A stretch of 63,826 nucleotides of DNA, filler included, from Pseudobdellovibrionaceae bacterium (GTDB lineage Bacteria > Bdellovibrionota > Bdellovibrionia > Bdellovibrionales > UBA1609): NCBI GenBank assembly GCA_030591685.1. It is 5 parts of 5 records of this genome, joined end to end, with 100 filler letters (N's around TTAATTAATTAA, not from the genome) between each part and the next. Parts side by side here need not be neighbours in the genome. Positions count along the whole stretch, not along the records: positions 28,882 to 41,706 come from JAUVAX010000059.1; 4 more parts are not named here. One strand, 5' to 3'. The stretch's first letter is position 1. Each line of letters begins with the position of its first letter. Position numbers and translations under genes: made by a program. The notes under the pieces were generated by a model that was given only the letters and a program-made list of their open reading frames with translations, was not told where the DNA came from and did no database searches. Shown here in pieces: positions 1-63,826 of the stretch.

Positions 1-799
1 AACTCCAAGACTTGCTTACACCCATCTGAGTAATCTCTTCATCATTAGTCGTTGAAAGGTCTAACTCTTCATAAGAGTAGTTTAACTTCATACCGTCAAC
101 AAGGCTCTTAGCTTTAGAGTTTTGAAGGTTCAATGCTTTACCTACATTTAAAGAAGCTGAAGCCGACATAGCGTCGCCATTTTCATCTTCTTCTAAATAA
201 GAAAAGCTTGTATCAACAACACCCATAAGGTTACCGCTCACTCTAAATACCATACCTTCATCAAGTCCCTTTTCGGCATCTCGGTATCCAGCCACTTCAA
301 TCGTTGTAGCTAAGTCGCTTATAACTTTTAAAGCTCCCTCGTAGTCAGCGTCGTCTCTATTAATAACGATCTTAACTTGATCTTGAGCTCTATATCTTTC
401 AGCTGATTGTTCAGCAAAGCTCATGTCTTGAGTCGGACGTCCAGTTACACTAGGGTCACCAAACGGGAGATGGTCACGACCGATAATGATTTCAATAGAG
501 TCAAACGTTAAGCGAACAGCTGCACGTCTTACTTCCATGTCATCAATATCTAGGTCTTCTAAAGCACTTCTTACATAACCCTGCTCAAAGAAAACACCAA
601 TGTTATCTGTTATTTGCGCATCAGCTTTTATGTAAGCATCAGATAAAGCTGAGTCTTCGCCCTCAATTTTATCAATAGTTGCTTGCCCGTCTAGCCATAC
701 TTTTACACTGCCTATATTGGCCTCTACTTCTGCTAGGCCACTTTGTGGTGCCACTGCCATCAGCGCACATACTGCTATAATCGTCTTATAATTTTTCAC
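1..799 (-). CDS. Outer-membrane porin-like beta-barrel protein, runs off the left edge of the window (not in ORF track)
   Basis: My translation: GTG at 799 after AAGGAGG RBS; MKNYKTIIAVCALMAVAPQSGLA signal peptide, then alternating amphipathic beta-strand pattern (IEIIIGRDHLPFG, MVFRVSGNL, SASASLNVG, MKLNYSYEE); no stop before position 1. Confidence 0.75.
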   Translation of the reverse strand, partial: MKNYKTIIAVCALMAVAPQSGLAEVEANIGSVKVWLDGQATIDKIEGEDSALSDAYIKADAQITDNIGVFFEQGYVRSALEDLDIDDMEVRRAAVRLTFDSIEIIIGRDHLPFGDPSVTGRPTQDMSFAEQSAERYRAQDQVKIVINRDDADYEGALKVISDLATTIEVAGYRDAEKGLDEGMVFRVSGNLMGVVDTSFSYLEEDENGDAMSASASLNVGKALNLQNSKAKSLVDGMKLNYSYEELDLSTTNDEEITQMGVSKSWS

Positions 800-920
800 C
801 TTTGACCTCCTTAGTTAGTCTTTGTGTAGGTGGTTTAAAAGAGGGGCCGCCTCCTCTTTTAAACATTATTTATTCGTTTCTTACTTCTCTGCTTTCGTTT
901 CTCGTTTGAGGGTGGGACAT

Positions 921-936
921 TGCATCGAGCGTGCCA
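921..936 (-). promoter_or_regulatory. Sigma54 (-24/-12) promoter for the porin gene
   Basis: Minus strand TGGCACGCTCGATGCA = GG-N10-GC with TGGCACG core, about 120 bp upstream of GTG 799. Confidence 0.6.
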
Positions 937-1504
937 AGGTGGCACTAAATTATGGCAACCACCTGATTCTTAAAGAGTAATTTTAAATTGTATTTTTTAT
1001 TGAATTCTTTCTAGGCTACAAATGTTGACATAAAAAAAAGTAAAAAACATTTTTTAAATTAACCTTAAAAACAGTACTCCATCGTAAAAAACTTTAGTGT
1101 TTTTAGGCACTCATAGGGGCTTGGGCCCATTGTCTTTTTGTTTTAAACAAAAGTTTTCTTATACAGGCCATTAAAACCCGTTAATGATTATAAAGAATTT
1201 AGCTATGGATTTTTACAAAATACCGTGGAAAATATCTATAGCCCCCAACACCACAAAAGGTATTAAATTTACTGAACTATTCAGTGTTTTTTAACAGCCG
1301 TGCTGATTTGAATGTAAAAATGTCACAACAGGCGCCAAAAAACCAAGGAAATGGCTCTGCAAAAAAGTTCAGGCGCACACAGCCCTCTCGTATTTAGTCT
1401 ATATATATGTTTGAAACTAAAGGTTCGCGCATTCGCCCTAAAACCGGCGTGATTTATAAAACACACAATGAGCCCTGTGACCCAAAATCCTTAGAGCAGT
1501 ACAG

Positions 1505-2683
1505 TTACTCGCCTGTACACTGAGCCCAGCTTTCACTAAGGCCCCTGACTGCTTGGTAAACCTTATATCCCTCGGGGAAGGTACCCAAGTTCCCTTCTCT
1601 AGCAATGAGCCCAAAAAAGTTTTTTTGAACATTTATAAAAGGGTAGGATCCATAAGCGCCAGGGCTTGAGTAATACTCTGTTTGCACACAATTATACACA
1701 AGGCTGTTACACTCAAGCCAAACTCCATACCCATAATGCCAGTCTTGATTAACCCCAGATTGCGCTGGTGATTTAGTAATCGGCATATTAACCAAACGAT
1801 CCGTAAACATTAATGATTTTGTAGCACTTGAAGTTATTGAATTATTCACAATAGCTCTTAAAAAATCAATGTAATCGTTGCCCGTCCACTTCATGCCCCC
1901 GGCAAGCCTGGGGTTATTAACCGTTGGGTCATCAAAGGTTGAGTTTGTAAATAAGCCCGTTTTTGCTTTAAAATCACTAAACAAACTCGCCCAGTCAGCA
2001 TATCCACCCGCCCCGATAGCCATAGCCCCCGCAACCTGAATGTGAGTACTCACATAATGAAAGCTTGAGCCTGGCGCATTGCCTAGCCCTTTATTGGCAT
2101 CCACAAGGTCAATCATACAATCATCAAAAGATTTTATAGGAAGCCCTATCGAGAGACACCCTGAATCTTTTCTTAAACCCGATGTAAAACTTAATAGCTC
2201 TGAGAGTGTGGCTTGATAAAGGGGGTCACCTGTCGGCATGGTCCAAGGGTAATGATCACTTGGCTTGTCTGTAAGATCAAAACCATTTACAGACTCCACT
2301 AAACGAAGTACTGCTGCCGAAGTGACCCATTTAGATGTGGAGGCTGACTTGTATAAGGAGTTTAACGTTGAAGTCCCTCTGTTGTATAAAAAGGTCTCTC
2401 CTGTGTTTTTTTCAAGGTAAAAACTAAAATCAACATCAGTACTCAGAGATTGCAGCGACAAAGTAAGTTCATTTTCAATAGTGGCCGAAGAACAAGCCAC
2501 GGCATTAGGCCCCTTGTCCTCACAAGAACTTAGGGCGAAAGTAATCATCATAAAAAATAAGATTCTCTTATTTAACAACTTAACGACAGACTCCCCATTT
2601 TTTTTAGTAACGGCTAAGCTTAATGATATCACTAACATAAAATATAAGCGCATAGAAAACTGCCAGAAAGTGCTGGCTCGCAC
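1505..2683 (-). CDS. Serine hydrolase, beta-lactamase/class C-like family lipoprotein (true start probably TTG near 2578)
   Basis: SxxK motif (SASTSKW), LLSFTSGL, PGSSFHY, YGYGVWL, SPGAYG; lipobox-like LSSC. Confidence 0.8.
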   Translation of the reverse strand: MRASTFWQFSMRLYFMLVISLSLAVTKKNGESVVKLLNKRILFFMMITFALSSCEDKGPNAVACSSATIENELTLSLQSLSTDVDFSFYLEKNTGETFLYNRGTSTLNSLYKSASTSKWVTSAAVLRLVESVNGFDLTDKPSDHYPWTMPTGDPLYQATLSELLSFTSGLRKDSGCLSIGLPIKSFDDCMIDLVDANKGLGNAPGSSFHYVSTHIQVAGAMAIGAGGYADWASLFSDFKAKTGLFTNSTFDDPTVNNPRLAGGMKWTGNDYIDFLRAIVNNSITSSATKSLMFTDRLVNMPITKSPAQSGVNQDWHYGYGVWLECNSLVYNCVQTEYYSSPGAYGSYPFINVQKNFFGLIAREGNLGTFPEGYKVYQAVRGLSESWAQCTGE

Positions 2684-2788
2684 CTCAGAGGTAAACTCTG
2701 CCTCTGTTTTTTAACCCGTCTTAGTTTGAAACACGAATAGTTCTACTCAAATAAAATAAGGTGTTTAAACCGCAAGCTCACTTTATCG

Positions 2789-3712
2789 TTAGAGCGTTGG
2801 AGAGGTGTCGCTAGCCCCTTCACTTGTCTCATTAGACAGTTCAAATAGCTGTAAATTTAACTGAAAAACCCTGTCCCCAGGTCCGCTCTCACGGTTTAAT
2901 AAAACATCTTTAAAGATTTTTTTTCTAAAATGGCGAAGCTCAAACTTTAACTTTTTAAATTCAGCCTCTGTTAAGCTCATGGTAAGGGTGCCGAATTCTC
3001 TGGCCTTAGCCTCATCGTTAAATAACGATTCAAGGCCAAGATAAATCAGTTCAGCTTGAAGTTTTTTTACCGCCTCAACAGGGATCTTTTCGGCTTCTTT
3101 TACACTCAACCTAGCCTTTGAAACGGCCCCCGATTTGGGGTCTCTAACGAGTTGTCCTGAATCGAGCAGCTTATCGAGACATTTTTTTATCTCATCCTTT
3201 CTGGCCCGCCCCTTAAGTGTGTGCCAAAGAACCTCGGGGTCAAAATTAATATTTTTTTGATCCGTCAACGCCATCAAAGCCCACGTGACCCAAGATGGGC
3301 GAGATTCAAATTTTTCAGAGTCAATAGCGCCATTTTTAATTTGATTCTGTACTCTATAATCAGACAGTACTTTTAAACACTGGTTTCTCTCTAAAGGCTC
3401 CTTAGCCTGCGAGTACTCTACAAGGGCTCTAAATTCATCTTCTTGATTTTTATTTAAATGAAGGGCCTTTGAAAAGTTATGAACCATTTTGTTAGAAAGG
3501 TTTCTTTGCCCCTCAATAATTAATTTTAAGTAATTGGGGGATTTAATGTCTGCCGCGGCTGAAAAGTGAGCATACGAGTATGGGCGTAAATCCCCCTTAC
3601 TGGCATCACGTTTATAATTATAAAATGATTTTAAATACTCTCTATAATCCGTGAAGGTTGAGAGACTCGGCGGCGCACTTGAAGAAAAATCTGACTCTAT
3701 ACTTGTTTGCAA
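2789..3712 (-). CDS. TIGR02147/DUF4423-like protein (HTH-containing family expanded in Bdellovibrionota and Fibrobacter)
   Basis: DYREYLK..Y..KR....YS..HFS..A.IKSPNYLKLIIEGQRNLS N-terminus; C-terminal VFQLNLQLF. Confidence 0.8.
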   Translation of the reverse strand: MQTSIESDFSSSAPPSLSTFTDYREYLKSFYNYKRDASKGDLRPYSYAHFSAAADIKSPNYLKLIIEGQRNLSNKMVHNFSKALHLNKNQEDEFRALVEYSQAKEPLERNQCLKVLSDYRVQNQIKNGAIDSEKFESRPSWVTWALMALTDQKNINFDPEVLWHTLKGRARKDEIKKCLDKLLDSGQLVRDPKSGAVSKARLSVKEAEKIPVEAVKKLQAELIYLGLESLFNDEAKAREFGTLTMSLTEAEFKKLKFELRHFRKKIFKDVLLNRESGPGDRVFQLNLQLFELSNETSEGASDTSPTL

Positions 3713-3826
3713 AACCCACTCCTTTGGCTTTTGGTTTATACAAAATCATCCCAAGGATTTTTTTTTAAGTAAAGGCTTCTCATAAATTTCTCTTAATCAT
3801 GGGCGGCGCGTAAGTTTTCTAATTCT

Positions 3827-5188
3827 TCAATGAAATGAATACTTTGCCCAATATTCCTTGAGGGCTTGTTTGACCTTTGGCGCCAAAATAATAGTTGCGA
3901 TCATGTTGGGTATAACCATAAGAGCAAAGCAAATATCCAGAAAATTGATCACATCGTCGCTCGACACCACGGCACCCACCATTACAGCCACGGCATAGAC
4001 AGCCACAAAGGTTCTATTGCCAAAGCCCGATTTGCCTTTAAATAAAAAATTCCAGCACTTTTGCATATAATTGGCCGTCCCTAAAATTGTAGAAACAGCA
4101 AACAACAATACTGCAATGCCTAAAAAGTAATTACCAAACCCCGGCAGGCTCACCTCAAAGGCTTGCTTGGTGATAAGAATCCCCGAGCTTCCCTCGGCGA
4201 CGGTCGAAAGGTCAACAGAGGTTAAAATTACAAGAGCCGTCATTGTGCAAACAATAATAGTATCTAAAAAGGGGCCAATCATAGAAACAAGCCCCTCTGA
4301 AACAGGCTCAACTGTTTTAGCATTACTATGGGCCATGGGGGCGGTACCTACACCGGCCTCATTAGAGAAGGCGGCTCTTTTTATGCCGGACTTCATAATT
4401 TCAGCAATAGCCATACCGGTCACACCACCTAAAGCCGCTCGCCCATTAAAGGCCTCATCAAATATCATTACAAATACACTAGGTACCTTATCAAAATTTA
4501 AAAATATTATGACCATACAAACAGCCACGTAAAACACACACATTATAGGTACAAGGCGTGAAGTGACTTGCCCTATGGACCTTACCCCGCCGAGCAAAAC
4601 CCAACTCACAAGAATGGCACACACAGACCCCATTAAATAAGGGCTTACTGAAAACTGATCGCTTGCATAAGTTGTTAACTGATTGACGTTAAATAAAGGT
4701 AACGTCCCCATAACCCCACAAAAAGCAAACATATAAGCCAGAGGGTGCCACTTTTTACTCAAAGCATTTTTAATTACATACATCGGGCCACCCTGCACTT
4801 CACCGGCATAGTCTTTGCCCCGATACATAACAGCCAGAGTGCACTCAAAAAACTTAGTATTCATGCCGATAAATGCAGCTAACCACATCCAAAAAATGGC
4901 GCCGGCCCCCCCTTGTGATATAGCAAAGGCAACACCACTAATATTACCCATGCCTACGGTACTTGCTAGCGCGTTTGTTAGTGCTTGTAGGTGGTTAATT
5001 TGACCGGCGGCCTTTTCGTCACCTTTATGATGATACTTACCTGTAACCAACATAATGGCGCGCTTAAAACCTTTTAACGGTAAAAAATGAGAGACAAAAA
5101 CTAAATATAAACCACCACCCATGAGCAGTAACACCAGTGGGGTCCCCCAAGCATAATCGACAGCTATTGATAAAAATTCAGATAACAT
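3827..5188 (-). CDS. Alanine/glycine:cation symporter (AGCS, AlsT-like)
   Basis: LASTVGMGNISGVA, GGAGAIFWMW, GGPMY, GIKRAAFSNEAGVG signature motifs; many TM helices. Confidence 0.92.
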   Translation of the reverse strand: MLSEFLSIAVDYAWGTPLVLLLMGGGLYLVFVSHFLPLKGFKRAIMLVTGKYHHKGDEKAAGQINHLQALTNALASTVGMGNISGVAFAISQGGAGAIFWMWLAAFIGMNTKFFECTLAVMYRGKDYAGEVQGGPMYVIKNALSKKWHPLAYMFAFCGVMGTLPLFNVNQLTTYASDQFSVSPYLMGSVCAILVSWVLLGGVRSIGQVTSRLVPIMCVFYVAVCMVIIFLNFDKVPSVFVMIFDEAFNGRAALGGVTGMAIAEIMKSGIKRAAFSNEAGVGTAPMAHSNAKTVEPVSEGLVSMIGPFLDTIIVCTMTALVILTSVDLSTVAEGSSGILITKQAFEVSLPGFGNYFLGIAVLLFAVSTILGTANYMQKCWNFLFKGKSGFGNRTFVAVYAVAVMVGAVVSSDDVINFLDICFALMVIPNMIATIILAPKVKQALKEYWAKYSFH

Positions 5189-5211
5189 TTACCTTCCCCT
5201 TAAAAAAAAGT

Positions 5212-6066
5212 TTATTGATGCAGCTCTGAGGTGGAGCTTAAAAAATCAAACTCAAACTGATGCTCTCTTAGCCAATCCTTACATGGTTTGTGATTCGGGC
5301 AATAGTCATTTACTAATGACCAAAAATTTTGAGAGTGATTTTGATGCTGCAAATGAGCCAGCTCATGAATAATAACATACTCTTGGACCTCTACAGGCGC
5401 CGCAATCAAGCGCCAATTAATAGAGATATGGCCTTTTGAATTACAAGACCCCCAGCGTGTTTTTTGCGATCGATAGCTAATTTTTGTGGGCCTAAGGTTC
5501 ATTTTTTGACTCAAATAGCTAAACCGAGACTCAAGAAGTTTTTTACTCGTTTTTTTATAAAAACTTAAAACACTGTCTCTAAGCTCTGGGTGGGGCTTTT
5601 GCGAAAAATCCTCAGACCACCTTTCAAGAGGCACAAATACATTTAACTGATCACCGCACATGGCGATAGATATTTTTTTACTCGTACTGGGTGAGAAATT
5701 TAAATGAACAGTCCCCCCCATAAATAAAAACTCCTCGCCTTGAATAAATCTTTTAGGCGGAAATTTGTTTTGTATATGTTCTTGAGATTTTAAGGTTTTT
5801 TTTAACCAAACCGAGTGCTCTGACAAAAATTTAACAATATTTTTTTTTGTAGTTAGTCGGGCACAAGTTACACGAACCTTACCATTCGGGTGAACCAGTA
5901 AGTTCATGGTTCGTTGATAGCGGCGCCTTACAATTTCAACGTCATGGTCAATAAAAACCAGTGCGTCCTTATTTTTTAACTCAAGCCGAGAGCCCGGGGG
6001 TACAGCCCGTGTTTTTAATGGGTTTTTACCCTTAAGTCGTTGAAATAAATTCAGTTGTTCAAACAT
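5212..6066 (-). CDS. YgjP/DUF45 SprT-like metal-dependent hydrolase
   Basis: QKTRWGSC..G.ISINWRL, YVIIHELAHL.H.NHS..FW (HExxH). Confidence 0.9.
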   Translation of the reverse strand: MFEQLNLFQRLKGKNPLKTRAVPPGSRLELKNKDALVFIDHDVEIVRRRYQRTMNLLVHPNGKVRVTCARLTTKKNIVKFLSEHSVWLKKTLKSQEHIQNKFPPKRFIQGEEFLFMGGTVHLNFSPSTSKKISIAMCGDQLNVFVPLERWSEDFSQKPHPELRDSVLSFYKKTSKKLLESRFSYLSQKMNLRPTKISYRSQKTRWGSCNSKGHISINWRLIAAPVEVQEYVIIHELAHLQHQNHSQNFWSLVNDYCPNHKPCKDWLREHQFEFDFLSSTSELHQ

Positions 6067-6125
6067 AGGCCTATCATTATTTTTTTTACTACTTAAATCA
6101 ATCCACTTTTGTTAATTTAATACTT

Positions 6126-7109
6126 ATGCGAACAAATGCAGCAAATTTTTATTCTTTAACTCCTGGTGAAGTCCTTGATGGTGTACAAAACACAGGGCTG
6201 CTCCCCACGGGCACGTATTTTCAACTGAACTCTTATGAAAACAGGGTGTTTGATATTTTTTTAGAGCCCGGCTCTAGCCCCGAGCTCAACGACCGAGTCA
6301 TTGCAAAGTATTACCGCCCTGAAAGGTGGTCAAAAGAAGCTCTTTTCGAAGAGCATGAGTTTTTATTAGAGTTAAACAATAATGACATCCCTGCCATAGC
6401 CCCACTGATACAAAATAATAACTCTACACTCTCTTTGCAGGGGGGGATTTACTTGGCCCTCTTCCCTAAAGGGTTAGGGCGTTTACCCCAAGAGCTTAAT
6501 AGAGCCCAACGGCTGCAAATAGGTAAAATGCTCGCACAAGTACACAACGTAGGTCGCCAGCACCCCGCTAAGCACCGCCCTAGTTTTACCGTCGATGCCT
6601 ACGGATGGGATAGCTTAGAAAGACTGCAAAACTGGGTCGCTCCAGAAGTCTGGGGGCGCTACCAAAAGGCCAGCGAGCAAATTTTATTTTTCCTAGAAGA
6701 CCACCTGAATCCTGATGAGTACATTCGGATCCATGGGGACTGCCACCTGGGAAACCTACTGCTTTATGATAAAAGAGACGAGCCACAAAAGTTTTTCTTA
6801 GTGGACTTTGATGATTTTTGCATGGGCCCACCCGCACAGGATTTTTGGATGCTTCTGCCTGACACTGTGGATAATGCCAAAGAAGAGCTTTACGACCTCA
6901 TCGAGGGCTATGAAACTTTTAGCCAATTCCAAATGCCCAACTTAAAATTATTTGAGGCTCTTCGTGGACTTAGAGTTCTTTACTATGCTGGGTGGATTGC
7001 TAAGCGATTTTCAGACCCTACCTTTCCAAATCTTTTCCCCCAGTTTCAAGAATACATTTACTGGGCCGAAGAAACAGAGACTCTAGAGCGCATAGCTTGG
7101 TCCTTATAA
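6126..7109 (+). CDS. srkA: Stress-response Ser/Thr protein kinase SrkA/RdoA (YihE)
   Basis: LNSYENRVF, AKYYRPERWS, IHGDCHLGN, VDFDD, QDFWMLL, DPTFPNLFP. Confidence 0.88.
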   Translation: MRTNAANFYSLTPGEVLDGVQNTGLLPTGTYFQLNSYENRVFDIFLEPGSSPELNDRVIAKYYRPERWSKEALFEEHEFLLELNNNDIPAIAPLIQNNNSTLSLQGGIYLALFPKGLGRLPQELNRAQRLQIGKMLAQVHNVGRQHPAKHRPSFTVDAYGWDSLERLQNWVAPEVWGRYQKASEQILFFLEDHLNPDEYIRIHGDCHLGNLLLYDKRDEPQKFFLVDFDDFCMGPPAQDFWMLLPDTVDNAKEELYDLIEGYETFSQFQMPNLKLFEALRGLRVLYYAGWIAKRFSDPTFPNLFPQFQEYIYWAEETETLERIAWSL

Positions 7110-7183
7110 GGCACGCCCACTTTGCTCTAAGTAAGGTCTGACGTGTTGCGGCGACCGTTAAATGCCTAGCACCTAAATTAGGC

Positions 7184-7212
7184 TTGCGTCTCTATGGGGG
7201 CACTTGTACATT
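7184..7212 (+). promoter_or_regulatory. Sigma70-like promoter for ffs
   Basis: TTGCGT-N17-TACATT immediately upstream of the SRP RNA. Confidence 0.55.
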
Positions 7213-7218
7213 ACCCGT

Positions 7219-7314
7219 GGCCGGGTCCCATACAATTGTGACTCTTGCGAATCCCGCCAGATCCGAAAGGAAGCAACGGTAGCGAAGGTTCGATGTGATA
7301 TGGGGCGCCCGACC
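7219..7314 (+). ncRNA. ffs: Signal recognition particle 4.5S RNA (small bacterial SRP)
   Basis: Domain IV core CAGATCCGAAAGGAAGCAAC (GNRA loop), closing stem GGCCGGG.CCCATA / TATGGGG.GCCCGACC, and the conserved position upstream of dnaX. Confidence 0.9.
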
Positions 7315-7336
7315 ACTTCTTTTTTCTGGGGTTAGT

Positions 7337-9049
7337 ATGTCTTATCAGGTTATTGCGAGAAAATGGCGACCTAAATCGTTTAGCGAACTTGTCGGGCAAA
7401 CTCATATTAGCAAGACACTTTTAAATGCCCTAAAAAATAATCGCCTCCCCCATGCCTTACTATTCACTGGCCCTCGTGGGACGGGTAAAACCTCTTCGGC
7501 CCGAATTTTAGCTAAAGCCCTAAGGTGCACAAAAATCAATAACTTTACCCCCTGTGATGAGTGCGACGAGTGCCACGAGATCAGCACCGGCTCTAGTGTT
7601 AACGTTATTGAAATTGATGGGGCCAGCAATAATGGTGTTGATGCCATTCGAGAACTCCGAGAGAGTGTTTCGTACATGCCCTCTAGTGGTAAACACAAAA
7701 TATATATTATTGATGAAGTACATATGCTGTCTACAAGTGCTTTTAATGCTCTTTTAAAAACCCTCGAAGAGCCACCCGAGCACGTACTATTTATTTTGGC
7801 CACCACAGAGGTGCAAAAAATACCGAATACTATTTTATCCCGCTGCCAACGGTTTGATTTTAGGCGTATCCCTTTTAAACTTATTTGTGAACGACTACAA
7901 ATTATTTGCAACGACGAAGGGGTCACAACTGATGAAGAGGCCCTTTGGGTGATTGCACGGCAAGGCGACGGGTCTATGCGCGATTCACAAAGCTTACTTG
8001 ATCAAGTTATTACTTTTTGTGATAAAAACATCACCCTTGAAAAGATCACCGACGTTTTAGGCCTCACCGATAGGGCCCTTCTTTTTAACACCATTGAGGC
8101 TTTCGCCCTTAGAGATAGCAAAAAAATCATAGATATCATTGAAAGTATTTTTACCTCAGGCTATGACCCAAAAGTTTTTGTGCAAGATCTATTAGAGGAG
8201 CTCCGGCATTTTTTGCTCGTAAAATTAGACTCAGACAAAGCGGAGAGCATTATTGATCTCCCTAATGCCGAAATTAAACGCTTAAAAACTTTAGCTGAAA
8301 CATTAACCCAAGAAGACATCCACCTACTTTTTGATATGGCCCTCAAAGGCGGCCATGATATACCAAAATCTCAGGACCCACGAATTGTTTTAGAAATGTT
8401 ACTACTAAGGATGTCGCAGGCCCCACGCATTGAGAACTTACTCGAAAATGGTCGCACAGAGGTAAAAAAAAAATCAACCCCAGGGCCCATGCCCCATAAG
8501 GCCGCACAACAAAAACCAGCCGCACCAAAAAAAACCGCCCCTCCACTTGCAGCACCTATAAAAAACACCCTACCTAAAGAAGTCGAAACAAAGGTTATTC
8601 AGCCCCCCGCCCCTCAGGCCCTAAAGCCTGAGATCCCCACTGGTACCGATGAACAAAAATGGAAAGGCCTTGTTAGTAAGATCAAGGCTGTAAATGGCCT
8701 TGTCGGCGCCCAGCTAGAGAACACTTACCTGGAAAGCTTGAAAGATAAAGTTATTAAAATTAGCGTGCCACCCAGGGTTACTTTTTTATACGAAAAACTA
8801 AAAGACCCCAGCTTTCAGCAAAAACTCACTAACTATATTAATACCTTTTGGGGGACCGGTTTTAGTTTTGAAATTTTGCTGGGCGAACAAAAAAAAAGTC
8901 AGCAGTTAACCCCTAAAGCTATTGCCGCCCAAGAAGTTTTAGAACAAAAGGACGACATCCGTAAACAGGTCGAAGGCCATCCACTTATTGTCGCGGCCCA
9001 AAAAGCTTTTAAAGGACAAATTAAATCAATACAGGAGATAAAAAAATGA
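7337..9049 (+). CDS. dnaX: DNA polymerase III subunit gamma/tau
   Basis: MSYQVIARKWRP start, Walker A GPRGTGKTS, Zn-finger Cys, IDEVHMLS, SRC motif; Pro/Ala linker and C-terminal tau domain. Confidence 0.97.
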   Translation: MSYQVIARKWRPKSFSELVGQTHISKTLLNALKNNRLPHALLFTGPRGTGKTSSARILAKALRCTKINNFTPCDECDECHEISTGSSVNVIEIDGASNNGVDAIRELRESVSYMPSSGKHKIYIIDEVHMLSTSAFNALLKTLEEPPEHVLFILATTEVQKIPNTILSRCQRFDFRRIPFKLICERLQIICNDEGVTTDEEALWVIARQGDGSMRDSQSLLDQVITFCDKNITLEKITDVLGLTDRALLFNTIEAFALRDSKKIIDIIESIFTSGYDPKVFVQDLLEELRHFLLVKLDSDKAESIIDLPNAEIKRLKTLAETLTQEDIHLLFDMALKGGHDIPKSQDPRIVLEMLLLRMSQAPRIENLLENGRTEVKKKSTPGPMPHKAAQQKPAAPKKTAPPLAAPIKNTLPKEVETKVIQPPAPQALKPEIPTGTDEQKWKGLVSKIKAVNGLVGAQLENTYLESLKDKVIKISVPPRVTFLYEKLKDPSFQQKLTNYINTFWGTGFSFEILLGEQKKSQQLTPKAIAAQEVLEQKDDIRKQVEGHPLIVAAQKAFKGQIKSIQEIKK

Positions 9050-9363
9050 AAAATTTCGGAGGCATGCAACAACTCATGCGGCAAGCAAATCAGATGCAAA
9101 GCAAAATGAAAAAACTAAAGGAGCAATTGGCAGCTCAAGAGTATAACGGCACCTCCGGGGGCGAAGCCGTTAAAGTTACCGTCAATGGTGAATACCAATT
9201 GAGCAAAATTTCAATTGATTCTGAGGTGATTAATGCTGACGACAAAGAGATGCTTGAGGATATGGTTTTATCTGCCACCAATGAAGCCCTAAAAGTAGCC
9301 AAAGAGACCTCTGAAAAAGAAATGTCTAAAATCACTGGCGGCACCGACCTTCCTGGGTTTTAA
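9046..9363 (+). CDS. ybaB: YbaB/EbfC nucleoid-associated protein
   Basis: MQQLMRQANQMQ..GTSGG..VKVTVNG..DKEMLEDMV; sits between dnaX and recR. Confidence 0.95.
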   Translation: MKNFGGMQQLMRQANQMQSKMKKLKEQLAAQEYNGTSGGEAVKVTVNGEYQLSKISIDSEVINADDKEMLEDMVLSATNEALKVAKETSEKEMSKITGGTDLPGF

Positions 9364-9371
9364 TTGTTAAT

Positions 9372-9992
9372 ATGTTAGATTATGTCCCCTCGTTTACACA
9401 ACTGGTCTCGGAACTTAATAAGCTCCCAGGCATTGGGCCAAAAACCGCTCAAAGGCTTGCTTACTATATTCTTAATTCCCCAGAGCAATACTCTCAGGGG
9501 CTCTCTAAAGCCATGCATGAAATGCATTTAAAAGTAAGAAAATGCGAACAATGCTTTGCCCTCACTGAAAATGATAATCTTTGCCATTTTTGCGAAGACA
9601 CAAAAAGAAATGACTCTTTGTTATGTATTGTTGAGCAACCCTCTGATATTTCGCGCCTTGAATTTTCAGGAGCCTTCAGGGGTCGTTACCATGTTCTTCA
9701 TGGGGTTATTTCACCCCTTGACGGCGTTGGCCCAGAGGACTTAACGACCCAGGCCCTGATCCATCGCATTGATTTAAGCCTAAAAACTGAGGAAACAGCC
9801 ATTAAAGAGGTTATTTTAGCACTCGATGCTGATTTAGAGGGTGACACCACCGTACTCTATCTTGCTAAAATCTTAAAAGAGCGGGGGATTAAAATCTCTA
9901 GAATCGCTCATGGGATCCCCATTGGGGGGGATATTGATTATGTGGACCACAGAACACTAGGACGTGCTCTAGAAAACAGGGTGGATGTATAA
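9372..9992 (+). CDS. recR: Recombination mediator RecR
   Basis: LPGIGPKTAQRLA HhH, C4 zinc finger, YHVLHGVISPLDGVGP, TOPRIM domain, RIAHGIPIGG. Confidence 0.97.
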   Translation: MLDYVPSFTQLVSELNKLPGIGPKTAQRLAYYILNSPEQYSQGLSKAMHEMHLKVRKCEQCFALTENDNLCHFCEDTKRNDSLLCIVEQPSDISRLEFSGAFRGRYHVLHGVISPLDGVGPEDLTTQALIHRIDLSLKTEETAIKEVILALDADLEGDTTVLYLAKILKERGIKISRIAHGIPIGGDIDYVDHRTLGRALENRVDV

Positions 9993-10586
9993 ATGTCTTT
10001 TATAAACTACAACGCAAAAGAAATTCACTGCAAAATTGTTTACTTTGGCCCCTCTCTGGGTGGGAAAACCACCAACATTCAGTGGGTTTATCATAAAACT
10101 CAAAATAACGAAAAATCTGATATTTTTAGCCTACCAACAGACGTAGAAAGAACTTTATTTTTTGATTTTTTACCTATAGAGATCGGTGACATTAGAGGGT
10201 TTAAAACCCGCTTTCACCTATACACAGTGCCGGGACAAGTCGTTTATGACGCCTCAAGAAAACTTATAATGAAGGGGCTCGATGGAGTTATTTTTGTCGC
10301 TGATTCACAAAAAGAGCGCATGGAGGAAAACCTACAATCTCTCAAAAACCTTGAAACCAACCTGACCCAACACGGGTATGATATCAACGAAATCCCCATG
10401 GTCTTTCAGTACAACAAAAGAGACCTACCGGGCGCGTTGCCAATTAATGAACTCCGTTCTTCGTTAAACAAATATAATGCTCCTGATTTCGAAGGGATTG
10501 CCAGTGATGGCACGGGGGTGTTTGAAAGCCTTAAAACTATCTCAAAATCTATCATTACAGTTCTCAAAGGTGGAGAGCTCACTTAG
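9993..10586 (+). CDS. mglA: Small Ras-like GTPase MglA
   Basis: MSFINY..KEIHCKIVYFGP..GKTTN, RTLFFDFLP, HLYTVPGQV, DGVIFVADS, QYNKRDL. Confidence 0.95.
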   Translation: MSFINYNAKEIHCKIVYFGPSLGGKTTNIQWVYHKTQNNEKSDIFSLPTDVERTLFFDFLPIEIGDIRGFKTRFHLYTVPGQVVYDASRKLIMKGLDGVIFVADSQKERMEENLQSLKNLETNLTQHGYDINEIPMVFQYNKRDLPGALPINELRSSLNKYNAPDFEGIASDGTGVFESLKTISKSIITVLKGGELT

Positions 10587-10695
10587 ACCTTTAAAACACA
10601 GTTTCACACTGATTATTTACCGCAACCCACACTTATAGTCTGTTTTTATCGCCTGAGTCTCTTAGCGCCTAAAAAAATGCACGCGAGTTTAACAA

Positions 10696-11766
10696 CTAAT
10701 TAGACAGACCTTTTTGAATTTCAACCAGGTCCTCTTCACGAACTTGAGAGGAATTTTCTCTATAAATATTGTTTTCATATATGTTTTTAATAGTCAATAA
10801 GTGCCCCAGGTTGCCCTCTTTTACATAATAAGATCTATAGAGTGCTTCTTTAGTTGTCAGGTTTTTTGTAGACTCAGAAGCCACAACAATTGCCGTTTTA
10901 ATAAACGGAAGATTTAAAAGTTCCAGCTTAAAGGACTTCACCTTGTTAAGACCCGCACTCAAAAAACCCTTGTCTGCAGCAACAATTGCCGTGCGGGTTA
11001 CAAAAATATTATTAAGGTTTATTTCTGAAAATTGATCAAGGGCAATATCATAGACACCGATTGTTTTAACTGGGCCGTCTTCTGAAGACGTTTCTTTTAA
11101 AAACATCAAATACTCACGGCCTCGAACGACAAGGCTATCGGCCTCCAAAATTTGTTCAGACTGCCCCTTGATAAACGATTTGAGTTTTAAATCAGAGGCG
11201 TTTAATTTAAACTCATGAACCCTCTTGCCCCCAAAGGTCGCCCATTTTATTTTTTCATCTGAAAAAGAAAACACAGAGGTCTCTTCAACATTAGATACTA
11301 TTTTTTTAACATCTCTATGTGCATAACTAATGTCAGGGGAGTTTGTGCCCCCCTTTTCTAGCCTCCATGTTGCCACAGCAGAGTTCGAGTAGCTTAAAAG
11401 TAGCCCCTCTTTACGGCTAAAGTGAGCCTCGACAACAGACTCAACGGGAAGCCTCAAGGTCCTTTTTTGTGAGCCCTCTAAAGAGTAGTCAAAAAAGATC
11501 ACCTCGTTTAAATTATCCAAATAATTATGAACCTTTATAGTTGATCCACTTACTTCAAAAGCAAATTTAGCCCCAATATTCATTGTTCTAGTGGGCCCCT
11601 CATTAGGCTGGAAAGACTTAGAGTAATCAAATTTTGGCAAAAATAGCTTCGAACACATAAAAGCACTTGAAGACATAACTGTAGGCCCGGCAAAAAGACC
11701 TAGGCTAAAAAAAGTCATAACTAAAAGTACAGTAAATGTTAGCGTGAACTGTTTTAATCGATACAT
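10696..11766 (-). CDS. Secreted hypothetical protein, beta-rich (possible beta-propeller)
   Basis: ATG 11766 after AGAGG RBS, hydrophobic signal peptide; no recognisable motif. Confidence 0.6.
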   Translation of the reverse strand: MYRLKQFTLTFTVLLVMTFFSLGLFAGPTVMSSSAFMCSKLFLPKFDYSKSFQPNEGPTRTMNIGAKFAFEVSGSTIKVHNYLDNLNEVIFFDYSLEGSQKRTLRLPVESVVEAHFSRKEGLLLSYSNSAVATWRLEKGGTNSPDISYAHRDVKKIVSNVEETSVFSFSDEKIKWATFGGKRVHEFKLNASDLKLKSFIKGQSEQILEADSLVVRGREYLMFLKETSSEDGPVKTIGVYDIALDQFSEINLNNIFVTRTAIVAADKGFLSAGLNKVKSFKLELLNLPFIKTAIVVASESTKNLTTKEALYRSYYVKEGNLGHLLTIKNIYENNIYRENSSQVREEDLVEIQKGLSN

Positions 11767-11947
11767 TAAGAAAACCTCTCTTAACAGACTAATTAGCAGA
11801 ATACGTGCCACCATGAGCCCTCTCAAGACGCCCTTGAGCCCAAAAAAGTGAATAATCTTTTGATATTAGCGCTTTTTGTCTCTCCATCTGAAGAGTTCTG
11901 GGGTGTGACTTTTCAGGGGAAATGACCGCTTTAGTGTCTGCTTTAAT

Positions 11948-12042
11948 GCGACTCCTCGCTAAATCGCAGACTCTCAAGACTAGAGCACTCCTGAACAGAG
12001 TGAGTTAAGATTTTTTGGCTCTCCTTAAAGGCGAGGAGTTGC
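11948..12042 (+). promoter_or_regulatory. Candidate multi-stem structured leader RNA upstream of nadA
   Basis: 13-bp closing stem 11948-11960/12030-12042 (with G-U pairs) enclosing three hairpins; see findings. Confidence 0.4.
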
Positions 12043-12085
12043 CTATTAGCAGCTCTTGCTGGTATATACGAAAAAGGAGTTATTT

Positions 12086-13066
12086 ATGGGACTGACGGAT
12101 ACTAAGAAAAATTTAATTCAAGAGATTAACGATCTTAAAAGTACACGCAATGCTGTTATACTTTCTCATTTTTATGAGGACGGTGACATCCAAGACATCG
12201 CTGATCACGTTGGAGACAGTCTTTACTTAGCCCAAGTTGGCGAACAGTCACAGGCCCCCGTAGTGCTTTTAGCTGGAGTCGTATTTATGGCCGAAAGTGT
12301 TAAAATTTTATCTCCCAATAAAACTGTCCTGGTTCCTGATTTAAATGCCGGCTGCTCACTTGTTGACAGCTCCCCTTACGATCAATACCTCGCATGGAGA
12401 AAAGAGTACCCTCGCGGCATTTCTATGACATACATTAACTGCAGTGCTGAAGTTAAGGGGCTCTCTGACGTCATATGTACTTCGAGTAACGCTGAAAAAA
12501 TAGTAAATGCCATACCAAAAGATCGGCCCATTTTATTTGGCCCCGATAAAAACCTAGGTCGATATTTATCAAAAAAGTTAAATCGTAAAATGCACATTTG
12601 GCCCGGCACCTGTGAAGTACATGTGCTGTTTTCTGCAAAAAAACTTTTTGAATTAACTTCGGAGCACCCTGATGCTGTTGTCATTGCTCACCCTGAGTGC
12701 CCTGAAAATATTTTAGAATATGCCGATGTGGTCGGCTCCACCTCAAGATTATTAAAAGAAGTTCAAGAAAACCCGGCCCGTAAATTTATTGTGGCCACAG
12801 AAGACGGCATCCTACACCAAATGAAAAAGGCTCGCCCCGAGGCCACCCTTATTCAGGCCCCTGCTGAAGGAGGCTGTGCCTGTAACCAATGCCCCTATAT
12901 GAAACTCAATACTCTAGAAAAAATTAAATCGGCGCTTCAAACGCTGAGCCCTGAGGTCATACTTAATGAGGCCTTAATTCAAAAAGCAAAGACGCCTCTT
13001 AACCGAATGATGGCCATCACTAACGGGCAGCCCGTTGACTGGCCTGACTCGTTTTTACTCAAGTGA
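12086..13066 (+). CDS. nadA: Quinolinate synthase
   Basis: ILSHFYE, ADHVGDSL.L, GVVFMAES, AGCSL, YINCSAEVK, CTSSNA, FGPDKNLG, C.VH, AHPEC, CPYMK; AAGGAG RBS before ATG 12086. Confidence 0.96.
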   Translation: MGLTDTKKNLIQEINDLKSTRNAVILSHFYEDGDIQDIADHVGDSLYLAQVGEQSQAPVVLLAGVVFMAESVKILSPNKTVLVPDLNAGCSLVDSSPYDQYLAWRKEYPRGISMTYINCSAEVKGLSDVICTSSNAEKIVNAIPKDRPILFGPDKNLGRYLSKKLNRKMHIWPGTCEVHVLFSAKKLFELTSEHPDAVVIAHPECPENILEYADVVGSTSRLLKEVQENPARKFIVATEDGILHQMKKARPEATLIQAPAEGGCACNQCPYMKLNTLEKIKSALQTLSPEVILNEALIQKAKTPLNRMMAITNGQPVDWPDSFLLK

Positions 13067-13169
13067 TCGGTCACTTTTCAGTACTGCAACGCGTTTGAAT
13101 ATAGTGAGAAATGAAGGTCGTAATAAGTATTTTAGGTGTGGTGCGGTACTAAAAAGTGACCTATCACTT
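13061..13169. repeat. REPIN/MITE-like element: 28-bp imperfect terminal inverted repeats
   Basis: 13061-13088 matches the reverse complement of 13142-13169 at 25/28; each arm has an AAGTGA-N4-TCACTT palindrome. Confidence 0.75.
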
Positions 13170-13202
13170 TGCTTCTTAGGACATGGGCGCATATAAAAAA
13201 CC

Positions 13203-14714
13203 ATGCAAGAAACAAGTTACTTTCATGACCCTATACATGGTCACATTCATTTAAGCCCGCTTGAAAGGGCGGCTGTAGATACGATTGAGTTTCAACGGCT
13301 TCGTTTTATTCGGCAAAACTCCCTTTTGCATTATGTCTTTCCGGGAGCGTTTCATACACGATTTGCGCACTCCATAGGTGTTTGCCACAATGCTTATAGG
13401 CTTTTAAAACAGCTCTTCCCCTGGCAGAGAGACCAGTACAGTAACTATGTCATGCAGGTCACTCGACTAGCGAGCTTATTACACGATGTTGGTCACGGAG
13501 CATTTTCACACATGCTCCCTCATGTTAATGTTTCAGGCTCTTCCTTTTTACCAACACTTAAAATGGTTTTAAATAAACCTACTCTTTGGAACCTATCCTC
13601 AACTAACGATGACCCCATCACTCAAGGACTAAAAGAGCACTTCAAAGGCTCAGAGGGCAGCCCCATTGAGCACGAGGCCCTCTCTGTACTCATTATTAAA
13701 CGAATATTTCACCTGTTAGCAAATGGCAACGCTAAGCACTCTGGACAAGATTTATTACTTGGGGTTTCAGCACATACTTGGGCACAAGATGTTTCATCGA
13801 TGCTTATTGGCTCCATCCCAGTGACTAACCATTTTTTAACCTGTGCCGAAGCGCTTGTTGGCGACAAACTTAAAACCCTACCTCGCCTTGATGAGGAGAG
13901 TGCCACTTTAAATAATATTGGCCCCGACTTAAAAATAATACTCTCTAGCCTGGTTACCGGAACCATAGATGCCGATCGGATGGATTATTTAATGAGGGAC
14001 TGCCAAAGTTGTGGGGTAAATTATGGAGTGTTCGATGATGTGGGCCTTATCTCAGCCCTCAGTATTGTCTGCGAAAAGAGTCACCTTAAACTGGGTCTTA
14101 ATGCTAAACGCACAAACACACTCGACGACTACTTGTGGAGTCGATACCAAATGTTTAAGCAAATTTACTGTCATAAAACTCATAATGCCTACAATGTACT
14201 TTTAGAACTCGCCATGAACGACCTGGCTGCGGACAATAAAATTAAACCCCCTCAATCTTTAGACGATTACCTTAAGCTTACAGATGACTATATAATGTCT
14301 CGCGTTTTTGAATACGCTCAAAGCAACCCACAGGGACACTCTTGGGCGCAGTCTTTTGCCAAAAGAAAGCTACCAAAACTATTGGGCGTTCATGAGGCTG
14401 CTATTGATGACCCTATATGGGCCCTTGATCCAAAGGAGATTTACAAAGCCTCTGACTTTGACCACTACCCTGGGTGGCAAGGAGATCCCTTTTTTATTAC
14501 GACCACACAAAAAGCCGAGGTTATTCGGCGCAATAAAGAAGCCCAAACACTGCCCGTAATATACTATTTTAACAAACACCAGAATAAGTACACCAAGGGC
14601 AGCTACTTACAACAAAGTGTCTTTTTCAATTCAGAGCTAAAGCCCAACTTAAGGTTAGCGGAGTTAAGTAGTCGCCTTAACAAAAGGCTTCTCTATTTTT
14701 TTAAACTCCAATGA
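13203..14714 (+). CDS. HD-domain phosphohydrolase (SAMHD1/dNTP triphosphohydrolase-like)
   Basis: DPIHGHI, FQRLRFIRQ, FPGAFHTRFAHSIG, LLHDVGH, IDADRMDYLMRD, RYQMFKQIYCH. Confidence 0.88.
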   Translation: MQETSYFHDPIHGHIHLSPLERAAVDTIEFQRLRFIRQNSLLHYVFPGAFHTRFAHSIGVCHNAYRLLKQLFPWQRDQYSNYVMQVTRLASLLHDVGHGAFSHMLPHVNVSGSSFLPTLKMVLNKPTLWNLSSTNDDPITQGLKEHFKGSEGSPIEHEALSVLIIKRIFHLLANGNAKHSGQDLLLGVSAHTWAQDVSSMLIGSIPVTNHFLTCAEALVGDKLKTLPRLDEESATLNNIGPDLKIILSSLVTGTIDADRMDYLMRDCQSCGVNYGVFDDVGLISALSIVCEKSHLKLGLNAKRTNTLDDYLWSRYQMFKQIYCHKTHNAYNVLLELAMNDLAADNKIKPPQSLDDYLKLTDDYIMSRVFEYAQSNPQGHSWAQSFAKRKLPKLLGVHEAAIDDPIWALDPKEIYKASDFDHYPGWQGDPFFITTTQKAEVIRRNKEAQTLPVIYYFNKHQNKYTKGSYLQQSVFFNSELKPNLRLAELSSRLNKRLLYFFKLQ

Positions 14715-15301
14715 TACAAATTGAAAGCTATTTAAAAAACGAATTTTCACTAGATTATTTTTATTTGAGATTATTAAAATTTAGTGACTCTAATAAAGAT
14801 AAAAACAGACTCTCCCTAAGGGAGCACCTCGCCCTCACCATTCAAAAAGAGCTCCCTGACATTACCTTTAACAAAGGGTCTTTACTCGATTTAAGTGCAC
14901 GCCCCCAGTTAAGTGGCATCAATGTTAGCATTAGCCACACGCAAACCCATGGCCTGTTTGCTATTACCCCTAGTGACATTGTTGTGGGTGTCGATATAGA
15001 GCAAGAAGATCGAGTCACCAAAAACATTGTTCAGCGCGTGTCCCATGAGTCTGAACAAATCACGAATCACCCTGCCTCTATTTGGGTCTTAAAGGAGGCC
15101 GGGTTTAAGGCCTTAAGTGCGAAGTACAACTTAAATACGATTTCTGAGCTCAGAGTATTAAACCTTAAATCTATAAAGAGCCCCACACACCAAAGAGGCA
15201 ACATTTATTGTAAGTCATTAATATCACACGATCACCTTGCTAGTGCTTGGGATTTTGGGCGTCTCAAATTAGGAATCTTATTACTTCGCCCTCAACTTTA
15301 G
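14711..15301 (+). CDS. 4'-phosphopantetheinyl transferase superfamily protein
   Basis: SISHT, VGVDIE, WVLKEAGFKA motifs; ATGA overlap with the HD gene. Confidence 0.85.
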   Translation: MIQIESYLKNEFSLDYFYLRLLKFSDSNKDKNRLSLREHLALTIQKELPDITFNKGSLLDLSARPQLSGINVSISHTQTHGLFAITPSDIVVGVDIEQEDRVTKNIVQRVSHESEQITNHPASIWVLKEAGFKALSAKYNLNTISELRVLNLKSIKSPTHQRGNIYCKSLISHDHLASAWDFGRLKLGILLLRPQL

Positions 15302-15318
15302 TCCTGTTTTGCCGATCT
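15292..15318 (+). promoter_or_regulatory. Sigma28 (FliA)-like promoter
   Basis: TCAA-N15-GCCGATCT about 30 bp upstream of ATG 15349. Confidence 0.5.
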
Positions 15319-15348
15319 GTAATACATAACTTAACATGGACTAAAATT

Positions 15349-15744
15349 ATGAATCACAGAAATAAAAAGAGAAAGTACTTAAACACTATAAAATTTGAAG
15401 AATTTACGGTGCTGAATAATTATAAAGTCATCATCGATAGTGGGTATATTGTAGATGCCTCTGTTGATGGTTTTAGAATTGAGCTGGACCGAAGCTCTCT
15501 TAAAGAAGAGGCCTTAAAAAACAACCTCTCTTTAGATAGTTTATTGGGTGCCCATATTGCCATTTTCTTACCACAAATGGCCATGGACCTAGATGGCTTT
15601 GTTATGCGCACCTCACATAATGGCAACGGTAATTTTTCAATGTATATTGAGTTTTCCTCAGATGTGCCGGAGTACTGGAGAGATTGCCTCATCGACCTCC
15701 TCCCCACCGATGAAGACTTAGAGGACATGTCTTTTGCATCATAA
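15349..15744 (+). CDS. Stand-alone PilZ-domain protein
   Basis: RxxxR (RNKKR) and DxSxxG (DASVDG) motifs, then beta-barrel pattern. Confidence 0.7.
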   Translation: MNHRNKKRKYLNTIKFEEFTVLNNYKVIIDSGYIVDASVDGFRIELDRSSLKEEALKNNLSLDSLLGAHIAIFLPQMAMDLDGFVMRTSHNGNGNFSMYIEFSSDVPEYWRDCLIDLLPTDEDLEDMSFAS

Positions 15745-16050
15745 GTGACGCATTTACATACCACCTAAAATTTCATCACACGTAAAAGAATATTGAACTT
15801 TCATGCCCGCACGGGCATACAGCAATTTTAATAAGCCCATAATTTTGATAGAACAACTAAAGAGCCTGACTATAATTTCAAGAGGTTACGTCCACTAGCT
15901 ATAATATATCCTTATATACAACCTAAAAATATCCTGAAATTTTAACAATACTAGTGGTGTCAAATAGGACTGGCATAAATCTTGATTATACCCCCCTTGA
16001 GTGGTGCTAGAATGCACCGCTTTTAAAAATGACATCCAAAGGGGGATACA

Positions 16051-16938
16051 TTGGGCCAAGCGGGGAGCAAATCGCGAGTAACACTTGAGGGAGTGTTGCT
16101 CGCGCTATTAATAAATGTTTTTTCTGCCAGCGTGATGGCTGCAAATCAATCTGTCCTTTCAAATACGGCGAGCACAAACAAACAATCAATACCAAAAAAT
16201 AAAAAAAGTAAAACCAGCACTGTTGAGTTTATTTCCTCAATGCTCACCTCTACAAACATGTACAAACCCTCAAGTCTTGATCATTTCATTTCGCTTGATC
16301 TTTCTTTAACTGGACGCTTTGCGCTTAACAAGCTCTATAAATTATCCACTTCAGTAAATGTAAATCATGATTTAAAGTTAAACCGGTCGACATCGCTTTT
16401 AGACACACCCGTTGTACTCTCTAGACAACCTATAAAATTAAAGGGGTCTAAGTTTTCTCCAAGATATATACTGACTCTGCCGACAAATGAGCTCAATAGA
16501 ATAAATAATACCTTTAGATGTTCACTAGCTGCTGGCGGCACACTTAGCACTACTGTTACAGTAGCTAATTTTAGTTTTGATGCCTCATACACTCTCACCG
16601 CAAAAAAGAACTTTCATCAATTTAAGCGAAACAACACAAATTCGCCTAATAAAGAGTATTCATTAGGCAACACCGTAAGCTTGAGTAAAGCATTAAAGAT
16701 CTTTAGCTTTAGTATTTCGGCAAGCTACGCAAATAGTTGGGACTACTTTAATAATATTACTCCTGTGTTCTCTGTTTCAGAAAGTATTGATTATCAAATT
16801 AACAAGAATACTTCTCTAAGCTTTGGTCATGCAAATTCAGGGGGCGCCTTAGATTATGATGGCGTTACAAATAATATTGAAGTTTTTAATAAAAAAAGCT
16901 CACAAGTATTTGTTGGATTAACTATTTTAAATAAGTAA
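16051..16938 (+). CDS. Secreted/outer-membrane beta-barrel hypothetical protein
   Basis: Signal peptide, alternating beta-strand pattern; co-transcribed with downstream metalloprotease; sigma54-like TGGCATAAATCTTGAT at 15971-15986. Confidence 0.6.
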   Translation: MGQAGSKSRVTLEGVLLALLINVFSASVMAANQSVLSNTASTNKQSIPKNKKSKTSTVEFISSMLTSTNMYKPSSLDHFISLDLSLTGRFALNKLYKLSTSVNVNHDLKLNRSTSLLDTPVVLSRQPIKLKGSKFSPRYILTLPTNELNRINNTFRCSLAAGGTLSTTVTVANFSFDASYTLTAKKNFHQFKRNNTNSPNKEYSLGNTVSLSKALKIFSFSISASYANSWDYFNNITPVFSVSESIDYQINKNTSLSFGHANSGGALDYDGVTNNIEVFNKKSSQVFVGLTILNK

Positions 16939-16955
16939 AAAAAACGGGGGTTAAA

Positions 16956-19900
16956 ATGAGAGTAGCACTAAAACTAAGCCTGATGATATCAATGGTTATC
17001 ATCACCGCATGCACACAGGAAAAGGCCTTTAAGGAGGTTGATAATAAAAAGCACGACATCAATGCGGGCTCTATAAAGGCCGATATAATTGTGGATGATT
17101 CCGTTGTTGCCTCCGGTGTTGACCACATGATGATGGTTTCAAATGTGGGCGGAGACATGAATTCTCCGGCAATTGCCTTTGAAATTGGAGACCCCATGAA
17201 GGTACGCCTTGTTATGGAAAAGGAAGGCGCTTTGAGCGTTTATAAAATACCAAGGAATGACACTGGCAATATACAAAATAGAAAACTTATTGTCTCCATA
17301 CCTATTGAAAATATAGATTACAAATGTTCTGAAGATGCTTTTGGAAAATGTACAAATAGCGAAGAAATCGATAACGAGAAACTTTGGTATGAAAAGAAAT
17401 TCTTTAAGCCAAAATTTGAAAGTGCTGAAACAAACGCTGTTGTTGGCATGTCCATAGACTATATGAATTTTTCTAGAAATTGCTTTACTGAACAAAGCTC
17501 AAAGCTTGTCACCTATAAACTTGAAGAGGGCGCTCTGAACTTTATACTTGAGAAAAGCTATAAAACCTCAGCAAGCTGCTTGAGTACCATTAAGGCTCGA
17601 GAGTTTACGGATCTGAATTTTTCAGTTCGCCAGCATTACTCCATCGTAGAGTCTCAGCTTCTTAAAAGCCCTAATTATGTAAAAAAACCCTACCAGTTAG
17701 TACCGACTGAAAGTGGCAGTGTTGAGTTTGGATTTTTTAAAACTATCATTGACAAACTTGACCCCTCAAACAGACGACTACAAGGTCAGACCGAACAGCT
17801 TATAAACCGCTGGGACCCTAGCAAGACATCCGTCACCTATTACCTCTCCCCGGCCTTTGAAAAGCCAGAGAATAAAGCCATCAAAGAGGCCACAGTACAT
17901 GCTGTAAAGGTTATTAACAACTCACTTGAAAAAGCACAGGCAAAGCTTCGAATTGACCTCAAAAGCTCTGACTCTACCAAAATGATCGGAGACATTAGAA
18001 ACAACTATATAATTATGGTTGAGGACCCTATTTCAAGGGGGCTTCTTGGATATGGCCCCAGTATTACTGACCCAGATACTGGCGAAATTTTAAGTGCTCG
18101 AACAGTGATGTACAAAGGTATTATGAAAATGACCGTACGATCGGCATATAATGATATCGTTGAAATGGCTAAAAAAAATGTTCAAGCCGAAAAAAACAAG
18201 GGTCTACTTGTTGCACTGAGCAATGAGGGCAGCAACGGTAATAGTTCACGTGCTTTGCCTCTTGATATGTTCAAGTCTTTACTCAGCACAAACCCAAGTG
18301 CTGTAACTATAAACCCAACAGATGAACAAACATCAATGCAATATAAAAATAATGTTCTTGAAGCTGTGAAAATAAAGCGGCCCCTTGATGATTTATTTTT
18401 AGACAGGTCCCTGGATGCCTCAAAAGCTAGTGTTTTTTCAAAAATACTGCACTCAACACTCACTCCAGATGAGTTGCTCCTTGAACAGGATTATTTAACA
18501 GCTAAAAACTTTTACCCTACAGGGCTTGTGAATTTTCATGGTGATGTAGAGAAAAAACTTCAACTTATCGCTCAAAAGTTTCAGTTGCGATCTTGGAGCC
18601 ACTTGGCTCTTAAGGAGCAAGAGGAAATTATAAATACACTCTTGCCTGTTCTCTGGGTACCTACACTTGTTCACGAGCTGGGTCATAATTTGGGCTTGAG
18701 ACATAATTTCTCAGGGTCTGTTGATAAAAATAATTTTTACACTCTGCCAGAACTGGGTGAAATGAACATTGAAAGACCTATCGATTATAGCTCCATAATG
18801 GACTACGCCTTTGGTACCACTAATGAGTTACCGATCATGGGCAAGTATGACATCGCCGCGATGAGCTTTGCTTATGGGTACGCTACTGTTACCGAAGTCG
18901 TCGATGGAAAAAGTACAAACGTTGAGTACAACGGACTTGTTCAGTTTACTAAAAACGTAACAAACGACGAGGGTTCTCTAGTAGTACTTACTGAGTATGC
19001 TCCCTTACAAAACCCTGCTGAGGCTCAAAAACTTATCTCTCAGGGCTATAGTGTTAGAAATTATGAGTTTTGCACTGATGAGCACGTAAGTCTTAACCCC
19101 AATTGCAACCGATTTGATGAGGGAACAAACCTTATTGAAATCGCAAAGCATTACACGAAAAGCTATGAAGATAACTATAAAAGGTTAAATCTAAGAAATG
19201 CTCGAGAGAGCTTTGATAATATCTCAGGCAGTGTTGGTTATATTATGTACATCGAGCGCATGTTTCGAAACATGAGGTTGAATTTTGAAAGATATGAGAC
19301 CATCTCGAACATCCCTGATTACTCACCCGAGAAATCTGTATGGAATGAAAATGCTTTTTTAATAGAGCTCAAGCAGGCCGCCATACTCTCTGGTCAGTTT
19401 TTTCTAGATGTTCTTAAAACTCCAGATGCTCTTTGCCGAATTTCGGCGGCCAGTGCACCTGCAGAGAGTCTTGGGCTTTACCCCCTCGCCTCGTTCGGAG
19501 ATTCATTTGCACACTGCGGTCAGTTAGAGCTCGTCCCAGGATATGTGATTACAGGTCAAGCCGGGAAGTCCTTTAAAGACCGAAGATACTATAAAAACCC
19601 GAGCGCATATGTGGGGGAAATAGATGCCCGGGGTGTTTGGGTGGATAAATTACTTGCTGCAAAGTATTTATTTGGCCGACAAATGAGTTTTTTACCGAAC
19701 GATAAAAATTATCAAAACTACTTAAGCCTCCCAGAGCTTAAGGGCGAAATATTGCTTACAACTTCAGAGCTTATGAAGGATCAACTGTTTGCGAACGTAA
19801 CGGTAAAAACAGACCCTGTATTTACCTCGCACCCTTCTTTAAGTTTAGGTGAGGACATCTTAATGCAATGGTCATTTACTTTAAACCAAAACAATAGCCA

Positions 19901-20594
19901 CCAACTAGAGGTGCCTCTTCACCCTGGAGTACAAAGGTACTTTAAAATTGGCAACGAGCCGGTGAGTTACCAACAGCAACTTGTGCAACTTGTAAAATCA
20001 TACAATGACTCTAATCATTTTGAAGAAATGGACCAAATGATAGATGCCATGCTTGGAGTGGCTGTTAAAAGTGCTGATAAATTTTTAGATACAACAGGGT
20101 TTACTACTAAGTTCGCTCAATGCTTTGGTTACGAGTCCGTTGCCATTAACTGTGTTACAGAGGCCTCTAGTGATGCCCCTGAAAGAGCACCGACTGGTGC
20201 CACTCCTGTCGAGGTCACTGAGCCAGAGTTGCCTGAAGTTATCGCTGACGTTGTGTTTTTTGCAAAGCCCAATAATTCAGTGGCTAATATGGCCATGATT
20301 TTTGCCACACAGGTGCCCGAGGCCGCTGCTGCAATCACGAACTTTACTAGTGATGCCCCACAAGACGTTAAAGATCGTGGCGCCGAGGCTATCAATGAAT
20401 GGGTTGCACAAAGAAGAGCTCGACTGTTTGAACTTATTAAAATCGCCTTTGGCATGGTGGAGAACCCTGGGGATTTACCTGCTGACGAGTCGAACCTACT
20501 TAACTACCAAGCCGATATATTATATGGCCTATATACTGGAAATATAAATGACGGCGTCTACTATGAGCGTTTACTGTCAAGTTTAGCTGAGTAA
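16956..20594 (+). CDS. Large zinc-dependent metalloprotease lipoprotein (metzincin, EcxA/DUF4953-like)
   Basis: Lipobox ITAC; HELGHNLGLRHNF (HExxHxxGxxH), Met-turn SSIMDY, DPDTGEILSA, FCTDEH..CNRFDEG. Confidence 0.88.
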   Translation: MRVALKLSLMISMVIITACTQEKAFKEVDNKKHDINAGSIKADIIVDDSVVASGVDHMMMVSNVGGDMNSPAIAFEIGDPMKVRLVMEKEGALSVYKIPRNDTGNIQNRKLIVSIPIENIDYKCSEDAFGKCTNSEEIDNEKLWYEKKFFKPKFESAETNAVVGMSIDYMNFSRNCFTEQSSKLVTYKLEEGALNFILEKSYKTSASCLSTIKAREFTDLNFSVRQHYSIVESQLLKSPNYVKKPYQLVPTESGSVEFGFFKTIIDKLDPSNRRLQGQTEQLINRWDPSKTSVTYYLSPAFEKPENKAIKEATVHAVKVINNSLEKAQAKLRIDLKSSDSTKMIGDIRNNYIIMVEDPISRGLLGYGPSITDPDTGEILSARTVMYKGIMKMTVRSAYNDIVEMAKKNVQAEKNKGLLVALSNEGSNGNSSRALPLDMFKSLLSTNPSAVTINPTDEQTSMQYKNNVLEAVKIKRPLDDLFLDRSLDASKASVFSKILHSTLTPDELLLEQDYLTAKNFYPTGLVNFHGDVEKKLQLIAQKFQLRSWSHLALKEQEEIINTLLPVLWVPTLVHELGHNLGLRHNFSGSVDKNNFYTLPELGEMNIERPIDYSSIMDYAFGTTNELPIMGKYDIAAMSFAYGYATVTEVVDGKSTNVEYNGLVQFTKNVTNDEGSLVVLTEYAPLQNPAEAQKLISQGYSVRNYEFCTDEHVSLNPNCNRFDEGTNLIEIAKHYTKSYEDNYKRLNLRNARESFDNISGSVGYIMYIERMFRNMRLNFERYETISNIPDYSPEKSVWNENAFLIELKQAAILSGQFFLDVLKTPDALCRISAASAPAESLGLYPLASFGDSFAHCGQLELVPGYVITGQAGKSFKDRRYYKNPSAYVGEIDARGVWVDKLLAAKYLFGRQMSFLPNDKNYQNYLSLPELKGEILLTTSELMKDQLFANVTVKTDPVFTSHPSLSLGEDILMQWSFTLNQNNSHQLEVPLHPGVQRYFKIGNEPVSYQQQLVQLVKSYNDSNHFEEMDQMIDAMLGVAVKSADKFLDTTGFTTKFAQCFGYESVAINCVTEASSDAPERAPTGATPVEVTEPELPEVIADVVFFAKPNNSVANMAMIFATQVPEAAAAITNFTSDAPQDVKDRGAEAINEWVAQRRARLFELIKIAFGMVENPGDLPADESNLLNYQADILYGLYTGNINDGVYYERLLSSLAE

Positions 20595-20616
20595 AGAAAA
20601 CTCAATAAAATTAATA

Positions 20617-20653
20617 TAAAAAAGCCAAGCCCTAAAGGAGCTTGGCTTTTTTA
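20617..20653. terminator. Bidirectional rho-independent terminator
   Basis: TAAAAAAGCCAAGC-loop-GCTTGGCTTTTTTA between convergent genes. Confidence 0.85.
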
Positions 20654-20670
20654 TGGCTTGATTATGTTAA

Positions 20671-21312
20671 CTAAAGCGACTTAAACCCTGAAAAATTCTC
20701 TTCGCTGGCAATAACTAACGAGTAGTGGGTGGGTAAAAACCAGCTGATGGCCTGTAAAATACCATCAAATTCTTTTTCGTCAGTAATATCTAAAGACTCT
20801 TGAGAAAACACAAGGTCAAAGGTCTTACCCTCATCGGCACTAACAAGGACGATTTTAGCATCATCTACTTTTTGATCTTTAAAAAATGTTTTTAGTATTT
20901 CTCTTACGTAACCTGGCAAATATTCTTCGCTAGGTTCGGCAAAAATAATTTTTTGTCCCTTGTTAAATACTACCTCTCCGGAGTCTATTGGCTCCTCCAT
21001 TGGGGTAATAAATTGAGCGCGCTGACGAAAGTTCCAAACCATACCGTATGACAAAACCATATCTGGGGCATGCTTGTCAGGGTTTATAGCAACCCCAACA
21101 CCGTGCTCACTCGCCCAGTGGAGTATGTTTTTTGCCGGCTCTTCGGCCGCACGAGAGGTTCTGACAAAAAGATAAGGCCAACCATCTGGGCCCGACTGAG
21201 GGTCTTCCTCAATGAGCTCTAGATGACCCGACACAAGGGTATCAAAAAAGTTTTTCTCCCAGTCTTCATCACGCTGTGACTCTGGGGCCGAAGCAATATC
21301 ATATAAGTTCAT
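20671..21312 (-). CDS. Conserved hypothetical protein (possibly SseB-like)
   Basis: 213 aa ORF, acidic, GPDGWPY motif, P..YLP..VR, WFLP.HYS. Confidence 0.6.
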   Translation of the reverse strand: MNLYDIASAPESQRDEDWEKNFFDTLVSGHLELIEEDPQSGPDGWPYLFVRTSRAAEEPAKNILHWASEHGVGVAINPDKHAPDMVLSYGMVWNFRQRAQFITPMEEPIDSGEVVFNKGQKIIFAEPSEEYLPGYVREILKTFFKDQKVDDAKIVLVSADEGKTFDLVFSQESLDITDEKEFDGILQAISWFLPTHYSLVIASEENFSGFKSL

Positions 21313-21405
21313 AAAATTCTTTTATAACTTTAAAGACGGTTTGCATAGTGAAAATAAATATTACTTATTAAAATTCTCATCACTGGTGGACTATTCTCTA
21401 TCGAA

Positions 21406-21951
21406 TTAAAACCTTATAATAAAGTTACCACCCAAGACATATAATGACTTGATCTCATTTGTTAGAGGGCCAACATTATACTCTATATATATTTCACCCC
21501 CTATGTTTTCACTCAAGGGGAACTCTATACCCGTCATTAGTGCAAACCGGTTTAAAGAGGCATAACGCATATCGCAGAGAATCTCTTCAGTGGGGCATTT
21601 TTTACCCAAAAAGATCCCGGCTGAAGCCCCCACATATATGTTTGTCTTAGAGGTCAGCCAATAAGCGGCAAAAATAGGAATATCAAAGTACGAGGCTCCA
21701 CCGGCGACTTCTTTACCAAGCACCTTCCAACCAAAAAACACTTCAGAATATGAAAATCCAACTCTTATAGAAACATTTGGATGCATTAATATGTGGTAAC
21801 GAGCCCCAATTTGATAACCACTATTCGGCGAGTACTTATCGCCATTAGGGGTATTTAACCGTTGCCCTAAAACCCCCTTAAACACAAACGCGTTACTAGG
21901 GGTTGATACAAGACAAACCATAAAAATAAATAATATTTTTTTAATATTCAT
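21406..21951 (-). CDS. Small outer-membrane beta-barrel protein
   Basis: Signal peptide, amphipathic strands, C-terminal Phe (IIRF). Confidence 0.7.
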   Translation of the reverse strand: MNIKKILFIFMVCLVSTPSNAFVFKGVLGQRLNTPNGDKYSPNSGYQIGARYHILMHPNVSIRVGFSYSEVFFGWKVLGKEVAGGASYFDIPIFAAYWLTSKTNIYVGASAGIFLGKKCPTEEILCDMRYASLNRFALMTGIEFPLSENIGGEIYIEYNVGPLTNEIKSLYVLGGNFIIRF

Positions 21952-22430
21952 TACATAGAGAATTTAAGTTTATTAAATGCCCATGAAAATGCGACAGGGT
22001 ATATTATAACATTTGTCGTGCTGCCTGCTGTGCTAATCCAAGCTTCCGGCGTAAAGGCAAGGTCCCGACTTAAACGTATTCTTCGGCCTCCACCGGCGGC
22101 AAACGTTGTATCACTACCCGAAGCCGAAGAGAAGGTTACTAGCCCTTGAGCATACCAACTTCTCATGAATTTTTCAGGATTAAAGTTGTACCGACCGCCA
22201 ATGCCAATAGTTGTATTCGTCCCATTACTAGAAACAATCCCTAAAGTTCCTAAAATCTGTATTTTACTATTATACTTATAGCCATACCGACCCTGTAGGG
22301 TTGTTACGGTGCTACCAGAGCCAGAAACAATCGAAGCACCCGTAGAGCTTACAGTTAGCTCGTGCTTTGGTGCTGCTGAAAAGGCCATGCTTGATACTAA
22401 CAGTAGTGCTGCAATTATTATTAATTTCAT
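21951..22430 (-). CDS. Small outer-membrane beta-barrel protein
   Basis: Signal peptide MKLIIIAALLLVSSMAFS, GRYGY, IGIGGRYNF, GGGRR strands; TAATG coupling to next gene. Confidence 0.7.
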   Translation of the reverse strand: MKLIIIAALLLVSSMAFSAAPKHELTVSSTGASIVSGSGSTVTTLQGRYGYKYNSKIQILGTLGIVSSNGTNTTIGIGGRYNFNPEKFMRSWYAQGLVTFSSASGSDTTFAAGGGRRIRLSRDLAFTPEAWISTAGSTTNVIIYPVAFSWAFNKLKFSM

Positions 22431-22562
22431 ATATAAATTCTCCCTTTTGATTACAAAAATATTAATATGAAGGCTCTGTTAAAACAATTTTTTAATTTAA
22501 AAATTGCGCCCCACATAAACATTAGCAATCAATAGGTCCTGAGCCGAAAGCACATCTAAAAA

Positions 22563-23588
22563 CTAAATTTTCCGTAAAACCTCATCTGCTGTGATTTTAC
22601 TCATACAGGGGCAAGCACCTGCCCCAACACACTCAGAACAGTCTGATTTAGGGTAAACGACGACCTGGGCACGTGCGCCAATGGGGCCCCAGCGCCCTGG
22701 GTGCATGGGTCGAACGGGGGGGTATAACCCCACAGCATTAATACCTAAGCTTGCAGCAATATGCAGAGGGCCTGTAGAGGCTGCCACTAAGCTGTCACAG
22801 GATTTAATAAAGCCCATTAACTCAGCCAAAGAAAGCATTCCTGTTAAGTCGTAAAGGTTCTCCCCCATCAGGCCTGAAAAAGCATGACGAAATTGTGCCC
22901 CTTCAGCCGCTGTTCCGGTTAAAAACACTAAATCATTTCTAATAATTAGCTCTTTAGCTAGCTCTGCAAATCTATTTAAAGGCCAGTTTTTAGCACTTAA
23001 GTTTGAACCCGGGTGAAGAATAATTTTTTTTCTATTATCCTTCTCAAGCTCTGGAAGCTGTTTATTTGGCCAAAAGGGGGCCACTTTTAAATTATAATGG
23101 CTTTGTAATGAATCTTTACTTAAGTTTTCACCATTCAGCACTCCTGCCTTTACACAAAGCTTAATATTTAACAGAGCTTCGTGATCATTCGAGTTCTTTC
23201 GACTTAATCGGGGCCTAATATTGCATGTTAAAAAATGATATATACGGCTCTGAGTCCCCACCCGAAGAGGGATTTTTGCTTTTTTCAAAACTTGTGCAAT
23301 TTCTTTGACTGGATACACGTGAATAGCCATGCCTATATTTAAAGCTTTAATCTTTTCTACCTGCTTGTTAAGTGGCAAAACCTTTAATTCATCCCAGTTT
23401 AAAAATTGATCAATATTTTTACACGAATCAATTATACTTTTTGTGTAGGATCTTGCTAAAAATATAATTTTTACTTGAGGGTTCTGCTCTTTTATCACCC
23501 CAAGCAGGGGTAAGGTTAGGACGACGTCACCTATTGCATCTGTCCGACTAATCAAAACTGTTTTTATATTTTTGATGTTAGCTTTCAC
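22563..23588 (-). CDS. Glycosyltransferase family 9 (LPS heptosyltransferase-like)
   Basis: RTDAIGDVVLTLP, ILHPGS..AKNWP, STGPLHIAASLG, RWGP. Confidence 0.9.
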   Translation of the reverse strand: MKANIKNIKTVLISRTDAIGDVVLTLPLLGVIKEQNPQVKIIFLARSYTKSIIDSCKNIDQFLNWDELKVLPLNKQVEKIKALNIGMAIHVYPVKEIAQVLKKAKIPLRVGTQSRIYHFLTCNIRPRLSRKNSNDHEALLNIKLCVKAGVLNGENLSKDSLQSHYNLKVAPFWPNKQLPELEKDNRKKIILHPGSNLSAKNWPLNRFAELAKELIIRNDLVFLTGTAAEGAQFRHAFSGLMGENLYDLTGMLSLAELMGFIKSCDSLVAASTGPLHIAASLGINAVGLYPPVRPMHPGRWGPIGARAQVVVYPKSDCSECVGAGACPCMSKITADEVLRKI

Positions 23589-24360
23589 GTTCTCTTTTTT
23601 CTTTTAAAAAATATAATTTTAAATATTTATAATACGCAGTCTCAGCACTTGAAACGGCTACTATAAACCCTATGCGGCCGTCTAAAAACCCAAACTTAAA
23701 GACATAAAGCTTTGTAAAGGCCACAAAAGCCCTGATCACCGCCCTTGTAAGCCCCCCTGAGCGACCTTTTTTAAAAAGCTCTTCAGCCCCAAGAGTTGTA
23801 TACTGATTAAATTTTTCTACCAGGGAATCAAGATTCTCATAGGAGTAATGAGTGATTGGGGTCTTTAAATAGCCACTCTCTCCAGTAACAAGCACCTCTT
23901 CATGAACAAGTGCTTTTGAAAACTCGCCAGAACCTCTTTTAAAAAGTCTCCTTATATAGTCCGGGTACCAGCCCCCTTTTTTTACAGGTATTTGACAAAC
24001 ATAAGATTGCCTAGGAAGCCAGTAAGATTCATGATCAGGGGCCTTTATTACGGCCAGTATCTCACTCTTTAAAGCTTCTGACACTCTCTCGTCAGCATCT
24101 AGCGACAGCACCCAGTCACAAGTGGCAATATTTAATGCTCTTTGTTTTTGTGGGCCAAACCCAGGCCAATCGGTTGAAAACACTTTTTTAGTATATTGCT
24201 GACAAAGTGAAACCGTACTATCTGTACTCCCTGAATCAAAAACAATAATTTCATCAGCAAAGCTAACAGACTTTAAGCAAGCTTCAATATTTTTGGCCTC
24301 ATTTTTTGTGATAATAATGACCGATAGGGTCGCAGCAGAGCTTGTGGCATCTTTATCCAT
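23578..24360 (-). CDS. Glycosyltransferase family 2 (WaaE/KdtX-like LPS glucosyltransferase)
   Basis: LSVIIITKNE, DSGSTDST, WPGFGPQKQRA, LDADE, VHE, GFLDGRIG. Confidence 0.92.
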   Translation of the reverse strand: MDKDATSSAATLSVIIITKNEAKNIEACLKSVSFADEIIVFDSGSTDSTVSLCQQYTKKVFSTDWPGFGPQKQRALNIATCDWVLSLDADERVSEALKSEILAVIKAPDHESYWLPRQSYVCQIPVKKGGWYPDYIRRLFKRGSGEFSKALVHEEVLVTGESGYLKTPITHYSYENLDSLVEKFNQYTTLGAEELFKKGRSGGLTRAVIRAFVAFTKLYVFKFGFLDGRIGFIVAVSSAETAYYKYLKLYFLKEKRERES

Positions 24361-24575
24361 AGAAGCTGATGCTACCCCTAATATATAATACAGACAAGTC
24401 CTTTAGACCTACTGGCTCCGTTGATAGGTCAAACTACTGTACTATTTTGAGACTGAAAGGGCGTACGGTTATTAAGAGCAAATTTTGTACTAAAAACCTT
24501 AAAACGCCCTTAACTCTCTAAAACTTAATGACGATTAGTTTATAAGTAGTTGGTCTAAAAAAGCGAGTCATTATC

Positions 24576-24968
24576 ATGAATTTAAACTTTCTTAATTTTG
24601 CCCCACGTGATGAGATGGGCGATTTATTTCGCCGATGGCTCCAGTTAATATCAATGTCTATACCCGAAACTCATACACTTAAATCATTTATTTTAAGAAA
24701 AGATGACGGGTTTAAGTTTTTTATTTTATTAAACTACAAAAATGAACAGTATATTTCAGAGTACTTTATTTATGAAACCCAATGTACCGGCAAGGAAAGA
24801 GCATGGCAAAAAAGAGTTTTTCAAAATTTAATTGAGAACCTTCTTGCAAAAATCCCCACCGAAAACAAAATTAAACCCTTTAAATCAAAATCTATAGATG
24901 ACATTTTAAACACACCCATATCTAAAGATTATAAATTTAAAGTAATAAAGCCTCATTCAAGAAAATAA
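24576..24968 (+). CDS. Hypothetical protein
   Basis: 130 aa ORF with weak sigma28-like TAAC-N15-GACGATTA upstream. Confidence 0.5.
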   Translation: MNLNFLNFAPRDEMGDLFRRWLQLISMSIPETHTLKSFILRKDDGFKFFILLNYKNEQYISEYFIYETQCTGKERAWQKRVFQNLIENLLAKIPTENKIKPFKSKSIDDILNTPISKDYKFKVIKPHSRK

Positions 24969-24998
24969 CTCACAAAAAAAGCATAGTGCCTTTAATTT

Positions 24999-25127
24999 TT
25001 ACACGTTGGTGCACAAGGGATATGCTTGAGCAGCTCTTGAACTGATTTAATTTGAAAATGTACTCCATCCGTCCAATAATCACCATTACTAGGAAAATAC
25101 TTTTCAGAGTCCGTAAAATCATAAACC
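24999..25127. repeat. 129-bp direct repeat copy 1 (duplicate of the 3' end of the 27160-28176 gene)
   Basis: 127/129 identical to 27170-27298. Confidence 0.95.
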
Positions 25128-25138
25128 GCAATCCAACA

Positions 25139-26236
25139 GTGACGGAGTCCGCCCCCCGGACCCATCCCCTCCCTTTCCGAACACTCCACTCCTCAGCCAC
25201 TCCTTATGTACCACTCGCACATGCGCCACTTCTTGCAACCATGCTTGTATGCGTATCCCAAGATCCACCCAACTCCACCCTGATCACGGCTTTATCCATA
25301 AGTTCTGGCGCTGCCAAAACCGTGAGTTTTTATTAAAAGCCGCCTCCACAAAAGACCTCTATATGAAGTGCACTGAATACGCCTTAAAACACATGAGTGT
25401 TTCTTCTAAAGTAAAGCTCCATACTTATTGCCTCATGGATAACCATGCCCATATGCAGATGAGCTATGATAAAGACTCTAGTTACCTCTCAAGCTTTATG
25501 AGGGTTTCTCACGCACGCTTTGGTCAGAGCTTTAATAAAATCTTTAGCCGCAGTGACAAGGTCGCTAATGAGCGCCCTAAGACCCCTTTAATTGAAAACT
25601 CTGAGCACTGTATGAGGGTTCACTTTTACATCGAGGCCAACCCTATAAGAGCCAATATGGTGAGCCTAGAGAAATTAAAGTTTTACAAATACTCAAGTTA
25701 CAAGTTTTTTGCTCATGGTATTAAAGACAGTTGGTCAAAGTTATTAACTTTGCCCGAGTGGTATGTGACTCTAGGTAAAACACCCCGCTCAAGACAGTCT
25801 AAATACCGTAAGTTATTTTTAAAGTATTTAACGAGTGAGCTTTTTGGTTCAAAATGGATGTATGCAAAGTACATCGGCAGCCCCATGTGGCAGGATCAAA
25901 TGATTAGCACAGCAAAAGACCTTTTAGACCAAGTGCTGCTAAAAACTAACTGCCTCGACACAACCTAGTAAAAATTAGGTTTTAAAAAAGTTATCATAAT
26001 ATCATATCAGGAGCGCAGAGTGGTGCGAGGGCACTGTTTTACTTAAATAGTAAAACCTAAGAGCCTAAAAACATATATTCTCGAATCATAAGCCTTGGTG
26101 ATGCGTTTTTAACGAAAAGTTAATGCCCTAAACGCTGCTACGAAGGACAATTAGGCTTCGGGAGAAAATCAAGGGTCTGAACGGGCAGAGGGGCCTGGTA
26201 AGTTTGGGAAATGACTTAAAAAATGACTCCGTCACC
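25139..26236. mobile_element. RAYT element bounded by 11-bp inverted motifs
   Basis: GTGACGGAGTC (25139-25149) and GACTCCGTCAC (26226-26236) are exact reverse complements flanking the transposase. Confidence 0.6.
25249..25968 (+). CDS. REP-associated tyrosine transposase (RAYT, Y1/HUH, IS200-like superfamily)
   Basis: MRIPR..IH...RCQNR, YCLMDNHAH (HUH), catalytic YIEANPIRA, YKYSSY. Confidence 0.88.
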   Translation: MRIPRSTQLHPDHGFIHKFWRCQNREFLLKAASTKDLYMKCTEYALKHMSVSSKVKLHTYCLMDNHAHMQMSYDKDSSYLSSFMRVSHARFGQSFNKIFSRSDKVANERPKTPLIENSEHCMRVHFYIEANPIRANMVSLEKLKFYKYSSYKFFAHGIKDSWSKLLTLPEWYVTLGKTPRSRQSKYRKLFLKYLTSELFGSKWMYAKYIGSPMWQDQMISTAKDLLDQVLLKTNCLDTT

Positions 26237-27009
26237 TATTGGTTAATTACATATGAAATATCAACATCAAAGGATATATCTGAGTGCTCACAATCCCACT
26301 CATCATTATCACCTATCGTTATAAATGATAATTTGTGACTACTCCTACCTAAGTTAAGCGCCATCACTTTTTGTATTAACCCCGTGTTAAAATTTAAATC
26401 TATAACACCCTGAGTGTCCGTCGCTGGAAAGGCGCAAGTTGACCCGTCAGTTTCAGCACCCAAACAAAACACACCCTCATTAGAGTTGTCCCATACCTCA
26501 CCTGCTATTTTAGCCCAATCATATTGTAAAATTCCCCCTTCACTACTCAGAAGGTATCCAAAGTCATAAGAAGAGGCCATAACCGAATCATCAAATGTCA
26601 TTAAAAAATGGTCATCATACCTATATGGCTGATCACTCACATAAAAATTAAGTCCACAAATAACAGCATTCTCTGGAATACTTAGATCAAAGTTCTGCTC
26701 AATTCTCGCCTGCAAAAATTTATCTCGCTTTTCAAGGTTGCCATTCTCACCCCATTTACAAGTGACCTGAGGATCAGGGAAATTCACCTTCACTGTCTGC
26801 TCAATAACTTGCAAGTCAGCGCAGCTTGATACAACCACTTCAAGGTCCACTGACCCCCCTGGGTCACCAACAGGCGTACTCCCATTTGTCGTATCCCCAT
26901 GAGACTCCACAGAACTCTCAATTGCGGCAAACTCAACCTCTCCAGAGTCACAACTATTAAAAACAATACACAAAAAGAATATAGATACTAAGTATGACAT
27001 ACGGCTCAT
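26236..27009 (-). CDS. Hypothetical lipoprotein, acidic and Cys-containing
   Basis: GGAGGGAG RBS, lipobox-like FNSC, several paired Cys, YDDHF and IGDNDEWDC motifs. Confidence 0.7.
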   Translation of the reverse strand: MSRMSYLVSIFFLCIVFNSCDSGEVEFAAIESSVESHGDTTNGSTPVGDPGGSVDLEVVVSSCADLQVIEQTVKVNFPDPQVTCKWGENGNLEKRDKFLQARIEQNFDLSIPENAVICGLNFYVSDQPYRYDDHFLMTFDDSVMASSYDFGYLLSSEGGILQYDWAKIAGEVWDNSNEGVFCLGAETDGSTCAFPATDTQGVIDLNFNTGLIQKVMALNLGRSSHKLSFITIGDNDEWDCEHSDISFDVDISYVINQ

Positions 27010-27159
27010 AATGACTCCCTCCACTCACTCTATCCTTAATATTACCACACCCATGAGCCTCAACCCCGCCATACAGCGCCTCAAAAATCGAATTAACTCA
27101 ACTTAAACCCACATGTATCAAAATGAGATGATAATCCTAACTGTATGGTTCACTAGTGG

Positions 27160-28176
27160 TTATTCATAATTACACGTTGGTGCACAAGGGATATGTTTGA
27201 GTAGCTCTTGAACTGATTTAATTTGAAAATGTACTCCATCCGTCCAATAATCACCATTACTAGGAAAATACTTTTCAGAGTCCGTAAAATCATAAACCTC
27301 AACACCCTTAAACGTATTAAGCCCCAACATAACTGACTTCCATTTACCATAAAGTTTATATAAATTTTTATTCTTTACAAATTGTGCATAAAACTGTGGG
27401 TGATAGGGAGTCATTATAAATATAACCCTAATCGACCTGCTTTGGCTTAAGCCCCCGACTTCATAAATTATATTTTTAATTGGCGCTGAAAGCGCTGTAT
27501 AGCCTGACCAAGCCCCCGACCTGTACTCCTCTAAACTTTTACCTATGGCGGCGCTCAAACGCTCCTTGGATGGACTTTTATAATTTAAACTCCTAATTGT
27601 TCCATTCTCCTTAAATGACGATTCCTTTAAGGGTTTAAAAAGGCTCCTCATAGATCTCTCTGTCACCTTACGCTCAATATATGAGAGTACTCTGTCTTTG
27701 AAATCAGGAGTTCGAAGTTGAGACACATAATCACCTACGTATTGACTCATTTCAGTCTGAAAATATAATTTTGCATCCACAGGCAAGTTATTAAACTCAT
27801 AAAAATCAGACACAAAAATAATTGTTTTTAACCTCGGGCTCTCTAAAGCCTTTCGAATGTATAGTAGTTTTACGACCGCGCTTGCTCCCCCGATTGAGGA
27901 CGAAAAACAATTTGATTTTAAATGTGGGTTTACAATTTTTGGTACAAAATGTTCGCTCCTTGAAGACCCTACTATTAAGCAGTCTAAATCTTTAAAGCGC
28001 TCTAAGAGTTTAAATTTAACAAAAATATCATTATATTCAGTAACTACATCGCCCCGCCAAGGGGCATTTAAGTTTTTAAACGGGTCAACATAAGTATTTA
28101 GTCCAACCAGACCAGCCAGAAAAACAACAAGTACTGAGAAAAATATAATTGTAAACTGTTTTGCTTGAGCTTCCAT
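27160..28176 (-). CDS. SGNH-like periplasmic partner of MBOAT O-acyltransferase (AlgJ/DltD-like)
   Basis: N-terminal TM with N..VDP, IVGSSR (block I Ser), MTPYHP, DGVH (DxxH); directly downstream of the MBOAT gene. Confidence 0.75.
   Translation of the reverse strand: MEAQAKQFTIIFFSVLVVFLAGLVGLNTYVDPFKNLNAPWRGDVVTEYNDIFVKFKLLERFKDLDCLIVGSSRSEHFVPKIVNPHLKSNCFSSSIGGASAVVKLLYIRKALESPRLKTIIFVSDFYEFNNLPVDAKLYFQTEMSQYVGDYVSQLRTPDFKDRVLSYIERKVTERSMRSLFKPLKESSFKENGTIRSLNYKSPSKERLSAAIGKSLEEYRSGAWSGYTALSAPIKNIIYEVGGLSQSRSIRVIFIMTPYHPQFYAQFVKNKNLYKLYGKWKSVMLGLNTFKGVEVYDFTDSEKYFPSNGDYWTDGVHFQIKSVQELLKHIPCAPTCNYE
27170..27298. repeat. 129-bp direct repeat copy 2 (inside CDS 3' end)
   Basis: 127/129 identical to 24999-25127. 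Confidence 0.95.
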
Positions 28177-28188
28177 GTTAATTAAATC

Positions 28189-28781
28189 CTAAAATTGAAA
28201 ATATAAAAAAGGTGATTTAGTTGCAAAATCCATGGTTGCGATAACTACAACAATGGCTAAAAAAAAGGCTTTTTTCTTTGTCAGTAAAAGTCCGTGTCTT
28301 TCCATTTCAAAAGTATTTTTGCCAACAAATATTAAAATCATCCCGACAAACAACATTATAAAAAAACTATCCTTAGCACTTGATGAAAAATTAGTTACTG
28401 AAAATTGACCACTCCAAACAAATAACTTTCGGTACCAATCCATAGCAAATTCTAAATTAGGCGAACGAAACAATACCCACCCCATGTTGACTAAAAAAAA
28501 TGTTTTAATCAGTGAGAACATACTAGGTTTAAATGTACGCCTTTTGTTTACAAACCGTTCAAAGGCCAAAAGTAAACCATGGTAAGCCCCCCACAATACA
28601 AATACCCAGGCAGCTCCGTGCCACAGGCCTCCTAAAAACATAGTTATGAGTAAATTTCGATAGGTCATAAATCGACCTGTCCGATTACCTCCCAAGGGGA
28701 TATAAAGATAATCCCTTAGCCACGTAGATAAAGAAATATGCCACCTTTGCCAAAACTCAGTTATGCTTTTAGATTTGTAGG
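28189..28781 (-). CDS. MBOAT O-acyltransferase (AlgI/DltB family), 5'-truncated by contig gap
   Basis: Frame open to the gap: PYKSKSITEFWQRWHISLSTWLRDYLYIPLGGN, GLWHGA, C-terminal PFLYFQF. Confidence 0.93.
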
Positions 28782-28881
28782 NNNNNNNNNNNNNNNNNNN
28801 NNNNNNNNNNNNNNNNNNNNNNNNNTTAATTAATTAANNNNNNNNNNNNNNNNNNNNNNNNNNNNNNNNNNNNNNNNNNNN
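28782..28881. other. Artificial contig spacer
   Basis: N44-TTAATTAATTAA-N44 (six-frame stop linker). Confidence 0.99.
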
Positions 28882-30616
28882 CCTTACGCCAGTCTTTTCT
28901 AAGAGAGTCGCCTATGCAAATCAATATGCTTTTATATTGGGATTTACAATTTTACTTTATAGTTGCATATATTTTTACTTGGAAATGTACATTATTTCTT
29001 TATACTTAATCCCATTTTTCTTTGTTAATTTGGGATGTTTATATTTAAATTATTTGCGTAAATACAACGTTTCTCGATTTTTGATACTTATAAATTTTAA
29101 TGTTTCAATATATTTAGTCTCTACCCTTTTAGGGCAAGGGGCTGCAGTGCATTTTTGGTATATAGCTGCAGCACAGACTCCTTTTGTGTTATTTGACCTT
29201 AAAGAGCGTGGCTATATAGTTACTTTTGTAGCCGTACCTATATTACTACTTTTATTTCAATGGTCCACTGGGTTTCAGTTTCATAATGTGCCTGTTATTG
29301 AACTCTCAGAGTTTATAAGTAATATAATATCATTAACTATGATCTTGGGTTCACTTTTAACGGCCTTTTCTTTGAGTTATTTTGTGTCTCGTGATTATCA
29401 AAGCGCCGAGGCTTCGACAAATCTTTCTAAGCGCATGCTCTCTGATCAGACCAGTGCCCTTGAGGCCTCTGCCATTGTGGCCATAACAGATGTAAGAGGG
29501 CGCATACTCCATGTGAATGATCTTTTTTGTCAAATCACTGGTTACTCAGAAGAGGAACTTGTTGGTAACACACACGCTATTATAAACTCTAAAACCCACC
29601 CCAAAGAATTTTTTAATGAAATGTGGAAAACTATTGCGTCAAAAAAAGTATGGCGAGGCGAGGTGTGTAATAAAGCAAAAGATGGGAGCTTATATTGGGT
29701 TCATACTACAATCACCCCGATCATTGGGATAAATAATAAAATTGATCGCTATGTATCAATACGTTATGAAATCACTGAAATTAAAGAGTTACAACATCAG
29801 CTTATAAGGGCCAGAGAAGCCCGTGAGACAGAGCTTATCAGTGAACTAAAGCAGTCCCAAGACCAACTCATACAGGCGGCAAAGCTGGCCTCTTTAGGCG
29901 AAATGACCGCCGGCCTCGCTCATGAGCTCAATAACCCGTTGATGTGTATTAAGGGTTTTAATGGGCGTATAAGAGCCGCACTTATAAAAAACGGTCAAGT
30001 CTCTCATGAAGAGATCGGTGACTTTGTAAATGAGGTCAATAGCAGTGCTGACCGGATGTCTAATATTATCACTCACTTTAAAGATTTCTCCCGCCAATCC
30101 ACCCATGCAAAAACAGCTGTGTGTGTGAATGAGATTATTAAAAAATCATTTAAGTTTTTTAGCGAGCAACTGAGGTTTAAAGGCATTGAAGTGGAGCTTT
30201 TATTAAGCCCCACCCCGTTTAAGGTACTAGGGGATGCCAACCGGTTAGAGCAGGTTGTTATTAACTTAACCTCTAATGCAATTGATGCATTTAGTATTGT
30301 GGGAGGGGCCGAAATGAGGATCCTCGTGACCACAGAGCTCGTGGGGGACACTGTTATAGTAAAATTTAGTGACAACGGGATGGGGATCTCTAAAGAGCTT
30401 CAGAGCCGTATTTTTGATCCCTTTTTTACAACAAAAGACACAGGCAAAGGCACGGGGCTTGGGCTTTCTATTTCTCATGGTATTATTATGAATCATTTAG
30501 GGCAGTTGACTGTTGAGGACTCTTTTGGGCAGGGGACCACCTTTATTATTTCGTTACCGAGGCATAAATCTGATGATAGTAAAGGTGATGAGGGTAAAGA
30601 TGCTAAGGCCGCTTAA
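28882..30616 (+). CDS. Membrane-bound PAS sensor histidine kinase (NtrB-like), 5'-truncated by gap
   Basis: About 5-6 TM helices, PAS (IVAITDVRGRILHVNDLFCQITGY..WRGEVCNKAKDGSLYWV), H-box AGLAHELNNPL, DNGMG, FDPFFTTK, GTGLGL; frame open from 28883. Confidence 0.92.
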
Positions 30617-30665
30617 TAAGTAGAAGGCTTTTAAAAGCAAGTGGCTCATTAGCCCATTTTGTTAC

Positions 30666-31070
30666 CTATGCGGCATTTGTTTTTTTATCGCCCTTAAGTA
30701 AGACGTTCATCCAAATGATATATCTTTTATCTTCTATAGGTTTATCTAAAAAAACGACCTCATCAAGTAGGTCCATGTGAGTGCACTCGGCCTCATCACG
30801 GTATCCTGTAAGCAGTAATATCCTTGTTTTAGCATTAGGGCCATTAGAGGTACGTAGGAGTTTAACTAAGTCCATCCCCGTGAGCTTTGGCATCCGGTGA
30901 TCTAGAGAAATAGCGTCAAATTTTTTAACTTTAAGTCTCGCTAAGGCCTCGGTAGAGTCGTTAAAGGTCTCTATTTCACAGTCAAAATTATCCTCTAAAA
31001 CCAGGGACAGAAGTTTTGTAATTTGTGGCTCATCGTCGACGATTGCAATTTGGTATTTTGGTGTACTCAT
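30666..31070 (-). CDS. Single-domain response regulator (CheY-like)
   Basis: IVDDE, LDHRMP, LLTG, DKP. Confidence 0.9.
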   Translation of the reverse strand: MSTPKYQIAIVDDEPQITKLLSLVLEDNFDCEIETFNDSTEALARLKVKKFDAISLDHRMPKLTGMDLVKLLRTSNGPNAKTRILLLTGYRDEAECTHMDLLDEVVFLDKPIEDKRYIIWMNVLLKGDKKTNAA

Positions 31071-31106
31071 TTTTATAACTCCATATGCTCTTGCAGCTTA
31101 TATAAA

Positions 31107-31133
31107 TTATCGGCTGTGGGGGTAAAACCTTTA
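31107..31133 (-). promoter_or_regulatory. Sigma28 (FliA) promoter, perfect consensus
   Basis: Minus strand TAAA-N15-GCCGATAA, 37 bp upstream of the response regulator start. Confidence 0.8.
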
Positions 31134-31293
31134 GCAGTGGTCTCGTACACCAGAGGTCTCAAACAGAGTCAGTCCATTGCCCTTTAAACTCATAATCTCA
31201 ATTTTAACCAAGCCCTTAGCAGGGGCTACTTAGGTGTGCTTTGTGATCGGCTCTGGCGGCGGCTACATAAGCGTGATAACCTATTAAATAGGT

Positions 31294-32412
31294 ATGTATT
31301 TTATAATAATTTTTTTTAATTTAATTTCACTCTCCGTACTTGATGCAAGTGCAAATACGGGCAATAGCCCTCAGGGGTTATACGGTACTGTCCTTACTGG
31401 AGGGCAAAAGCTCTACAGTGCACCACAGTTTAATCAGTCAAATTTTCTTTGTAATCTTAATATTGGTGACACGTTAGGTCTCACAGGGCAGCTCGGCGGT
31501 AAAAACCGTAATACATTTTCAGCTCTGATTAAGAGTAACAGTTGTAACGCCAGCCGTGGCTATATATACGGCCCCCCTTTTACTAAGGTGAGGCATGTAG
31601 GTGGTAACAAAAACACATCGCCGGTACTTGTTCGTGGGGGCTCTGATTACAGTAATATATACGGCTCTGTAGACAAAAAAAATATAAATTGCAAGGTGGC
31701 CAGAGACACCCTTGTTTATGCTGTTGGCCCCGCGTTTTCAAACCCAAGGCTAACGAAAGTTCAATTGCCACAGTATACAAAATGTAAATCGAGCTCAGGT
31801 TATATAAGCTCTGACGACATTGTAGAGAGCTCCTTCGATAACTGGGTCACTTTTGATAAAAATACCCCCTCTTATGAGGGCTCTGACCCTGATGAAAAAA
31901 CAGAGTCTCAAGGGCCATGTCTAACATGCTACTCGACCAAAACGAGCCCTAAATCAAAAAAGAACTTTATTGATTTAAAGCAAACAGTAAAGGGTTTAGG
32001 CGCTGATAAACGCATAGATTATATGATTAATTATGCAGAAAAAAATAAAGAGCCTAAGTCAACAGGCTGGTGTTATAGGTATGTGAAAAAAGCCCTTCAA
32101 GCCTCAGGGCTGGCCTCAAAGTACCTTGAGGGTGCATCGGCTAAAAATGCCGGGGGCCCTCTAAAGGCTGAGGGTTTTAAAAACCTTATGGATGTCCCTA
32201 AGGGTGTAAATAAAATTAAAAGCCCCTATAATGCCCCTATGGGTGCTATTTTAGTGTACTCAGGCGGAGAGCATGGGCACATTGAGATTAAAACTAAAAA
32301 TGGTTTTATTAGCGATTATGAAAGCAAAATGGCTCGCACAGGGTCTAGTCAGTCAGCGATTTCTGGGCGAAACAGAACTCTTATTGGGGTTTATGTAAAG
32401 GGGGCTTCATGA
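31294..32412 (+). CDS. Secreted putative peptidoglycan amidase: SH3-like repeats plus CHAP/NlpC-P60-like catalytic domain
   Basis: Signal peptide; two repeats ending C..S.GYI; catalytic Cys (GWCYRYVKKAL) and His (GAILVY..GHIEIK..FISDY). Confidence 0.7.
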   Translation: MYFIIIFFNLISLSVLDASANTGNSPQGLYGTVLTGGQKLYSAPQFNQSNFLCNLNIGDTLGLTGQLGGKNRNTFSALIKSNSCNASRGYIYGPPFTKVRHVGGNKNTSPVLVRGGSDYSNIYGSVDKKNINCKVARDTLVYAVGPAFSNPRLTKVQLPQYTKCKSSSGYISSDDIVESSFDNWVTFDKNTPSYEGSDPDEKTESQGPCLTCYSTKTSPKSKKNFIDLKQTVKGLGADKRIDYMINYAEKNKEPKSTGWCYRYVKKALQASGLASKYLEGASAKNAGGPLKAEGFKNLMDVPKGVNKIKSPYNAPMGAILVYSGGEHGHIEIKTKNGFISDYESKMARTGSSQSAISGRNRTLIGVYVKGAS

Positions 32413-32792
32413 AATTTTTAGTTCTACTTATTTTTTTAACAAGCTGCTCTTTATGGGCTCAGGCGGCACTCACCCCGTCAGGGTATTTAAAGTCAGTCAT
32501 TCACAAAAAACGCCAAAGTATTGAGTTTATTGACAAAGGCTCTCAAGTTTTAGCTCAATTTTTAAAAAAGAAACCCATGACTAAATCCGACTTAAGTGAG
32601 GCCCTTGCACTCGCTCTTTTTTTATTAAAAAACGACCCCTCAAATTACACAGCAGAGCTAATGCACCCCCTCTACCAAACCAGAAAAAACGAAATACTAG
32701 AGCTCATTTTAAAATGGCCCGCAAAAGACCTAAAACTATTTTTAGATGCCATGCAATTTTACACAGATTCATTGGGTCGAGGTAATGGGTAG
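32409..32792 (+). CDS. Small secreted helical protein, candidate immunity protein
   Basis: Signal peptide; ATGA overlap with the amidase gene. Confidence 0.55.
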   Translation: MKFLVLLIFLTSCSLWAQAALTPSGYLKSVIHKKRQSIEFIDKGSQVLAQFLKKKPMTKSDLSEALALALFLLKNDPSNYTAELMHPLYQTRKNEILELILKWPAKDLKLFLDAMQFYTDSLGRGNG

Positions 32793-32808
32793 GTTTTTTC
32801 GCATATAG

Positions 32809-34014
32809 TTATGCAGATTTTTTATTAACTGAAAATTGATTTAGGTATTCAGATTTTAATTTTTCGATATCTTTATCTGTGGCTTTATTGGATTTTAATA
32901 GAAAAATTTGATTAGAACTCTGCTGTCCTTTTAATTGATAATGTCCGAGCTCAGTGTATAAGCCTTTACTAGAGATTCCTTGAATTGACTCTAGTACATT
33001 CCTTGTAAAAATAATGTTACTACCAGGTAGAAAATGAGTAATAGCCTCCAGTCTATGTGCTAAATCAATATCAATAGAACTTGTATCGAATTTCCTTCTA
33101 GTTTGAACTCCATTTTCTGTATTTAATACTGCTTCACGTAAAAACACATTACAGTCGTTAGCTTCATGAACAGCAATTCCACATTCTACTTCAGTGTCGT
33201 AATGATCAGTAATGCCTTTAATTGATGACCTAAGTTCTTGTGCGGCAGCAAAGGCTGCCTTAGTTGGGTGATCACTACCCTCAGTTAATCCAAAATTGGC
33301 ATAAATTTTATCTCCCTCTTGTGACTCTACCTCTCCCCCATGCTTTAGAATTACCTCCCATGCTGTCTGCAGTACTTTTACTCGAACAGGGGTTCTCCCC
33401 ACGTATTGACCATGAAGATTACTGCTATTAATAATATCCATAACTAAACCGGCTAAATTTCTTTTTATAGGAAACACTACATTATTTTCTGCCGCCCATA
33501 ATACAAACGGATGAACCCAGCTCTGCAATTCAGCCTCCAACCTCATATGACTGGATAATAATAGATTTAATTCATTACAACTTGATTGAAGTTTTTCATT
33601 TTTTACTTTGAGTGTTTCGGATAAACAAACACGTTGAAATTCACTTTCATAAAACTTAAAAGCTCTCTCAATTGAGGCAAGTAGTTTCTCAGTGTCCCAA
33701 GGTTTAATAATGTAATCAAATACTTGCGCCTTTCTAATGGATTCAACTATAGAGTTTTCATCACTGTAACCAGTTGTTATAATTCTAATGGCATTTGGAA
33801 CTATTGATTTTGTCAACTCTAAAAATTTAAAACCCTGCATGTGAGGCATTCGCTGATCGCTAATTATAATTGAAGGGTCGATATCCTTGATGTTTTCTAA
33901 GGCCTCAATGGGGCTGCTAAAGCAATGAAGTTTAAAATCATCAGGAAGTAGGCTTTCGAGACCAATATGTTGATGGACTTCGTCATCTACATAAACAATT
34001 CGAAAATTATTCAT
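32809..34014 (-). CDS. Response regulator receiver fused to class III nucleotide cyclase-like domain
   Basis: REC: YVDDE, ISDQRMP, TTG, IKPW; cyclase: VMDIINSS, QEGDKIYANFG, CGIAVH, DIDLAHRLE. Confidence 0.85.
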   Translation of the reverse strand: MNNFRIVYVDDEVHQHIGLESLLPDDFKLHCFSSPIEALENIKDIDPSIIISDQRMPHMQGFKFLELTKSIVPNAIRIITTGYSDENSIVESIRKAQVFDYIIKPWDTEKLLASIERAFKFYESEFQRVCLSETLKVKNEKLQSSCNELNLLLSSHMRLEAELQSWVHPFVLWAAENNVVFPIKRNLAGLVMDIINSSNLHGQYVGRTPVRVKVLQTAWEVILKHGGEVESQEGDKIYANFGLTEGSDHPTKAAFAAAQELRSSIKGITDHYDTEVECGIAVHEANDCNVFLREAVLNTENGVQTRRKFDTSSIDIDLAHRLEAITHFLPGSNIIFTRNVLESIQGISSKGLYTELGHYQLKGQQSSNQIFLLKSNKATDKDIEKLKSEYLNQFSVNKKSA

Positions 34015-35864
34015 GCTGACTCCTTTTGTTTTATATTTTGAGGTGGCATAGTTATGTCAAAAGTTGTTCCCTTTCCAAGTATGCTAGTAACCTTAACCTT
34101 GCCACGGTGCCGTTTTTCAATTTCACTCTTGACTATATATAAACCTAAACCAGTTCCGTGTCCAACATCCTTGGTTGTAAAAAATGGGTCAAAAATTTTA
34201 GCGAGAGTGCTTTTATCGATACCTGGGCCATTGTCAGCTATCGAAGTATGAAAATTCCCACTAGAATCCTTACTAGCTGTAATTATTATTTCCCCACCCT
34301 CCTTGTTAATAGAGTCAGCAGCGTTTGTAATTAAGTTCATAATCACTTGGTTGATTCCCACTACAGAGCAATAGACTGTTATTTCTGGGTCAAACCTCCT
34401 TTGTACATTTATACCAACCAAGCTGCTTCTAGCAATTGTTGTAACTGAATTAATAATTTCATTAAACTCGATATTTTTCATGTTTGCTTGGTTGAGTCCT
34501 GTATAGCTTCGTAAGCTTTTTACTATATCCGTTGTTACTTTAGATCCATGAGAAATAGTTTCTAATAATTTGTTGATTTTTGTAAGATTTTGACTATCTT
34601 TTGGGACAGCAAGTGAGATTTGTCGACTCAAACCTATGATGCATGCATTAACATAATTTGTACTATTATTAATTTCATGTGCAATGCCAGCACTAAAAGT
34701 ACCTAAAGATGCAAGCTTTGCGCTTTGAATTAATTCAGCCTGAACCTTCTCTTTATCCTTTAGAGCCTGGGATAACTCATTAGTTCGATCTATAACTTTA
34801 AGCTCCATGGTTTGAAGTAGGTCGTCCCGTTCCCTGTATGTATCACGAATTTTTTGGTTAATTGATAGTGAAAAAATTAAGTACCCAAAAAGCAATCCAA
34901 CAGGGAAAAGACTGGCCATACTGGTAGATCCAGAAAATATTAACATTTCCTTTATAGTTAGTATTGAGAAGATAAGTGCGAATAGCAGTTCAAGAGTTTT
35001 AGAGTATTTTTTAAGGGTAAATATATCTTTAAAGCAACGAAACATTATTGCGGCTAAACACAGTAGTACAGGTAGAAAGGGTAATGATGTGCCAATTTGT
35101 ACTTCATCACCCGATTCACCCACCAGTATGATGATTCCCCCTATTAGAGCCGTAAAAAAAAGTAATTTAATTAAGAACGAACTAATCATTTTTTTTGTAT
35201 AAAAGGAAAACATTAAGGAGAAGAAGCCAAGAAATAGAAAAATATCTGCTGTTTTGTGAATATTTATTAGACTCCATGTAATTCCAAAGACTCCACTCTG
35301 ATTCCATAAAAAATAGAGCGACAAGAAAAGTGCTGATAAAGAAACTGAAGAAGTAGTTAGTATGTTGCTCTCGTTGATGAAAGCTATTAATAGTATCAGA
35401 GCCAAGAAGGCAAGAGAAATGGTAGCAGAAAGATACATCCCGTTTATTGATAAGTTGGCCTCTGACCCTCTGGAAACATACGGTATGCTTGAGAAATTAG
35501 AAAAATATTTAGAGTAACCATCAACAGTCCAAACTATCTTGTCATTTTCGTCCAAAATAAGTAAATCATTGCAGTGTACCTTTATCTGACTAAATACAAA
35601 TTTGGGTTGCAGGGGTTGATTAATGCTTCTTCGAAATTTATTTGAAGTAACAGTTTGAACTCCATATAAAATCCTTGGGAAAATTAAAGTATTATTTTTA
35701 GAGCAATTTAAATCATTAATTTTAGCTTCTAAAGTCAAGTTCAAGTCATTATTTTTAATATCCCAATTTTTTGTAACTTCCCATGGGCCAAGGTCGCTTG
35801 GGTACTGTTGAATCCCCAGCATGGTTTGTGATAATAAAAAAAGAGAAATTACGAACTCCATCAT
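34011..35864 (-). CDS. Multi-TM sensor histidine kinase (periplasmic domain plus about 7 TM)
   Basis: Signal peptide, about 7 hydrophobic segments, AGIAHEINN H-box, NLITNA, DNGPG, FDPFFTTK, GTGLGL. Confidence 0.92.
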   Translation of the reverse strand: MMEFVISLFLLSQTMLGIQQYPSDLGPWEVTKNWDIKNNDLNLTLEAKINDLNCSKNNTLIFPRILYGVQTVTSNKFRRSINQPLQPKFVFSQIKVHCNDLLILDENDKIVWTVDGYSKYFSNFSSIPYVSRGSEANLSINGMYLSATISLAFLALILLIAFINESNILTTSSVSLSALFLSLYFLWNQSGVFGITWSLINIHKTADIFLFLGFFSLMFSFYTKKMISSFLIKLLFFTALIGGIIILVGESGDEVQIGTSLPFLPVLLCLAAIMFRCFKDIFTLKKYSKTLELLFALIFSILTIKEMLIFSGSTSMASLFPVGLLFGYLIFSLSINQKIRDTYRERDDLLQTMELKVIDRTNELSQALKDKEKVQAELIQSAKLASLGTFSAGIAHEINNSTNYVNACIIGLSRQISLAVPKDSQNLTKINKLLETISHGSKVTTDIVKSLRSYTGLNQANMKNIEFNEIINSVTTIARSSLVGINVQRRFDPEITVYCSVVGINQVIMNLITNAADSINKEGGEIIITASKDSSGNFHTSIADNGPGIDKSTLAKIFDPFFTTKDVGHGTGLGLYIVKSEIEKRHRGKVKVTSILGKGTTFDITMPPQNIKQKESA

Positions 35865-37537
35865 TACACAGTTACTTCCTCAGCGTTTTGGTTGAAATAT
35901 TTATGACCGACCTTTTCAAAGGCATTCTTCAGTACGAGTATGGTATAATCAATATCAGATTCATTAAACTTAGAGGTTAGAGAGAATCTAAACCTACAAC
36001 GATTTTTTTCAACAACAGGGTACATGACAGGTAACGCATAGACTCCATTATTGAGTAGTTCTTGGAATATTTCTCCCATTTTTTTTTCGTCAAATATATC
36101 GACTGGAACTACAGGTGTTCGGTGAGATGGGTCTATTGGTACTCCAATAGAGATTAATCCAGAAACAAATCTCTCAATATTTGAGAATAATTTTTCTTGA
36201 AGCTCGCCTGATGATAATATTTCTATGGACTTTAATGTCGCAGCCGCTACTCCTGGGGGGAATGATGTAGCAAACATAAGTGATCTAGCATATGCTTTGT
36301 ACCAATGCATTAATGGTGAGGATCCGGTTACATAGGCCCCAAACGTACCAATGCCCTTTGAAAAGAGACCCATTGTAATATCAACCTTATCTTGTACCCC
36401 ATGATACTCACTAGATCCAATGTAAGTTGAGCCAAGTATCCCAAAACAGTGCCCCTGGTCAACCATAAGTCTAGCATTATATTTATCGCAAATTTTGACG
36501 ATTTTATCAAGGCTCCCTATGGTTCCATCCATCGAAAATATTCCTTCGGTAATAATGAGACATCCCGAATATTTTTCTCGATCTCTCTCTAATACTTTCA
36601 CTAAATGATTCATGTTGTTGTGTTTATAAAATCGCCGGGCGGCTCCAGACATTACCATACCGTCTTGAATTGAAGCATGACTTAACTGGTCTGCAATTAT
36701 TAAGTCCTCTCCGCGTGCTAATCCAGCAATGATTCCAATATTAGCGGCATAACCTGATGGAAAAACTAAGGCCTCACTATTTCCATGCATTTCAGCAATT
36801 TTTTCACATAGTTTTTGGTGTAAAATAGTTGTTCCTGAAGTCGGAGCGGTTCCAGTAGACCCCACTCCGAAAAGAGTAGTGGCATCATTTTGGGCTTTAA
36901 TTACCTCAGGGTGAGAGGAGAGTCCTAGGTAGTCGTTTGATCCAAACATCAGAAGCTCATCTCGCGATTTATTTGCCCCACTTTTTTTAACTTTTACCCT
37001 GGCTCCTGCTTGTGAGGTTCGGGCAAAAAAATATGCATACTTATCACTGTCTTTATATTTTTTGTAGAACATTTCAAATTTTTCACATCGGTCTAAAATA
37101 TCAATGTTATTATAGCTAGTAGTTAAAAAATCCCCAAGGGTAAAACCCTCATCACTCAGCTCAGATTCAAATTCATTTGTGTTATCGTTAAAGTTGAGTT
37201 CTAGGGCTTTAGATAGTGCCCCTCCGACAGGAATACGAATATCGATTGTCGATAAAGCTAAGGTTACTTGGTCTTTGTTATGAAAAATCCTTCTTAAAAC
37301 TAATCGACCAAGAGGTATCTCCAAATCTTTGTATAGAAGTTTAGAACTAGAGTAAATCTTGCCAACATCGTCCATTATCTCTACATCATCTTTTAAAACA
37401 CCTAGTAAGCCGGTAATTGAGCAATCTGAAACAGATAGAGTAATCTGCTCACAGTCCTCAACTCCAATTACGAGGATTAATGACTCTTCACTCCGTATTT
37501 TAAAGCGCTTATTTCTTATAAGGTTTGAGATGTTCAT
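35864..37537 (-). CDS. PilZ-like domain fused to alpha-oxoamine synthase family PLP enzyme (BioF/SPT/CqsA fold)
   Basis: FGSNDYLGLSSHP, SGYAAN, DQLSHASIQDG, YKHNN, EGIFSMDG, DQGH, FSK (PLP Lys), RFRFS; N-terminal ~170 aa with RNKR and DCSITG (DxSxxG). Confidence 0.85.
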   Translation of the reverse strand: MNISNLIRNKRFKIRSEESLILVIGVEDCEQITLSVSDCSITGLLGVLKDDVEIMDDVGKIYSSSKLLYKDLEIPLGRLVLRRIFHNKDQVTLALSTIDIRIPVGGALSKALELNFNDNTNEFESELSDEGFTLGDFLTTSYNNIDILDRCEKFEMFYKKYKDSDKYAYFFARTSQAGARVKVKKSGANKSRDELLMFGSNDYLGLSSHPEVIKAQNDATTLFGVGSTGTAPTSGTTILHQKLCEKIAEMHGNSEALVFPSGYAANIGIIAGLARGEDLIIADQLSHASIQDGMVMSGAARRFYKHNNMNHLVKVLERDREKYSGCLIITEGIFSMDGTIGSLDKIVKICDKYNARLMVDQGHCFGILGSTYIGSSEYHGVQDKVDITMGLFSKGIGTFGAYVTGSSPLMHWYKAYARSLMFATSFPPGVAAATLKSIEILSSGELQEKLFSNIERFVSGLISIGVPIDPSHRTPVVPVDIFDEKKMGEIFQELLNNGVYALPVMYPVVEKNRCRFRFSLTSKFNESDIDYTILVLKNAFEKVGHKYFNQNAEEVTV

Positions 37538-37559
37538 TATGACTCCTTTATTGTGTAAG

Positions 37560-37586
37560 TAATCGGCATTTAATGACAGCTCTTAC
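37560..37586 (-). promoter_or_regulatory. Sigma28-like promoter of the synthase-kinase-regulator operon
   Basis: Minus strand GTAAG-N14-GCCGATTA just upstream of the AAGGAG RBS and ATG 37537. Confidence 0.55.
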
Positions 37587-37748
37587 ATTCAAATTGTATA
37601 ATAATATCTGTTATTAGGCCAATATGAATTTATTTAGAGATAGTAACGTTTTAAAGAGTCTGATGCATTACTTAAACCTCGACGAACGTCGACAGGCTTT
37701 GTGATGCACAGGTAAGCTTCAGTATGAGTATTTTTTATTCTTGGGCAG

Positions 37749-38138
37749 CTATTCAAGCACCACATTGGTTTTATGGCATCTGTAAAGGGATGTTTTTGTG
37801 TCTACGTCGCCGGAGGTGGTGAGTAACACATAGTCACTGTCCGTATCGGCGGCGAGTATAGCTGAGTAGGTTACAGAGCCATCGTCGATAAAAAAAGTAG
37901 CGCCGTAAAACTCCTTAATAGGGGGAGCGAAGGTTTTTTCGAGCTTAGTCTGGGGCCCTAGGCTTGATGGGGGTAAAGTTATGCGTACCTGATTTAACTT
38001 GAGCCCTTTAAGTGTGTAGGTGAGGTGAAGCTGATGAACCCCTGAACCATTTACCTTTTGGCAACTTGTATGGACCTTTAAATGACCAAAAGCAGACAGA
38101 GATATAAGTGTGGTTAAAATTATTAAATAAAAATTCAT
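37749..38138 (-). CDS. Small secreted hypothetical protein
   Basis: AAGGAG RBS, signal peptide (ISLSAFG), two Cys near the ends. Confidence 0.6.
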   Translation of the reverse strand: MNFYLIILTTLISLSAFGHLKVHTSCQKVNGSGVHQLHLTYTLKGLKLNQVRITLPPSSLGPQTKLEKTFAPPIKEFYGATFFIDDGSVTYSAILAADTDSDYVLLTTSGDVDTKTSLYRCHKTNVVLE

Positions 38139-38224
38139 TTAAAAAGCTCCTTTTTTTAAGCCTTGAAATATGAATATACTAAATTTTTTTGATTTGTATA
38201 TATGAAAAATATTCATAAAAATAA

Positions 38225-38270
38225 GGTGAGTTTTGGGGTAAAGGGCAAAAAAAATGCTCTAGAGAGGGGG
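38225..38270. repeat. 46-bp direct repeat, left of TA module
   Basis: GGTGAGTTTTGGGGTAAAGGGCAAAAAAAATGCTCTAGAGAGGGGG; repeated at 38958-39005 with a 2-nt insertion. Confidence 0.9.
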
Positions 38271-38326
38271 TTTTTATGCACACTTTATTATTTTGCTGGT
38301 GAGCCAATAAATACCTTTACCTAATG

Positions 38327-38340
38327 TGCCATATATGGCA
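38327..38340. promoter_or_regulatory. Palindromic operator of TA operon
   Basis: Perfect palindrome TGCCATATATGGCA 10 bp upstream of the toxin start. Confidence 0.65.
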
Positions 38341-38350
38341 TTATTAAAAG

Positions 38351-38653
38351 GTGAAAATAATCTCAGCCCCTGAATTTAACAAATGGTACTCAAAGCTCAC
38401 GGGGCGTGAGCAAGCTCAAGTGGATGCACGAATTTCACGTATTGAAGAGAGTGAGTACTTTGGTGATTGGAAGTATTTAGGCGAAGGGTTAGCTGAGTTG
38501 AGGTGGAAGAGTGGCCGCCGAGTTTATTTTACAAAACATGAAGGTCTGATTATTTTATTACTAAATGGAGGATTAAAAAATGCCCAAAAAAAAGACATCA
38601 AAAAAGCGAGACTTCTCCTTCGACGATATGCCGAGTTTAAGGGCAAAGAATAA
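38351..38653 (+). CDS. Type II toxin, RelE/ParE (HigB-like 'addiction module killer')
   Basis: EFNKWYSKL..ARISRI..FGDWKYLGEGLAELR..GRRVYF..IILLLNGG.K..QKKDIKKAR. Confidence 0.88.
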   Translation: MKIISAPEFNKWYSKLTGREQAQVDARISRIEESEYFGDWKYLGEGLAELRWKSGRRVYFTKHEGLIILLLNGGLKNAQKKDIKKARLLLRRYAEFKGKE

Positions 38654-38912
38654 GGGTGAATTGACCTCTTTTGGAGCTTCCAAAAGAATTAAAAATAAAA
38701 AGTATGTCTCTAAGGCTCTTTGGGAGTGTTTGGTGGCTGATGATACTGATGGCTTTAAAGATATCCTGAGTGCTCATTTGGAGTTAATTAATAAGGATGA
38801 GTTTGCAGAGTCAGCGGGCATTTCTCGTAGAACTTTATTTCGCATGTTATCTGCGGAGGGTAACCCAACGCTAGATAATATTTCTAAGATTATTCATAAA
38901 CTGTGTGCATAG
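38580..38912 (+). CDS. Antitoxin, HTH 'addiction module antidote' (HigA-like)
   Basis: AESAGISRRTLFRMLSAEGNPTLDNISKI; downstream of and overlapping the toxin. Confidence 0.88.
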   Translation: MPKKKTSKKRDFSFDDMPSLRAKNKGELTSFGASKRIKNKKYVSKALWECLVADDTDGFKDILSAHLELINKDEFAESAGISRRTLFRMLSAEGNPTLDNISKIIHKLCA

Positions 38913-38957
38913 TAGGAGAATTGTGCCAAAAACTAACCTAGGTGTTATTTTGGAGTG

Positions 38958-39005
38958 GGTGAGTTTTGGGGTATAAAGGGCAAAAAAAATGCTCTAGAGA
39001 GGGGG
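38958..39005. repeat. Direct repeat, right of TA module (left arm of a terminator hairpin)
   Basis: Copy of 38225-38270; AATGCTCTAGAGAG pairs with downstream CTCTCTAAAGCATT, followed on the minus strand by a T run. Confidence 0.85.
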
Positions 39006-39060
39006 CTTGGTGTTTACTCTCTAAAGCATTGAAATATATTTATCTATTTTTAATGTGTAC

Positions 39061-39615
39061 TTAAAGTAGCTCTTCTATTTTTAGGGCCATTTGCTCATCT
39101 GTGATCTCAATGACGTGTTTGTTTTTAGCGGGGCAGTACCCTCTAACTACGGCCGCTTTAACAACAAAGGCCGCGCTAACTATATTTAAGCAAGCGTGTT
39201 GACTTAAGCACACTGTTTGCGGGGTTGATTTGTCAGACATAAGAGCATTATCAAAGGATAATTTTTGGCTTTTACCAGGCCCTTCTAGAATGCAAACATA
39301 GACTCTGCCGCTATTAGGTTCATCGACAACTGGCGGAGGTGGTGGGTCATCACAACTGGCGTCGGCCTCACAATTAACTGGTGGTGGTACTTGGTTGTCA
39401 CATTCAGGGTCACCCTCTTCACAGCCCGGCGGAAGTGGGTCGCAATTAGTACCTAAGAGATTACATTCGTTATCCCCAAGGGGGTCGTTGCTATTAGTCT
39501 CTAAGTCTTGAGCGACGAGTTTACCTTGGAGCTCTTCAAAATTAACCTCACTACAGTTTTGAAACCCAATGAGTGTAATTAGCAATACTAAGGAGTAAAA
39601 AGCAAGTTGTCTCAT
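39061..39615 (-). CDS. Lipoprotein with FQNC lipobox and Cys/Pro/acidic linker
   Basis: GGAGG RBS; LIGFQNCSEVNFEEL; C..DP repeats and poly-Pro; C-terminal Cys-containing domain. Confidence 0.75.
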   Translation of the reverse strand: MRQLAFYSLVLLITLIGFQNCSEVNFEELQGKLVAQDLETNSNDPLGDNECNLLGTNCDPLPPGCEEGDPECDNQVPPPVNCEADASCDDPPPPPVVDEPNSGRVYVCILEGPGKSQKLSFDNALMSDKSTPQTVCLSQHACLNIVSAAFVVKAAVVRGYCPAKNKHVIEITDEQMALKIEELL

Positions 39616-39649
39616 AATAGTACCTCCAATAAGTGTTACTCATTTAAAG

Positions 39650-39665
39650 AGCAAGCTCTGTGCCA
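39650..39665 (-). promoter_or_regulatory. Sigma54 promoter
   Basis: Minus strand TGGCACAGAGCTTGCT, near-perfect -24/-12 consensus 35 bp upstream of ATG 39615. Confidence 0.8.
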
Positions 39666-39944
39666 GCTTTAAGGTGTCTACCTTTAGTCTGAGTGTCTTT
39701 AAAGTTTACAGTGAGTGTTAATTGTTGATTAAATATGCGCTAAGATGTTCGTCCACATATTTGTAATTTTTCAGCGATTATGTCCGCCTATAACTGTTTA
39801 GAATAATGACCGCTTTAGTGTTTTGATTTGATACGATTCGTAATGGACCCATATCAGTAAGTAAACGCAGAGGGGGGTGACCGTGAAGGGTAAATCAGTC
39901 AGCTACGCTGAGGTTTTTAGTTAACGACAGCAGGCACTTGATTT

Positions 39945-40316
39945 TTACGAGACTGGTTTGTCGAGGCTTTTTATTTTTTTGTTAGCACTTCTAAGGTGAG
40001 AGTTAATGGTTTTTACCATGATTTTTAGCCACTCAGGGCAAGCGTCAAATTGAGGGTAGAGGCTTGAATAGGGGAGCACGATAACTTCAGACCTTTCAGT
40101 CGCCATAGCCCCAGCACTTCTGGGTTTATTGTCAAAAAAACCCATTTCACCAATCATTTGCCCGGGGCCAAGCTCAGCTAATATAACGTGGCTTGAGCCT
40201 TTTACTTTGGTTATTTTAATACGACCTGATTTGATGATGTACATCGCCTCAGAGGGCTCGTTTTCTTTAAAAAGAGTTTGGTCTTTTTCGAGTTGTTTTG
40301 TTTTTTCATCAGCCAT
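39945..40316 (-). CDS. Stand-alone cyclic nucleotide-binding (Crp-like cNMP) domain protein
   Basis: LFKENE.SEAMYIIKSGRIKI, LGPGQMIGEMGFFDNKPRSAGAMA. Confidence 0.9.
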   Translation of the reverse strand: MADEKTKQLEKDQTLFKENEPSEAMYIIKSGRIKITKVKGSSHVILAELGPGQMIGEMGFFDNKPRSAGAMATERSEVIVLPYSSLYPQFDACPEWLKIMVKTINSHLRSANKKIKSLDKPVS

Positions 40317-40416
40317 AACTAAACCTCTATAGTGAGGTTTAATTATAGGCTTAATTAGGGCTTTGTTTTAGGTAATTTGATAGAGCTCTCGCTTTAAGTC
40401 GAGCTATTTTTAAGAG

Positions 40417-41073
40417 TTAAACACTTATTGTTTTTAAATCTTTATCAATAATCATTTTGCCCTCGGTGGCTTTGATGACCTCTTCAGGGGTTAAGTCAGA
40501 CGCTATTTCTTTTAAAACAAACTGGTTGTCTTTAATATCAATCACACCGTAGTCGGTCACAACTCTATCGATGCACGACTTGCCTGTTAAGGGCAGATTG
40601 CACTTATTTAAAAGCTTTGGGTTGCCCTTTTTATCAGTGTGTTGCATGGCTACGATGACTCTTTTTGCGCCGGCCACTAAGTCCATAGCGCCACCCATGC
40701 CTTTGATCATCTTACCGGGGATCATCCAATTGGCAATATCGCCCTGTACATCCACCTGCATGGCACCTAAAACAGTGAGGTCAACATGACCGCCACGGAT
40801 CATGGCAAAACTCTCTGCACTTGAGAAAAAACTAGCCCCAGGGGCTGTCGTAATGGTTTGTTTACCGGCGTTGATAAGGTCTGCGTCCATGTTTTCTTCG
40901 GTGGGGAAGGGGCCCATGCCTAAAAGGCCGTTTTCGCTTTGTAACATAATGCTTATATTTTTGGGGATGTGGTTGGCCACAAGTGTTGGTATGCCAATAC
41001 CTAAATTAACAACAAAACCATCTTCTATTTCTAAAGAAATTCGTTTAGTGATTTGTTCGCGACTTAAGGGCAT
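40417..41073 (-). CDS. scoB: 3-oxoacid CoA-transferase subunit B
   Basis: [15 protein letters not shown] (catalytic Glu), [17 protein letters not shown]. Confidence 0.93.
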
Positions 41074-41082
41074 AGAGCGCTC

Positions 41083-41706
41083 CTATTGAGAGATGGTTTT
41101 TTGTTCAATGCGTTTCTCTAAGTTTTTAGACTGTATAACTCTTTGTACAAAAATCCCTGAGGTGTGAATTTGATCTGGGTCAAGGGTGCCCATTTCGACG
41201 ATTTCTTCGGCCTCGACAACGGTGATTTTACCGGCAGTGGCCATCATGGGGTTAAAGTTACGAGCTGTCTTTCTGAAAATTAAATTACCAAAGGTATCGG
41301 CCTTCCAGGCTTTAACAAGGGCAAACTCGCCCGTTAAACCGGTTTCAAGTATATAGGTACGCCCGTTGAACTCTTTAGTCTCTTTGCCCTCGGCAACCTT
41401 TGTGCCCACCCCTGTGGGGGTATAAAAGCCAGGGATGCCGGCGCCGCCAGCTCTGATCCTTTCAGCAAGGGTGCCCTGGGGGTTAAACTCAACCTCAAGC
41501 TCGCCTTGTAAGTATTGTTTTTCAAATAAAGCATTTTCACCCACATAGCTAGAGATCATTTTTTTTATTTGATGTGACTGTAGCAATAAACCCAACCCAA
41601 AATCATCAACCCCGGCATTGTTAGAAATACAAGTAAACCCTGATTTACCCGTTTTTTTTAAGGCTGATATAAGGGTCTCAGGTATGCCACAAAGGCCAAA
41701 ACCACC
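41083..41706 (-). CDS. scoA: 3-oxoacid CoA-transferase subunit A, 5'-truncated by gap
   Basis: Frame open to gap: [49 protein letters not shown]. Confidence 0.93.
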
Positions 41707-41806
41707 NNNNNNNNNNNNNNNNNNNNNNNNNNNNNNNNNNNNNNNNNNNNTTAATTAATTAANNNNNNNNNNNNNNNNNNNNNNNNNNNNNNNNNNNNNN
41801 NNNNNN
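41707..41806. other. Artificial contig spacer
   Basis: N44-TTAATTAATTAA-N44. Confidence 0.99.
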
Positions 41807-42141
41807 AGTAGTGTACACGCTTCGCCATCACAAGAGTCAGCTTCAGTTTCTCTATCTATAGATATAGAAACCTTATTGCCGTCCTTTTGGCTCACCTTAA
41901 CTGTGAACTCCTCGCGCTCGCCGTTGACTTTATATCGAATCTTAGCCGTTTGGGTAGAGCTAGTGGGGCTTGAGTTTGTTTCGCTAGTGTTGTCGCTACC
42001 GCCTAAGAGGTCATTAATTTGATCCTCAGTGCTTGATAGCTGTGTGCTATGCATGGTTTGTCGCTCTAAAGACATATTAAGCCCTAGGCACGCAAACAAA
42101 CCTAATATCAGTAGTTTGTTTTTCATCGTTATTGGTTTCAC
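41807..42141 (-). CDS. Secreted hypothetical protein, 3'-truncated by gap
   Basis: AAGGAGG RBS before GTG 42141, signal peptide KNKLLILGLFACLGL; sigma54-like TGGCACGGAGCTTAGG at 42212-42227. Confidence 0.6.
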
Positions 42142-42384
42142 TTCTTCCTCCTTATATATCACCGCCCACGACAGGCAGTTATCCTTACCCTGTACTATTA
42201 CAAATACCAGTCCTAAGCTCCGTGCCAAGCTAAGCTGCTGTTAATACACAAGTTTTATATATTTAATGGCATGACTATAAGTTCTACGCGTGTCTATTGA
42301 TTGGTAGGTGAAATTATTAACGTACAGTTATTTATAGTTATTTTAGTCACTTACCCCTGTCAGAATCTAAACACCTGGCAGGGG

Positions 42385-42470
42385 CTGATTTGCGGGTAAA
42401 TTGTCACTTTTTATTAAAATACCCCCTCCGAGTGCTTGAAATGCTCTGATATGCGGGTAAATTATCACTT
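42385..42470. repeat. Two 25-bp direct repeats upstream of KamA-family gene
   Basis: CTGATTTGCGGGTAAATTGTCACTT (42385-42409) vs CTGATATGCGGGTAAATTATCACTT (42446-42470), 23/25. Confidence 0.8.
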
Positions 42471-42493
42471 AAAATAGCTCCACTAAAGAGAGT

Positions 42494-43747
42494 GTGAGAG
42501 AGAAGGAAAGGTATTTATTCTTGGGGTTTGAATTTAAATCAGTGGAGCCCATGCCAGGGGTGGCGCCTTCAAGTTGGCTCAGCTCCCATTGGCAGTTTAA
42601 AAATGCACTTAAAACGCTCTCTAGCTTTGAATCTTTTTTTACTCTTCAGGCCGCAGAGCGGGAGGCTTTTGCCGGGCTTAATAAAGTATTTCAAGTACGG
42701 GTTACGCCGTACTACGCAGCCCTTGCCTCCAGAGAAGACAGCCATGACCCCATCAGAAAGATCCTTATGCCAAGGGTTGAAGAGCTGCACTCAGGCCTTC
42801 AGCAAATGCAAGACCCCTTAGGTGAAAACGCTCACAGGCCAGAGGCCCGGATTATACACCGATACCCTGACCGTTGTTTATTTTTAGTGACCGATTTTTG
42901 CAGTGTGTACTGTCGCTACTGTACAAGAAAGCACTTTACAGGTAAAAACCAATCCTTTGTTAATAATTCAGATTATAAAAGTGCTCTTAAATATATTGGT
43001 CAAAACCCTGCCATAAAAGAGGTTATTTTATCAGGAGGGGACCCCCTCACATTATCAGATGAAAAACTAGAGCAAGTTCTTTTTGATTTAAGGAACATAA
43101 AGCATATTGAAATCATACGTGTTGGTTCGCGCATGCCTGTGGTGGCCCCCATGAGAGTGACTCAAGAGTTAGCTAAAATGCTACGTAAATATAAGCCGGT
43201 ATTTTTTATGACTCACTTTAACCACCCCAAAGAGATCACTAAAGAGTCCGCTGAATCTGTAGAGATGTTAGTCGACCACGGCGTCCCCGTGATGAACCAA
43301 ATGGTTTTATTAAATGGCATAAACAATCACGAGGCAATAGTGCAGGCCCTTTCAAGGCGCTTATTATACTTAAGGGCCAAACCTTATTATATGTTTCAAT
43401 GCGACCCCTCTATGGGCACAGACCATTTAAGAACAAGCGTAGAGGACTCATTAAAAATTCAAAAAAACCTTTGGGGCCGACTTTCGGGCCTTGCTATGCC
43501 GACGTTGTCATTAGATATCCCAGGTGGCGGGGGTAAGGTGAGTCTTTCACCTGAGTTTTTGCTTAACCAAACTTCAGGCGAAAGAACTTTTAAGGGTTGG
43601 GACGGGGTGATTAATAGTTACAAAGACCCCGAGGCTGAAAAAATAGTTAAACCCAGCGACACTGAAGACTATATGCAAGAGTGGTTGCAAATCAAAAATG
43701 CCCGTTACGGCAAAGATGTATTAAAAAACAATTTTGAAGCTAAATAA
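42494..43747 (+). CDS. KamA family radical SAM protein (lysine 2,3-aminomutase/EpmB-like)
   Basis: DPLGE, HRYPDR, CSVYCRYCTR (CxxxCxxC), ILSGGDPL, HFNHP.E, NQMVLL, PYY, DIPGGGGK. Confidence 0.92.
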   Translation: MREKERYLFLGFEFKSVEPMPGVAPSSWLSSHWQFKNALKTLSSFESFFTLQAAEREAFAGLNKVFQVRVTPYYAALASREDSHDPIRKILMPRVEELHSGLQQMQDPLGENAHRPEARIIHRYPDRCLFLVTDFCSVYCRYCTRKHFTGKNQSFVNNSDYKSALKYIGQNPAIKEVILSGGDPLTLSDEKLEQVLFDLRNIKHIEIIRVGSRMPVVAPMRVTQELAKMLRKYKPVFFMTHFNHPKEITKESAESVEMLVDHGVPVMNQMVLLNGINNHEAIVQALSRRLLYLRAKPYYMFQCDPSMGTDHLRTSVEDSLKIQKNLWGRLSGLAMPTLSLDIPGGGGKVSLSPEFLLNQTSGERTFKGWDGVINSYKDPEAEKIVKPSDTEDYMQEWLQIKNARYGKDVLKNNFEAK

Positions 43748-43801
43748 TTTATTTTTTAAAGAAGTTTTTTTAATAAACAATATTGGTGAGTTGAACATAA
43801 G

Positions 43802-44455
43802 CTATTCTTTTATCACCAGGTGATTTTTAAGTTCATCAACATCATTATGCTCTCTTGGGAAGGGGGCGCTCACTACTTTAGAGCATCTTTCAATGGCATC
43901 TATAAACCCCTTGGAAAGGTTAGCGCTTTTGATGTCTGTGGTAAATATATTCACAAGCTCTTGCCAGGTGCTTGAGGGCACTTTGTCGGCAATAGATTTA
44001 TCAGCCAGCACAACCACTTGGTGCTCTAAAAGGGATACATAAATTAAAACCCCCGTGGCTCCGCTGGTGTTATTAAGGCCGGCTTTGTAAAATTCATTTT
44101 CAGCACGCATAAACACCTGGTTATTTACGTCACGGCCTACAGACAAAGCCCGTACAATAACCCCAAGCTCTGAGAGTTTTAAACAAACAAGGTAACTTAA
44201 ACCTAGGCTGACTAAAATAAATATAAGAGGGCCAATGCTAGAGAGGTCTAAATAATAAAAGCTACAAAAAAGATGAGCGACAAATACAAAAGAAAATAGC
44301 AATTTAAATATATGCCCTGTCGGCGTCGAAGAGCGAACAATCATAGGCACAATTTCAGCGCTTGTTGATTTTTCAGCCAAAATAATGGCCTGCTCAATAC
44401 TGTTAAGGTCTTCAGTGCTTAATTTTTTTACTAACCAACTTGGTATGTTTTGCAT
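43802..44455 (-). CDS. TPM-domain membrane protein (DUF477-like)
   Basis: IEQAI..AEKSTSAEIV, two TM, TGVLIYVSLLEH.VVVLAD; in operon with lemA. Confidence 0.85.
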   Translation of the reverse strand: MQNIPSWLVKKLSTEDLNSIEQAIILAEKSTSAEIVPMIVRSSTPTGHIFKLLFSFVFVAHLFCSFYYLDLSSIGPLIFILVSLGLSYLVCLKLSELGVIVRALSVGRDVNNQVFMRAENEFYKAGLNNTSGATGVLIYVSLLEHQVVVLADKSIADKVPSSTWQELVNIFTTDIKSANLSKGFIDAIERCSKVVSAPFPREHNDVDELKNHLVIKE

Positions 44456-45180
44456 TACCAGCCTCCAGAGGCGCCGCCGCCTGAAAATCCACCACCGCCG
44501 CCACTAAAGCCGCCGCCGAATCCACCGCCTCCGCCAAGGCCAGAGCCTCCTATAAAAAGCCCTCCTCTTCGACCTCGGCCTCCGCCCATGATCAAGACGT
44601 AGATGATAAAAAATATCAAATAAAACCAAATCGATTTTGATTTGCGAGACCGCTTTGAGCGTATGGGTTGAATCTTACTTTGCTTTAAATAGTTGGGGTT
44701 TGCTTTTTGAATAAGTGCATAGACTCCGTTTGTTATGCCGGCATCAAAGTTGGACTGCTTAAACTCAGGGGTTATTACATGATCAATCACGCGTTTTGCG
44801 TACAGGTCTGTGATGTCACCTTCAAGCCCCTGGCCCACTTCAATGCGTACTTTACGGTCTTTTTTACTAATAAGTATTAATGCGCCCATATCGGTGTCTT
44901 TATTTCCGAGCTTCCATTTGTCTACAACGGCAATAGAGTAAGTTTCAATAGGCTGCCCATCGAGAGAGGGTATGGTCAGTACAGCTATTTGAGTGCCTGT
45001 TGAGCGGTAAAAGTTTTTTAAAAACCCATCAAGGTTACTGCGAGCAGCACGGCTGAGCATTTGCGCTTCATCAACCACGGCCCCCGTAAGTTTGGGGATT
45101 TTGACCTCTTGGGCATTAGCTGAAAAGCTAAAAACTAAGCCCGCAAATAAACTAAATACAAAAGTACTCATCGTTCTCAT
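44455..45180 (-). CDS. TPM-domain protein with Gly-rich tail (YgcG-like)
   Basis: VVDEAQML, QIAVLTI, WKLG, RIEVGQGLEG, C-terminal GGGGGFSGGGASGGW. Confidence 0.92.
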   Translation of the reverse strand: MRTMSTFVFSLFAGLVFSFSANAQEVKIPKLTGAVVDEAQMLSRAARSNLDGFLKNFYRSTGTQIAVLTIPSLDGQPIETYSIAVVDKWKLGNKDTDMGALILISKKDRKVRIEVGQGLEGDITDLYAKRVIDHVITPEFKQSNFDAGITNGVYALIQKANPNYLKQSKIQPIRSKRSRKSKSIWFYLIFFIIYVLIMGGGRGRRGGLFIGGSGLGGGGGFGGGFSGGGGGFSGGGASGGW

Positions 45181-45182
45181 AG

Positions 45183-45776
45183 TTATAAATCAATTTCTGG
45201 TGGTTTTTCGTTTTTAGCCTTCTCTTCAGTTGAGACTTCCCATTGTGCCATTTTTGTATGCTTGTAAAATAAAGAGTTCATCCAGCTCTCAGGGGGCACA
45301 GTCACTAAATTATTAAACTGCTTAATGGCTTCAATGTGTCTGTTTCGAGCCACGGTAATGCGGTTTTCAGTACCCTCTAATTGTGCTTGTAAATCTCTAA
45401 AGTTTTGATCGGCTTTAAGGTTAGGGTACCTTTCAACCACAACCATAAGTTTACCCAAGGCTTGAGAGAGCCCTCCTTGAGCCTGTTGAAACTTTCTAAT
45501 CGCTTCAGGAGACATATTAGAGGGGTCAATTTTAGTTTGAGTAGCTTTAGCACGGGCCTCAACAACTCCCATAAGGGTTTCTTTTTCGTGTTTGGCATAG
45601 CCCTTAACAACTTTAACAAGGTTAGGTATTAAATCAGCACGTCTTTTATATTGGTTGCTCACTTCGGCAATAGTGGCCTCGACCTGGTTTTTTGACTGAG
45701 GTATTGAGCGAACTCCGCACCCTATTTGTGCTAAAAATGCGAACCCAATAACTCCTGAAACTATAAATCTAATCAT
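45183..45776 (-). CDS. lemA: LemA family protein
   Basis: QYKRRADLIPNLV..VKGYA.HE, ERYPNLKADQNF..LQAQLEGTENRI.VAR. Confidence 0.95.
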   Translation of the reverse strand: MIRFIVSGVIGFAFLAQIGCGVRSIPQSKNQVEATIAEVSNQYKRRADLIPNLVKVVKGYAKHEKETLMGVVEARAKATQTKIDPSNMSPEAIRKFQQAQGGLSQALGKLMVVVERYPNLKADQNFRDLQAQLEGTENRITVARNRHIEAIKQFNNLVTVPPESWMNSLFYKHTKMAQWEVSTEEKAKNEKPPEIDL

Positions 45777-45859
45777 TTATGACCCCTTTAGTATGAGCCC
45801 TACATACTAGTTAACATGAGAGGTGTAAAGATATGCACGCTGTATCAAGTCGGCCTTTT

Positions 45860-47614
45860 TTATTTTTCAGGATCCCACAAGATAGGTGAGCCACTGTGAC
45901 GAGCTAATATATTTTTAGTCGCCTTGAGCTCTTCTTGTAGTTCTGGGGTGCACGCCTCAGTGGGGGTTATTTCACCAGTTTTTGTGTTCCAATCGGCAGT
46001 AGAAACACACCCATTGTTATTAAATTTCAGTAGTAAGTAGGCCAGGGGGAGTTGTAGCTTTTTTAACTGAGCTATTAAAGTAGAGCTTTGATTAAACCCT
46101 CCTTTAGGAAAGAGCTTTTTGAGCTCCTTTTCAGTAAGAACTTCGCGACCTAAAAGCTGTGCTAGGAGCTCTATTGAGTACGCCGGGTGAAGGGCTCGTA
46201 TGTTTTCAGCTGATTTACCCTTAAATTGATTCAGCGCATGTTCGAGGTAAACAACAGACCTTGTCATCTGAAGTATATGGTTAAGCTCTAGGGTCGTCGT
46301 GGTGTCGCCATTAATCTGAGCGATCATAACACCGGCTGCGGGCTCATCAGGCTGTCTAATAGCCCCCTCGACGTTAATTTCGTGGATAGAGTCCATAGCT
46401 AGGTTTTTAAACTCCATTGTTAGTAAGCCTAGACTTAAGCTGTGGGCTTCAAAAGGCAAAAGTGCATGGGGGTTTGTTTCAAGGTCACCAATTAAATAGG
46501 GGCTAATTTCGCTCACCCAAGGAGCCATGGGACTTGTTGCGTAATAAAAGGTCACTAAAGATTCAAGTAAAGACAAACGGTCTGCCAATAAAGCCCGCGG
46601 CCCTTGAGACCCCTGTTGGGGGGTATGTGACATAAGCATAAAAGGGCTTACTGAGGGGTCATAATTTTGAATCTCCTCAGCTGTGAGAACTTTTGCACGG
46701 CCCTCACTATCAGAGTACGCGCCGGGGAGCTCAACTGTTCTAAACGCCCTGTTGTCGTCCTCATTAAGAGGGTCAATCCATGAAGGTGTCCCCGAAATAA
46801 TACTTGGGCTCATGTGGCCTTTAATGCGAAGAAGTTGAGAGAACCCTCTGTGTAGTAACACAAGGCCACATAAAGACTCTTCCTCATTGAGAGGGGCTTT
46901 ATTAAAATTTAAATTTTGAATGGCCGCCGAAAGGCTCACTTGAGTTTCAATAGGGTAGCTCATCCATTCACTAGACGTAAATAAAGGAACCTCTTGAGAG
47001 AGGTACTGATTTGTCGTCATACCCAAACTTTCAGTAAAATTAAGGACCTTTAATATAAGAGAGTACTTTAAAGACTTTGAGACGTCCTCGGACGATCCGT
47101 AAATCCCCGGAAAAGCCTGCGTGAGTTTTTCATTCACTGTTGAATAAAGAATACTATCAAATTTAAAACCCGTCTTATAGGCCAGCTTTAGCATATACCA
47201 TTTTGTTCTCGATAGGCGACCAGCCTTGTACTCAGCACGCGCCTGTTTGTAAAACTCTCTTCTTGTTGGGACTCTAAAATTTTCAGCTATTATTAATTGT
47301 GTAAAGGGCGACTTTGCAATATCTATAGCCCCTATATCGCCAGTGAGTTGATGAAAATATGAAAACCCCTGAGAGCCGGCTTTGTTGTGCTCAGAGAGCT
47401 GTTCGATGACCTCACAAGCGCTGACACGGTTTCCGTCTACTGGATCATTTAGTTTTGGTGGTTTTTGGGAGATCGGAGGGTTTTTTTGGTAATCCGGGGG
47501 TATAGAGCGATTTAAATCTTCAACAAAATCTCGAGAGCAGTTCGTTAAAGAAAATATAATTAAGGGCAGAGCTAATATTTTTTTTACAAGTTGTGGAGTC
47601 ATTTGTTTTGCCAC
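45860..47614 (-). CDS. Hypothetical lipoprotein
   Basis: Lipobox-like LTNC; 584 aa ORF; no recognisable motif. Confidence 0.65.
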   Translation of the reverse strand: MAKQMTPQLVKKILALPLIIFSLTNCSRDFVEDLNRSIPPDYQKNPPISQKPPKLNDPVDGNRVSACEVIEQLSEHNKAGSQGFSYFHQLTGDIGAIDIAKSPFTQLIIAENFRVPTRREFYKQARAEYKAGRLSRTKWYMLKLAYKTGFKFDSILYSTVNEKLTQAFPGIYGSSEDVSKSLKYSLILKVLNFTESLGMTTNQYLSQEVPLFTSSEWMSYPIETQVSLSAAIQNLNFNKAPLNEEESLCGLVLLHRGFSQLLRIKGHMSPSIISGTPSWIDPLNEDDNRAFRTVELPGAYSDSEGRAKVLTAEEIQNYDPSVSPFMLMSHTPQQGSQGPRALLADRLSLLESLVTFYYATSPMAPWVSEISPYLIGDLETNPHALLPFEAHSLSLGLLTMEFKNLAMDSIHEINVEGAIRQPDEPAAGVMIAQINGDTTTTLELNHILQMTRSVVYLEHALNQFKGKSAENIRALHPAYSIELLAQLLGREVLTEKELKKLFPKGGFNQSSTLIAQLKKLQLPLAYLLLKFNNNGCVSTADWNTKTGEITPTEACTPELQEELKATKNILARHSGSPILWDPEK

Positions 47615-47645
47615 CTTTATGGGGTTACTTTTATTAGTTTAAGCA

Positions 47646-48911
47646 TTAAAAATAAACAATCATATCCATGCGCACATAGTTTACTAGAGGGGTGTTTGTG
47701 CCCCTGAGCGTTGTATTGTATATCCCTTGAATTTCAAGTGGGATTGAAATTTCTTTTTTCTTAAAAGCCGGTATAGTTGAGTATTTAAACCCTACCTCGG
47801 CAGCATGCTTAGTAAATTCAGTACCCTGAGAAAGCCCCTCATAGTACAGCTGCCCAGCCCCCGAAAAATGATCTCGACCACTTTTTGAAAACTGGTAAGC
47901 CCCCCAAAAAGAAAAGGCATCATCTTTTGGAGTTATTGTTGCCGACAGTTCAGAGATAAAATCAACAGCCTGCCTTCGGGTCACACTTTGTACCTGACCG
48001 TCTTCAGGGAGTAATGAGGGCAAAGCATCGTCAGAGTTAAGGGGGACAGCCCTCGCTTTTGTATCAGAAAAGTTATACACTAGCTTTGCCATTGTACCCA
48101 GGTTCAACCTTTTACTATGCAGATAGTTTTGTAAATAAATAGCCCCTAAACCCCAGGCCCCGGTGCCAGAGCCCGTATCAAATATATTATCAATAGCCTC
48201 ATAGGTGCCAGTAGGGAGCCTAACGCCCATTTGTACTGAACGTACCATTTGTGGTTTATTATAAAAATTGTAAACACCACCCACCTCAATGTCGCCCACT
48301 TCTGATTTTTCAAAGTTACCAGGGGCCTGGTAGCCTTTACTTGTAAATATGGCGTTTTCAAAAAAGGCTTGATCAAAATTCATTTGCTCAATTTTTTTAA
48401 GGCCCGCGGTCACATCAGGTGAAATTTTATTTCCTACTTTTTGAGAAATCTGCTTTGCATTATTAATGGTGTCCACTGAAAACCCAGAGCTCACCTTACG
48501 TTTTACTATAGGGACTCTAATCCCTATACTGAGCTTTTTTGTAAGCCCGTACTCAAGGGCTGGCATATAGGTTTCGACCTTCATTGTGGTGTCACTATAA
48601 AGCTGTGTGTTGAGTAGGCTATCCCCGAGCCCTGCCTCTAAATTATTGAGAGCGCCGATTAAAGGGGCTAACTGTGGGTCAAGGGCAGCATAATCGTTCG
48701 CAGTGATGGAGTTATTTAATGAGTCTGACAGGCCCCCCAGTTTTCCGTTGCTATTATAAGTGTCTCCAATGCCTTCAGTAAAGGCAGTGACCATTCGGGC
48801 CCTAAAAATACTTTGAGGTAGAACAATTGCCGATTCAGCAGCCTTAGCAGGGTTTAAATTAAATAACGTGGTTGTAAAAACAATGAACGTCACGAACTTT
48901 AGATGTGTCAT
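47646..48911 (-). CDS. Outer-membrane beta-barrel protein (putative transporter)
   Basis: Signal peptide, EYGLT..LSIG.RVP, GDIEVG, RLPTG, TGSGTG, terminal YF. Confidence 0.7.
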   Translation of the reverse strand: MTHLKFVTFIVFTTTLFNLNPAKAAESAIVLPQSIFRARMVTAFTEGIGDTYNSNGKLGGLSDSLNNSITANDYAALDPQLAPLIGALNNLEAGLGDSLLNTQLYSDTTMKVETYMPALEYGLTKKLSIGIRVPIVKRKVSSGFSVDTINNAKQISQKVGNKISPDVTAGLKKIEQMNFDQAFFENAIFTSKGYQAPGNFEKSEVGDIEVGGVYNFYNKPQMVRSVQMGVRLPTGTYEAIDNIFDTGSGTGAWGLGAIYLQNYLHSKRLNLGTMAKLVYNFSDTKARAVPLNSDDALPSLLPEDGQVQSVTRRQAVDFISELSATITPKDDAFSFWGAYQFSKSGRDHFSGAGQLYYEGLSQGTEFTKHAAEVGFKYSTIPAFKKKEISIPLEIQGIYNTTLRGTNTPLVNYVRMDMIVYF

Positions 48912-49226
48912 ATAGGCCTCTTTACCCTTAATGTTTGTGCTACTCTTGAGCTTTCCCCAATTGTAGTATTAGCTACAATTAATAGCAGGTTATCTCTTAA
49001 CAGGTCTGGGTCACAATAAAATTAGTGTGCGAACGTAATAAGAATACAAAAAAGAGGCCCAACGCCCAGGGCAGTGTGTATTTTTTTTAAGACTTTGTAA
49101 TAGGATTATTTTGCCCAGACGTTTTATGTAAACAAAAGTTTAAAAAAAACAAAGTAAAATTATAATTTCTATTGTATAAAAAGGGTAAGAGAAGAGCTTT
49201 AAGAAAAATAAATTTTAAATGTTCTA

Positions 49227-49862
49227 GTGAGAGTTATGATTGAGTACATAATTTTAGAAAACACAGATGACAGGGTATTAAAAAAAGCCTCAAAGGCCAT
49301 TTTAGATGGTGAGTTGGTCGTAATACCATCTGACACCAGTTGGTTAGCTGTTTGCCACCCCTTTTCTAAAGCGGGCGTAGATAAGCTGTATGCTTTAAAA
49401 AAAGAGAACAAGTCTAAACACTTTAGCTTACTTTGCCCCAGTATTTCTGAGGCTTCAGAGGTGGCTCGTATAGATAACTCAAGCTATAGGGTCATTAATA
49501 AAATGGTGCCAGGGCCCTATACATTTATATTTAATGCGCAATTAAAAATTACAAAAGCTTTAAAGGCCTCAAAGACAGACAAAGAAATAGGCATTCGAAT
49601 ACCTAAGTGTCCTTTGTACCAAAGTTTTTCGGTTATTCACAAAAGCCCACTGCTTTCGACGAATATTACTCATGAAGTTTTAGGCATTGACCCGGGGGTT
49701 GAAATTTATGGTTACCTTGTTGAGGACTCACTTTCTCAGCAAGTAAAGATGGTTTTAGACCCAGGCGAAGTACATTTTTTGGGTCCCTCAACCATCATTG
49801 ATTTCACCGATTCAGAAGCCCCAACACTTGTTCGCCAAGGCTCTGGCCCCACCAACTTTTAA
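49227..49862 (+). CDS. Sua5/YciO/TsaC family threonylcarbamoyl-AMP synthase-like protein
   Basis: VIPSDTSW, KHFSLLC, PGPYTFIF, IGIRIP, PSTIIDF, VRQGSG (YciO-like). Confidence 0.88.
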   Translation: MRVMIEYIILENTDDRVLKKASKAILDGELVVIPSDTSWLAVCHPFSKAGVDKLYALKKENKSKHFSLLCPSISEASEVARIDNSSYRVINKMVPGPYTFIFNAQLKITKALKASKTDKEIGIRIPKCPLYQSFSVIHKSPLLSTNITHEVLGIDPGVEIYGYLVEDSLSQQVKMVLDPGEVHFLGPSTIIDFTDSEAPTLVRQGSGPTNF

Positions 49863-49985
49863 TCAAATGATAGGCATTAGGCTCCGGAACAAAAATTGTC
49901 ATATCAGTAGAGTATTTAAGTATAATTTTCATAGCCCTGCTAATACTTTAGGGCATGGAGCGGAGTGTGTGTTACTTAAGAGTCT

Positions 49986-50975
49986 ATGTATGTAATTTCT
50001 TTTTTAATTTTAGTGTTTTCTTTAAACTCTCAGGCCAGTTTTAGCGGTAAAGTTGACCCAAGAACACCCAACCCTTCAGCCCGCGCTAGGCATATGTATA
50101 ATGCTACAGGGGCGATACATGGCACTGAGTCTATTATTAACTCTAAAGGTGAAGAGATTGAACACTCAAATAGGCTTACTGGCTTTGTGTGTGAAAATGA
50201 AAACTTAGTTTGTGGGTCTTTTCATAGTTTTTGTCATGGTAAAAGCTCAAAAATAGTACTTAAAAATTATAGCTTTTTTGGCCAGTGGGAAAACCCTAAA
50301 GACACCGGCATACCCATAGACCTCTCAAATTCATGGTTTGGCAAAACAAACAAGTTGGGGCAAAAAATTTATGGTGTATGCCCAGTAAACACTGACGGCC
50401 TGGTACCCGTTATGCTTAGACTCAAAAAACCTGTAACAAGTAAGTATCCTTATATTAAGCCCCTTAAGCTTAAAGTTTTAGACACCTCAAGGCTTCATAT
50501 TTCAAAAACTATGTCAAAAGTCCAAGGCCAAAAGGTTTTAGAGTATTATAAGAAAATTAATAAAAACGTTGTGAGCGTAGGGTTTCATGATGAATCTGAA
50601 ATCCCAATACCTGAGTACGTAAAGAAGAAAAACCCTGAGATTAAATACATTCAGGAGTTTGGTGTGGTGCTTACGCCCATGCTACCGACGGATGACTTTA
50701 AAGAGGGTTACGAAGATGCCTATAACTGGGATACTCTTTTGTTTTTATCTGGTTACTTTGCTCCTGAATCTTCAGGTAGCCCTGTGGGGCCGTGTGATGA
50801 ACGCGGAATTTGTGAGGTTACGTCGATCCAAGGGGCTTCCCTGGGAACTTGTTGGGACTCTTATGAGGCCATATCTATAAAAATACGGGGCTGTCTCAAT
50901 ATGAACCAAGCCATTAGCCGGTTTTTTTATGATGGTGTTATTGACGAAATCAAACGTATACGCCAAGGCAAGTAG
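49986..50975 (+). CDS. Secreted divergent trypsin-like serine protease
   Basis: Signal peptide; candidate triad GSFHSF (His), DGLVPVMLRL (Asp), ESSGSP (Ser). Confidence 0.5.
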   Translation: MYVISFLILVFSLNSQASFSGKVDPRTPNPSARARHMYNATGAIHGTESIINSKGEEIEHSNRLTGFVCENENLVCGSFHSFCHGKSSKIVLKNYSFFGQWENPKDTGIPIDLSNSWFGKTNKLGQKIYGVCPVNTDGLVPVMLRLKKPVTSKYPYIKPLKLKVLDTSRLHISKTMSKVQGQKVLEYYKKINKNVVSVGFHDESEIPIPEYVKKKNPEIKYIQEFGVVLTPMLPTDDFKEGYEDAYNWDTLLFLSGYFAPESSGSPVGPCDERGICEVTSIQGASLGTCWDSYEAISIKIRGCLNMNQAISRFFYDGVIDEIKRIRQGK

Positions 50976-51052
50976 CCTATTCCAAACATAGCATTCCCTT
51001 TTATATCGTATGAATTATTAAAAAAGAGGCCAAAATTAAAGTCCGCAAGCTT

Positions 51053-51079
51053 TAAGTCTAGGTCTGTTTAAACCGATGA
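51053..51079 (+). promoter_or_regulatory. Sigma28-like promoter
   Basis: TAAG-N15-ACCGATGA about 40 bp upstream of GTG 51121. Confidence 0.5.
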
Positions 51080-51120
51080 TTAAGTTTAAGTATCTTTATT
51101 ACTTAACCTTAGGCTTATGC

Positions 51121-51860
51121 GTGTTTAAAATATTTTTTACAATAACTTTGTGTTTTTTAAGCTTAGCTCACTCAAGAGCGACTTTTGATTTTTCAATACC
51201 CCCATGGTGATTTTGAGGCCTTTTGTGTAGAGAGCTATGGTGAGTATAGTGCATATGATAAATCAGCAACGTGCAGAATGCCCGATGGAGAAAAACTTTT
51301 TTATGATCAAAGTAGCCGAGTTATTGATGGCTATATTGATATTTATAGAGATATCTCTAGCGTTAAAAGTCATGAGCAAACATTAGAGGACATCCATCAG
51401 CGCGCAGCCCCTCGCCGAGGTCGAAAACCAGCCCTCTCATCGCAGGCTAATTTACAAAAAGACACGACCCCCTCTCAACCAAGCGCTGAATCCTACAATT
51501 TAGTTGCTGTTTCAGCTCAAGAGGTCGAAAACCTCAACCTCGAATACGACCTTAAGTGCCAAAGTTATCAGACGTTTTCAAAAAACTGTTGCTCGGCCCC
51601 AAAGGCTTGCCTTGAACAAGACCTGATTGATGGTGAGCTTGTAAAATCAGGCACACACCTGGCCCGAGAGTATTTAAAATATCAAACCCTAGCCGAGCAA
51701 GTGAGTATGTCTGTAGGCAGCGCAGGGGTAGCACAGTCTTGTAACGCCATGAAGGGGTTAATGGTCATGGGGACCTCCATAAACTTAGGCTTTAATTATA
51801 TGTGCAACAAGGGGCGTGATAAGTGCTCTCAGGGTTGTTTGGGCATTAAAGAGCAAGCTC
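51121..51860 (+). CDS. Cys-rich secreted hypothetical protein with apparent frameshift at C5 (51199-51203), 3'-truncated by gap
   Basis: Signal peptide MFKIFFTITLCFLSLAHS from GTG 51121 is out of frame by one base with the long downstream ORF. Confidence 0.55.
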
Positions 51861-51960
51861 NNNNNNNNNNNNNNNNNNNNNNNNNNNNNNNNNNNNNNNN
51901 NNNNTTAATTAATTAANNNNNNNNNNNNNNNNNNNNNNNNNNNNNNNNNNNNNNNNNNNN
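51861..51960. other. Artificial contig spacer
   Basis: N44-TTAATTAATTAA-N44. Confidence 0.99.
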
Positions 51961-52896
51961 CAGCAAAAAAAACGCAGAAGAGATAAATGCACCACCGGCC
52001 ATTTGTGAAAACAACACAGGCAGTGTGCTAAAAATAAGCCCTGGGCCCGCTGAAGGCTCAAGATCATAAGAAAAAACAATAGAGAAAATAACAATCCCCG
52101 CAACAAGGGCTATGAAAGTATCTAAAAAGGCAACTAGCAAAGAAATTTTAACTAGATTTTCTTTTTCTCGTAAGTAAGAGCCGTAAACAATAATAACTCC
52201 CATCCCTAAACTCAGAGTAAAGAACGAATGCCCAACAGCCTCTAATAAACCCTCTCTTGTGAGTTTACTAAAGTCTGGAGAAAACAAAAAGGTGAGAGCC
52301 TTACTAAATCCAGGCAAAAACATAACGTAAATAAACAGACAAATCAGTAGCCCAAAAAGAGCCGGCATTAAAATTTTATTCCACCTCTCGAGCCCTTTTT
52401 TAACACCTCCTAAAACGATCCCCACCACAAAACTCATAAATATAAAATGAGCCACAATCTGCCTAAGAGGGTCCGCAAAAAGCCCACTAAGCATGGCTTT
52501 AATGCTTTCTTGACTATTATTAGTTGAAATTTGGCCGATTAAAGATTTTAATTCAAAATCTAAAATCCACCCTCCAACAACACTGTAAAAAGATAAAATA
52601 AGAAAGGCCGTCACCATGCCAAGCCAACCGATGCCTGACCAGGCTTTATTTTTGGGATGCAGGGTTGTAAAGGCCTCTACGTTATTTTTTTGCGATTTTT
52701 GCCCCACATAGAGCTCAGCAATTAAAATGGGGACACCCACGGTGAAAATACATAAAAGGTAGATAAGGACAAAGGCTCCGCCCCCATTAACACCGGCAAT
52801 ATATGGAAACTTCCATAGGTTCCCTAATCCGATGGCTGACCCCGTCGCAGCGAGCACAAATGCTAGTCGACTTCCCCAATGTGCGCGTTCTGCCAT
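51961..52896 (-). CDS. Sodium-dependent transporter, NSS/SNF family, 3'-truncated by gap
   Basis: RAHWGSRLAFVLAATGSAIGLGNLWKFPY..NGGGAF, FFTLSLGMG, GPGLIF.TLP. Confidence 0.94.
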
Positions 52897-53126
52897 AGTA
52901 TGGCCCCCTTGAAAGATATTGAAACAATAATATATAACAAAATTAGTAGGTTACAATTTATTTAAAATAAAGTTGGGGTTTTTAAAATGTGTGTTTAAAA
53001 GTTAGATCCGCGGGTGAGTCATAAATCAATAAAAGGTGCTTTGAATAAAAAGATTATAAATTAAGCAACACCAGCGTCAGTTTTATGAAGAAATCTTAGA
53101 TTTATTTTAGTGCTCATAGGGGTTAA

Positions 53127-56100
53127 TTAGTAGTCATTTTTATGGGGGCAAAAATAGGTTTCCCAAAAATTGATGCCACCAAGCCCTGCAGAGGAGTTGT
53201 TTTTCCACTGAAAGGGGCCTTTAAAAAAGCTTGTGAGAGTGTCGTATAAATAGCTCTGAAAGCTCTTTTGCGTCTCACATTTTTTTTGTTGCAAGGGCAT
53301 TACTTTTTCTAAAGTAATGACTCCGGGCCATGAGGGGAGAGCTGAATTGTATTCTGTGTAAGCCTCCATTAAGGTCTGAACAGGCAAATGGTTAAGATCA
53401 CCCACCTGGGTGAGTTTGTTATGGTTTTGGACAGCTTGTATAAAAACCTTAAAATCTCTGTTTGAGCGTATACTCATTAGCCAAGGCCTGTTTTTTAAGC
53501 TTGCGGGGTCATGCATATCTCCAGCCAAGAAATGTTGCGTAACATAATAGTAACTCTCGGCGATTTCGATAGGTTTATTATGGGTAAGTTCAGAGCAAAT
53601 GCGTAAGCCGGATTCAAATAAATCCAGTTGATGTTGGTTACTTACAAAATACCTCAACTTCTTTCTAATTTTTTGCTCTCGGAGCTCAGGGGTTAGCTCG
53701 AGTTCATTCATTGTAGGGTCCAGGCGAGGGTTGTTGATGAGCTGTTTTAAATTAATGAGTTCATCAATAGAGGTATTGAGTAGAGCCCTTATTGCCGTAA
53801 GTTTGGGGGTGACGATAAGGCAGTTTTTGTAAGTATTAATTTTTAATCGAATGGTTGAGTTTTGTATTACCAAATAAGCTCCAAAATTATAACTTAAGCT
53901 TGAAGAGTGTCCCATACCATAACCGTTAGAGCTGGATGCTGTTTTTTGTTGGGCGAGCGACATTTTTAAATCCACAAAGGGTATAACATCATCACTTACC
54001 CCAGCTGTGAAACTTAAGCTATTGGACTCAGAATTACTGCTGTCAAAGTATCTCGATTTATTCAGATGAAAACTACTCCCAATGCCATAGTTAAAAGAAA
54101 CCCCTCCCATGTAATTTTGAGCTTTAGGGTCAATAGATTTAACAAATATTTTTTTATCTAATTGAAAAAATGGGAGATGCTTTCGGGTAAAATTAATACA
54201 GTTTCTTTTGAACGCTCGAGAGGCTCTTTGTATTTGAGGTTTAGATAGTGGTTTTACATTAGAGTCATCCTCTTTAGAGAGCCGCAGTTGAAATTTTTTA
54301 ATTTGCTCTGGTATTAAACGATCCGCCCACAAGTGGCAGAGTTTATACTGTAACTTTAACTCTAATTCAGGCTCATAGTTGGGGGTGCTAATAAGCGAGG
54401 GCAACAAATACTGTAAGTCGTTATCAATAATTCGCGGTGAGCTGAGTAACCATTTTTTGTCTTTATCTTTAGTTAAATCAATCGATTTAAGTCGAAAGTG
54501 CTTATCAAATAAGTGAGGAGCAAAATTATTGATTTGAGCTGACTTTTTATCGAGCCACTTTCTGCTTTTATAAATATACTTATGGGCGTCCATTTTGGTT
54601 TGTATTAAAGATGGGGATTGATGAAGGTTTAAGGGTATAAATGGCCCCTGAAAGGTATTGCTAATTAATGAGGAGTCTCTTTTTAATAGACTCGTTTGTG
54701 CCATTGTTTTAACTTGATGAATCTCTCGGTTAATTTTAGATAAATGCGCCTGTTTAGGCATAAATATAATTTGGTCTTCATTAATGGGCTTAATTTGAAC
54801 GATGAGTCGGTTACGAGTCCCCATGAGCCTAAGGTCATCAACGCTGAGTTCAATTTGAGTTAAAATACTACCATTTTTAACGGCAACTACTGTCTGCCAA
54901 GCGTTTATAAAGTCATTTTGTTTTATGATACTTTGGTCCGTCTTTTTAGCTAATGCTATGTTGAGCAAGTAAAACCCACCTTTGATGGGGCTTGAACCAA
55001 AGCTCCCTGATGATAAGCTATCAAATCGTGTAATTAACGGAGATATTAAAACATTATATTTTTTTATTAAATGAAGTTTAAGTTGATTGTCGACAAAGTA
55101 TCGAACTCCAACGGCATCCATGTTAATTGATTTAATGAGAGTTTCAGGGAAGTGCTCAGGGATATCATAAATTTCAGACTTTTCAACCTTACGAATATCT
55201 TGAGCAAATATCCAACCCGTATTCCATGGGTCAACAACGGCTGCAATAACGCTCTGAGTGCCCGTAGTTTTGTCTGTTACCGTATAGGGTTTAATATAGA
55301 CTCGCTCTTTGTCGTACCAGTCAAAAGAAATAGAGTCTGAAAACCCAAAGCACCCATTTGCTAGGTCAGTGGGCTTAGTGGTAAAAGATTTAAGTAATAA
55401 ATTTTTATAATTGTTTGAAAAGTAATCATCAGGTTGTTCGATTTTTTTATAGGTATCAATATTCAGCTTACGAAGAGTCACAGGTTTTAAAAAAAGAGGG
55501 TCTTTTATGCAAGCTGTAATCCCTATTCTGACGGTTCTAGAGTGGGTGCGTTCAAGAGACCGATCTAGCCCTTTATACTTAAAGCTAATATTGTTAAAAA
55601 CATACTGGTTTAATGGTCGTGTATAAGAGCCATTTGACACATCGTTTGATAACGAGCTCATAGATAATAGAAGGTTCTCTCTTGTAGATACATAAGGGGT
55701 TTGCTTTAAATTTATAGTTTCTAAAACTAACTTTGGGCTGATACTTTTTTGAATACTATTAGAGCGTCCTAGATCAAAAACACCAGAAAAACTTAAGCCA
55801 GGATTTGATTTTGATTCAATACGTAGGTGAATTAATAAACGCCCCTCTTGAGCTACCGCAGAAATAACAGAGGTATGAACAGCCTTTATATAGTTGGCAC
55901 TATGAAATTCAGAAGACTGAAGGGGGTGCTTTTCATGAAAATTATTTTTTTTAGATTGATAAAAATTTATAAATTGGCTTGAAACCTTCCAGGTTTGATT
56001 TTTTAGAGGATCAGGGGCATTAAAAAAATCTAAAACATTAAAAGTTATTAGATACTGAACCTTAGCCCCTGAGGGGATGATTTCGATGTCTTCAAAAGAT

Positions 56101-56360
56101 ATATTAATATTAAGAGGGCGTTGAGAGTAGTTAAGCGTGAGTGGGGCATTAACCTTAGCGGTATTTGATTTAATGGGCTCGTTTTTTTGGCTATTTGGCG
56201 AAGGCAAAGGTGGTTTCGAGCATGAGGTGCTTAAAATGGCTGTAGCGCACACCATAAAGGGGGTTAAAAAAGTAAACCCACTTAAAACAAAATGCTTTAG
56301 TAAACGACCCCTCAACGTATCCCCTCTGCGCTGCCTCTGGTTGCATAAAAAAATTAGCAC
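53127..56360 (-). CDS. Large hypothetical secreted protein or lipoprotein
   Basis: 1077 aa ORF, lipobox-like STSC, Ser-rich amphipathic hairpin region near residues 760-830. Confidence 0.65.
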   Translation of the reverse strand: MLIFLCNQRQRRGDTLRGRLLKHFVLSGFTFLTPFMVCATAILSTSCSKPPLPSPNSQKNEPIKSNTAKVNAPLTLNYSQRPLNINISFEDIEIIPSGAKVQYLITFNVLDFFNAPDPLKNQTWKVSSQFINFYQSKKNNFHEKHPLQSSEFHSANYIKAVHTSVISAVAQEGRLLIHLRIESKSNPGLSFSGVFDLGRSNSIQKSISPKLVLETINLKQTPYVSTRENLLLSMSSLSNDVSNGSYTRPLNQYVFNNISFKYKGLDRSLERTHSRTVRIGITACIKDPLFLKPVTLRKLNIDTYKKIEQPDDYFSNNYKNLLLKSFTTKPTDLANGCFGFSDSISFDWYDKERVYIKPYTVTDKTTGTQSVIAAVVDPWNTGWIFAQDIRKVEKSEIYDIPEHFPETLIKSINMDAVGVRYFVDNQLKLHLIKKYNVLISPLITRFDSLSSGSFGSSPIKGGFYLLNIALAKKTDQSIIKQNDFINAWQTVVAVKNGSILTQIELSVDDLRLMGTRNRLIVQIKPINEDQIIFMPKQAHLSKINREIHQVKTMAQTSLLKRDSSLISNTFQGPFIPLNLHQSPSLIQTKMDAHKYIYKSRKWLDKKSAQINNFAPHLFDKHFRLKSIDLTKDKDKKWLLSSPRIIDNDLQYLLPSLISTPNYEPELELKLQYKLCHLWADRLIPEQIKKFQLRLSKEDDSNVKPLSKPQIQRASRAFKRNCINFTRKHLPFFQLDKKIFVKSIDPKAQNYMGGVSFNYGIGSSFHLNKSRYFDSSNSESNSLSFTAGVSDDVIPFVDLKMSLAQQKTASSSNGYGMGHSSSLSYNFGAYLVIQNSTIRLKINTYKNCLIVTPKLTAIRALLNTSIDELINLKQLINNPRLDPTMNELELTPELREQKIRKKLRYFVSNQHQLDLFESGLRICSELTHNKPIEIAESYYYVTQHFLAGDMHDPASLKNRPWLMSIRSNRDFKVFIQAVQNHNKLTQVGDLNHLPVQTLMEAYTEYNSALPSWPGVITLEKVMPLQQKKCETQKSFQSYLYDTLTSFFKGPFQWKNNSSAGLGGINFWETYFCPHKNDY

Positions 56361-56467
56361 CCCTGTTTATAATTCACAAAAGGAAATTTTTACTTAGTAA
56401 TTATTTCATAATTGGTGCTCTGAGGGTTTTGAAAATAATCCTAAGGTTTATTAATAAACTCATCTTC

Positions 56468-57736
56468 TTAAATAATATTATGATTCTTTAAGGAGTTAAT
56501 AAGCTTATGGGTGGACCCAGTGTGGCCTTTAACCTGTTGCTTAATAGCAACACGTAAGTCACTTAATGAGCCCAACAGGAGCTCTTCAAGTTTTAATCTC
56601 AGCCCCTCTGTATTAGACACTTCAATCACAGAGAAGCTTGTAGAGTTAACAAGCGGGGTCGATTTAAACATCATAGCCTCTCTATTATTTTTATGATGAG
56701 GGCCTACAAAGGTGGGGCAGCCTGCAGCGAGAGCCTCCATGACGCTATGTGTACTGCCCTTAAAAGAGCCTCCAATAAAGGCAACATCAGAAATTTTATA
56801 TAAATCAGCCAAGACACCAACGCAGTCAACAACAAGGACTTGATTGTCTTTAAAATAATTTGTTTCAGAGTACAGTTGTACAGGTAAGGTGAGTGCTAGG
56901 CCCAAGTTTTTTAAATGCTCTTTTGTAGGTTCGTGAGGGGCTATGATTAAATTTATTTTATTATCCTTAACGAGTTGACACAAACAAGCAGCAATCACCT
57001 TTTCATCTTCAGGCCATGTGCTGCCGGCAATAAAGGTGGGGCGGTTGTTACTTGGTTTAAGGGAATTTTTAAAATTAGGGTTAGTTTGTTGGGTTCGGTA
57101 GATCACTTGATCAAATCGAGTGTCTCCAATGTTAGTGACTTTAGTTTGCACTCCTACAGCCCTCAAGTTTAACGAATCCTCTTCGCTGACTGTGTAAATT
57201 TCAGAAAGTAAATTAAAAATCCATTTATAAGAAAACGAAAATTGTTTTGACAAAAAGTTAGTACCCTTTTGAGTTCTTGAAAATAAAACAGTAGGCACAT
57301 TATGTTTTTTACATTGCTGTAACACTTCAGGCCATAAATCAGTACGAGCAATAAGCAGAGCTTTAGGGTTTATACTTTTGATAAAACCTTTTACTGCTGA
57401 TGGAAAGTCTAGAGGTAAAGGGCAGCTATAATCAACAAACTCACATGACTCTATATTACTTTTATATGTAGGAGAAAAATAAGTGACTAAAATTTTTACT
57501 TTTGGGTCTTGTATTTTCATCTCTCTAATGACGGGCTTGGCATATTCAAACTCACCCGAACTGCAGTGAAACCATAGGGGGTTGTCGGCCGGAGCCAGAG
57601 GGCATGGTAAAATTTGTCGCCTCATGCTTAAGCCTTTTCGAATTTTATTATTAAAAACAGAGGCCATAACAGCCAAAAAAAATAAAATAGGTAGAGCTAT
57701 TAGGTGATAAATAAAATAAAAAGGAGAAGTTTTCAT
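56468..57736 (-). CDS. waaA: 3-deoxy-D-manno-octulosonic acid (Kdo) transferase
   Basis: WFHCSSGEFE, VTYFSP, PLD, DLWP, GDTRFD, AGSTW..DE, IAPHE, AFIGGSF..HSVME. Confidence 0.88.
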   Translation of the reverse strand: MKTSPFYFIYHLIALPILFFLAVMASVFNNKIRKGLSMRRQILPCPLAPADNPLWFHCSSGEFEYAKPVIREMKIQDPKVKILVTYFSPTYKSNIESCEFVDYSCPLPLDFPSAVKGFIKSINPKALLIARTDLWPEVLQQCKKHNVPTVLFSRTQKGTNFLSKQFSFSYKWIFNLLSEIYTVSEEDSLNLRAVGVQTKVTNIGDTRFDQVIYRTQQTNPNFKNSLKPSNNRPTFIAGSTWPEDEKVIAACLCQLVKDNKINLIIAPHEPTKEHLKNLGLALTLPVQLYSETNYFKDNQVLVVDCVGVLADLYKISDVAFIGGSFKGSTHSVMEALAAGCPTFVGPHHKNNREAMMFKSTPLVNSTSFSVIEVSNTEGLRLKLEELLLGSLSDLRVAIKQQVKGHTGSTHKLINSLKNHNII

Positions 57737-58749
57737 TTTTCTAAGATGTCCTTTGTGATTTTAGCTACGCGATCGGGCAAAATATCGACCAAACACTTTT
57801 TGTACAGTTTGTTTTTGCACTTCCCACGGCCATCTTTAGAACAGGGTTGGCAGCTTAAGCGCTCATAAAGGGCTACGGAGGTAGGGTTTTTTGGAAAGCC
57901 AAAAGCACTGGGTCCGATGAGGGCGATATTTGGTGTAGATATAAAATCAGCAAAGTGCATAAGGCCAGTATCTCCGCTAATTAAAAGTTCACTTCGCTGT
58001 ATCATGGCTCCACTCTCAAGCCATGAGAGTGTGCCAGCAAGGTTTTTAACTCTTGTGGGGGCAAGGTCTTCAAGGGATTGGCAAAAATCATCATCTGGCC
58101 CGCCAAGAACTACAAAATTATAACTTATAAGTTGAGTAATAAGTGCTTTGTAGTACTCAAGAGGCCACTTTTTGAGCTCCCAGGCTGCCGAGGGGGCGAG
58201 GCAGATGTACTTGTTAAAATAAACACGAGGTTCAGGTAAATTTAACCTCTCTACAGTTGATGAAGAAGAGGGGCTTTTTATCCATTTTTTTATAGGCAAA
58301 ATAAAGGAGTCAGTACTGATATAGGGGTGTTGAAAACGATTAATTCTAAGCTTAAATAAGAGAAATCTTTTAAATCGTTGCTTGCTTCTGCGGATTAAAA
58401 AAGGTCGCCGGCCAAGCCTAAAGAGATTAAATGCTATTGAGGCCATAATAAAACAAACAATATGCGACCTTAAGTTATTATGGGCATCATAAATATGTGT
58501 ATAATTTTGCTGCCTTAACTTAAGGGCTAAACGGATGAGGCCGAGCATTCCTTTTTCGCGCATAAAGGGGATGACCTTGTCCACTTTAGGGTGTGAGTGA
58601 ATAAGGTCACAAAAATCACTCCTAACGAGCCAATGTAAGTCCGTGTTTTCATTTTTTAATTGAGAGACAACGGGCATTCCGTGCAGTAGGTCCCCAAAAC
58701 TTGAAAATCGAATAATTAATATCTTTTTGATCGTCATTACCTTAGCCAC
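57733..58749 (-). CDS. Glycosyltransferase family 9 (LPS heptosyltransferase II-like)
   Basis: IIRFSSFGDL, YDAHNNLRS, APSAAW..KKWP, GDTGLMH, CQPCSKDG..C. Confidence 0.9.
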   Translation of the reverse strand: MAKVMTIKKILIIRFSSFGDLLHGMPVVSQLKNENTDLHWLVRSDFCDLIHSHPKVDKVIPFMREKGMLGLIRLALKLRQQNYTHIYDAHNNLRSHIVCFIMASIAFNLFRLGRRPFLIRRSKQRFKRFLLFKLRINRFQHPYISTDSFILPIKKWIKSPSSSSTVERLNLPEPRVYFNKYICLAPSAAWELKKWPLEYYKALITQLISYNFVVLGGPDDDFCQSLEDLAPTRVKNLAGTLSWLESGAMIQRSELLISGDTGLMHFADFISTPNIALIGPSAFGFPKNPTSVALYERLSCQPCSKDGRGKCKNKLYKKCLVDILPDRVAKITKDILEK

Positions 58750-60095
58750 TATCTTAAAGTTACGAGTTCTTCAGCAGCGGTGGGGTGAATAGCCATTGTG
58801 TTATCAAAATCAGATTTACAAGCCCCCATTTTTATGGCAACTGCAAACCCCTGCAATATTTCGTCGCAGGCTTTGCCAATAATATGTAAGCCCACTATTC
58901 GTTGCTCTTTTTTGGAGCAAATAAGTTTCATAAAGGTCTTTGGTTTTTTTTGGCTGAGTGCATAGTACATATTTGTAAATTCAGATTTATAGGTTTTTAT
59001 ATGTTCGGCCCCATATTTTTTTATAGCCTCTTGTTCAGTGAGTCCAATGGTCCCTATAGGGGGGTGGGAGAAAACAACACTTGGTATGAGTTCATACTTT
59101 ATGTGTGCCTCAGGTTCATTATTAAAGAGCCTGTGGGCTAATTTTCGACCCGCAGCAATAGCTACTGGTGTGAGTTGAAATTGACCAATGATATCACCGA
59201 GAGCAAAAACATGTGGGTCATCTGTATTTTGAAATTTATCAGACTTTACGTGCCCTGACTGTGTGAACTGTACTTTGGTGCTTTGTAAATTTAAGTTCTC
59301 TAGGTTAGGCCTTCGCCCGGTAGTCCAAATTAACTTTTCAACTTGTAAGTTTTTTATGTTTTCAAACTCAATTGTTAACCCCAGATTACTTTTTGTGATT
59401 TTTTTTGTTTCGGTCTCTTCTAAAATCTGAATACCCTGTTGGGACATCTCAGCCGAGAGAGTCTTTACAATGTCCTCGTCAAAGGCCCTAAGAATTCTTT
59501 GAGCCCTGCAGATGATCGTGACCTCTTGAACCCCAAGTGATTTGAGCACGCCTGCTATTTCAACCCCAATATATCCTCCCCCAATAATAGCCACCGACTT
59601 TGGAGCATGACTCCACTTAAAAAAATCATCAGAAGTTTCACCAAGGTGTGCCCCTTCGATTGGGGGGACAAAAGGGCGCCCGCCGGTAGCAATGACGATC
59701 TTTTCACAGACATACTGCTTTGAATTCACACTCACTGTATTTGAGCTTACAAACTGGGCCTCACCATAAACCGTATCAACATTAGATTTATTTAAATTTC
59801 GCTCATAAATATTATTTAGTTTACTTATATAGGAATTTCTTCGTTCAACAAGTTGTGGCCAGTTAATGGCTGAACTTTGAGCTGAAAACCCATAATGAGT
59901 TGCCTGTTGCAGGGCGTTTTCGATTTCACAAGCATTCCACATTACTTTTTTGGGTACACAACCTACATTGACACAAGTGCCACCTAATTTTTTCATTTCA
60001 ATAATTAAAACCTGGGCTCCGAATTCGGCTGCTCTTCTGGCCATAGCGATTCCGCCGCTTCCGGCACCGATAACTATAAGGTCGTAGCTTTTCAT
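58749..60095 (-). CDS. gor: Glutathione-disulfide reductase
   Basis: [63 protein letters not shown]. Confidence 0.93.
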
Positions 60096-60208
60096 GAGGC
60101 ATCCTTAACTCTAAACTGAAAGATAAACTTATCATTTGTCTATTCTTAGGTCTATGGAATTTAGCTAGAATTGTAGTAATATATTAAAAATTTCATTATA
60201 ATACACTC

Positions 60209-60889
60209 ATGTCTAAGCAAATTGAATTTTTATCCCAACTCACCACAGAGAAAACCTTAGAATTAGTAGGTTCAATAGTGTCCTTGAGTCCTGAAACTCA
60301 ATTAAACACAGCGAACCTTGGGAGCGCTGTAGTTAAAAAATTTCAAGATCTCAAAAATGGTGATATCCAGTGCTGGGTATCACTTTCTGGCATAAATGTG
60401 GGAGACGAAGTATCCTTTACAACTACAATAAAGGGCGACCAGTATATAATAAGAGGTCAAGTGTTCTCATTTGAGGCTCCGGTACTTAAAGTTTCAGAGG
60501 GCTTTACGGCCTACTTAATTCAAAGACGAGATAATTTCAGAGTGACAATCAGTGGGCCCACAAAGGTCAGTTCAATTATTAAATTTGCAAATGGGCATCC
60601 TGTCTTGCTGTCAGTTCCCGTTATAAACTTGTCCTTAGGGGGGTGTCAGCTTGAGTTACCGAGCAGCACAGCGCCGTTAAGGTCAGGTGAAAAACTCTCA
60701 GGTGAGTTGTTAGCCCCTGGTTACGCACCTATTCAATTTGAGGGTGTGATCCAACGGTTAGACCCCTCTGATTTAGGCACAAAATCAGTCATTTTTTGTG
60801 GCTTAGAGTTTATTGGTATGAGTGGTGTCTCATTAGGGCGCCTTCATGAGCTCGTTTTAAAGTGCGAGCGAGAATCCCGTCAAAGATAA
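60209..60889 (+). CDS. PilZ-domain protein (YcgR-like)
   Basis: QRRDNFR (RxxxR) and NLSLGG (N/DxSxxG); C-terminal GLEF. Confidence 0.85.
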   Translation: MSKQIEFLSQLTTEKTLELVGSIVSLSPETQLNTANLGSAVVKKFQDLKNGDIQCWVSLSGINVGDEVSFTTTIKGDQYIIRGQVFSFEAPVLKVSEGFTAYLIQRRDNFRVTISGPTKVSSIIKFANGHPVLLSVPVINLSLGGCQLELPSSTAPLRSGEKLSGELLAPGYAPIQFEGVIQRLDPSDLGTKSVIFCGLEFIGMSGVSLGRLHELVLKCERESRQR

Positions 60890-61181
60890 CAACCAGCTAA
60901 GTAACGAAGTACAACTTGTGTCTTGAAGTGAAGCCACTGAACGTTAGATTTTACACAGTGTGCATTAACACTTCAAATCTATTCACTATTAAACTAAGAG
61001 CTTCAAGTATTAGGCTCGTGATTTTAACCTGAATGTGCTGTGAACACCCCAACCAGTGTTTCATTTTGAGAGTGAAAAAGCTCACTTTATGATGTTCTCA
61101 ATACAATGCGTAGAAGTTATAAACAGAGTTTTAAGGTTATACAGTTTAAGGGCTTCAGGTTAAGAGAGCTGTGTGCTCACA

Positions 61182-61197
61182 TGGCATAAACTTTGTA
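61182..61197 (+). promoter_or_regulatory. Sigma54-like promoter
   Basis: TGGCATAAACTTTGTA (GG-N10-GT, imperfect -12) 40 bp upstream of ATG 61237. Confidence 0.45.
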
Positions 61198-61236
61198 TGT
61201 TATTATTGTAGTTGGAACGTATATTAAGGGGTAAAT

Positions 61237-61528
61237 ATGAAACAAATCATCTTCTATATAACAATGCCATTATTTCTACTGCTCGCATTTCAAAACTGCA
61301 GTGAAGTCCAGTTCGAAGAACTAGGTAATGCCAAGCTCGTCGCTCAAGATATTGGTGACGATCCTTTTAATGATGGTCAAGATGCTGATTCTGATGTGGG
61401 ATCTGATGAGGGTTCTGATGAGGGATCCGATGAAGGTTCTGATGAGGGATCCGATGAAGGTTCTGATGAGGGATCCGATGAAGGTTCTGATGAGGGATCC
61501 GATGAAGGTTCTGATGAGGGATCCGATG
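61237..61528 (+). CDS. FQNC lipoprotein with (SDEG)n repeat, truncated by gap
   Basis: LLLAFQNCSEVQFEELGNAKLVAQD, N-terminus similar to 39061-39615. Confidence 0.8.
61390..61528 (+). repeat. Coding tandem repeat, 12-bp unit with 24-bp higher-order period
   Basis: TCTGATGAGGGA-TCCGATGAAGGT alternating; contig ends inside the array. Confidence 0.95.
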
Positions 61529-61628
61529 NNNNNNNNNNNNNNNNNNNNNNNNNNNNNNNNNNNNNNNNNNNNTTAATTAATTAANNNNNNNNNNNNNNNN
61601 NNNNNNNNNNNNNNNNNNNNNNNNNNNN
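61529..61628. other. Artificial contig spacer
   Basis: N44-TTAATTAATTAA-N44. Confidence 0.99.
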
Positions 61629-61700
61629 GCCTCTTTTGTGGCCCCGGCGGCCTTGTTGTTGCTCACTGAGATTCTTTAACTCCCGTTTAATTCTAATAAC

Positions 61701-61728
61701 TTATCGGTCACCACGCCGAGTCACTTTA
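61701..61728 (-). promoter_or_regulatory. Sigma28-like promoter for a gene starting GTG 61666 and cut by the gap
   Basis: Minus strand TAAAG-N15-ACCGATAA, followed by GGGAG RBS. Confidence 0.45.
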
Positions 61729-61837
61729 AAATCTGGCTTAAGCGCAGGACGTTTGTCCATTCATTAAAACCAAACACTTAAGCATTGTTGTTTAGGGGCG
61801 CTTAGTCCATGAAGGTTTATGTAGTTAGTTTTAGTAG

Positions 61838-62011
61838 GAGCTTTTTGAGAGTTAAGGTCGTGAGGGTTCAAAGGCTATGAGGGATTTAACTAAAGAGCTA
61901 AGGGTGAGGCTGGTGAAGCCATTTTTAATTCACCAGATGTAATAACTTTAGGGCATCAACATAGTTTGACCCTTAATGGCAGTAAAGGTAAAGAGTAGCT
62001 TAAGGGTCAAA
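61838..62011 (+). promoter_or_regulatory. Candidate riboswitch-like leader with RBS-sequestering hairpin
   Basis: TTTGACCCTTAA (61965-61976) / TTAAGGGTCAAA (62000-62011) perfect 12-bp stem over the RBS, with a competing upstream pairing. Confidence 0.45.
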
Positions 62012-62014
62012 AAA

Positions 62015-63736
62015 ATGAAGTTTCTTCGATATTTTTGTTTATTATATAGCTTTATAGCCTCAGTAAATACTTGGTCGCAGTCTGCAGATGCAGAAGTCAC
62101 AATTACGGCTACACGTTATCCCAGTGCAAAAAGTTTTTTAGCTGTCCCTGTCACCGTTATATCCTCTGAAGAGTTAGAGCATTCTTGGGGCGGAAACGTA
62201 TCTGAGGCGATTCGGTCCACCTCTGGTATTGATGTTGTCTCTGCCGGTGGGAGCTCTGGGCAAACAAGTGTTTTTATTCGTGGAGCTCAGTCGCATCATG
62301 TGCTCGTGCTCATTGATGGTCTTGAGTTGAACGACCCCAGTCAGCCTAACCGTGGCTTTGATTTATCCTCAGTGCAACCCTCGTTAGTCGAAAAAATAGA
62401 AATAATCAAAGGGCCACAAAGTGGCCTATATGGGTCTGACGCTATGGCGGGTGTCATAAATATAATTACCAAAAAAAAGCAAGCCACAGAGATTTCTTTA
62501 GGGGCTGGGTCTAACGAAGCATGGGGGCTTATGGGGAGGCATCAGTCCTCAGTGGGTCGTCTAAGGTATGGCCTTGGAGTAGCAATAAAGACTTCAAGGG
62601 GGCTTTCGGCCTCTAAAACATCCGCTTATCCTCGCCCCGAAAGTGATGGGTCTACAAATATTAACGGCTCAATGAGTTTAGGGTTTGTTGTAACACCGTC
62701 TATTGATTTAGAGTGGCGGCATAAGATGAATATAAACAAGGCCGATATTGATGATTTAGGTGTGCCTGGCGATGACCCCAATAATACTTACAAAAAAACA
62801 ACAAAGTCTCACGAGCTAAGAGCTCAAGCTAATATAAACGAAAATACAGACTTGCAGGTTTACCTGCAGAAGTCGCATTGGCAGAGTCAAAATGTGGACC
62901 TGTCAAATGACATGGTTGAGTTTGATGAATCTTCTGAATTTATAGGCCGTTTAAGTAAAAACACTTTTCAAGTGCAGCACCTATGGGGCCAATTTTCGCA
63001 ATTAAGTTTTATTTTTGAATCAGAAGTTGAGTCTATGAAGTCGTGGTCAGTAGGGGCCTTGTCATCTACGTTTAGTAAAAAAGAGCAGAAAAACACAGGC
63101 ATGGCAATAGTGCAAAACTTAAGATTAGAGGACTTAAAATTTAATTTATCCTTAAGGGGGGATCAGTTTGATTCGCCATCGACACACCTGACTTATAGGT
63201 TTGCCACAAATTATGAAATAAAAAAAAGTGGAGTTGAAGTTCATTCATCTCTTGGCACAGGGTTTAAGAGGCCGAGCTTATATCAACTTTTTGAGCCCAC
63301 CTACGGAAGTTTAACATTAAAAAATGAAACATCAAAAACTTGGGAATTGGGAGTCAATAAAAAATACAAATTAGGTTCAGTGGCTTTAAATTATTTTGAT
63401 CAACAGTATTTTGACTTAATAGGGTTTCAAACGAAATATATAAATATTCAAAGGGTATCTATTCGGGGCATAGAGTTTTCAGGGGCCCATGAAGCTGTGG
63501 CACTCTCTAGTGGTTTTTTGTGGAGTATGACTTATTTAAACCCTAAGGACCATGACACCGGAAAGACGCTTTTAAAAAGGCCAAGGTTTAGTGCTAAAAT
63601 TAAGTACAATATCAACTTAGTAGAGGCTTTAACTTACAGTGTGTCGCTTGTTCACATCGGTGACAGGGCCGACATAGACCCCTCAGACTTTTTAAAAACA
63701 GTAACCCTGGGCTCGTATACATTTACTCATTTATAG
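62015..63736 (+). CDS. TonB-dependent receptor, BtuB-like (C-terminus probably corrupted near contig end)
   Basis: Signal peptide, VTITATR TonB box, SVFIRGA..HVLVLIDG, IEIIKGPQSGLYGSDAMAGVINIITK, GTGFKRPSLYQLF, LLKRPR. Confidence 0.9.
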   Translation: MKFLRYFCLLYSFIASVNTWSQSADAEVTITATRYPSAKSFLAVPVTVISSEELEHSWGGNVSEAIRSTSGIDVVSAGGSSGQTSVFIRGAQSHHVLVLIDGLELNDPSQPNRGFDLSSVQPSLVEKIEIIKGPQSGLYGSDAMAGVINIITKKKQATEISLGAGSNEAWGLMGRHQSSVGRLRYGLGVAIKTSRGLSASKTSAYPRPESDGSTNINGSMSLGFVVTPSIDLEWRHKMNINKADIDDLGVPGDDPNNTYKKTTKSHELRAQANINENTDLQVYLQKSHWQSQNVDLSNDMVEFDESSEFIGRLSKNTFQVQHLWGQFSQLSFIFESEVESMKSWSVGALSSTFSKKEQKNTGMAIVQNLRLEDLKFNLSLRGDQFDSPSTHLTYRFATNYEIKKSGVEVHSSLGTGFKRPSLYQLFEPTYGSLTLKNETSKTWELGVNKKYKLGSVALNYFDQQYFDLIGFQTKYINIQRVSIRGIEFSGAHEAVALSSGFLWSMTYLNPKDHDTGKTLLKRPRFSAKIKYNINLVEALTYSVSLVHIGDRADIDPSDFLKTVTLGSYTFTHL

Positions 63737-63826
63737 ATAGCCAAAAGTTTTCATAAACAGTGGCGAGCAATTTATAAAATCCATAAACTATATAGAACTC
63801 AAAACGAATAGTCTGCAGTGTAAACA

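Follow-up and report, generated by a model that had tools for sequence, protein, structure and literature searches.

A conserved Bdellovibrionota gene cassette with an alpha-oxoamine synthase fused to a PilZ-like domain, a co-inherited kinase sensor and a putative cyclase: a candidate self-signalling circuit

The locus described here raises the question of whether an alpha-oxoamine synthase (AOS) encoded beside a sensor histidine kinase and a receiver protein makes a signal that its own neighbour detects. The window analysed was a stretch of 63,826 nucleotides from a Pseudobdellovibrionaceae genome (G000), consisting of five contigs joined by runs of N, and the genes of the cassette all lie on one of these contigs, C57. 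The three open reading frames are on the minus strand and encode a PilZ-like/alpha-oxoamine synthase fusion (P0001, 35864..37537, 557 aa), a sensor histidine kinase (P0002, 34011..35864, 617 aa) with a periplasmic domain, a bundle of about seven transmembrane (TM) helices, a DHp domain (H396) and a CA domain, and a protein in which a receiver (REC) domain is followed by a coiled coil and a class III nucleotidyl-cyclase fold (P0003, 32809..34014, 401 aa). Synthase and kinase overlap in TAATG and kinase and REC-cyclase in ATGA, confirming the three translationally coupled genes of the initial annotation. Pfam domains detected in the three proteins were a fold-type I PLP enzyme (E 3e-46), HATPase_c and REC; Rfam gave zero matches across the contig. 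A stand-alone gene for a cNMP-binding protein lies upstream but has no homologue near the other loci, and was therefore not counted as part of the cassette.

A neighbourhood search showed that the triad is conserved among relatives of the predatory bacterium Bdellovibrio: 33 of 37 informative Bdellovibrionota loci had synthase, kinase and REC-cyclase in this order, between flanks that are unrelated, and the kinase directly followed the synthase in 37 of 38 (L031 and L033 were dropped as duplicates of L135 and L149, and five contig-end fragments were left out). Starting from the cyclase, the triad was found in all nine metagenome loci whose upstream DNA exceeded 4 kb, although three of the nine seem to be the same organisms as genome loci. 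Carriers made up 19 of 401 genomes of the phylum and 35 of 374 of the order. Sources assign some family members to Oligoflexus and Oligoflexales, and the homologue P0031 (CIK05_08470) to Bdellovibrio sp. qaytius. This patchy occurrence, the conflict between the synthase tree and family labels, and the low GC content in G000 (35.8% versus 40.1 +/- 1.9) fit a mobile accessory module. Partial versions also occur: the synthase without the sensor in G010 (97% complete), a sensor and cyclase in G173 (91% complete), which has no family synthase, and the synthase and kinase without the cyclase in both copies of G368. No exporter or reductase was conserved in the cassette across the informative loci.

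The initial annotation had read the locus as an operon of the Lqs/Cqs type. The layout stands: Vibrio CqsA/CqsS, Legionella LqsA/LqsS/LqsR and Janthinobacterium JqsA/JqsS/JqsR likewise place an AOS-fold synthase beside a sensor kinase and response regulator, with cqsA, lqsA and jqsA always adjoining their cognate kinase according to an excerpt of PMC3566124, and those systems, like the cassette, are patchy and apparently transferred as a unit. Family membership does not stand. Against the CqsA-type model NF005526 the synthase scored 157 bits where the cut-off is 428 (the best of 47 members reached E 7e-70), and it was no closer to CqsA chains (92.6 bits) than an ordinary KBL (97.7 bits). CqsA-family sequences over the cut-off were absent from four plasmid/chromid records, and a motif scan of viral contigs returned none. 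The cassette further departs from Cqs/Lqs/Jqs in the PilZ-like domain of its synthase, its cyclase-fold output and its FliA-type promoter, and its sensor, with a periplasmic domain of about 120 aa and six to seven helices resembling 7TM-DISM, is set apart by description from CqsS and LqsS, which the portion of PMC4821796 consulted describes as having six TM helices with minimal loops.

That P0001 belongs to the alpha-oxoamine synthases is indicated by fold type I together with the PLP-binding His/Asp/His/Lys and carboxylate-binding Arg, the catalytic residues being those named in PMC6148460; N201, H287, D360, H363, K394 and R517 were invariant in all 47 family members. A tree of 28 of 41 family sequences (11 near-duplicates or fragments were removed, and L126 and L142 were missed by the anchor motif) with 59 of 115 reference ORFs, and containing no CqsA, LqsA or JqsA sequences, placed the family in its own clade, separate from BioF, KBL and SPT, with support of 1.0. 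Some of the references were generic AOS genes from a pattern scan of genome contigs in which, among the matches listed, 3 of 80 loci belonged to the family and most of the others were generic AOS genes. By clade and cut-offs against BioF, KBL and SPT, and by cut-off against CqsA, the sequences define a new AOS clade, upholding the earlier view that the enzyme is distinct from the housekeeping BioF.

We consider a housekeeping role as BioF, KBL or SPT, with the two-component pair next to the gene by chance, very improbable. Such a role would suit its highest NCBIfam score, which was to BioF (TIGR00858), the label 8-amino-7-oxononanoate synthase given to many members by their sources, and the fact that P0001 is the sole AOS gene of G000. 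However, the BioF score of 329 bits is below the cut-off of 426, which was reached in none of 40 carrier genomes (the bioB-adjacent genes there also fell short), and no match to bioB or bioD was found in G000, a genome of 98 contigs that is 100% complete by markers. bioB exceeded its cut-off in just 13 of the 40 carriers, and 10 of these have a separate bioF-like AOS gene alongside it. Scores for the KBL models TIGR01822 and NF005394 (273 against 493 and 308 against 460 bits) and for the bacterial SPT models NF047600, NF047599 and NF047603 (285 against 640, 268 against 500 and 205 against 670 bits) were likewise under every cut-off, and an Arg present in 44 of 45 labelled references was absent from all 28 family members.

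The closest relatives in fold and sequence are bacterial SPTs of the Bacteroidota type. The top PDB match in a fold search covering residues 144-546 was the S. multivorum SPT (33% identity, TM 0.93 by target, Z 50.5), which shares the His/Asp/His/Lys/Arg set, and the nearest labelled group in the tree was SPT-like, with sister support of just 0.63; an SPT of B. stolpii is listed in PMC6148460. Because of this weak kinship, the predicted product probably carries a long acyl chain. The cassette synthase differs from SPT in its fusion to a PilZ-like domain, its signalling context and the loop 'SRFLNG', which is replaced by S/T-P/A-x-T-T/S-G, while GTFSK, called SPT-characteristic in PMC10196870, occurs in 20 of 28 members. 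The SPT kinship and GTFSK would also suit an enzyme that makes a membrane-retained amino-lipid resembling a sphingoid base, with a kinase that monitors this lipid in the cell's own envelope or in the prey niche, for homeostasis or as a developmental cue rather than for communication between cells, and polar residues conserved in the membrane bundle of the sensor are in keeping with it. We regard this as unlikely: in seven carrier genomes an SPT-like gene exists in addition to the cassette synthase, and downstream lipid genes were not conserved at the loci.

The N-terminal portion of the synthase, about 125 aa that the earlier reading had passed over, resembles a PilZ domain (aa ~5-125, 37163..37525, minus strand), on four weak signals that agree with one another. 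Its profile matched YcgR-named PDB chains (E 0.005), HHalign against nine PilZ domains of G000 gave a probability of 52% (E 1.4e-4), and Pfam PilZ (PF07238) was found in 2 of 47 members with a best E of 0.011; an Atlas score of 0.84 with PilZ top matches was taken as a lead only. The structure model of the domain is all-beta. R8, R11, S40, G43, E73, G77 and R78 were invariant in 38 of 38 sequences, and the D/NxSxxG motif is mostly kept, with S40 and G43 universal and the first position D or N in most and E in a minority. The RxxxR motif is not intact: when the family profile is aligned to the YcgR-named chains, Ile stands in place of the first Arg, leaving an invariant RxxR. A variant PilZ-like domain of this kind would probably gate the synthase via c-di-GMP.

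The second protein was initially described as a kinase with a periplasmic domain and about seven TM helices. The periplasmic domain, of about 120 aa with two invariant Cys, is borne out; hydropathy at a threshold of 1.5 gave six helices in the sensor, and the seventh, near D207, comes from the alignment only. Within the membrane bundle the polar residues D207 (34 of 37), D253 (34 of 37), Q256 (37 of 37) and D/E306 (37 of 37) are conserved. The sensor resembles 7TMR-DISM in sequence, with an Atlas score of 0.94 to a cluster that has PF07695 in 43% of its members and Pfam PF07695 matches in 2 of 37 sensors (best E 2e-5), while its profile had no meaningful match in the PDB. Sensors of the 7TMR-DISM type have been proposed to sense outside cues such as carbohydrate. 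The same sensor was found fused straight to the cassette cyclase type (L214, L223, P0179), to a canonical cyclase (P0148) and to GGDEF (P0183).

In the third protein, the receiver half of the annotated receiver-cyclase fusion is well founded (D10, D11, D53, T81 and K104 invariant in 34 of 34), and so is the class III fold, since the predicted structure of P0003 matched the class III cyclases CyaC and CyaB (Z 20.3, rmsd 2.9-3.0, 181 residues) and the metal-binding D193 and D235 and transition-state R321 were present in all 34; Pfam had no match to the cyclase domain of the window protein. What is missing is the canonical adenylyl or guanylyl signature (a Lys+Asp/Thr or Glu+Cys pair, and Asn). 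The base-selector position holds Ser in 27, Ala in 3, Asn in 2 and His in 2 sequences in place of Lys or Glu, a second selector Asp is present in 26 of 34, and Asn is replaced by D317 in all 34; E230, H201, H283, H327 and K307 are conserved residues specific to the family. The third gene encodes a putative atypical cyclase with altered selector and Asn. Rv1900c, Ma1120 and DUF2652 also keep the two metal Asp and transition-state Arg with Asn replaced, and such enzymes can be active according to parts of PMC4215837 and PMC4886424, but the cassette cyclase differs from them in its invariant Asp at the Asn position and in Ser/Ala/Asn/His at the selector. Pycsar (PycC) was considered and rejected, there being just weak PADLOC matches (E 7e-4) and no conserved gene after the third gene.

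A PilZ-like domain on the enzyme, a nucleotide-making output in the operon and the lack of a DNA-binding regulator would also fit information flowing in the opposite direction, in which the kinase detects an external cue (prey, surface or carbohydrate) and the cyclase product or c-di-GMP activates the enzyme through PilZ, with the aminoketone as effector; reuse of the sensor with GGDEF and cyclase outputs is in line with it. This arrangement seems to us quite improbable, as PilZ distances track the synthase (r 0.59-0.70) above the cyclase (0.53), the PilZ motifs are retained in the cyclase-less loci L111, L113 and L148, and it gives no reason to expect a sensor that moves together with the synthase and parts from the kinase core to which it is joined.

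Such a sensor is what the comparison of 32 loci with all three genes whole revealed. The synthase and the sensor block (aa ~18-340 of P0002, 34845..35813, minus strand) evolve as one block, apart from the kinase core and REC-cyclase. Distance correlations were 0.87 between synthase and sensor and 0.83 between kinase and output, against 0.58-0.61 across blocks; the partial correlation of synthase and sensor given output was 0.80, and in every one of 1000 subsamples the synthase-sensor value was higher than that for synthase and output. Synthase and sensor trees shared 12 supported splits with none conflicting, whereas synthase and output shared 6, with 8 of 17 conflicting. The AU test rejected an exactly identical topology for synthase and sensor (p 0.002-0.006) with a deltaL of 41-92, compared with 637-725 for the output tree; the synthase tree on the output data gave a p-AU of 0.076 with a deltaL of 1334 and KH/SH p of 0. 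L142 and L137, from the same genus, illustrate the pattern: they are 37-52% identical in the synthase and 20-32% in the sensor, but 94% in DHp, 86% in CA, 90% in REC and 93% in the cyclase. Congruence of synthase and sensor is partly linkage, as they are physical neighbours, but DNA identity between these two loci steps sharply at about codon 330-380, inside the kinase gene, which argues that more than linkage may be involved, though the swap examples are metagenome assemblies and may include a chimeric contig.

A comparable pattern is seen in the Staphylococcus agr groups, where signal genes and receptor are inherited together, unlinked from the regulator, and the specificity block is swapped; the sections of PMC8768832 relied on here describe agrBDC as mutually linked and not linked with agrA, the response regulator. 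The agr system differs in its peptide signal and transcription factor, and the likeness is evolutionary only, with no homology claimed. That synthase and sensor are inherited together speaks for a make-and-sense circuit, and the swapping of the two together makes a cell-to-cell signalling system with lineage-specific dialects likely. The amino-lipid explanation also predicts that synthase and sensor co-evolve, but block swaps among close kin and the orphan receptor in G173 suit social signalling better.

The sigma28-like promoter noted initially (37561..37586, minus strand) proved real and conserved. Its -35 element GTAAG (37586-37582) and -10 element CCGATT (37566-37561), separated by 15 nt, agree at 9 of 11 positions with the FliA motif of Bdellovibrio, TTAAG-N16-CCGATA, as given in an extract of PMC3627812. 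Scores of at least 9 were found upstream of 23 of 39 synthases and of 35 of 318 control ORFs from the same neighbourhoods; shuffled sequences reached such scores in 8% of cases. When sites were chosen on the -10 box only, TTAAG emerged 16 nt upstream (31 sites; T19, T16, A17, A26, G15). Sigma70 sites were at chance level (22 versus 19.5 +/- 5). FliA is encoded in G000, above cut-off, and the cassette is probably expressed in the attack phase.

Taken together, we think it fairly probable that this conserved Bdellovibrionota cassette is a quorum-type circuit for a self-signal, operating in the manner of Cqs/Lqs with independent parts, and that it is probably expressed in the attack phase and probably gated by c-di-GMP. 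The PLP enzyme would condense an acyl thioester and an amino acid to an alpha-aminoketone, which the cell would release; the adjacent 7TM kinase would sense it via the acidic residues of the membrane bundle and phosphorylate the REC-cyclase, altering cyclic-nucleotide output. Exchange of the synthase-plus-sensor block would then give rise to signal dialects that all act through one unchanged output. The present host may sense density and may live as a predator. A fuller version, which we hold to be distinctly unlikely, is a closed autoinduction loop without a transcription factor, in which a sphingoid-like aminoketone would activate the 7TM kinase, the atypical cyclase would make a non-canonical cyclic nucleotide, and the equally atypical PilZ-like domain of the synthase would read it and boost synthesis of the signal; synthase-plus-sensor swaps would then yield kin-specific dialects that let attack-phase cells count or avoid one another, with orphan receptors eavesdropping.

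In our searches we found no description in print of this cassette or of any autoinducer synthase in Bdellovibrionota. Whether members of the group sense their own density matters both for their ecology and for their deployment as living antibacterials. The cassette makes that question testable, because a single enzyme and a single receptor are involved and both cognate and non-cognate pairs occur naturally. It also adds a biosynthetic enzyme fused to a PilZ-like domain, an unusual putative cyclase and a new AOS clade that could be useful in biocatalysis. If the proposed circuit is correct, the Cqs/Lqs design would have arisen independently, out of a different branch of the AOS enzymes and a different family of receptors, and a 7TMR-DISM-like membrane bundle would gain a candidate ligand.

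The cassette consists of three minus-strand genes on a single contig of 12.8 kb, encoding the synthase P0001 (557 aa, 35864..37537), the sensor histidine kinase P0002 (617 aa, 34011..35864) and the REC-cyclase P0003 (401 aa, 32809..34014), and their overlaps, TAATG and ATGA, agree with the translational coupling claimed in the initial annotation. The same contig carries a Gp49/DUF891-like gene with an HTH addiction-module antidote 0.8 kb upstream of the operon (38351-38912), probably a toxin-antitoxin pair; a stand-alone cNMP-binding protein of 123 aa (39945-40316), possibly a reader of the cyclic nucleotide, of which no homologues were found near other cassette loci; a multi-TM PAS histidine kinase with a convergent single-domain receiver (28937-31070); and a 372 aa protein with no Pfam match (31294-32412), whose C-terminal Cys...His motifs we take to be reminiscent of CHAP/NlpC amidases. 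Elsewhere in the window, a 133 bp stretch is duplicated (24999-25131 and 27170-27302, 97.7%) and a segment at 25133-25976 recurs on contigs C35, C84 and C21 (86-90%). Because the window joins five separate contigs by N runs (28782-28881, 41707-41806, 51861-51960 and 61529-61628), genes flanking these runs are not true neighbours.

An N-terminal synthase query matched 19/401 genomes of the phylum and 35/374 of the order. Those relatives of the synthase that carry names belong to Bdellovibrionales, Pseudobdellovibrionaceae and Oligoflexales, which points to a probable Bdellovibrionota host. Across the neighbourhood sample (40 loci, 39 genomes), the synthase was followed by the kinase in 37/38 informative loci and the triad was collinear in 33/37, with flanks unrelated between loci; the four exceptions were one inverted third gene, two loci (both in genome G368) with an inverted REC protein lacking the cyclase, and one lone synthase. 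The two G368 copies (L111 and L113) each have a divergent DHp, and in both the cyclase is replaced by the inverted REC protein (230 aa) and a metallo-beta-lactamase-fold gene. A cyclase-side search yielded 21 metagenome loci; the triad was present in all nine with >4 kb of upstream DNA, three of which seem to be duplicates of genome loci, and, at a tenth, as far as the contig end. The cassette sensor is fused directly to the cassette cyclase at two loci (L214 and L223), and among 149 sensor homologues 118 bear a kinase core, with a cassette-type cyclase, a canonical cyclase or GGDEF on single proteins. No family synthase was found in G173, which has sensor and cyclase, and no sensor in G010, which has the synthase. 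More divergent family REC-cyclases, at L225 and L226, lack cassette sensor and synthase, one sitting after a different kinase. The PLP precursor synthesis gene pdxJ adjoins six cassettes, upstream divergent or downstream (L127, L149, L216, L129, L150, L132), and may serve cofactor supply; in G204 alone, a same-strand fatty acyl-AMP ligase-ACP fusion (L228:574-2565) begins at the cyclase stop and is a possible acyl donor.

P0001 belongs to the fold-type I alpha-oxoamine synthases (AOS); its N201, H287, D360, H363, K394 and R517 are unchanged in 47/47 homologues and correspond to SPT catalytic residues as named in PMC6148460. It scored below every NCBIfam cut-off (BioF 329/426, KBL 308/460, Bacteroidota SPT 285/640, CqsA-type 157/428), and against solved CqsA it reached 92.6 bits versus 97.7 bits for an ordinary KBL. 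When 28 family members were placed in a tree with 59 references, CqsA not among them, the cassette synthases formed one clade (support 1.0, stem 0.50) with SPT-like enzymes as weakly supported sister (0.63). An Arg present in 44/45 labelled references is replaced by Pro, Ala or His in 28/28 family synthases, and this loss suggests an altered substrate pocket. P0001 is the sole AOS gene of its genome, where neither bioB nor bioD was matched; bioB occurs in 13/40 carrier genomes, adjoined by a separate AOS gene in 10 of the 13, and seven of the 40 retain a separate SPT-like gene. A housekeeping role is therefore unlikely and, as a rival reading of the cassette, seems to us extremely improbable. 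At L131 (G600) the synthase is broken into frames of 299 and 307 aa, which suggests sequencing indels because the bioB-adjacent AOS gene of that genome is likewise split.

Residues 1-125 of P0001 form a predicted all-beta domain that the initial annotation did not mention, for which four weak signals concur on a tentative PilZ assignment: profile matches to PDB chains named YcgR (E 0.005), Atlas (0.84), HHalign (52%, E 1.4e-4) and Pfam (2/47 synthases). Within the D/NxSxxG motif S40 and G43 are unchanged across the family, and of the RxxxR motif the first Arg is substituted while an invariant RxxR and R78 remain. The genome has 6 GGDEF and 10 PilZ matches.

P0002 pairs a periplasmic domain, in which two cysteines are invariant, with an intact DHp/CA core; of the architecture first proposed, the periplasmic domain stands, and the roughly seven TM helices become six hydropathy peaks with a seventh helix likely. 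Its sensor resembles 7TMR-DISM proteins, and the mean identity of this part between loci is only about 30%. Nevertheless, polar residues within or at the membrane bundle are conserved (D207 and D253 in 34/37, Q256 and D/E306 in 37/37) and would suit an amine-bearing lipid ligand. As a rival to the signalling reading, that the kinase monitors a retained membrane lipid has, in our estimate, a small chance. The REC site of P0003 is intact, and the protein also has a long helix and a cyclase domain of class III fold (CyaC and CyaB, Z 20.3). D193, D235 and R321 are invariant in it; Ser, Ala, Asn or His stands at the Lys/Glu selector position, and an invariant Asp takes the place of the Asn, activity being possible in cyclases that lack this Asn according to PMC4215837 and PMC4886424. 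A reversed flow, with the metabolite as effector, we regard as improbable.

Distance correlations over 32 loci separated two blocks, synthase-sensor (0.87) and kinase core-REC-cyclase (0.83), versus 0.58-0.61 across them, the step lying between the last helix and the DHp of the kinase. Synthase and sensor trees shared 12 splits with support of at least 0.9 and conflicted in none, whereas 8/17 such synthase splits clashed with the output tree; an AU test rejected exact identity of synthase and sensor trees, with one p-value anomalous. Between L142 and L137, from one genus, DHp, CA, REC and cyclase are 86-94% identical and the downstream DNA is also common, the synthase only 37-52% and the sensor only 20-32%, with a step in DNA identity around kinase codon ~330-380, where 31-63% gives way to 62-86%; L135 versus L129/L150 shows a weaker form. 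Subject to neighbour linkage and assembly chimeras, this is the pattern expected were the enzyme product the sensor's ligand, and it parallels the split between agrBDC and agrA of staphylococci as outlined in PMC8768832.

The FliA motif of the Bdellovibrio attack phase is given as TTAAG-N16-CCGATA (PMC3627812). Matches of at least 9/11 precede 23/39 synthases versus 35/318 control ORFs and 8% of shuffles, in support of the sigma28-like promoter initially annotated, whose boxes the analysis puts at GTAAG (37586-37582) and, after 15 nt, CCGATT (37566-37561), and matches of 10/11 precede 11/39 versus 5/318; when sites were selected on the -10 box only, a -35 box appeared at the correct spacing. 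Because the motif is enriched upstream of the synthases, we infer attack-phase expression of the cassette.

The comparison with Lqs/Cqs systems probably holds for the style of working and failed for membership: the cassette differs from Cqs/Lqs/Jqs, as outlined in PMC3566124, in synthase family (157/428 for CqsA-type) and in receptor type, the sensor being 7TMR-DISM-like versus CqsS and LqsS, described in PMC4821796 as 6TM with minimal loops. A search of literature listings and abstract openings, outside supplements and most subscription journals, found no description of the cassette, and the main texts of two Bdellovibrionota comparative-genomics papers (PMC11870529, PMC11656739), whose supplementary orthogroup tables may list its genes, contain none of the terms quorum, autoinducer, oxononanoate or cyclase. 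We consider it the most likely mechanism, and a reasonably probable one, that FliA would drive transcription of the operon, that the enzyme would produce an acyl aminoketone under the control of c-di-GMP, that the cognate sensor would read this product, and that phosphorylation would set the output of the cyclase.
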